DNA of 31,983 bases from a virus (lineage: Duplodnaviria; Caudoviricetes): positions 1 to 31,983 of the IMG/VR virus record IMGVR_UViG_3300036713_000115, one strand, 5' to 3'. The notes under the pieces are model-generated. The model was not told the origin of the DNA and did no database searches. It saw nothing but the letters and a program-made list of their open reading frames with translations. Position numbers and translations under genes: made by a program. Of this stretch, positions 1 to 31,983 are shown in pieces. Numbering within the stretch: the first letter of the stretch is position 1; every line of letters begins with the position of its first letter.

Positions 1-34
1 TATTTTAGCTTAATAATGTATAAAAAGGGAAGGT

Positions 35-301
35 TTAACCAATATTTCTAATTTTGTTTATATTGGCTTTTGTAAGTTTGCCTTTCTCAGCAATGATACG
101 CAGATGTCTTTCAACTTCTGGTAATAGTAATAATGATCTGTGGATATCTTCTCTAGCAGTAACATCATCTATTTCTCTTGAGTTTAACCAATGAGTAATA
201 TATTCGTTTTTAAGATTTTCTATTGCTTCTTTAAAAACCTCTGAGGTTAATATTTGTTCTGCTTGTGCTGCTTTAACTACTTCTTCGTGTGATACTGACA
301 T
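35..301 (-). CDS. Small conserved head-module protein (usually lies between portal and scaffold)
   Basis: 88 aa helical ORF (F.EA...LK..Y...W...RE pattern); start overlaps the upstream stop at 301. Confidence 0.55.
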   Translation of the reverse strand: MSVSHEEVVKAAQAEQILTSEVFKEAIENLKNEYITHWLNSREIDDVTAREDIHRSLLLLPEVERHLRIIAEKGKLTKANINKIRNIG

Positions 302-1359
302 TAAAATAATCCCATAGGTAATTGTTGGTCTACAGAAAATCTACCGCCAGTTGGCTGTTTAAAACCAGCAAGTTGTTCTTCTAATTGTGCAAGCCTTGTG
401 TCATAAGCTGTTAAATCTGGTTGTTGAAAAGTTGGCATATCAATACCAGCTATAGCTTTAGATATATCATCTTGTGTTACAAACTTAGAAACATCTGGAA
501 CTTGTTGTTGTGGTATAGACATTAATATATCTTGTTTTAAAACGCTTGGGTCAAAACTTGGTATATCTTCTAACCTAGCAAGACCACTTATATCAGGAAT
601 ATTAATACTTCCTCTTATATCTTTTATTAATTCATCTCTATCTATTGAAAACTCTCTACCTGTTGGAATGTCTGGAATAAAAGAAGGTATGTCTTGTTTA
701 GTAACAAACTGTGATAAATCAGGTTGTTCAAAAGTTGGCATACTTTCAGCTATTCGCTCTTGTACTATTTTGTCTATAGCATCTTTATCAAAACCACCAT
801 CAAATAATTTACCTATGTTTAATAAATTTTCTAGGGGTGGTACATCTCTAATATCTTTTACGCCACTAAATATATCTCTTGGTGGTAAATCTTGTTTTCT
901 ATCTACAGGTATATTTACACCACCAATGCCTGTGCCAAAGTAACTAGGATCATCTGCAAAAACACCATAAGGACTTGGTGTTCCTACAGGTGTTGTTCCA
1001 ACAGCTGTATTTAATTGTTCTTGTGTATAACCCATTGGTTGTTCTGGAGAATAGCTTACACCTGGTGCAATGACTTGAGACATTGGTATACCGCCAGCTA
1101 TAGAACGCGCATAGTCAAAACCAGAACGATATGTAGGATCTGAAGCTGGTATTGAATAACTACCAAATTCATCTGGACCTAATTGTGGTCCTTGTTGTTG
1201 TTGAAGTAAGTTAGCTAAATTTTGTAAATAATCAGCATTAGGAATTCCTGTCAGATTAGTACCGCCGCCAGAACTAGCGCCACCAAAAGCACCGCCACCA
1301 CCAAAGTTATTTCCAAGTGAGTTTGAAAAAATTTCTATATCTTCTAATTTTATTGCCAT
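301..1359 (-). CDS. Hypothetical, probably virion-associated; Gly/Pro-rich N-terminus and PD(L/I/V)S repeats
   Basis: 352 aa ORF; repeats MPTFEQPDLSQFVTKQDI, PDISGLARLEDI, PDVSKFVTQDDI, MPTFQQPDLTAY. Confidence 0.6.
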   Translation of the reverse strand: MAIKLEDIEIFSNSLGNNFGGGGAFGGASSGGGTNLTGIPNADYLQNLANLLQQQQGPQLGPDEFGSYSIPASDPTYRSGFDYARSIAGGIPMSQVIAPGVSYSPEQPMGYTQEQLNTAVGTTPVGTPSPYGVFADDPSYFGTGIGGVNIPVDRKQDLPPRDIFSGVKDIRDVPPLENLLNIGKLFDGGFDKDAIDKIVQERIAESMPTFEQPDLSQFVTKQDIPSFIPDIPTGREFSIDRDELIKDIRGSINIPDISGLARLEDIPSFDPSVLKQDILMSIPQQQVPDVSKFVTQDDISKAIAGIDMPTFQQPDLTAYDTRLAQLEEQLAGFKQPTGGRFSVDQQLPMGLF

Positions 1360-1360
1360 A

Positions 1361-1600
1361 TTATTGTGTTATTAATTTATCTATTTTGGCGTCTAGCTTA
1401 TCTATACGCTCTATAACCCTATCCATATTCATTATCAATTCTTCTTTGGTAACAAATCGCATAGCAACTTCTTCTCTGGTCTTATTGAGTAGTATATCAA
1501 CTCTTTTGATTTCTGTCGCGTTAGAACGAATACTATAAATGATAGGACCAAACACCAAGGTCATTATAATATTCCATAATAAAATAGAGCTTATTTCCAT
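1361..1600 (-). CDS. Membrane protein with coiled coil (lysis accessory / holin-like)
   Basis: N-terminal hydrophobic helix, C-terminal IERIDKLDAKIDKL coil, next to endolysin. Confidence 0.55.
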   Translation of the reverse strand: MEISSILLWNIIMTLVFGPIIYSIRSNATEIKRVDILLNKTREEVAMRFVTKEELIMNMDRVIERIDKLDAKIDKLITQ

Positions 1601-1972
1601 TTAGTAGCTCCACACATGAGGGCGTGGCCTGCCCTGTGAGTCTTTTGATATGTCCAAGTGTATAAATCTTGCATTGCCTTTTTGGTTAATTCCTATGCCT
1701 GTAAATCCATAATCAGTTGCTTTTGATATGACTTCTAGTGCTTGCTCGCCTCTGAGTAATATGTCAGCAGCCAATCCTAATGCGTGCGTGCCTGGTTCAG
1801 ATTTGACTTTTTCTATCGGATGATCTGCACATCTATATCCACTTGTTATTTTAAATGGAAAGCCTACATCGCTTCTTAACAATTGTAACTTATCCACAAG
1901 TTCTTTTTCAATCTTATTTTCACCACAATGCTTGCAAGCAAACTCTTCTATACTAAAATTTTCCCAACTCAT
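1601..1972 (-). CDS. Endolysin, peptidase M15 family
   Basis: EFACKHCG, ITSGYRC..H, H.LG.AAD, FIHLD Zn-peptidase motifs. Confidence 0.9.
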   Translation of the reverse strand: MSWENFSIEEFACKHCGENKIEKELVDKLQLLRSDVGFPFKITSGYRCADHPIEKVKSEPGTHALGLAADILLRGEQALEVISKATDYGFTGIGINQKGNARFIHLDISKDSQGRPRPHVWSY

Positions 1973-2340
1973 CTTGTTAATCCTTTAGTTTTCTCATAAC
2001 TTCTCATACCACCCAATCCTAACATACCCATTAATACAGGTAACATAGTTGAAGTATCTGCTTGTGGTACATCAATACCAAAGGGTGCTAATAAAGGACT
2101 AATTAAAAAGTTTACTGCAAAACCTGCAACACATACCCATGCTGTTGCTGGTCTCCATGATGATTGAAACCAACTACCTTTAGCTTCTTCTTTGTTTACT
2201 TCTATTTGTGCTTTAGCTATTTCATGGATATGTTTTTGAGACATAGTTGCAAGTTCATGCGCAATCTGTTGTTTTGTATCTGCGTCTGGTATGAACTTAT
2301 CAAGAATCTTCGTTACTGGTTTTATTAGTTTGTCTATCAT
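1969..2340 (-). CDS. Holin (3TM, GTA-holin-like)
   Basis: SWRPA.AWVC...F and MLGLGGMRSYEK motifs; hydrophobic segments; adjacent to endolysin. Confidence 0.85.
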   Translation of the reverse strand: MIDKLIKPVTKILDKFIPDADTKQQIAHELATMSQKHIHEIAKAQIEVNKEEAKGSWFQSSWRPATAWVCVAGFAVNFLISPLLAPFGIDVPQADTSTMLPVLMGMLGLGGMRSYEKTKGLTR

Positions 2341-2665
2341 TGTGTAGCCTTATAAAATATTCAGCATCGACTAACGCGAGAGGCTTTGTTCTATTTCTCT
2401 TTATTATAACCAAAGGTTCGTAAGTTTTGCAGTTTTCTTGCGATTGTTCGTATGCTTTCCATACATTAACTGACTCTTGGTTTTTGCACTCTACTGAGTA
2501 AGGAAATTGTTTTCTTGATTGAACACCCATAATAATATCTTCACCATTAGAACCCATGGGTCTTGATTCTAAATCTTCAGGATCGAAACCAAGTAATTCA
2601 ACGAGTTTATCTACAACCCATTGTTGTAAAGCTCTGCCTTTAGCTTTGGCAGATTGTGGTTTCAT
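2300..2665 (-). CDS. Holliday junction resolvase-like PD-(D/E)XK nuclease
   Basis: SAKAKGR.LQ, G..G.DI, VECKNQE, PLVIIKRNR motifs. Confidence 0.8.
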   Translation of the reverse strand: MKPQSAKAKGRALQQWVVDKLVELLGFDPEDLESRPMGSNGEDIIMGVQSRKQFPYSVECKNQESVNVWKAYEQSQENCKTYEPLVIIKRNRTKPLALVDAEYFIRLHNDRQTNKTSNEDS

Positions 2666-2802
2666 TTATGTTTTTTAATTACAGGAAGTTCTGCTGTAAG
2701 TGACGCGCCTTTGTGTTTTACAAACTTACCAGTATGTTTCATAAGTTTATAAGTCTTACCATCTTTCATAAAGTGATAGCCTTTAGGTGCTTTTACTTTC
2801 AT
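2662..2802 (-). CDS. Small basic protein, 46 aa (MKVKAPKGYHFMK...)
   Basis: Translated by hand; start and stop overlap both neighbours. Confidence 0.7.
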   Translation of the reverse strand: MKVKAPKGYHFMKDGKTYKLMKHTGKFVKHKGASLTAELPVIKKHK

Positions 2803-2915
2803 TACTTTTTCTTTTTCTTTTGTAACTTTTTAAAGTCAGCAGCAGTAATTTTATTTCTTGGCTTTGCGACTTTAGCTAATTTTTTTTGCTTTGGTGAATA
2901 CTTGCTGAAAGGCAT
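2802..2915 (-). CDS. Small basic protein, 37 aa (MPFSKYSPKQKKLAK...ITAADFKKL)
   Basis: Translated by hand; TAATG coupling to next gene. Confidence 0.7.
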   Translation of the reverse strand: MPFSKYSPKQKKLAKVAKPRNKITAADFKKLQKKKKK

Positions 2916-2916
2916 A

Positions 2917-2994
2917 TTACTTTCCTTTTTTCTTAGGTTTTGTTTTTTTCTTTTTAGGTTTCATTGCTGGTTTACCATATCCATATCCTGGCAT
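2917..2994 (-). CDS. Very small Lys-rich protein, 25 aa (MPGYGYGKPAMKPKKKKTKPKKKGK)
   Basis: Translated by hand; AAGGAG SD upstream. Confidence 0.65.
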   Translation of the reverse strand: MPGYGYGKPAMKPKKKKTKPKKKGK

Positions 2995-2996
2995 AA

Positions 2997-3092
2997 CTAT
3001 TCTCCTTGTTGTATTTTTAAAAACATTTTATCAGCCTTTTTTTGTAAAGACCATTCTAAATATTTGGTTAATAAATCTTTTAATAATCTCAC
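2997..3092 (-). CDS. Small protein, 31 aa (GTG start, RLLKDLLTKYLEWSLQKK...)
   Basis: GTGA overlap with upstream stop; fills the gap. Confidence 0.5.
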   Translation of the reverse strand: MRLLKDLLTKYLEWSLQKKADKMFLKIQQGE

Positions 3093-3355
3093 TTCTTTTT
3101 AATTATAGTTTTAACATTGGTGGGCTTACCACCTACGCCTTGTGGCTTTGCTCGTTTTCTTGTAACTGCACTTTTCTTTTGTGAAGCAGTCATTCTTTTA
3201 GCTTTTGAATCTGGCACGCATTTAGGATATTTTCTTTTAGATCCTTTAGCAGATTTTCTACCGCATTTTTCATAGCTTCCATCTTTCTTTTTAGAACCTA
3301 TGTCAACCCAGTTCTCTTTAAACCATTTAGCTAAACCTTCAGTATCTCTAGGCAT
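3089..3355 (-). CDS. Basic conserved phage protein (DUF5872-like C-terminal half)
   Basis: GL.KWFKE.WVD, CGR, YPKCVP motifs. Confidence 0.65.
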   Translation of the reverse strand: MPRDTEGLAKWFKENWVDIGSKKKDGSYEKCGRKSAKGSKRKYPKCVPDSKAKRMTASQKKSAVTRKRAKPQGVGGKPTNVKTIIKKK

Positions 3356-3509
3356 TTTTATATTTGCCGCCTTTCTTTTTGTATTCTCTTACAAGCCATG
3401 CGTTAGCATACGCGCTTGGATATACATCAAACTTTCTTTTAGCGGCAGCTTTCACGCTTGCGTATAGGGCTGGGTTTGTTGGAACTGGTCCTTTCTTTTT
3501 TGCTACCAT
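3348..3509 (-). CDS. Basic conserved phage protein, 53 aa (DUF5872-like N-terminal half)
   Basis: Translated by hand: PTNPALYASVKAAAKRKFDVYPSAYANAWLVREYKKKGGKY. Confidence 0.75.
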   Translation of the reverse strand: MVAKKKGPVPTNPALYASVKAAAKRKFDVYPSAYANAWLVREYKKKGGKYKNA

Positions 3510-3754
3510 TTTTTACAACTCCAATATCTTGCTGATAATTTATCTGGGGGATTGGTATCACACTTATGTCTAGCGCGAAAAGATTTTCTTCTTGCTGGTT
3601 GGTCTTTTTTAATTGTCATTTTAGGATCACCAAATCTAACAAGTTTTACTTGGTCATCTTTTTTAGCTAAAACAGCAAACTTTTTAGATTTACCTGGTGT
3701 TCGTTTTGGTTTGTTGTAACCGCTAAACCTTTCGCCTCTATATGTTATTGCCAT
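3503..3754 (-). CDS. Basic conserved phage protein (FGD...RRKSFRARH.C...SARYWS family)
   Basis: 83 aa ORF, GAGGT SD; motif widespread in environmental viruses. Confidence 0.75.
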   Translation of the reverse strand: MAITYRGERFSGYNKPKRTPGKSKKFAVLAKKDDQVKLVRFGDPKMTIKKDQPARRKSFRARHKCDTNPPDKLSARYWSCKKW

Positions 3755-3813
3755 AAAATACCTCGGTTATAAGTATAATTTATATTAAATTAAAAATATA
3801 GTACAATGGATTT
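3755..3813. promoter_or_regulatory. AT-rich divergent promoter region
   Basis: + strand TACAAT 3802-3807, 6 nt before ATG 3814 (leaderless-type geometry); - strand TATACT 3772-3777 ahead of gene 3754. Confidence 0.45.
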
Positions 3814-4041
3814 ATGGCGAATCAAATTAAATATTTTGAATGGAATAAAGGACCTGCAATTATAAAACCATCTAAACCTGGTCATGTTAAAGGTTTATTT
3901 TTATCACCAACAACTAATAAATGGACTCCTGCTAATGTTATGCAAGTTGGAGACTTTTTTGATAACGGCGATATGATAAATAAAGATGATTTTCAAGAAA
4001 GGTTTGGAATAATCGGTAGAGACTTACCGAGCGTTATTTAA
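3814..4041 (+). CDS. Candidate immunity/antitoxin of the adjacent alarmone synthetase
   Basis: 75 aa; the only credible + strand gene in a 9.5 kb minus-strand block; overlaps the SAS stop by 8 nt. Confidence 0.55.
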   Translation: MANQIKYFEWNKGPAIIKPSKPGHVKGLFLSPTTNKWTPANVMQVGDFFDNGDMINKDDFQERFGIIGRDLPSVI

Positions 4042-5014
4042 TAGTTACTACCGCATCTAAGAAACTTTCATCCATTTCTTTTCTAGCTTCATTAAAGAAT
4101 TTTTTTTGAATGTTGATTAACTCTTCTTCTTTTTTAATTATGTCTACAGGTATTTCTGTAGCATCTGGATTTTTTTTAAAATAAGTTTCTCTGATAGATC
4201 TTTGTTTTGTGTAAAATGGGTGTGCTTTTGCAGAAGCATCTGCCATGGGTTTAGATATTAATTGCACTTCACCGACTATTTTTTCTCCTGTTACTGGAGA
4301 CTTATAAGCAACATTAACATTTCTAGCTTGAAAACCAGAAGATTTAATTAATTTTTCACCTTCATCTAAAACATCATATTTCTGTTTTAACTGTGCAACA
4401 ACATCATCTGCATTTTTTGGATTATTTACATATATTCTTGTTCTTACAGGGTCTGTAATCTCACTTACTTTTTTTCCTCTAATCTGTTTATCAAGAATAC
4501 TTGGCATACTTTTTATTTCCACATCAAACTGTCTCTCACCTTTTTGTATATATTTTGGCGCTTTTTCTAAACCAAGGTTTTTAGATATATCAGTTATTTC
4601 TTTTTGAAAGCCTGGATTTAATCTTTTTGCTGATCTATAAAGTTGTTGTGGCGTTTGAGACCACCCTTGCGTTCTATCAGTAAACCTTTTTTCTGCTAGC
4701 TGTTTGTTTTTAAATAATGGTGTGTAAAGATATTCTGGTTTTAATAAACTTTTTGTTACTCTCGCTGGCGCAAAAGCGGTTAATGCAATATCTAAAGGTG
4801 TTTCTGGAACAAAAAAATCTCTTACACCTCTACCTAGTCTTTGTATGTTAGATATTACAGGATCACGGCTTGGTTGACTTCTTTGTGACTGTATAGCCTC
4901 ATAAGGACTCATAGGAGTAATAGAACCTACATCTGGAGTTGTAGAACCAACAACACCTCTTGGTTGCTTGGTTAATAACAAACGCTGTAATTCTTGCAAA
5001 GACTCTGGTGTCAT
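4034..5014 (-). CDS. RelA/SpoT-family small alarmone synthetase domain protein with unrelated N-terminal extension
   Basis: K168S..S...K176, D188..R.R, SGF...N.N, GE249VQ251L, AH265..Y motifs in correct order. Confidence 0.85.
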   Translation of the reverse strand: MTPESLQELQRLLLTKQPRGVVGSTTPDVGSITPMSPYEAIQSQRSQPSRDPVISNIQRLGRGVRDFFVPETPLDIALTAFAPARVTKSLLKPEYLYTPLFKNKQLAEKRFTDRTQGWSQTPQQLYRSAKRLNPGFQKEITDISKNLGLEKAPKYIQKGERQFDVEIKSMPSILDKQIRGKKVSEITDPVRTRIYVNNPKNADDVVAQLKQKYDVLDEGEKLIKSSGFQARNVNVAYKSPVTGEKIVGEVQLISKPMADASAKAHPFYTKQRSIRETYFKKNPDATEIPVDIIKKEEELINIQKKFFNEARKEMDESFLDAVVTIK

Positions 5015-5139
5015 TTCTTCTTCCTAGGTCTACCTCTTTTTTTAACAACTGGTGCTGGTGTCATAAAACTATCAAACCAGTTTAAAAATTTATGTATCGT
5101 TTCTTTTAACCATACCCAAAACTTTCTTATGTATTTCAT
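5011..5139 (-). CDS. 42 aa protein: Trp-rich amphipathic helix plus AT-hook
   Basis: Translated by hand: MKYIRKFWVWLKETIHKFLNWFDSFMTPAPVVKKRGRPRKKK; coupled to both neighbours. Confidence 0.7.
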   Translation of the reverse strand: MKYIRKFWVWLKETIHKFLNWFDSFMTPAPVVKKRGRPRKKK

Positions 5140-5318
5140 TAGTGTAACTCCTTCTGTTCAATAAATATAATTTCTGAATCTGAATTAACTTCACCACCAG
5201 ACATAAGCGACATAATTCTTAATGCATCATCTTTGGTTTTTGCTTTTATATCTTTACCAACGTAAACCATATCGCCTTCTAACACTTCTAAATTAAATAT
5301 TTTGTGTTGGTGGTACAT
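5139..5318 (-). CDS. Hypothetical protein (~59 aa)
   Basis: Probable start at MYHQHK near portal end; longer ORF call overlaps portal. Confidence 0.5.
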   Translation of the reverse strand: MYHQHKIFNLEVLEGDMVYVGKDIKAKTKDDALRIMSLMSGGEVNSDSEIIFIEQKELH

Positions 5319-7449
5319 TGCCTGTAAATAATCCTTGAGCTTGATCTTTTGCATTTTGTCTAATATTTTCTCTGTCTCGCTCCATGATAGCATTTATTTC
5401 TGCAATGTTAATTTGTGCGCCATACTTAGCCTGTAGCTCTAAAGCTTTAATTCTAAGTTGTGCCTCTTCGATATCTCTTTGTCTATCATCATCCATGATA
5501 ATTTTCATTCTATCTGTCTCTGCATCAATGATAGCTTTCTGAGCTTGTACCTGTGCCTTCTGAGCTTCAGCCTGTGCTAATAAAGCAGCTGGGTCTGGCT
5601 GTGGTGGCTGTTCAGGTTGTGGTGGCATAGGCGGAACTTCTGTATTCACAAAGGATTGTGCATCTTGGAAGCCTGCTAACTCAATCATTCTAGTCAAAGT
5701 GTTAGCATATTGTTGCATTGACACTAGAGGATTCTGTGGCCCTAGTAATTGCAATATTTGCTCTTGTTTTCCTGCAACTTGAGTTAAGACTTGGAACTTT
5801 TCTTGGTCAGATGATTTAGATATAGCTACATTGACTACCATATCCTTATCTGAATCCCAATATCTTGGATCTACAGGTATAAATTTACCGTTTAATCTAA
5901 AGACATCTTGTGCATTTTGGTGTTTGATTACCAAGTTATTTACTGTTTTAAACATAGCTTTTAGGCCACCTTCAGCAAAATGTCTGCATATAAGCTCTAT
6001 TCTGCCTTGCGCACCACTCATAGTAGCTGTTACAGCTGCGGAAGTTGTAGATTGTAAAGCTTCTGCATTTAATCCTGCGCTTGCTTTAGATACACCAGTT
6101 CTGTTTTCTTTTGCTTCATCTAAATATCCTAGGACTGGGAAAGCTTCTTTACCAACAAAAGGTACAGCAAATGGTTGTACCATTCCTGGCGCTCTCATTC
6201 TAATTGGTTGACCGATATCTGTATTAAGTACATCGTCTATGTTTACTTGACCCTCAACAACTCCCATTCTTGGGAAGATTGAATGACCAAGAGAATCCAA
6301 GGTATCACGCATGATTTGTGATTTAGCAGATTGAATTGGTTTTAGATAATCAGCAGGACATGAGCCAATTGCTGTGTGTGGCTCTGGGTCAGGACAGAAC
6401 ATACATATTGGTAATTCATCCCATGGTTCTACGTTTAGAACTTCTAAGCCATTACCTGCTGTGCAAACTCTGATTCGCTCATCAATACCATCACCATCAA
6501 AGTCATAGTATAGGTAATGCTCTACATATAAAACATCTTTACCACCAGCATCGTTTCTATCTGGGTACACCATGTTATCAAATGGGTTTCTTGCTTCTTG
6601 TTCTTCGTAGCTTTCTGGGTCAAGTGCGCTACCGCCATAACCTGCATATTGCTCTATCTCTTCTTGGTCGTAACCCATAGCGACTAGGTCGGACACGGAT
6701 TTAATCATTCTGTGTGCGACGTAAGAAGCAGTTTCTATGTCGCGTGCGTGTCTTGAAATTAATATTTCTTCTGGTGGTACTGATTCAATACATACTTGGT
6801 CTTTTGGTTTTAATCTTCTAATCGTTAGGTCGTAACTTGATGGCACTTCCTGAACTACCTCTTCTTGGCTTACAGGGTCAAAAGTAATAATGGTTTCGTT
6901 AGTGACTGATTCTTCTACTACTTCTACATTCTTATCAAGGATTAATGCCTGGTAGGATTGTGGATCTATATTCGTGTATTCGTGCGTGGATGCAGTTACG
7001 CTGTCATCCCAAAAAACTTTAATAAAACCAGTTTTTCTTACTAAAGCATCTTTGAATACATCATATAAAACTTGGAAGCCAGGATTTTTTTCTCTGATTA
7101 TATAATTAATATAATCTGTTTGTTGTTCTGCAAGTTGAATATCCTCTGGTCCTTTAGGTACAAACTCTACAATTTTTTTAGTGCCAAAAAAAGTACGCAT
7201 GATGGATGGCAACATAAACAAAACACTTTCTCGCACATCTGTAGAAACAAACTCTGATTGTAATGAGCTAGTTCCTTCTGGCTCTGTACCAAGGTAATAT
7301 TCTGTTGATTCAGCTCTTTCTGCGCCGACTTGATGTATGAAATCTTTTGCGTCATCCATTTCGGATTTAATCACGCCTACTAAGTCGTTCATATCGCCTT
7401 CTTCTTGTACTGCGGCCATGATTTCTTCTTCTTTATATTTCTTTGCCAT
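5293..7449 (-). CDS. Portal protein (P22/SU10-like, with Gln-rich barrel)
   Basis: 718 aa after terL; EYYLG, S.FVS.DVRE.V, KDAL..KTG..KV.WD, RTGVS motifs, C-terminal coil. Confidence 0.92.
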   Translation of the reverse strand: MAKKYKEEEIMAAVQEEGDMNDLVGVIKSEMDDAKDFIHQVGAERAESTEYYLGTEPEGTSSLQSEFVSTDVRESVLFMLPSIMRTFFGTKKIVEFVPKGPEDIQLAEQQTDYINYIIREKNPGFQVLYDVFKDALVRKTGFIKVFWDDSVTASTHEYTNIDPQSYQALILDKNVEVVEESVTNETIITFDPVSQEEVVQEVPSSYDLTIRRLKPKDQVCIESVPPEEILISRHARDIETASYVAHRMIKSVSDLVAMGYDQEEIEQYAGYGGSALDPESYEEQEARNPFDNMVYPDRNDAGGKDVLYVEHYLYYDFDGDGIDERIRVCTAGNGLEVLNVEPWDELPICMFCPDPEPHTAIGSCPADYLKPIQSAKSQIMRDTLDSLGHSIFPRMGVVEGQVNIDDVLNTDIGQPIRMRAPGMVQPFAVPFVGKEAFPVLGYLDEAKENRTGVSKASAGLNAEALQSTTSAAVTATMSGAQGRIELICRHFAEGGLKAMFKTVNNLVIKHQNAQDVFRLNGKFIPVDPRYWDSDKDMVVNVAISKSSDQEKFQVLTQVAGKQEQILQLLGPQNPLVSMQQYANTLTRMIELAGFQDAQSFVNTEVPPMPPQPEQPPQPDPAALLAQAEAQKAQVQAQKAIIDAETDRMKIIMDDDRQRDIEEAQLRIKALELQAKYGAQINIAEINAIMERDRENIRQNAKDQAQGLFTGNVPPTQNI

Positions 7450-7452
7450 AAA

Positions 7453-8985
7453 TTATCCTACTCTAATTATTCTTGATTTAAGAGGTTGTCTGAAATTATA
7501 GCCGAATTGACTACCACTTCCACTAAAACTTGCAGCTGAACTTGCCATTGTTAATGCAAGTGCATCTGCTTTATCTGGAGACTTAATACCTCTTTTGCGC
7601 ATCTCGTCTTTACTTTCTATTTTTATTTTACCACTAGAAGTATATTTATATAAGGGGGAAGCTAATTCAGCTTCTAATTCATTATCATCTGGTAATCTAC
7701 AATCTCTATGCGACAACCAATCTTTGATTGCAAACCATAACTCCGCACGCAAGTTTAAATAATTTTTTTTCGTAGCAGGTGCTTCGGCAACATTCACGCC
7801 ACGCACAGGTAAGTTTTGCTCGGCGAGTCTATCGACTACGCCTGCGCCTAAACCAATAACATCTACTAATATTTCTTGTGGTCGTTCTATCGCAGTAGCA
7901 TCATCATAGCGATTTTTTATCAAGCCACAAAACTGCATTAAGTCCATAGAAGGAAAGGATTGTATTTCAAGTACATGGTTTCCTTGACGCACGCATAGTG
8001 CAGATTTGTCTCCGCCAAACCTTGCGACATCAACACCCCAAACGATAGGCTCGCTTGCGGCGAGGGAAACATCTCTATCTACTGCGCTTTTAATCAGTTC
8101 CATTGGTATAACAGTATCATCGTCTGCGGATGGAAACTCGCCCATCACCTCCACGCGCGCAACGGTAGAATCTTCGCCGTACTGCTCAATCATTTTGGAG
8201 AATAGTTTTTTGTCCGTGCCTTCGACCGTGCGTGAGTCGATCTGCTCGTTCTTCCAGAATGGTTTTGCGCTGTGGAAGGAATCGTAGAAAGGTCCTTGAT
8301 TCCTGCGTGGGTTGGAAAAAGTAAACCAAAATCTGTTAGGCGTGGGTTCGGAGAAGAACCCTTCGCTGACCGAGTAAATAGGAGAAGGAATACCCGATGC
8401 TTCATCCATTATCAAGCATACACCGTAAGATGAATGGATGCCTGCAAACGCATCTGGGTTTTCCTCGCTCCATAACTGTGCTTGGGCGTAATAATAACCA
8501 GTATCAATCTTTAGATCTCGCTCTAAAGCCTCATCAAACCATCCAGATGGCTTTATGGTTGTAGCAGTCTTTGCCCACCAATGAGAATTTATTGATAATG
8601 TGAGCCATTTACCAAGCTCTGCCCATGTTCTACTTCTTAACTGTTGTTCGGTGTTAGCAGTAACAATTACTGTGGATCCAAGTCTGGTTGATAACATCCA
8701 CAAAACAATCCAAGACACCAAAGCTGATTTACCAATACCACGTCCAGATGCTACAGCCATTCTAAACATCTCTGGTAGGTCCTTCATACCATTACGTTGA
8801 ATGTGTATTGTCATTTCTCTCAAAATTTTTTCCTGCCACTTCCTTGGACCTGTAAAATCTTCGAGGGGGGTGTCTTTTATTCCCCAAGGGAACACGAATT
8901 TAACAAAGTTTAGTGGATTATCTTTAATTACTGGTGACCAAAGCTCAGTCATTAACATTTTTTCATCTTCTGGCTTATATTTCAT
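7453..8985 (-). CDS. terL: Terminase large subunit
   Basis: Walker A SGRGIGKS, Walker B IMDEAS, coupling motif SNP, RNase H GVDVARFG.D and SPD.ADA. Confidence 0.95.
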   Translation of the reverse strand: MKYKPEDEKMLMTELWSPVIKDNPLNFVKFVFPWGIKDTPLEDFTGPRKWQEKILREMTIHIQRNGMKDLPEMFRMAVASGRGIGKSALVSWIVLWMLSTRLGSTVIVTANTEQQLRSRTWAELGKWLTLSINSHWWAKTATTIKPSGWFDEALERDLKIDTGYYYAQAQLWSEENPDAFAGIHSSYGVCLIMDEASGIPSPIYSVSEGFFSEPTPNRFWFTFSNPRRNQGPFYDSFHSAKPFWKNEQIDSRTVEGTDKKLFSKMIEQYGEDSTVARVEVMGEFPSADDDTVIPMELIKSAVDRDVSLAASEPIVWGVDVARFGGDKSALCVRQGNHVLEIQSFPSMDLMQFCGLIKNRYDDATAIERPQEILVDVIGLGAGVVDRLAEQNLPVRGVNVAEAPATKKNYLNLRAELWFAIKDWLSHRDCRLPDDNELEAELASPLYKYTSSGKIKIESKDEMRKRGIKSPDKADALALTMASSAASFSGSGSQFGYNFRQPLKSRIIRVG

Positions 8986-9132
8986 AAAAAAATTATCTCA
9001 CTATGTATTTATAATTACCGCCACCGCCAATAAACAAAGGGGGGTCAATTCTGTTTTTCCTAGCACGCTCACGAACGCAAGAAAATCCTTGTGCAAATAT
9101 GCACGGACGCTTGTGCGTGCATGCGTGCATGC

Positions 9133-9552
9133 TTACTTCTTAATGTCATCTAGCTTTAACCTTTCATCTGGAACCGTCTCTCCTTCTATCACGCGCGCTT
9201 GCGCGACTTGCATAACGTCCTTGAGGTTTAGATTGTGCTGGACCTCCTGGCGGTCGCTCCATTCCTCTGGAGATCTATTTTTTAGGTAAAACTGGATTGC
9301 CTGGAAGTTGCCTTCGTGGATTTGATTCATCAATGCGGACGTTGCTACTTTCATTCCAGCCGCCTTGCCGCGTGCCAGAGCCTCCGAAATTTCCTTTTTA
9401 CGCTTTCTATTTTTGTTGAACGTATCCCATCCAATACCAAGACTTCGACAAATATCCATGATTCCCAAGCCTTGTGCAGCTAACATCTCTACCTGGTCAG
9501 CATCAATAATAATCTTTTTTCTTCCTGGTTTTCCACTCGGCATTTTGCTCAT
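9133..9552 (-). CDS. terS: Terminase small subunit
   Basis: N-terminal HTH, AIQFYLKNR.PEEW.DR motif, upstream of terL. Confidence 0.85.
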   Translation of the reverse strand: MSKMPSGKPGRKKIIIDADQVEMLAAQGLGIMDICRSLGIGWDTFNKNRKRKKEISEALARGKAAGMKVATSALMNQIHEGNFQAIQFYLKNRSPEEWSDRQEVQHNLNLKDVMQVAQARVIEGETVPDERLKLDDIKK

Positions 9553-9631
9553 AATCCGTTTAATTATAGTGTATTTATAATGTTTATATATGCTTTTATT
9601 AAACTAATTAATAATTATGTGAGTATATGTG

Positions 9632-9659
9632 TTGACATCTGAGTATATATCCGTATACT
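9632..9659 (+). promoter_or_regulatory. Sigma70-type early promoter P1
   Basis: TTGACA-16 bp-TATACT; AGGAGG SD downstream. Confidence 0.7.
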
Positions 9660-9693
9660 AATAGTTGTGGTTGTTATTTTAAAAGGAGGAAAT

Positions 9694-9876
9694 ATGGAAA
9701 TAAAACTAATGATAAAGAATGTGTTTGGCAATGAGCTGGTCTATCCAGTTTGTTACCAGGCAAAAGCTTTGGCTAAACTGAAAGGTACCAAGACTTTCAA
9801 TGATGTTGACTTAACCATCATCAAAGGTCTGGGTTATAAATTTAAATGGGTCGCTTTAACAAAGGAGGTGGCGTGA
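9694..9876 (+). CDS. Early hypothetical protein (60 aa)
   Basis: AGGAGG SD before MEIKLM; KNVFGNELVYPVC motif. Confidence 0.75.
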   Translation: MEIKLMIKNVFGNELVYPVCYQAKALAKLKGTKTFNDVDLTIIKGLGYKFKWVALTKEVA

Positions 9877-10184
9877 TGGAAAAGAAATATAGTGACGATA
9901 TAGTTAAGGATCTAATACCTTATGTTATTAAGTTGGTAAAAGAAACAGCATACGTTGATCCAAATGATCCAAGAGTTACTGATGCAGACGCTCTTGGAAT
10001 AATTGTGGCCAAGTATTTAAAATGGGATGGTGCAGATATTATGGAGACAATGTTCTCAGCTCTGGAAGATGCTAACTACCACACACTAAACGAAAAATTG
10101 TTAGAAACATACAAGGATTGGGAGAACGAAGAAGATCCTAATGAACTTGATTGGAACAACACGGCAAGTCCTTGTCATTACTAA
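9876..10184 (+). CDS. Early acidic hypothetical protein (102 aa)
   Basis: GGAGG SD and TGATG coupling. Confidence 0.7.
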   Translation: MEKKYSDDIVKDLIPYVIKLVKETAYVDPNDPRVTDADALGIIVAKYLKWDGADIMETMFSALEDANYHTLNEKLLETYKDWENEEDPNELDWNNTASPCHY

Positions 10185-10669
10185 TGAATAAGTTAAAGAT
10201 ATTTGTAGACATGGACGGAGTTTTAGCAGACTTCGTTCGTGGTGTTGAGAGTCCAGAGTTTTTAAATGGACCACTAACAAATGACGCAGACTATGACACT
10301 AGGAAGTTAGAGCTGTCTAATAAAGGTTTGTTTGCAAAGTTACCAAAGATGGCAGACATGGATTACCTGGTAGATCATATCAAACAAAGTGGTGAATACT
10401 GGGAGATCTTAACAGCTACAGGCGATGTCAACAGACAAAGAGTTGCAGCTGACAAAAACCAATGGATCAAAGAACATGTGGATCCAAACGTATTAATTAC
10501 CTGTACCATCAAAGGTAGACACAAGGCCGTCTTTGCTAAACAAAACCATGTGTTGATAGATGATAGGTTAGAAAACATAGAGGCCTGGACCAAGGCTGGA
10601 GGTATAGGTATTTTGCATAAAAATGCACAAGAAACCATAGAAAAATTAATACCTCTTTTTTTCTCATAA
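10184..10669 (+). CDS. HAD-family 5'(3')-nucleotidase (NT5C-like)
   Basis: FVDMDGVLADF, ILT, K..W, LIDDR..NI..W..AGG.GILH. Confidence 0.88.
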   Translation: MNKLKIFVDMDGVLADFVRGVESPEFLNGPLTNDADYDTRKLELSNKGLFAKLPKMADMDYLVDHIKQSGEYWEILTATGDVNRQRVAADKNQWIKEHVDPNVLITCTIKGRHKAVFAKQNHVLIDDRLENIEAWTKAGGIGILHKNAQETIEKLIPLFFS

Positions 10670-10672
10670 GGG

Positions 10673-10701
10673 TTGATATAAGTAGTATAACGTACTATAA
10701 T
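10673..10701 (+). promoter_or_regulatory. Sigma70-type early promoter P2
   Basis: TTGATA-17 bp-TATAAT. Confidence 0.75.
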
Positions 10702-10734
10702 AGTTTTGTGGTTGTGATTAATAAAGGAGAAAAA

Positions 10735-11025
10735 ATGAGAAAACACAAATGGGATGATCCAAGATATGTTGGTGGTATTGATACTGGTGACAGGATCTAT
10801 TACAAGGGTGATATGGCTAATGTGAGTGGCTGGGGAACTGTTACTAAGGTTGAGCCTTGTGACTGGTATCACAAAACAATAACTATCAAGTTAGAAGATG
10901 GTAGGGTCCAAAAGATTAACCCTTACATGTTGGGTTGCCAGACTGAGGCTGACAAACCAATCTACAACCAAGGTGGTTTGGAAAGACATGTGATAGCTTA
11001 CAAAAAAGAATGGGAGGTGGCGTAA
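10735..11025 (+). CDS. Early protein, possible SH3/KOW-like fold
   Basis: AAGGAG SD; GDRIYY.GD.AN..G.GTVTKV. Confidence 0.65.
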   Translation: MRKHKWDDPRYVGGIDTGDRIYYKGDMANVSGWGTVTKVEPCDWYHKTITIKLEDGRVQKINPYMLGCQTEADKPIYNQGGLERHVIAYKKEWEVA

Positions 11026-11192
11026 TGAGAGAATATAAAGTTGTTTTTGGGAAAAACCCAATGAAACCAAGGGTTGTGTATGTAAATGCAAACAATGCTG
11101 GTGAAGCTATAAAGTTTGTTATGGACACATACAATGTTTATAGAAACATGGTTCACATGACAACATGGGTAAATACAAGGGAGGTGGCATAG
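11025..11192 (+). CDS. Early hypothetical protein (55 aa)
   Basis: GGAGG SD, TAATG coupling. Confidence 0.65.
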   Translation: MREYKVVFGKNPMKPRVVYVNANNAGEAIKFVMDTYNVYRNMVHMTTWVNTREVA

Positions 11193-11419
11193 TGGCTAAA
11201 TATAAAGTGGGTGACAAAGTAAAACTAATACACGAAGAGTACAACGAGGAGGGAACTGTCGTTGGGATCTTCGACCTTCATGCAGATACGTTTGAGAATG
11301 AAGGCCAAATCAGAGTCGCGGTAAGAGACAGATACTATTGTGACTTTGGCTATGATGTGAAGTGGGAAGATGGTAACGGACCAAACCCCTGGGCAGAAAA
11401 TGAACTGGAGGTAGCGTAA
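11192..11419 (+). CDS. Early protein, SH3-like (75 aa, GTG start)
   Basis: KYKVGDKV...GTV...YDVKWEDG...W.ENELE. Confidence 0.7.
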   Translation: MAKYKVGDKVKLIHEEYNEEGTVVGIFDLHADTFENEGQIRVAVRDRYYCDFGYDVKWEDGNGPNPWAENELEVA

Positions 11420-11592
11420 TGGCTTTAAAAAATAAATCACATAAAAGCATCCTTGGAAAAATGAGAAGGAAGTATGGACTCAAAGACAACGTAGATCCAA
11501 AGAAAGCAGAGATAGCTATGACTCCAGATGACTGGAAGATATTTAGCGAAGCATTAACATTTCCTAACGGAAAACCAAGTAACAAGGAGTAA
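11419..11592 (+). CDS. Early hypothetical protein (57 aa)
   Basis: Translated by hand MALKNKSHK...MTPDDWKIFSEALTFPNGKPSNKE; GGAGG SD. Confidence 0.65.
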   Translation: MALKNKSHKSILGKMRRKYGLKDNVDPKKAEIAMTPDDWKIFSEALTFPNGKPSNKE

Positions 11593-11598
11593 AAAATT

Positions 11599-11685
11599 AT
11601 GGACTATCAAGTATTACCAATATTAATGTTCATGGCGATATGCCTTTATGCAGTTGCATTAATCATTAAAGACAAGAACAAATGA
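11599..11685 (+). CDS. 28 aa single-TM peptide
   Basis: MDYQVLPILMFMAICLYAVALIIKDKNK; AAGGAG SD; ATGA coupling. Confidence 0.6.
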   Translation: MDYQVLPILMFMAICLYAVALIIKDKNK

Positions 11686-11927
11686 TATTTTCAATAAACA
11701 TAAATGGAAACATCGTTGACTGGTGCTACAACTTAGATTGCCAGGAAAAACAATTTCACAGAACATGGATTCCAAAACTAAGAGACATTCAGATTATAAC
11801 CAAAGATCTAAATGGACTTAAAGTTAGTGAAGTTAGAAAAATAATTCTGGAAGATATACAACCAGACATTCAAATGGTTAGGGACCATAACAACAAAGTA
11901 GCAAGAGATAGGAGGCAAAGATTATGA
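11682..11927 (+). CDS. Early hypothetical protein
   Basis: 81 aa ORF coupled to both neighbours. Confidence 0.65.
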   Translation: MIFSININGNIVDWCYNLDCQEKQFHRTWIPKLRDIQIITKDLNGLKVSEVRKIILEDIQPDIQMVRDHNNKVARDRRQRL

Positions 11928-12106
11928 ATTTTGATACAGCTTTTGGTAAATATTCAGCTCACTATAGAGACAGAGGATTTGGTACACAATTACCTAACAT
12001 TTCAAGAACACACTCTAAAGCAACAGGAGAGGGCGGATATTTGCTTCGTGATGAAAATGATATGCACATAGCCTACATAACAAAAGATGGCAAGGTAGAG
12101 GCTTAG
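11924..12106 (+). CDS. Early hypothetical protein
   Basis: 60 aa; AGGAGG SD. Confidence 0.65.
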   Translation: MNFDTAFGKYSAHYRDRGFGTQLPNISRTHSKATGEGGYLLRDENDMHIAYITKDGKVEA

Positions 12107-12107
12107 A

Positions 12108-12197
12108 ATGGACAGAAACAATATTCCAAAACACCTTAGACATTTAACCAAAGAACAACTAAAAGCATTGTTCTATTTATTTAGGAAACCAGTATGA
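12108..12197 (+). CDS. 29 aa peptide
   Basis: MDRNNIPKHLRHLTKEQLKALFYLFRKPV; GAGG SD; ATGA coupling. Confidence 0.55.
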   Translation: MDRNNIPKHLRHLTKEQLKALFYLFRKPV

Positions 12198-12385
12198 GCA
12201 ACTTACACAATGAAGAACAATTAGAAAACATACATTACCAATTAACAGAACAAGATAGAAAAGGTTTAATTGATGATGAAATAAATTCAGTAGCTAATAA
12301 TTACGGCCTGAGTCCAGATGATGACCGAGACGAAATTATATTTTTTATAGCTGAGTTTATATTTTTTGACATGAATACAGTATAG
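12194..12385 (+). CDS. Acidic early hypothetical protein
   Basis: 63 aa ORF, coupled start. Confidence 0.6.
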   Translation: MSNLHNEEQLENIHYQLTEQDRKGLIDDEINSVANNYGLSPDDDRDEIIFFIAEFIFFDMNTV

Positions 12386-12394
12386 GAGTAAAAA

Positions 12395-12613
12395 ATGACA
12401 GGCAAAGGATCAGGCAGACGCATAGAAGATATAAACAAGATACGAAACAATTGGGATAGCATCTTCAAAAAGCGCGACAAGAAACAAATAACCGAAGTAA
12501 CAATTGAATTTGAAATGCCAGGTAACCCAAGCATAAATGACATCAACAACCATGTTGAAAAAATGTTAAAAGAGAATAAAATTGTTTATACAACCATAAC
12601 CAAATATATTTAA
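12395..12613 (+). CDS. Hypothetical protein (GKGS.RR...NWD.IF.K motif)
   Basis: 72 aa; AGGAG SD. Confidence 0.7.
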   Translation: MTGKGSGRRIEDINKIRNNWDSIFKKRDKKQITEVTIEFEMPGNPSINDINNHVEKMLKENKIVYTTITKYI

Positions 12614-12717
12614 TGCTTGAACTGATTATCAAAATACTACTATCGCTATCTGGAGTATTCGCACTCATGCTACTACTCACATCTTTAGCGATTGTGATAA
12701 TCGACCGAAAGCAATAA
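12613..12717 (+). CDS. 34 aa single-TM peptide
   Basis: MLELIIKILLSLSGVFALMLLLTSLAIVIIDRKQ; TAATG coupling. Confidence 0.55.
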   Translation: MLELIIKILLSLSGVFALMLLLTSLAIVIIDRKQ

Positions 12718-12721
12718 GTTT

Positions 12722-12783
12722 GACTAGCGAGAGCGTCATTACCCTCCGTAAATGACAACCCCCCTATAAGTCTCTCGCTGGTC
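12722..12783 (+). ncRNA. Candidate structured RNA 1 with anti-SD loop
   Basis: 12-bp outer stem 12722-12733/12772-12783 (one G-U), inner stem GTCATT/AATGAC around CCCTCC. Confidence 0.5.
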
Positions 12784-12799
12784 CCCTTAATAAAAACAT

Positions 12800-12828
12800 T
12801 TGACCATAAGTAGAAATGCGTATACAAT
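12800..12828 (+). promoter_or_regulatory. Sigma70-type promoter P3
   Basis: TTGACC-17 bp-TACAAT. Confidence 0.65.
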
Positions 12829-12850
12829 ATAATTTTACGGAGGGATTATT

Positions 12851-13084
12851 ATGTTGAAATTAGAACTTACAAAGAGACAGTGGGAAGTAATAACCAATGC
12901 TATGCAATGTTATGCAAACGACACAAGATCAGAGCTTGATCATTATAAAAAATACCATGGCATAGAAAATCCATATCATGGTGGAAATATTGATGAAATA
13001 GACAATATCCATAGAACAGCTGGAGAGTTAAAGGTTTGTCATAACCTGTTGGAAAAACTCCAAGGTAATAAGCATTTTTATTAA
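12851..13084 (+). CDS. Hypothetical protein (77 aa) with own promoter
   Basis: GGAGG SD; helical ORF. Confidence 0.7.
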   Translation: MLKLELTKRQWEVITNAMQCYANDTRSELDHYKKYHGIENPYHGGNIDEIDNIHRTAGELKVCHNLLEKLQGNKHFY

Positions 13085-13133
13085 AATCAAAAACGCTAGG
13101 TAGAATCCCCATTTACCCTTATAATGAATTTAC

Positions 13134-13198
13134 AGAGCTTAGGCGTATCTATAGACCACGATCCCCCTTTCACTCCTCTCCAGGTATGTCTTAGCTCT
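13134..13198 (+). ncRNA. Candidate structured RNA 2 with C-rich anti-SD loop
   Basis: 17-bp stem 13134-13150/13182-13198 (3 G-U, 1 mismatch), 31-nt loop, TATAAT at 13120-13125. Confidence 0.45.
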
Positions 13199-13652
13199 CC
13201 TTAAATATCTCGTAAGCTAAACCAACCAAAAGATAATGTTTCTTACCACTCGCCTGACTCTTCCTCAACCTACCCTCCACGCCTTCAAGCACGCACCAGA
13301 CAACCTCACTCTCTATCAACTCTTTCATGGCCCTACCAGCAGTTCGTCTGCTAACACCAATCATCTTACAATAATAACTAACTGCATCGTGAGAACTAAA
13401 CGTCTCAAATCGATACCTCTCACATACTGCCCAGAGTAAAAGCTTCGCACTCACGCTTAAATCTTCACGCCCACATTCACGCCTGTAGATCTTCCACACG
13501 CATGAACGCATCTTCATATAATTATCACTCACGCATGCTAATGGAACTAATGCACTTCGATGTAGCTTGGGAACTTCTATTGGAACCACCCACCAGAAAT
13601 CTTTATTCTTTCTATCAAACTTTCTAATCATCCATGACTCGCTTGCACGCAC
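13191..13652 (-). CDS. Winged-HTH protein, replication-initiator-like (start may be 13631)
   Basis: LS.SAKLLL...and IGVSRRTAGRAMKELIE HTH; downstream of primase-helicase. Confidence 0.65.
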   Translation of the reverse strand: MRASESWMIRKFDRKNKDFWWVVPIEVPKLHRSALVPLACVSDNYMKMRSCVWKIYRRECGREDLSVSAKLLLWAVCERYRFETFSSHDAVSYYCKMIGVSRRTAGRAMKELIESEVVWCVLEGVEGRLRKSQASGKKHYLLVGLAYEIFKES

Positions 13653-13687
13653 GCGCGTATTTTTTCTCTCTTCCTCTCTTGCTTGCG

Positions 13688-13808
13688 TGGAGGGGAAAAC
13701 GCCTCCAGCGTTTGACCCATCCTATAGCATGGTATGCTATGGATATATGCGACAAGTTGTCTATAGTAGGTACCACTTTTGTCGCAAGCAGGTACCAGTT
13801 TTGTCGCA
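13688..13808. repeat. Candidate replication origin: two hairpins plus iteron-like repeats
   Basis: AGGTACCASTTTTGTCGCA at 13768 and 13790; inverted TGCGACAA at 13748; hairpins 13688-13707 and 13719-13744. Confidence 0.55.
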
Positions 13809-13814
13809 TGTTTG

Positions 13815-15632
13815 CTAAAAGTTGATTTCATAATCTGTCCTTGGTAACGACTCAATCGGCTCTAAAATTCCATCTTTTCGTATTAAAGTTTGTACACCAT
13901 AATCCACATTACCAGAGTTAGATTTAACTAATGCAGCCTTAACCACACCCAATCTATCGTATGGTATATTCGCCTGTGCGCAGAGTTGTTCAGCATCTGA
14001 TTCACTTGGTACCCACATCGAGATTGCAAAACGTACTGAGTCCGTGATGCTCGATGCGCCTCTGATGTCGCTCTTATGAGAATAAGGATCATCACTATCA
14101 TTACTTATTGCTTGTTTATTAATATGGTGAGTGGTCAAAGTAGTACAACCAATGTTGGCACTAATCATTGCACAATAAGATCCCCAGAGCTGACCAGCTT
14201 CATTACTTTGTGAAACACTAGCTGTTGTAAATGCCTGGAGTGGATCAAAAGCTACAAGCTTTAAGTTGTCTATGGTTTTAAGCTCTTCTACTATTTGTTG
14301 TGCTTGTTCAGTAATTCCTTCTTCTCTTAATAATATCAACGGTTCTTTTTGATCTGGTACAGGAAATACATAAACATCATTGTTATGTCTAAACCTTTCT
14401 CCAAGTGGATCCAGCATATCAATTCTATTGTGAACCTCTACCAGGTCATCCTCAGCGCAAAAGACCACTGAAGATCCATGCTCGTTTATTGGTTTACCCC
14501 ACCAGGTACCACCTTTTGCAATTGCCAAAGCAAGTTGTAGTAAAGATAAAGACTTTCCAACTCCACCTGAACTAGCTAATATTCCTGGTTTAGCAAGTGG
14601 GATAAATGATTCAACTAAAAACTTTTGTGGTTCTGGTTTTTCTACTAAGTTACGAATTGCATACTTTTTAATATTAAATTTAGATTCAGTGAGTTCTTGC
14701 CTCACCTTATCTAAACCATGTTTTAAATATAAGTCATTATAATCTCCACGCTCGCTCGGCAAACGCACGCATGAATTGGTTACCGCTTGCACACACTCCT
14801 GTGCCTTCTTTTCACCAACTCCGCTTTCGTCATTGTCTAACGCAATTATAATTCTAGCACCTGAAAGCCTGCGTATTTGAAGGGCTACTGCCATGACGAA
14901 ATTGGCAGAAAATACGCAAGCTACAGGAATCTGGGTTGCTTCATAAATACTTGCAGAGGTTGAATAACCTTCTGCTAATATAATTTTATCTAATTTGGGT
15001 ATGTCTTTTATGTCAGCTCCAATAAGAAATATGTTTCCTTTTATTTCTGAATTAGAAACGAATTTTTTTTGACCTTTTTTATCAATATATTGTAGAGAAC
15101 GTATGTCTCCTGTTGTAGAATACACACCGCAAACCAAGGAATCCTGGTGTTGCTTTAACCCATAGTTTTTAATTTTTTTATTTGTGAGATATTCATGTTC
15201 AACAACATTCGCGTAAGATTCGAGCCAACCCTTAACTTTATCGGCCACTTCGTTGTTCCTTTGTTTTTTAGCTTCTTCGGACCTTTCCTTAGCCTCCTGC
15301 AATTGACTTTGTAAATCTTCTCTTTGTTGAGTTGTCATAGCTTGATGATTAACGCTAGACCATTTACCCTCAAAGCTTGTTTTCCAATTGCCAAAGGTTG
15401 CAAAGTAATTACCGTTAAGTTCATTAACGACATAATAACCAGATCTCTGGCCACCAGAGTCAGCTTTTATACCAGCCATTTCATTAACTGGTACTCTTAC
15501 TATTTCACCTGTTATGTGTAGATGATCTATTCGCAACCCTTGTGATTGCATTTCATTAATTAAATCGCTTGTATCTTTTGGTTTGTTTTGTTCTAAATTA
15601 TTTCCTTCTGGAAAGTATTTCGTCAGATCCAT
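13815..15632 (-). CDS. Primase-helicase (TOPRIM + AAA_25/RecA-type helicase)
   Basis: AEGYST, IIIALDND TOPRIM; SSGGVGKS Walker A; LVAFDPL Walker B; HH.NK, RGASS. Start 15632 or 15647. Confidence 0.9.
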   Translation of the reverse strand: MDLTKYFPEGNNLEQNKPKDTSDLINEMQSQGLRIDHLHITGEIVRVPVNEMAGIKADSGGQRSGYYVVNELNGNYFATFGNWKTSFEGKWSSVNHQAMTTQQREDLQSQLQEAKERSEEAKKQRNNEVADKVKGWLESYANVVEHEYLTNKKIKNYGLKQHQDSLVCGVYSTTGDIRSLQYIDKKGQKKFVSNSEIKGNIFLIGADIKDIPKLDKIILAEGYSTSASIYEATQIPVACVFSANFVMAVALQIRRLSGARIIIALDNDESGVGEKKAQECVQAVTNSCVRLPSERGDYNDLYLKHGLDKVRQELTESKFNIKKYAIRNLVEKPEPQKFLVESFIPLAKPGILASSGGVGKSLSLLQLALAIAKGGTWWGKPINEHGSSVVFCAEDDLVEVHNRIDMLDPLGERFRHNNDVYVFPVPDQKEPLILLREEGITEQAQQIVEELKTIDNLKLVAFDPLQAFTTASVSQSNEAGQLWGSYCAMISANIGCTTLTTHHINKQAISNDSDDPYSHKSDIRGASSITDSVRFAISMWVPSESDAEQLCAQANIPYDRLGVVKAALVKSNSGNVDYGVQTLIRKDGILEPIESLPRTDYEINF

Positions 15633-16008
15633 GTTTTGCCCTTTCATCGTCTTGTTGAGCTATTGCATTAGCCCAGTTTAAATATTGTCTTACTATAGAA
15701 GTAAAAACTTTTTTTCTCTTATCCCTATCCCACTTGTGTAATGCTTGATTACCTTCTTCTCTGGATAATTCTAAGTATATATCTTTGGTTTGTGCTATGG
15801 AGTATTCAACACCTTCGTCATTGAGTTGTGCTTTGTTAGGTAACCTTTTACCTTCTTTAATCTTTTTTAAATGATCCATACTGCACGCACCTAACCAATA
15901 GTCTCCGTCTTTGTAAAGTAGTGGCCCACTCGGATTTTTACAATATCCGCAAAGAGTGGGCCTGTTTTTACCATTAAAATTAAAATGGTGCATCATCCTC
16001 GCTCGCAA
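15598..16008 (-). CDS. Zn-binding small protein (CxxC...C..H)
   Basis: LCGYCK...WLGACSMDH; between SSB and primase; start uncertain. Confidence 0.6.
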   Translation of the reverse strand: MRARMMHHFNFNGKNRPTLCGYCKNPSGPLLYKDGDYWLGACSMDHLKKIKEGKRLPNKAQLNDEGVEYSIAQTKDIYLELSREEGNQALHKWDRDKRKKVFTSIVRQYLNWANAIAQQDDERAKHGSDEILSRRK

Positions 16009-16486
16009 CCGTTGTTCCCATTGCTGCTAAGTCAGAATCTGACGGACCAGTTTTAATATTATCATCTTCAACTTTTGGTTTTGGCTTTGCAGCAGATTCA
16101 GTTGCAGGTTGCCAGTTCTTACCAAAGTTTTCATCAATGACCATATACTTGTCATCGTTGTCCATTATTACTGGAGCTACGACTGACCTATCCATGAACT
16201 TATCCATAGATGTTAATGAGCCTAAACCCATTGCAGTTGCCATGGCTTTAAATGAATGTTTGCCACGTCTAACAACATCTGGATTATCATGTCCTACTGT
16301 AAAAGCATGATTAATTCTGAACGTTGAACTACCAACAGTAAAGAATACTTTGATTGCTTCCCAGTTATTTCTACCAGTTACAACCTCATATCCATCAAAG
16401 TTTAAAGTATGAACACCAGGCTCAATCTTCGCTTGTGATTCTGAACCAGAATCTGTGTTATCAAAATCATATTTTGTTAAATCCAT
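15980..16486 (-). CDS. ssb: Single-stranded DNA-binding protein (DUF669-like)
   Basis: IEPGVH N-terminal motif, acidic tail ending EDDAPF, follows Sak4. Confidence 0.75.
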   Translation of the reverse strand: MDLTKYDFDNTDSGSESQAKIEPGVHTLNFDGYEVVTGRNNWEAIKVFFTVGSSTFRINHAFTVGHDNPDVVRRGKHSFKAMATAMGLGSLTSMDKFMDRSVVAPVIMDNDDKYMVIDENFGKNWQPATESAAKPKPKVEDDNIKTGPSDSDLAAMGTTVASEDDAPF

Positions 16487-16499
16487 TTTTTACTCCTTG

Positions 16500-16628
16500 T
16501 TAAATCCAACATTTATATTCTGAACAATCATTTTGTGATTCGCCACAATGACGACAAAATCCATCTTCATCGTATTGTGGTTCATCATCATCACAAAAGT
16601 GTTCGTTAAGTTCTTTAGTATCAATCAC
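16500..16628 (-). CDS. 42 aa Cys-rich acidic peptide
   Basis: Translated by hand: ...FCDDDEPQYDEDGFCRHCGESQNDCSEYKCWI; GTGA coupling; GGAG SD. Confidence 0.6.
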   Translation of the reverse strand: MIDTKELNEHFCDDDEPQYDEDGFCRHCGESQNDCSEYKCWI

Positions 16629-17347
16629 TTCAACATCTCCTCACGGATTGCGTTCCAGTCCATTGGCAACTCATCTGGTAAGTTATATCTGTTTTTTGCA
16701 AGATACGCTGGGTCGTTGTTTGGATAAATAATTCTATCTCCAGATACAGTTTTAGTAGTCATACCACTTTTACCCTGTACTTTAATAGTACCTAACTTCT
16801 TAGCTGCAAAAAAACAAGCATCTGAATGTTCCAGCAATAAAGCTGAAGCTTTCTTATGGAGTTTAAGAGAATATCTATCGTAAGCTTCGATTCGTGGATC
16901 TTCCACTTTTCTTACCTCACTATGACATATCTGGAATATCATCATTCCTTTGTCTCTTAGTTTGTTAAGTTTTTCTATGTACTGACCCCAGTACCTCAAT
17001 GTTTCGGCATAGCCCTTTCCGTAGCTTGGTTGATCAATGGAAGCCCAGTTATTATCTGCACAAACTTTTTCCCATAGTAATCTCTCAAACCAATCCAAAG
17101 AATCAATACAAACAGTTTTGTATTCGTGTTCTTCAGCTGCAAGCTCATCAAGATTTTCCATGACATCTGCATAAGATTTACATGGTATGTTATCCATTTG
17201 TATTTTACCTAGACCATCTTCAACATCCAACATGATTGGATTTTTTGTCTGCGATGCTAAGTATGTTTTACCTACAGCTGCCTCACCATGAACTATTATT
17301 CTTGGTGGCTTTTGTACGGATTTTTTTCTTATATCAGCTAGACTCAT
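16625..17347 (-). CDS. sak4: Sak4-like AAA_24 ATPase / single-strand annealing protein
   Basis: GEAAVGKT, D.EDG, IDSLDW.E, YGKGY, AKNRYNLP. Confidence 0.88.
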   Translation of the reverse strand: MSLADIRKKSVQKPPRIIVHGEAAVGKTYLASQTKNPIMLDVEDGLGKIQMDNIPCKSYADVMENLDELAAEEHEYKTVCIDSLDWFERLLWEKVCADNNWASIDQPSYGKGYAETLRYWGQYIEKLNKLRDKGMMIFQICHSEVRKVEDPRIEAYDRYSLKLHKKASALLLEHSDACFFAAKKLGTIKVQGKSGMTTKTVSGDRIIYPNNDPAYLAKNRYNLPDELPMDWNAIREEMLK

Positions 17348-17610
17348 TTGGTCACCTCAATCTTTTTTTCTTCTATTGGCTCTAATATGTTTTTCATACG
17401 AGCCTCATAAGAACCAAGTAAGGTATTTAAATCATCAATATCATTATTAGCTTTTATAATAAAGTCATCTCTGATTTGTTTCTTTTCCTGCCAACGAACC
17501 ATCAATTCTTTTGCATTATCTGGCATTTCATTAATCTTATGTTCTTTGCCATCATCCGCAAACTTAATCGTTGGTTCATCAACGTTTTTGGTTTCACTAT
17601 TTTCACTCAT
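17344..17610 (-). CDS. Coiled-coil hypothetical protein (88 aa)
   Basis: AAGGAG SD before MSENSE; upstream ORF extension overlaps nuclease. Confidence 0.7.
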   Translation of the reverse strand: MSENSETKNVDEPTIKFADDGKEHKINEMPDNAKELMVRWQEKKQIRDDFIIKANNDIDDLNTLLGSYEARMKNILEPIEEKKIEVTK

Positions 17611-18340
17611 TAGTTTCTCCTTTGTTATATTGTTTATATAAATCGCAGATGCTTCTTGCGTTGCAAAAGCGACAATGATCCCCATAGACGTATACAGGGT
17701 TTTCCTCCAAGCATGCTTCCACGCACGGCTGTAAGAAATCGTAGGCCCAATCCACCAGAAACTCTGCGGTGGTGTTCCATGTCTTGATAGGTCCGCCACC
17801 CCATGTTGCGCGTGGCTGGACAATTGTAATTTCTACTTCAGTATCTTCATTGCCATAACGAGATAATGCACCAACTGCATATATCATGGCTTGTTTGTTG
17901 TGTTCTGGACTGACAGGATATTTACCTGTTTTTAAATCTATAACGCACATTTTATGTGGAGTAATTATTAGTGCGTCTGCATAACCATATAAATCTTCTG
18001 ATATTTCTTGGCATCTAACTTTTTGTTCTACTAATAGTTTGCCGTTTAATCTTTTAGCTCTCTCTTGCACATATTCCACATAAATCTTTGCGCAATCAAT
18101 CATGTCTTGGTCTACTGTTATTTCAAAATCTTCTACATATTCTTTTTTACCAAGCCAATAATCTTCAAGTGTGACATCAACTAAAAATCCTTTTAATAGT
18201 TGTTCTGTCATGTTGTGAATTAAAGTACCAACAGCGGCAGGTAATCCAACTTGATAATCAACTTTTGCTGCAAGCGTAGGCATGCCTGGACAATTGGTCC
18301 ATTTTTCAGCAGCTGATGGACTAAGTTTGGCGTGTTTCAT
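17603..18340 (-). CDS. DUF2800 / Cas4-like PD-(D/E)XK exonuclease
   Basis: HAKLSPS...W.NCP, GT..H, G.AD, IDLKTG, Q...YA, G.HCRFC...C. Confidence 0.88.
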   Translation of the reverse strand: MKHAKLSPSAAEKWTNCPGMPTLAAKVDYQVGLPAAVGTLIHNMTEQLLKGFLVDVTLEDYWLGKKEYVEDFEITVDQDMIDCAKIYVEYVQERAKRLNGKLLVEQKVRCQEISEDLYGYADALIITPHKMCVIDLKTGKYPVSPEHNKQAMIYAVGALSRYGNEDTEVEITIVQPRATWGGGPIKTWNTTAEFLVDWAYDFLQPCVEACLEENPVYVYGDHCRFCNARSICDLYKQYNKGETNE

Positions 18341-18521
18341 GTGATACCCTTGCTTCTGCTTCTGCCTCTATGATTTCGTCAATATCATATACAATTTTAC
18401 CATTTAGGTTTAAATAGTCTGGCCCTGTTTTCTTTGCACGCCAGCCCTCTATGGTTCTTGGAGATCTTCTCCATCTTTGAGCGAGTTGCTTAGTATCTAA
18501 AAAGATTTTATCTTTTTCCAT
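18321..18521 (-). CDS. Excisionase/AlpA-like HTH DNA-binding protein
   Basis: LDTKQLA.RW..S.RT...WR....GP.Y....G.I.Y. Confidence 0.85.
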   Translation of the reverse strand: MEKDKIFLDTKQLAQRWRRSPRTIEGWRAKKTGPDYLNLNGKIVYDIDEIIEAEAEARVSHETRQT

Positions 18522-18545
18522 TTAATCTCCCTTTTTGTTTTGATT

Positions 18546-18580
18546 TGTTATAATATATATGCAAATGTACTTGAATACAA
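18546..18580. promoter_or_regulatory. Overlapping divergent promoters
   Basis: + extended -10 TGTTATAAT 18546-18554; - TTGTAT(18580-18575)-17 bp-TATATT(18557-18552). Confidence 0.55.
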
Positions 18581-18607
18581 CAGTTAATTACAAAAAGGAG
18601 TGAAAAT

Positions 18608-18907
18608 ATGTCGATAGACGATATAAGAAAAGAAGAATGGGATCAAGCTGGTAAAAACAGCAAAAATAAAATTGCTGATATAAAACCAGACATGGTAAAC
18701 AGGCCAGAGCATTACCAGGGAATAGTGGAATGTATAGACCTAATAAGAGATAGAGTTGGTTCAAAAGGATATGCGGCTTATTTAGAAGGTAATATCTGGA
18801 AGTATTTATATAGACATAAGGATAAATATATAGAAGAGAACATTCAGGACTTAAAAAAATGTCAATGGTATTTAAACGAGTTAGTTAAATATTACGAGGA
18901 GTTATAG
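18608..18907 (+). CDS. DUF3310 family protein
   Basis: DMVN.P.HY, ECID, GN..KYL.R, DL.K..WYL. Confidence 0.88.
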   Translation: MSIDDIRKEEWDQAGKNSKNKIADIKPDMVNRPEHYQGIVECIDLIRDRVGSKGYAAYLEGNIWKYLYRHKDKYIEENIQDLKKCQWYLNELVKYYEEL

Positions 18908-18928
18908 GACTTTACCAAGGAGGTAGCT

Positions 18929-19144
18929 ATGAATTTATATGAGTTTGATGATCGTATCTTAAACGAAAGGAACGGAAGAAAGCCTGTATATATAAACAAA
19001 CATCTTGCTAAAAAGTTTAAGGATTTTTGTGAGAACCAACAGAAATCACCACATCAGGTGGCTGAGTATCTAATATCTTTAGGTATGAACTCTGTGAAGT
19101 ATTACGAAAAACCTAAAGTGTCTGTTGACATCGAAGCTCTTTAA
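18929..19144 (+). CDS. Ribbon-helix-helix-like DNA-binding protein
   Basis: RKPVYI..HL.KKFK.FC....KS...VAEYLI; AGGAGG SD. Confidence 0.6.
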   Translation: MNLYEFDDRILNERNGRKPVYINKHLAKKFKDFCENQQKSPHQVAEYLISLGMNSVKYYEKPKVSVDIEAL

Positions 19145-19526
19145 ATAGGTTTTTGGTATTCTCTAGAGTGTCCCACGCTTGAACATCCTCGTCTTTAAAA
19201 CTTATCTGCTTTAGACCTTCTGGAAACATAAACTGAACTGTTTGATGTTTTAAAGCAACCAAGGCATAAACATCTATGGCATTTTCTGTATAGAATCTTT
19301 CTTTGGTATAGGCACCGCGCCTAAAGTCATATGTCCATGACACTCTACAGCTTTGTATTTTTGATTGTGTTTTAACCTGGCATTTATATAGCGTGTGATC
19401 AACGTCAAAGATAATGTCTGCCTCCGCGCTGTGTGGAACTATCATTACAGTGTCTGCGTGTAAAGAAAGTAGCGAGGCTACTAAGTATTCTCCAGATCGG
19501 CCAACTCTTTCTGATTGGCGTGGCAT
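19113..19526 (-). CDS. PD-(D/E)XK endonuclease (group I intron-associated type)
   Basis: G..GE.LV...L, ADII, CQVKT, ID.YALV. Confidence 0.8.
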   Translation of the reverse strand: MPRQSERVGRSGEYLVASLLSLHADTVMIVPHSAEADIIFDVDHTLYKCQVKTQSKIQSCRVSWTYDFRRGAYTKERFYTENAIDVYALVALKHQTVQFMFPEGLKQISFKDEDVQAWDTLENTKNLFKELRCQQTL

Positions 19527-19530
19527 GGGG

Positions 19531-21039
19531 TTATTGCGTCAAGGGATTCAAAAATTCAGTAGTTGCTAAAGGAGCTGCTCTTTGTGCCGCTTGTGATCCT
19601 GTGCTTAATGATTCTAATAACAATCTTTGAGATAAAGGACTTTGGTAACTACCAAGAGTTAGAGCTGAAATGCCAGCAGATAAAGGATCTACAGCACCAA
19701 GACCGCCAAGTGCGGCTGAAGATGTTAAAAACCTAGGTATTGTTCCTGATTCTGGTATCTCTCTACCGAGAACATCTTCACCAAGTCTTCCAATATCCTG
19801 CAATCTTCCTTCACCAGTGAAACTTTTTCTTTTTGCAGATGTTGGATCTAATGCTCTGGACTGTCTCAATAATTGTTTTGGTGTAAATACAGAATCACCA
19901 GCTGCCACTGTGCCAGCCTTTGATATTGTTAATAAATCAGCATAAGCATTTTTTGCATTTTTATAATTCTTTACTATTGATTGCGGATTATTTTTTATTA
20001 AATGGTCTGAGAAAACACTATAGATATCAGAATATACATCGCCTATCTCTCTTTGTGCTGCGTCTGTGCTTGTAGAATAATTCCTGGCTTGTTTGTTTAA
20101 ATATGAATCTGCTTTTTGTAGATCTTTACCAGCTAATTGGCCGCTAACAGTTTTTCTTTTACTTTTTTCAAAAATCATTTTATTTAATTTGTTGTTTATT
20201 GCTTTGATTTCTGTTTTTGTTAATGGGCTATCCAGTAAAACATTATTAATATTTTGTTGTAACTCTGGAATGTTTTTAACCTTTAAAGTAGAAACGGTTT
20301 GATTCAATCTATCTAATATGGTTTTTTGAAAAACTTTTGGTGCGTCATCTATGTTTATATTTTTAGGCATTTGATAACCAATTTTATCTAACGCTCTATT
20401 ATAAACAGCCATATTAAAAGTCTCTTTTGATCTTTGTAAAGCTTCACCAGTTCCTAGCATTGGTATAGATGTAGCAGTTTCTTCTAATCTTTGTAAACCT
20501 TTTCCTATAACACTTCCTTCTGCACCTCCCATAGCTTGACCTGGAGTAAGCTCAACACCTTCTTCCATTAATTCTTTTGCCTGTGGAGTCTTTGTTGGTA
20601 ATACTTTTTGTAAAACAGGACCAGCAATACCAGATAAACCTGCGCTAACAGCACCTGATTTTAGTCTTTCTTCAACTGGACCTTCTGCCATACCCACGCC
20701 ATAAGCTCCGCCAGTTAAAGCACTTCTTCCTGCTGTTCCTAATGCTGTTCTTCCAACTCCTAAACCACCAGTAAGAACACCGCCAGCTATTTCAGAGCCA
20801 TAAGCTAAAGCTGGTTTTTCTTTTCTAAATAATTCAATTTCTGCACGGATTTCTTCAACTATATCATCGTAATCTTTATCGCTGGCTAACGATCTTGTAA
20901 AAGCTTCAACCTCGTCTCCGAAACCAAAAGCCAAGCCTTGTCCTAGTGCAGATCTTACAATATCTTTAAATCCACCTATTTTAGATCTATCTACGACAGA
21001 TTTATTTGGTGTATATTTTTTTCCTTTATAGTTTGCCAT
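19531..21039 (-). CDS. Internal virion / DNA ejection protein
   Basis: GQG..FGFGDE, Gly/Ala-rich segments, LTPGQ, IP.SGT..R; position after tail genes. Confidence 0.75.
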   Translation of the reverse strand: MANYKGKKYTPNKSVVDRSKIGGFKDIVRSALGQGLAFGFGDEVEAFTRSLASDKDYDDIVEEIRAEIELFRKEKPALAYGSEIAGGVLTGGLGVGRTALGTAGRSALTGGAYGVGMAEGPVEERLKSGAVSAGLSGIAGPVLQKVLPTKTPQAKELMEEGVELTPGQAMGGAEGSVIGKGLQRLEETATSIPMLGTGEALQRSKETFNMAVYNRALDKIGYQMPKNINIDDAPKVFQKTILDRLNQTVSTLKVKNIPELQQNINNVLLDSPLTKTEIKAINNKLNKMIFEKSKRKTVSGQLAGKDLQKADSYLNKQARNYSTSTDAAQREIGDVYSDIYSVFSDHLIKNNPQSIVKNYKNAKNAYADLLTISKAGTVAAGDSVFTPKQLLRQSRALDPTSAKRKSFTGEGRLQDIGRLGEDVLGREIPESGTIPRFLTSSAALGGLGAVDPLSAGISALTLGSYQSPLSQRLLLESLSTGSQAAQRAAPLATTEFLNPLTQ

Positions 21040-22139
21040 TAGTCAAAATCCGCTATTCTAAAGACCGTTAGTTTTGGGAAATTTGGATTTGTCATATCAA
21101 TATAAGCTTCACCATTTCTAATCAATCCTTTGTCATAAAATTCACCAATGTCTTGGCTTTGTAAATTAATCTGCTGATATAAAGGAGGTACTAAATTATT
21201 TTCTTCTAGGTATTGTTCAAAACCAACTGTGTTACCTTTATTTTTCAAAAAATATTTTTCTTTTTCTTTTAATAATTTTTGCTCTCTTTTTGCTTGCTGA
21301 ATCATTGTTGCAACCAACAATTCGTTAGATTCTTTTGATTTACCCAATCCTATAGTTGCTGTTGAAAATAAATTAGCTTCAAAGTCTGAAGTTGCACCAG
21401 ATCCAGGAGGCCTCATTCTAGGTACTGTATAGTTGGCTAGAGCTTGAAATAGCTCTTGTCCACTTACTTCTGTTTGATCTTGACCTGTCAAATCATTGTA
21501 AAGTTTCTTTAAAGGTAAAAACTTTTCTGTTAATGGACCTGTTACAAAGTCTGGATTTTGTAATAATATTTGCGCTGTTTGCAATCTTGGTATTAGCTCT
21601 CTGCTTGTTGTTGCAATTTTTCTGGACTCTGTAATATCTGTTTCTCCAAGTTTAGCTAGAGATTTAATATATTCCTCTTCTTCTTTTGGCAGTTGTACTG
21701 TTGTAGTAGAAGCTCCTGCTTTTTTTTGTCTTTCTAAAAATGCAAGATATTCTGCTTCAGTAGGTGTTGAGTCTGTTCTTATATATTCTTCATAGGAAGA
21801 TGGCCCTTTAGTTACTTTAGGAGCAAACGATCTAGGGTCTAAACCAGCTCTTAATAATTTAATCTGTTCAGCATATCTTGGGTCTTGTCCAAGTTCTTGT
21901 AACAACCTATCTTGTTTTGCTTGTTGCGTTTGTTGTTCAGCTAACTGCATCCTTTTAGGATCACCAGATAATATGGCGGTTGCTCTACCTAAACTTCTTT
22001 GTAAAGACTGCATACCTTCTTGTCTGCGTCTTTCAGCCTCTTCTGGTGATACTTGTTGCATAGGGTCATAGCCACCAACAGCTGTTAGACCTCTGCCTAC
22101 TCTTTGACCTAAACCTGAAAAAAAATCTCCTATTGCCAT
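21039..22139 (-). CDS. Internal virion / DNA ejection protein
   Basis: GSGATSDFE motif, helical, position. Confidence 0.7.
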   Translation of the reverse strand: MAIGDFFSGLGQRVGRGLTAVGGYDPMQQVSPEEAERRRQEGMQSLQRSLGRATAILSGDPKRMQLAEQQTQQAKQDRLLQELGQDPRYAEQIKLLRAGLDPRSFAPKVTKGPSSYEEYIRTDSTPTEAEYLAFLERQKKAGASTTTVQLPKEEEEYIKSLAKLGETDITESRKIATTSRELIPRLQTAQILLQNPDFVTGPLTEKFLPLKKLYNDLTGQDQTEVSGQELFQALANYTVPRMRPPGSGATSDFEANLFSTATIGLGKSKESNELLVATMIQQAKREQKLLKEKEKYFLKNKGNTVGFEQYLEENNLVPPLYQQINLQSQDIGEFYDKGLIRNGEAYIDMTNPNFPKLTVFRIADFD

Positions 22140-22143
22140 ATCT

Positions 22144-23934
22144 TTATCCTATTGGGTAGCCGCCTGAGCCTGGTAGGGTTTGAGGCATATTAATTTGTGG
22201 CGGTTGCTGTGCAGAAAATAAATTACTAAATATTGGTTGTGCTGTATTTAAAAGACCCAAACCAGCTTGGAACTTTTCTAATCCACTAGGATCATATCCA
22301 CCAGTTCTTGTAACTGTTGGTTGCACTCCACTTACACCAGTTGCTAGTAAACCAAGTTGTTGTCCAGGATAAGCTAACGCTCTTTGGAACTCGCCTCTTT
22401 GTGCATCGATTGCTCTTTGTTGTAGTCCTTGCTGTTGTTGTCCTATACCACCTAGCAAACCAAGACTTTGCAATTGACTTGTCTGTAAACCACCTAGCAA
22501 GCCTGCTCTTTGTTGTCTTGCCTGCATCTCTAATTGTGGTTGTGTTAATGCAGCTCTACCAGCAATGTCTAAACCAGCTAACTGTCTTTGTTGTTGTAGC
22601 TGTGCCTGTTGCATACGTCTTTGCTGTCCTAGTTCTGCACCAAAGATACCTGCTTGTTGACCAAGCTGCGCCTGTTGTAAAGCTCTCTGAGCTGCAATGT
22701 CTTGACCTGCAAGACCTGCTTGCTGACCAAATTGAGCTTGTTGTAATGCTCTTTGTTGTTCTAGCTCGGTACCCATTAATCCAGCTTGCTGTTGTAGTTG
22801 AGCTTGTTGCAAGGCTCTTTGTTGTTCTAATTCTGTACCTGTCAACCCAGCCTGTTGCTGTAACTGTGCTTGCTGTAATGCTCGTCTTGACTCGACATCT
22901 TGTCCTGCTAAACCTGCTTGTTGTTGCAGTTGAGCTTGTTGAACTGCTCTTTGTTGCTCTGCTTCAAAACCAGTTAATCCTGCTTGTTGCTGTAACTGAG
23001 CCTGTTGTAGTGCAAGTTGTTGTTCTTGACCAGCACCAAATATACCTAATTGTTGTTGTCTTGCTAGGTCAGCTTGTGCTGCCCTTTGTGCTTGCTCAAA
23101 GCCTGCTTGTCTTAAACCAGCAGCTGTTTTAGCCATTTGTTCTACATAAGGTCTTTGTGATTCAGATTCTATTAATGCAGATCTTGAACCACCGAAAGCA
23201 CCTGCTCTAATTGCTCTATCCTGCGCTCCGCCACGCGCTATATCAGCTTGTCGCTGTATATCCTGCATAGCTGTATCTATAACTTGTTGTTGATATGGAG
23301 ATTGATATGCACCTATGTCTTGACCTAGTAAACCTTGAAATTGTGGTGTAGATACTTGACCAATTTGCGCAGCTGTTGGCCCTACCAATGATTGAATTTG
23401 CGCTCCACCAAAAAGGGGTGATTGTTCTATTCTTGCAGCTGTTGGTCCAGCTACTGAAGTTATTTGTGCAGATGTTGGACCTGCTACAGGACCTATCTGT
23501 GCGCCACCAAAAGTAGGTGTTGCTTGTATTTGTGCCGCACCAGGAGCTTGTGTTGCCTCTATTGTTGGTGCTTCAAAACCAGTGACAGGTTGTATGGTAG
23601 GCTTAAACTGTTCTTGTGCCATACCTTGTAAGGCTTTGGTTGGGTCATAACCCATACCAGATTCAAACATACCTCTAGTAGCTTGAAACTGTCGCAGTTG
23701 ATCTGGAGAAAAACCAGCAACCATTGGTCCTGTGTAAGGTACAAAAGGTTGTTGAGCAATTTGTTGCGACCTACGATATAGGTCTTGTTGCATTGCTTGT
23801 GTTTGCGGATCAACTTGTTGTGTGGTTGTTGTTTGTCCAGCAGCCGAACCTCCGCCACCAGTTAAACTTTTAACTGCGCCTACAGCAGCAGCTGCTTGTC
23901 CTACTCCTGCTATAACTGGTAATGCTTGTGGCAT
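22144..23934 (-). CDS. Gln-rich DNA pilot/ejection protein
   Basis: Y.GP.VAGFS..Q, Y.SPYQQQVID, AGAFGGSR motifs; tandem repeats. Confidence 0.8.
   Translation of the reverse strand: MPQALPVIAGVGQAAAAVGAVKSLTGGGGSAAGQTTTTQQVDPQTQAMQQDLYRRSQQIAQQPFVPYTGPMVAGFSPDQLRQFQATRGMFESGMGYDPTKALQGMAQEQFKPTIQPVTGFEAPTIEATQAPGAAQIQATPTFGGAQIGPVAGPTSAQITSVAGPTAARIEQSPLFGGAQIQSLVGPTAAQIGQVSTPQFQGLLGQDIGAYQSPYQQQVIDTAMQDIQRQADIARGGAQDRAIRAGAFGGSRSALIESESQRPYVEQMAKTAAGLRQAGFEQAQRAAQADLARQQQLGIFGAGQEQQLALQQAQLQQQAGLTGFEAEQQRAVQQAQLQQQAGLAGQDVESRRALQQAQLQQQAGLTGTELEQQRALQQAQLQQQAGLMGTELEQQRALQQAQFGQQAGLAGQDIAAQRALQQAQLGQQAGIFGAELGQQRRMQQAQLQQQRQLAGLDIAGRAALTQPQLEMQARQQRAGLLGGLQTSQLQSLGLLGGIGQQQQGLQQRAIDAQRGEFQRALAYPGQQLGLLATGVSGVQPTVTRTGGYDPSGLEKFQAGLGLLNTAQPIFSNLFSAQQPPQINMPQTLPGSGGYPIG
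22519..23046 (-). repeat. 8 x 66-bp (22-aa) coding tandem repeat
   Basis: G(L/I).G....QQRALQQAQLQQQA, aa 297-472. Confidence 0.85.
23338..23601 (-). repeat. 8 x 33-bp (11-aa) coding tandem repeat
   Basis: Ile every 11 aa from 114 to 191 (AQI...GPTA / P.FGG). Confidence 0.8.
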
Positions 23935-23942
23935 ATTATCTC

Positions 23943-24353
23943 CTATAAATCTTTACTTAATAACACTTCTTGTTTTATGCCTAAGTGTTTTGCTTTTCTA
24001 ATCCAACCTTTTCTGCCGCCACCATATAATCGTTTGACGCCAGATTCTCTTGCAAATGTTTCTATATGTTTAAACATTTCTTCAAATTCTTTAAAGTTTC
24101 CTGCAAACACCAATATATTCATTGATAGCATTTGCGGAAAAGGTATTATCTCTGTAACCATAGCTGATTTTTTACCTGGCCATAAAAGAGCTATACCATT
24201 TCTTATTTTATCTTCTATATCATCGATTGTATAGGTATCTTGGTATTTCATAGCTTTTTCAAGCCATGGCTTACATCTTTCCCATTCAATTTCCCAAGGC
24301 TCTTGTACAACCTCTGGGTGTAATTCAACTACTGTATTAGTCGCCTTTTCCAT
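23943..24353 (-). CDS. GNAT-like protein of the tail/ejection module
   Basis: LW...SA.VTEI..FP, AG, FAR..G..R....GR.GW. Confidence 0.65.
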   Translation of the reverse strand: MEKATNTVVELHPEVVQEPWEIEWERCKPWLEKAMKYQDTYTIDDIEDKIRNGIALLWPGKKSAMVTEIIPFPQMLSMNILVFAGNFKEFEEMFKHIETFARESGVKRLYGGGRKGWIRKAKHLGIKQEVLLSKDL

Positions 24354-24702
24354 ACTCTATAATGCTTAAAACTAAATGTATGTTTGCATGGTTTACTTGT
24401 GCTTTTAATATTTCACCTTGTTGTAATACGATTCCTGCATTGGTTTGCAACTCTTCAGTAGCTTGTGCTGCTATATTATGTTGTTTATAAATAAAAAACT
24501 CATTAGAGCCTGTATCGGTTATAGATACATCTAAATTGGTTTGCTGATTACCATGATCGCAAGCTAAAAAACCTTTTATAATAGCAAAAGTAAAATCATC
24601 ACCAGTTGGTGCAGTATATATGGTTTGTTGTGTTGTAGCTGAAAAAGAATATTTAACATTAATTGCACGCTGTATATATTGTCTTTGTGAGGATAAATCC
24701 AT
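24337..24702 (-). CDS. Small beta-rich tail-associated protein
   Basis: IYTAP, IVLQQGE.LKA pattern; follows nozzle. Confidence 0.6.
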   Translation of the reverse strand: MDLSSQRQYIQRAINVKYSFSATTQQTIYTAPTGDDFTFAIIKGFLACDHGNQQTNLDVSITDTGSNEFFIYKQHNIAAQATEELQTNAGIVLQQGEILKAQVNHANIHLVLSIIEYGKGD

Positions 24703-26210
24703 TATCTTCTACCTCTGTTTCTCAAATTAAGTCTAATATTACCAACTTGGAAATCTTGTGTTGTGCTACCTGTTACAGTCATTTGTACTTGTCTTGCTGT
24801 AAATCTAGCATCGGTATATCCATCATTCTCAAAGGTAAAACTACCAAAGTCTGTCTCGCTACCTAGAGGGGTAAACTTACCTTTAAAACTTATTGTTACA
24901 CCTGGTAATGTGTTTGCTTCTTCATCTGGAATAATCTGATTACATTGTACATAGTTATCACCATTACCTAATTCTATTGGACCACTTGTGCAGAACGGCA
25001 CATCACTATTTAAGTTTGGTGAGTTAGATAATGTGGTTGATTCGTGTTCGTAAATAAAACCAGATGAATCACCTGCTATTGGGAAGTCAAACGCACCTTG
25101 GTCAATCCAACAACCTCTGTCTAATTCACCTATAGACCAAGTGTTTTCTAAGTAGTTCCAGATAACATATTTGTTTGGTCTATATATACCATCACCGCTT
25201 GGAAAACCCCACCATATTTCGTTAAAGTTAGAGTTATGTCCACCCCAACATGCTTTCCTTCCTGGTACGTTTAGTTGGTCGTATACATAATCATGCACAT
25301 CGCATTTGATTTCTCTTACAGTGCCATCGTAAACAAAGAATGAGTTTTCACCCATCCACGCTAAAAAGTTTCCTGTTTGCACTACTGATCTTCTACTTAC
25401 TGCTTTACAGTTTGCACCTGCTGCGGTTATACCATAGACAAAAGGTGAGCCTACATAGCTCATTCTATCAATACCAGTATCACTAAAAACTATGACATCG
25501 TTTTGATATTTAACTGCTAATAATGCTCTACCACCTGTTGGTATTTGCACATCACCTGCTGTATTAGTAGCTTTAGATGTCCAAGTGTTTCTATCTTCTC
25601 TATCGCTCCAAGATATTTTTCTAGGATCCCCACCTGAACCAATAGCAACTAAATGCCTTTCATTGGTCACTAGGACAGCCTGACAGCCTGTAGGAGCGTT
25701 TGTTACAACTGTACCTATGGTATCAGCTGTTCCGCCTGAAACTGGCCTCCACTTGTATATCTTGCCATCACCAGAAAAACAAAAGATTAAATCCTCACCC
25801 CAGTTATCAAAGGAGAAATGACCTGAGTCAAGAGGTAGTCCAGATTGACTTCTAGCGTCACCATAATCTTCTACGTTATAGTGGTATGCACCGTAACCAA
25901 GAGGATCGTTATCAGCATCGTTTACAAAACCAACTGGTGTTATATCAGTCCAGGTATTGTCGTATAAGACATATACCTTTTGTCTTGTACCAACAGCTAA
26001 AACAGATGCACCTAAGTTGTCCTTATAGGCATACATACCTATAGGCTCACCATCTAGTGCTGTACTTCTTAGTTTTGACCAACCGCCGATCGGTTTGAGA
26101 TATCCGTTTTCAAAACGCACGAGATTGCCGTCAACCCAACGACCTTTGTTAGCATAGTCTGTACCGTTTTTGACTATGCCAGCTGGCGGAGTTACAGGCA
26201 ATAGTGCCAT
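24702..26210 (-). CDS. Tail nozzle / head-stabilisation protein (P22 gp10-like)
   Basis: GRW.DG..VRF..G...PIGGW, WSD.ED...W, F.EIWW.FPS; beta-propeller composition. Confidence 0.8.
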   Translation of the reverse strand: MALLPVTPPAGIVKNGTDYANKGRWVDGNLVRFENGYLKPIGGWSKLRSTALDGEPIGMYAYKDNLGASVLAVGTRQKVYVLYDNTWTDITPVGFVNDADNDPLGYGAYHYNVEDYGDARSQSGLPLDSGHFSFDNWGEDLIFCFSGDGKIYKWRPVSGGTADTIGTVVTNAPTGCQAVLVTNERHLVAIGSGGDPRKISWSDREDRNTWTSKATNTAGDVQIPTGGRALLAVKYQNDVIVFSDTGIDRMSYVGSPFVYGITAAGANCKAVSRRSVVQTGNFLAWMGENSFFVYDGTVREIKCDVHDYVYDQLNVPGRKACWGGHNSNFNEIWWGFPSGDGIYRPNKYVIWNYLENTWSIGELDRGCWIDQGAFDFPIAGDSSGFIYEHESTTLSNSPNLNSDVPFCTSGPIELGNGDNYVQCNQIIPDEEANTLPGVTISFKGKFTPLGSETDFGSFTFENDGYTDARFTARQVQMTVTGSTTQDFQVGNIRLNLRNRGRR

Positions 26211-26212
26211 AT

Positions 26213-26554
26213 TTAACCTATAGTTTTAGTAACGGATGTTGGTGTAATCAGTAATGCGATTTGTTCATCTAATCCAGTTTTTAGATTAGCGACTTCCTCG
26301 TCACCCATTGCAGTTGTAACCCAACCAGTTACTGTGTCATTAGTAAGGTCTGCAAAGGGTATAAAAGAACCAATATCATCTACTGTTAATCCTTGTGTGC
26401 TATAAATTGTAGCTGTGTAATCATTACCTTCAGCGTCTTGTTGGTCGCTTACTGCGTTTAATCGCCAGTGTACGTTGTAAACAACATCACTATTGCTTTC
26501 AAATTCAGGGTAAACATCAACTGTTTTACAATCCCATGTGTATGTATTTGCCAT
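26213..26554 (-). CDS. Tail-fibre-associated small protein
   Basis: TYTW, DVV..VHW, FIPFADLT...V.GWV; follows fibre. Confidence 0.7.
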   Translation of the reverse strand: MANTYTWDCKTVDVYPEFESNSDVVYNVHWRLNAVSDQQDAEGNDYTATIYSTQGLTVDDIGSFIPFADLTNDTVTGWVTTAMGDEEVANLKTGLDEQIALLITPTSVTKTIG

Positions 26555-26556
26555 AA

Positions 26557-26631
26557 TTATTCTCCTTTAAGTAAGTTAATTTCAGATTGTAAGGCTTCAA
26601 TCTGTGCTTGTTGTTCTTGTATAGCTTTCAT
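26557..26631 (-). pseudogene. Relic C-terminal coil of an S74-type tail fibre (MKAIQEQQAQIEALQSEINLLKGE)
   Basis: In frame immediately after the fibre stop; carries the SD of the next gene. Confidence 0.65.
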
Positions 26632-26634
26632 TAT

Positions 26635-28917
26635 TTACCCTATTTTTACTGCAACTAGAGGTCTACCATCATCTTCTGTTGCCCATATCTTTCCTACACA
26701 TAATTGATATTCTTCAAAGGTAGGACTTGATTTAGCAACACACTCTATATCAGTTCCATTTGCTTGAGGATAAACATAGTCACCCACATTAAATGAACCT
26801 GTTATATTTACTGGTACTTGACCACTAAATGCAATTCTGTCGTATTTTTGTCTTTCTGTTTCTGTTTGTTCTTCTGTTAATCCTAGGTCTACATTACCCC
26901 AAGTATCGCCACCAACATAAGATGGGTTGGTTGATTTGATTACAAAAGATAGAGCATCTGCAAACACATCTGTTAATTTGCCATTAGAATCTACACCAGA
27001 AACATCACCTTTAGCTATAGTTCCACAAGTATCAGCTTTTTTCATGTATTCGGCGTAGTCTGCACCTGAAGCGTTTATAGTTCCACCAGCGTTAATTGAA
27101 CGACCTGTTGTGCCATTTTTGCCTAAATAAACAGCAGTACCAGCACCATTAAAGTTTTCATTTGAAACTTGGTTGACTTGCATATTTCTATTGCCATTAC
27201 CGCTTGATTGAACTGAAAAACCACCCCCACCAACTACTAGATTTGAAGATGCTCCATTGCTTGTAGTACCCACCAACAAGTTGCCTGAGGTATCCAGTCT
27301 CATCCTGTCAGTATTATTAGTTCTGAACGATAAGTCTTGACTGTCTGATGTACCAATAATTGCAAAATTACCTTTTGAATATAAAACATTTGCACCACTA
27401 TCGCCCCAAAAATCCCAAGACTGACTAGCGGTTCTACCAAAAGAAACTCCATTACCCTGAGATACATTTCCATGTATAACTTCTAATTTAGCTGAAGGAC
27501 TACTCGTTCCAATTCCAAGATTGCCATTTGCACTAAACCTTGCATATTCTGTACCGTTTTTTGAAAAAGTTAATGATTGTGTTGGTTCTAGTCCCACATC
27601 CCAATAATTGTCTAAAGTATCACCACCACCTGCTGATTCTGCAAATCTAATTCTAGCATTTGCTGTACTTTGTCCAGTATCTGTATCTCTTATTGTTAAT
27701 ATTGGGTCAGCACCAACAATTTCCATGATGGTATCAGGACTATCAGTTCCAATTCCAACGTTGCCTGAAGAATCTATTCTTACTGTCTCTACTGATGAAT
27801 TTCTTTTAAATATAGTATTAGAAGAAGTTGTACCTAAAGAAGACTGTATAACAAAATCTGTACTGCTATCTATCTTTCCTATTCTTGCTGCATCATTACC
27901 AGCAGCAGTATCAGAACCTACTCTAATATAAGTATCAGCACCATCTCCTCTAACATCTAGTAAATCTGATGGATTTGTAGTACCTATGCCTAATTCACCA
28001 TTTTGTGTTAATGTTAATTTAGTAGAACCTGCTGTTTGGAATCCAAATGAATCTGAGTTGTGGTTATAAAATATATTACCTCTAGCATTTGAATCTGCAT
28101 CACCAAATCTAATTCTAGCAACAGAAGAATTGTCACTTAGAAAAGTCATACCAACATTACTAGTTCCCTCTAAAACTAATTCATTTGCATCACTTGCTGC
28201 TGAAACTGTACCAGCAGAGCCTGAAAAAATATGTAAATTTCCATCAGGACTACTCGTGCCAATTCCAACCAAACCAGTAGACGAAATTCTGAGTCGCTCA
28301 GTTGTGTCTGTATTAGTTGTGTTATTGGTTCCAAAAGCCATACCGCCATCAATAATACCTTTAATAGAACTTTGATGAATTGCAGTATTTGCTGAATTTC
28401 TTGTCCAAAAATATAGTTCAGTATCATTTACAATGTTAGTTCTTATTTGTATTCTAGCTGTATCACCTCTAACGTCTAAATCTGTAAGATTTCCAACGCT
28501 TGTAATATTAGGTTGAGATGCTGTTGATAAAGTTCCTGCTAAAGTGTTACCAGTAACGGTGCCTGTTGTAGTAATTGCAGAAGAACCAACATTAATACTG
28601 CCAAAGCCTGATGTTATAGATCCGCCATTTAATGCACCTACGCTAGTTATATTTGTTTGTGCAGCTGTAGCTAGTGTTCCTGTTATAGATGTACTTGCTG
28701 ATAAAGTTGTGAATGATCCTGCGGCTGCTGTAGTGCCACCAATGACAGAGCTATCTATTACTGCTCCGTCTAGGTTCATAGCTACTGAAGTACCAGTAGC
28801 ACTAAATAATCCGTCAACAGTATCGAGGTCAGCGTTTAGCTTTGTTCCCCAAGTATCAGTAGATGCGCCTACTTCTGGTTTGGTTAAGTTTAAATTCGTT
28901 GTAAATGTATCTGCCAT
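26635..28917 (-). CDS. Tail fibre with G.(V/L)GIGT..P modules and C-terminal ADYAEY (peptidase G2/IMC-like) domain
   Basis: [16 protein letters not shown] anchor; 5 modules; GADYAEY...GQVPV. Confidence 0.88.
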
Positions 28918-28929
28918 AAAAAAATTCCT

Positions 28930-29832
28930 TTAAGCTGCGTCTTGTTCGCCTAATTCATTCCAAGTAGTCGATGGGTTAGACTGATTTTCCCATGTTGTAC
29001 TTGTTTGTAAATCTGTCCATGATGTATCTGGATTCGCTTGGTTTGTCCAGGTATCGGCTATTATATCTTGTTCTGTCCATGTTTCATCAGGAACAATTAT
29101 ATCTTCCCATTTTAGACTACCAATAGCATTAAATCCACTTGTTTGTGCAATTACAGATGCACCTCTGTCTATCTGTCTACCGTCTGCATCAAAGCCACTT
29201 ACACCAGCTAATGTAGCTGAAGCAGCAATAGTAAATCTACCAGTAGCTGTAAATCCTGATACAACTGCAATAGTTGCTAAAGCTTTATCTATTTGTGTAC
29301 CAGTAGCAGTCATACTGCTTGATGCAGTTATTATTGATGCGCCTGGTATTAGTTTGGTTGGTACTGCGGTTACACTAGATGTAGCTGCTATTGTTGCAGA
29401 ACCTAAGTCTATTTGCGTGCCTATAGCATCAAATCCAGATACTGCTGATATAGTTGCACTACCTCTATCTATTTGTTTACCAGTAGCTGTAGCACTAGAT
29501 ACTGCACTAATAACCGCTTGTCCGCGATCTATTTGTCTACCTATTGCACTAAAGCCTGATACTGAACTTATAACAGATGAGGCAAATTTAACTACCTCTC
29601 CATTACCAGTAAAGTTAGATGTTTGTGCTAGGGTAGAAGCACCAAGCTTGATAATAACGCCAACTGCTATAACGTCTGAAGTTGATGTAATGGTTGCTGA
29701 ACCAAATCTTTTTACAGATGATTCAGCAGAAAATCCTGATGTTGATTGTATGGTGGCATCGCCAAATTGAAAAACAGGTTGTCCGTAATGAGACTTCCCA
29801 TAGCCACCATAACCATAGCCTACTGAGGCCAT
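28930..29832 (-). CDS. Repetitive beta-rich virion protein
   Basis: ~21-aa repeats (G.ATI.A.SGF.A.G.QID), Trp every 10 aa at C-terminus. Confidence 0.7.
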   Translation of the reverse strand: MASVGYGYGGYGKSHYGQPVFQFGDATIQSTSGFSAESSVKRFGSATITSTSDVIAVGVIIKLGASTLAQTSNFTGNGEVVKFASSVISSVSGFSAIGRQIDRGQAVISAVSSATATGKQIDRGSATISAVSGFDAIGTQIDLGSATIAATSSVTAVPTKLIPGASIITASSSMTATGTQIDKALATIAVVSGFTATGRFTIAASATLAGVSGFDADGRQIDRGASVIAQTSGFNAIGSLKWEDIIVPDETWTEQDIIADTWTNQANPDTSWTDLQTSTTWENQSNPSTTWNELGEQDAA

Positions 29833-29836
29833 GATA

Positions 29837-30229
29837 TTAAGCCAATGTTATATCTAAATCGCCAGCGTCAAATCTAAATACATCTCCTGTGCTTACAGTT
29901 TTGGATGTTGTTAAGTTTGCGTAAGCTAAAAGATTACCAGATGATGAAGCATCTAAAATACCAACTGCAACGACTGTACCATAGTCTGCTGTAGCTGTTG
30001 GGTATTCAATAGCTGCTGAATTGGTTGCTTCAGTTGGGTTAGTACCAGATACGGTAAATGCAGCAGTTTGTCTTGCATAAGAACCGCCAGTTACTTCGGT
30101 ACCACCACCTGTATCTGTAGGTGCTACAGTATATAAAGCAACATACAATGTTCCTGGTGCTGTATAAGCATTACCACCAAATACATGGTCTAATACTTTA
30201 TCTTCTAAGTAATCACTAAATCCAGCCAT
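29837..30229 (-). CDS. Conserved virion structural protein
   Basis: SDYLE..LDH, YVAL.T..P, GTEV.GGSYARQ, GNLL. Confidence 0.75.
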   Translation of the reverse strand: MAGFSDYLEDKVLDHVFGGNAYTAPGTLYVALYTVAPTDTGGGTEVTGGSYARQTAAFTVSGTNPTEATNSAAIEYPTATADYGTVVAVGILDASSSGNLLAYANLTTSKTVSTGDVFRFDAGDLDITLA

Positions 30230-30237
30230 ATTGTCTC

Positions 30238-30888
30238 CTAATTATTATTCCAATAATAAATGTTTTTACCAGACTTGCCATAAGTTCTTCTTCTTTGCAT
30301 TAGAGATCCTTTGCCAAACTCTGCTTTCTCTTGTTCCATTCTCATCTCTTCTAATGCCTTTTCAAATTGTGCTGTAAATAACGGCACTCTTTCATCTTCC
30401 ATTAGATAGATAGAAGCATGTTTTAAAGCACCATATAAATAAGCATCTGGATATCCTGTGGATATAAAGTTCGTTGTATTAGAACTGCTTAAAGCATCTA
30501 TAGTGCCATAGTATGTTAATTGTAGCGTATAACTTGTGTCAGGGGTAGGTGCTAACTCTAATGAATTATCTACAATTGCATAATAAATTGGTTGACCATT
30601 TACATTATCATTAGACCTTCTATATACATCTAGTGATTCTAAAGACTGTTGAAATAATGGTCTAAAGTCATTTGATGTTATTTCTACATTAATAGCTTCT
30701 AACCAATCAGTTGGCAGGCTCATGTATTGAGCGTCTGCTGTAGCAGTTGCTCGCTTTACCATGTCTTTATTTCTTAATCTTCTGTTAAATTCTGATTCTG
30801 TTGCATCTATAAAAAAGTCTAACTGATCTGTTAAATCTGACCTGTTTAAGAAATTTGCAATATTAGTTTTTAATTCATCGTATGTCAT
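30238..30888 (-). CDS. Head-tail adaptor protein
   Basis: TY.ELK..IA.FLNR.DL, E...NRRLR, LP.D.LE, P.PD..Y, PD.YLYGAL. Confidence 0.82.
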   Translation of the reverse strand: MTYDELKTNIANFLNRSDLTDQLDFFIDATESEFNRRLRNKDMVKRATATADAQYMSLPTDWLEAINVEITSNDFRPLFQQSLESLDVYRRSNDNVNGQPIYYAIVDNSLELAPTPDTSYTLQLTYYGTIDALSSSNTTNFISTGYPDAYLYGALKHASIYLMEDERVPLFTAQFEKALEEMRMEQEKAEFGKGSLMQRRRTYGKSGKNIYYWNNN

Positions 30889-31175
30889 ACTTTACCTTTC
30901 CATGTTCTAAATGGTTTGTTATCTGAATGGTTTAGCCATTTCTTCCATTGTGCAGAATCTTGCGCCCATCCTTCTCGGACTGCTCTTTGATATACTACCA
31001 TAGGTATTTCTGCTACATGGCGTAAATCTTTACCAGGTGTATATTCAGATAGATTTTTTACATAGTCTAGGGTTGGCTGTATGTTCTGTTGTGTGTGATA
31101 CACAACCTTCTCATCTTCTGTTGCGAATACAGACTTAAAACCTTTCTTATGATCTATTAATGTTGTCTTTGCCAT
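30885..31175 (-). CDS. Conserved small protein downstream of capsid
   Basis: HVAEIP.VV...KKWLN..DN..FRT..G. Confidence 0.7.
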   Translation of the reverse strand: MAKTTLIDHKKGFKSVFATEDEKVVYHTQQNIQPTLDYVKNLSEYTPGKDLRHVAEIPMVVYQRAVREGWAQDSAQWKKWLNHSDNKPFRTWKGKV

Positions 31176-31191
31176 GTGTAGATTTTAGCAC

Positions 31192-31220
31192 AAAAAAAAG
31201 GGATGCCGAAACATCCCTTT
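31192..31220 (-). terminator. Rho-independent terminator after capsid gene
   Basis: AAAGGGATG-TTTCGG-CATCCC followed by T-run on - strand. Confidence 0.85.
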
Positions 31221-31237
31221 AAGCTAATTGACTAAAC

Positions 31238-31983
31238 TTATGATTCGTTTAAGTCAGCAACGATTCCGTGTGCAGCTTCGTTAGATACTTCTAATCCAAA
31301 CTCAGTCACAATCATCTTGGTTTCAGCATCGCCTATTGTAGCAATATCAACAGTTTTAAAGTCTCTTAAGTAAGATACTTTAGCAAACTCTGGATCTACC
31401 AATAGTAATGATGCTTCTCTTGATCTGTTTGATGGAACGATTTTTAGTTCACCAAAGTCAGAAGAGTATACAGATACTGAAGCTTCTACAGTAGTTGCAT
31501 CAACAAACTGTCTAGCTTGAGTTCTACCTGTGAAACCAGAGATAACTTGTTTGTTATGTGGACCACATATAGCCATTGAAGGCTCGGCTCCGTTACCAAA
31601 CATAGTTTGTAGAACGCCTTTTAATAAAGCTTCTGTTAAGTCTCTGTCTGTTCCATCAACTGGAGCAGCACCGCCACCAGCACCTGAACCACCAGAACCT
31701 CTGGATACGTTAGATGTTAGCCATGATTCAAAACCGCCAGTTACCCTAGCTGTTGTAGCGTCACCAGTTGTTTTAGCACCGTTTTGACATAAAGCCTCTT
31801 CCATGTCTCTTTTCAATGCTTTAGCCATAATAGCTAATTGATGAGCCATTTCTGATCTTTTGCCAGCTGGGTCTGAAGCGTCTTGAGAACCAGTTACAGT
31901 TGCGTCTCTTTTTGAGATCATTGCAACGTTACTTACTCTAGTTGTCGCTGTAGCAGTAGATCTTGATAGTTCAAAACCTTCTA
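31238..31983 (-). CDS. Major capsid protein (DUF5309/SU10-like), 5' truncated by window edge
   Basis: Frame open to the edge (EGFELSRSTATATTRVSNVAMIS...); LKRDME, Y.SDFG, GDAE. Confidence 0.9.
   Translation of the reverse strand, partial: EGFELSRSTATATTRVSNVAMISKRDATVTGSQDASDPAGKRSEMAHQLAIMAKALKRDMEEALCQNGAKTTGDATTARVTGGFESWLTSNVSRGSGGSGAGGGAAPVDGTDRDLTEALLKGVLQTMFGNGAEPSMAICGPHNKQVISGFTGRTQARQFVDATTVEASVSVYSSDFGELKIVPSNRSREASLLLVDPEFAKVSYLRDFKTVDIATIGDAETKMIVTEFGLEVSNEAAHGIVADLNES

Follow-up and report, generated by a model that had tools for sequence, protein, structure and literature searches.

Why would a marine podophage carry an alarmone synthetase among its late genes, and why do most of its relatives lack it? 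The locus lies in a window of 31,983 nucleotides, the whole stretch of viral DNA analysed here (IMG/VR record IMGVR_UViG_3300036713_000115, estimated completeness 92%), which encodes SU10-type portal, adaptor and capsid genes by Pfam and PHROG. The sequencing runs that match it are mostly marine, estuary and sediment metagenomes, its best cultured portal relatives are less than 48% identical, and a host search of 185,579 genomes returned a single match, an 11-kb contig in a Flavobacteriales bin (L174) that may be mis-binned phage. Contigs from RNA libraries of one run span most of the region and carry no strand or level information. Our answer, to which as a whole we give about even confidence, is that marine SU10-type podophages have an optional, polymorphic effector slot in their late region, that the locus represents one of its alleles, and that this allele encodes a packaged (p)ppApp toxin with an antisense antidote (Table 1).

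Table 1. Features of the effector slot and its borders in the window.
Feature	Position	Strand	Remarks
83-aa basic protein gene, right slot border	3503..3754	-	directly after 42-aa ORF in empty-slot phages
Exchanged cassette: effector domain, immunity gene (predicted) and its promoter (predicted)	3757..4738		replaced as one block in near-identical phages
-10-like hexamer TACAAT; predicted leaderless host-type promoter	3802..3807	+	6 nt before partner ATG
Convergent 75-aa gene; predicted cognate immunity protein (Tis1-like)	3814..4041	+	overlaps synthetase-gene stop by 8 bp
Small alarmone synthetase (RelA/SpoT) domain; exchangeable effector part	4034..4738	-	Pfam, fold, dN/dS
Synthetase-gene ORF, 326 aa	4034-5014	-	ATG start
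Conserved ~92-aa N-terminal carrier module, non-MuF	4739..5014	-	common to 13 C-terminal classes
42-aa ORF, left border of optional slot	5011..5139	-	stop overlaps synthetase-gene start (ATGA)
Small ORF between portal and synthetase gene	5139-5393
SU10-type portal	5293..7449	-	PF23899 E 1.9e-193; phrog_1216

The identity of the enzyme rests on its predicted fold. An initial annotation had read the gene as a RelA/SpoT-type synthetase from a set of motif residues, and all of them (K168, S172, K176, D188, R191, R193, G227-F228, N232, N234, E249-V-Q251, H265 and Y268) are in place in a 326-aa minus-strand ORF. The Pfam RelA_SpoT family (PF04607) matches residues 167-269 with E 4.7e-4 and 20.9 bits, below the 27-bit cut-off, which two homologues about 50% identical exceed at 30 bits. 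In an AlphaFold2 model of the whole protein (mean pLDDT 58, and below 50 for residues 1-108), residues 120-326 are predicted to form a small alarmone synthetase fold, with no hydrolase or regulatory domains. Compared with 48,161 chains, the model drew RelA/SpoT-type synthetases at every rank from 1 to 10 (best Z 13.6, rmsd 3.4, 170 aligned residues), which together with the family match bears out the earlier reading, and Foldseek agreed. The scores were highest for SaEAS (8vx3, Z 13.6), the small synthetases of B. subtilis (6fgk, 13.2; 5dec, 12.8) and S. aureus RelP (6ewz, 12.6), followed by Tas1 (6ox6_A, 11.5, at 20% identity) and CapRel (10.2). Sequence searches of solved structures with the protein and its alignment found no RSH chain, and NCBIfam matched neither this protein nor the 75-aa partner described below. 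The domain has dN/dS of 0.06-0.15 in five pairs, and among 21 distant domains that share 27-50% identity with it, 20-21 retain each of K168, K176, D188, R191, G227, R231, E249 and H265. The Lys, Asp, Arg, Glu and His of the catalytic site in such synthetases are conserved, even at about 30% identity. One protein, P0032, is RelA-type and turns mid-domain into a methyltransferase-like tail; it may be a chimera or an assembly artefact.

The gene stands in the portal/terminase neighbourhood, where it begins 279 nt past the portal stop. It had been described as translationally coupled just after portal. The ATGA coupling is there, but it joins the gene to the 42-aa ORF, and two small ORFs separate it from portal. 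As had also been proposed, no MuF, hydrolase or tyrosine integrase domain is visible by Pfam in this record of estimated 92% completeness: MuF matched neither the synthetase protein nor 36 other window proteins, and PF04233 was found in none of five related genomes; the window scan gave no hydrolase; and the tyrosine integrase PF00589 is absent from the window and from the complete RelA-type genome G001, and present in one of the five related genomes. Between the slot and the lysis genes (2662-3754, minus strand) lies a run of tiny Lys/Arg-rich ORFs of 25-88 aa, two with DUF5872 matches, which vary highly among relatives and are possibly internal DNA-binding virion proteins. Two repeat proteins on the same strand have no family match, one of 596 aa, rich in Gln, Ala and Gly, adjoining ejection-like genes (22144-23934), and one of 352 aa, rich in Pro and Asp (301-1359).

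The part of the protein that precedes the synthetase proved to be a module of its own. A Pro/Gln/Ser-rich N-terminus of about 120 aa had been noted; the enrichment holds (29% P+Q+S in residues 1-90, compared with 17% in 121-326), but the conserved module is shorter, at about 92 aa. Twenty-four of 53 homologues align to the first ~90 aa only, with coverage of 23-30% in most. Behind this carrier we found at least 13 classes of C-terminus in a set of 115 sequences, duplicates included, made up of 54 database proteins and 61 locus rows taken from viral and metagenome contigs; nine loci repeating an already included contig were left out. Those that can be named are RelA/SpoT, zeta (E 3e-16), PBECR5 (E 5e-21), GNAT-like (a weak match) and ART-PolyVal (up to 55.8 bits, one class above the cut-off and one below); one further class matches phrog_2579, and the others are unnamed. 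The suggestion of a different, non-MuF carrier is upheld: the same N-terminus is joined to other C-terminal domains, in 13 classes, and shows no MuF by Pfam. Carriers do not sort by cargo. In a quick tree of 87 carriers, in which many forks are open, the nearest row to the window is a zeta allele, 95% identical, and by the starred branches both RelA and zeta need four or more changes apiece. The layout is that of a polymorphic toxin, a constant N-terminus before a variable effector C-terminus, with a sharp DNA breakpoint and mixing in the tree.

The carrier has no Pfam or PHROG family match, and its profile matches no other protein of the window. Atlas scores for PT-TG (0.80), the P22 ejection protein gp16 (0.79) and MafB (0.78) all fell under the 0.9 line, and these candidates were set aside; for the distant carriers treated below, Pfam PT-TG was not found in 14 proteins, and "pre-toxin-like" is a label given by eye. 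The module can occur in longer fusions. At L044:30-1541 an 80-aa basic domain (phrog_14910) is followed by the carrier and an unnamed C-terminus, and among the distant relatives treated below, forms of 557-604 aa (L176, L179, L182, L185, L191 and L199) have an extra domain between their own carrier and the synthetase, so that cargoes can stack.

Exchange of the C-terminus can be followed in the DNA. Two zeta-type contigs (L026 and L027) align with the window at 95-96% identity as far as nucleotide +276 of the gene and resume at 97-98% from +1259, which places the exchanged block at about 3757-4738. The slot itself is optional: in the best 80 of 454 portal relatives it is empty in 62, holds a carrier gene in 11 and an unrelated 301-aa gene in one, and is too short to judge in six. 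The carrier is therefore not an essential head protein. The RelA allele occupies the slot in four of these 80 (L105, L106, L136 and L158), and one marine run contained a contig without the region at a depth of 80, compared with 9 for the RelA allele, contig depth being a rough measure. The unrelated gene (L130:4715-5620) has no Pfam or PHROG match.

Within the exchanged block, the initial annotation had overlooked a second gene, the convergent 75-aa partner, and its linkage to the synthetase is strict. It accompanies all 17 RelA alleles and none of 28 others, counted over the 45 scored of 50 distinct locus proteins (five had too little downstream DNA); because these relatives are not independent, a Fisher value exaggerates the association. 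The gene has dN/dS of 0.03-0.14. A profile search gave 54 matches, some 44 of which are small proteins of much the same length, and a wider search of viral contigs gave 27 loci, in every one of which the partner is antisense to a RelA-type domain. In 19 of these 27 the partner is nested wholly in a read-through tail of the synthetase frame, and in eight it is convergent, one of them on a short frame. The neighbouring enzymes (21 distinct domains) are the distant relatives whose conserved residues are given above.

These distant pairs appear to have carriers of their own. Profile comparison gave no link between the window carrier and two distant carrier groups (probabilities 0.1-16%), and the L080-L067 carrier link consists of a 19-aa N-terminal stretch only. 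The pairs are also found beside virion genes, before portal in L193 and before tail-like genes in L091 and L176-L191. At the 19 nested loci (L175-L191 and L199-L201) a partner of ~70-85 aa lies fully antisense in a synthetase read-through tail of ~100 aa, a case of two-strand coding in which the promoter falls at or near the end of the tail. Directly upstream of the synthetase gene at L091:1692-2486, L176-L191 and L199 is a serine recombinase of ~265 aa (phrog_95/phrog_125), which could be an integrase or a cargo-shuffling invertase.

The partner also seems to have its own promoter. Among 25 distinct upstream regions, 18 have a -10-like box that precedes the ATG by 4-9 nt (6-7 nt in practice), as against a mean of 5.6 and a maximum of 14 of 25 in shuffles; in several box-less cases a box, by eye, precedes a GTG or an earlier ATG instead. 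Such spacing suggests that the partner is transcribed as a leaderless mRNA from a host-type promoter of its own. A hairpin at 4013-4030 was discarded as chance level (one found, 0.8 expected).

Other cargoes differ in this respect. Zeta alleles have a conserved overlapping acidic ORF, and in most other classes the next gene follows directly; the lack of such a partner implies that many alleles may be host-modifying rather than lethal. In the zeta loci L018, L025, L026, L027, L048 and L058 a short acidic peptide is encoded in a second frame that overlaps the end of the zeta gene, in a 95-nt gap region. It shows synonymous changes and is conserved in 6/6 loci checked, a candidate same-strand zeta antitoxin.

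We predict that the 75-aa protein is the cognate immunity protein of the synthetase toxin, and its model weakly resembles Tis1, which gives immunity to a (p)ppApp toxin. A language-model atlas search pointed weakly to Tis1_ImmP (score 0.82, the family on 11% of the cluster). The partner model (pLDDT 87) then placed Tis1 (6ox6_B) at the top of 48,161 chains, a weak match at Z 4.6, rmsd 3.5, 62/76 residues and 11% identity, with the runner-up at Z 4.2; it has value because Tis1 was the protein that the independent atlas lead had predicted. Other searches did not return it: Pfam Tis1_ImmP matched none of 11 + 44 members of the partner family nor the window, Foldseek of the model had no match at E <= 0.001 in the PDB or among viral models, with Tis1 missing from its list, and two partner alignments searched against the sequences of solved structures turned up no Tis1 chain. 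In the literature, Tis1-like proteins neutralise (pp)pApp makers and pZFD antitoxins neutralise tRNA-targeting toxSAS (PMC11782079), and tis1-like genes follow Apk2 genes (PMC10083569).

The product of the enzyme had been sought in its motifs, where a D..R and Asn-for-His pattern was thought to point to (p)ppApp makers. The Asn part of this argument fails across the clade, since position 232 is Lys in 20/21 distant domains and Gly in seven of 45 close homologues, with Asn in 36 of the latter. The Apk2 signature is RYT in syn2, GxN in syn3 and YH in syn4, as opposed to AVR, SxH and IR, and swapping these motifs leaves specificity unswitched (PMC12226406). The window has RTR, ARN and LI. Its Arg and Asn match the Apk signature and the remainder differs, syn4 being neither the Apk2 YH nor the RSH IR of that account (PMC12226406). 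R191, at the Apk2 Arg position of syn2, is kept in 21/21 distant domains; their syn3 reads G[FY]xDRKxN (R231 21/21, N234 20/21, D at 230 20/21, K at 232 20/21), unlike Apk2, and the syn4 Gln (Q251) is kept in 5/21, again unlike Apk2. The fold does not single out Tas1 either, whose score (Z 11.5) is no better than those of (p)ppGpp makers and the bifunctional SaEAS (Z 12.6-13.6). The Tis1-like partner is a better clue, still weak, and mainly on its account we lean slightly towards (p)ppApp, made from ATP, as the product.

The same toxin-immunity pair might instead use an acceptor other than ATP/ADP and pyrophosphorylate tRNA, GDP/GTP or another 3'-OH, such as that of a defence signal. We regard this as somewhat unlikely. 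The acceptor-side motifs are specific to the clade (R231, D230, K232 and N234, with Q251 in 5/21 only), fold scores fail to separate Tas1 from RelP/RelQ/SaEAS or CapRel, and motif swaps are not predictive of specificity (PMC12226406). Against it, the partner is like Tis1 and not like pZFD, and Tis1-like inhibitors go with (pp)pApp makers (PMC11782079). The Arg at the Apk2 syn2 position (R191, 21/21) argues in the same direction.

Residue F228 occupies what we take to be the Tyr position of RSH enzymes, going by the known RSH motif and by the alignment of the 21 distant domains, 11 of which naturally have Phe there. A Tyr-to-Phe change at the matching position impairs FaRel2 (PMC11782079). If F228 weakens activity, the protein could be an auxiliary enzyme that adjusts the alarmone levels of the host without being toxic, with the small gene as its regulator, and solo RelA/SpoT genes do exist in cultured myoviruses. 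Those solo enzymes, however, are ~30% identical, have GYxGSxH motifs and lack the carrier, and here zeta, ART and RNase domains can take the place of the synthetase domain, which is never found without its partner; we consider an auxiliary role very improbable. In Paraglaciecola phage GD1 (L092, 2177-3716), a solo RelA/SpoT gene is followed by a 91-aa gene and by one for a 136-aa HD-motif protein also annotated as RelA/SpoT family, a row that resembles a synthetase-immunity-hydrolase triplet.

How might a packaged (p)ppApp toxin with its antidote work? The fusion toxin would be made late, from the portal operon, and the small gene would be read by host polymerase from its own leaderless promoter. 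An antidote with a host-read promoter should be present before late toxin synthesis and again soon after DNA enters the next cell. The enzyme would be directed into the head by the carrier, in the way supposed for MuF, and once injected it would briefly drain host ATP, blunting defence or a competing phage, until its binding by the antidote ends the drain. Packaging is the step on which this depends, and we judge it somewhat probable because MuF/portal fusions and polyvalent proteins have the same set of cargoes, the gene is coupled into a virion operon, and the pairs occur beside virion genes in three contexts. A repertoire of RelA/SpoT, zeta, ART, GNAT and PBECR domains has been tied to MuF/portal fusions and to virion-delivered polyvalent proteins (PMC5512222). 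Counting against packaging are the carrier's want of homology to known head proteins and the many cargoes that have no partner gene.

Should the toxin stay in the producing cell, the pair would be a toxin-antitoxin system of the infected cell or lysogen, serving abortive infection or the exclusion of superinfecting phages, a role described for PhRel of phage Phrann (PMC7229694), and the N-terminus a shared translation or localisation leader. The optional gene and a host-type antidote promoter, which suits a prophage state, would fit, and lysogeny is possible given the tyrosine integrase in one of five related genomes and the serine recombinase beside many distant copies. Yet the toxin is co-oriented with and coupled into the late operon rather than part of a bicistronic TA operon, the same leader bears ART, PBECR5, zeta and GNAT-like domains without partner genes, and the complete RelA-type genome G001 lacks a PF00589 integrase. 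On these grounds we think a non-packaged system unlikely.

The packaged toxin and its antidote could also serve the element itself. Enzyme loaded in trans into all particles of a co-infection would leave only antidote-bearing genomes to survive the next infection, and cells that destroy the incoming DNA would be killed as well. Late toxin synthesis with a separately promoted, leaderless antidote is consistent with such a selfish element, as are the locking of antidote to toxin by overlap or nesting (27/27 distant and 17/17 near cases) and a cassette that moves between near-identical genomes and is missing from most. Protection of the producer cell explains the same layout simply, however, and the RelA allele is in the minority, at four of the best 80 portal relatives; we find this quite improbable. 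A toxin-antidote drive that poisons rival genomes from a mixed infection and DNA-destroying hosts, in which the clade's distinct acceptor site may also yield a product outside the known alarmones, is rather unlikely in our estimate.

The value of the locus lies partly in the natural experiment it offers, since marine phages that are nearly identical either leave the slot empty or fill it with one carrier bearing RelA, zeta, ART, RNase or GNAT-like cargo. Also added are a divergent clade of alarmone synthetases, together with its partner family, and an unusual locking of antidote to toxin, antisense and, in 19/27 distant loci, nested completely within the toxin frame. PMC10083569 treats it as an open question whether particles carry the polymorphic toxins of phages and what purpose these have, and the catalogue of export domains of such enzymes in PMC12691689 names MuF alone for phages. 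In the full-text literature we searched, mostly outside subscription journals, we found no account of the carrier, of an immunity gene nested antisense in that of a phage synthetase, or of a drive based on a packaged toxin and its antidote; the supplements of PMC5512222 and PMC7229694 may list members.

Several known systems share parts of this design. As in the phage polyvalent proteins (PMC5512222), RelA/SpoT, zeta, ART, GNAT and PBECR cargoes occur in a late-gene context, but here one cargo, sometimes two, sits on a short carrier and is swapped as an allele of one slot. The toxSAS FaRel, FaRel2, PhRel, PhRel2 and CapRel (PMC7229694 and PMC11782079) likewise have a single synthetase domain and a small neighbouring partner; the pair here differs in its polymorphic carrier, its virion-operon location and the lack of a co-oriented bicistron. 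Tas1/Apk1-Tis1 of Pseudomonas aeruginosa (PDB 6ox6) is similar in enzyme fold (Z 11.5) and ranks first for the partner model (Z 4.6), with no PAAR/T6SS carrier here and no sequence-level match to either chain.

The closest parallel is with the MuF toxins, Apk2-IapK and BcTis1-Aph1 (PMC5576092, PMC10083569 and PMC12226406), which also lie in the phage head region and have a constant N-terminus and a variable C-terminus; like the Apk2 systems, the locus pairs an alarmone-synthetase variant with a small immunity gene, here predicted to be Tis1-like. In contrast to them, it has an N-terminus of just 92 aa with no MuF domain, belongs to a podophage with an SU10-type portal, and is missing from most relatives. 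Its partner is antisense or nested, with its own predicted promoter, instead of co-oriented downstream; the window has no Aph1 hydrolase, and the syn3 and syn4 motifs differ. The system thus appears to work like MuF/Apk2 polymorphic toxin-immunity while departing from it in its defining features, the MuF domain, co-oriented immunity and the motifs, and it extends polymorphic-toxin systems beyond MuF to short carriers in podophages.
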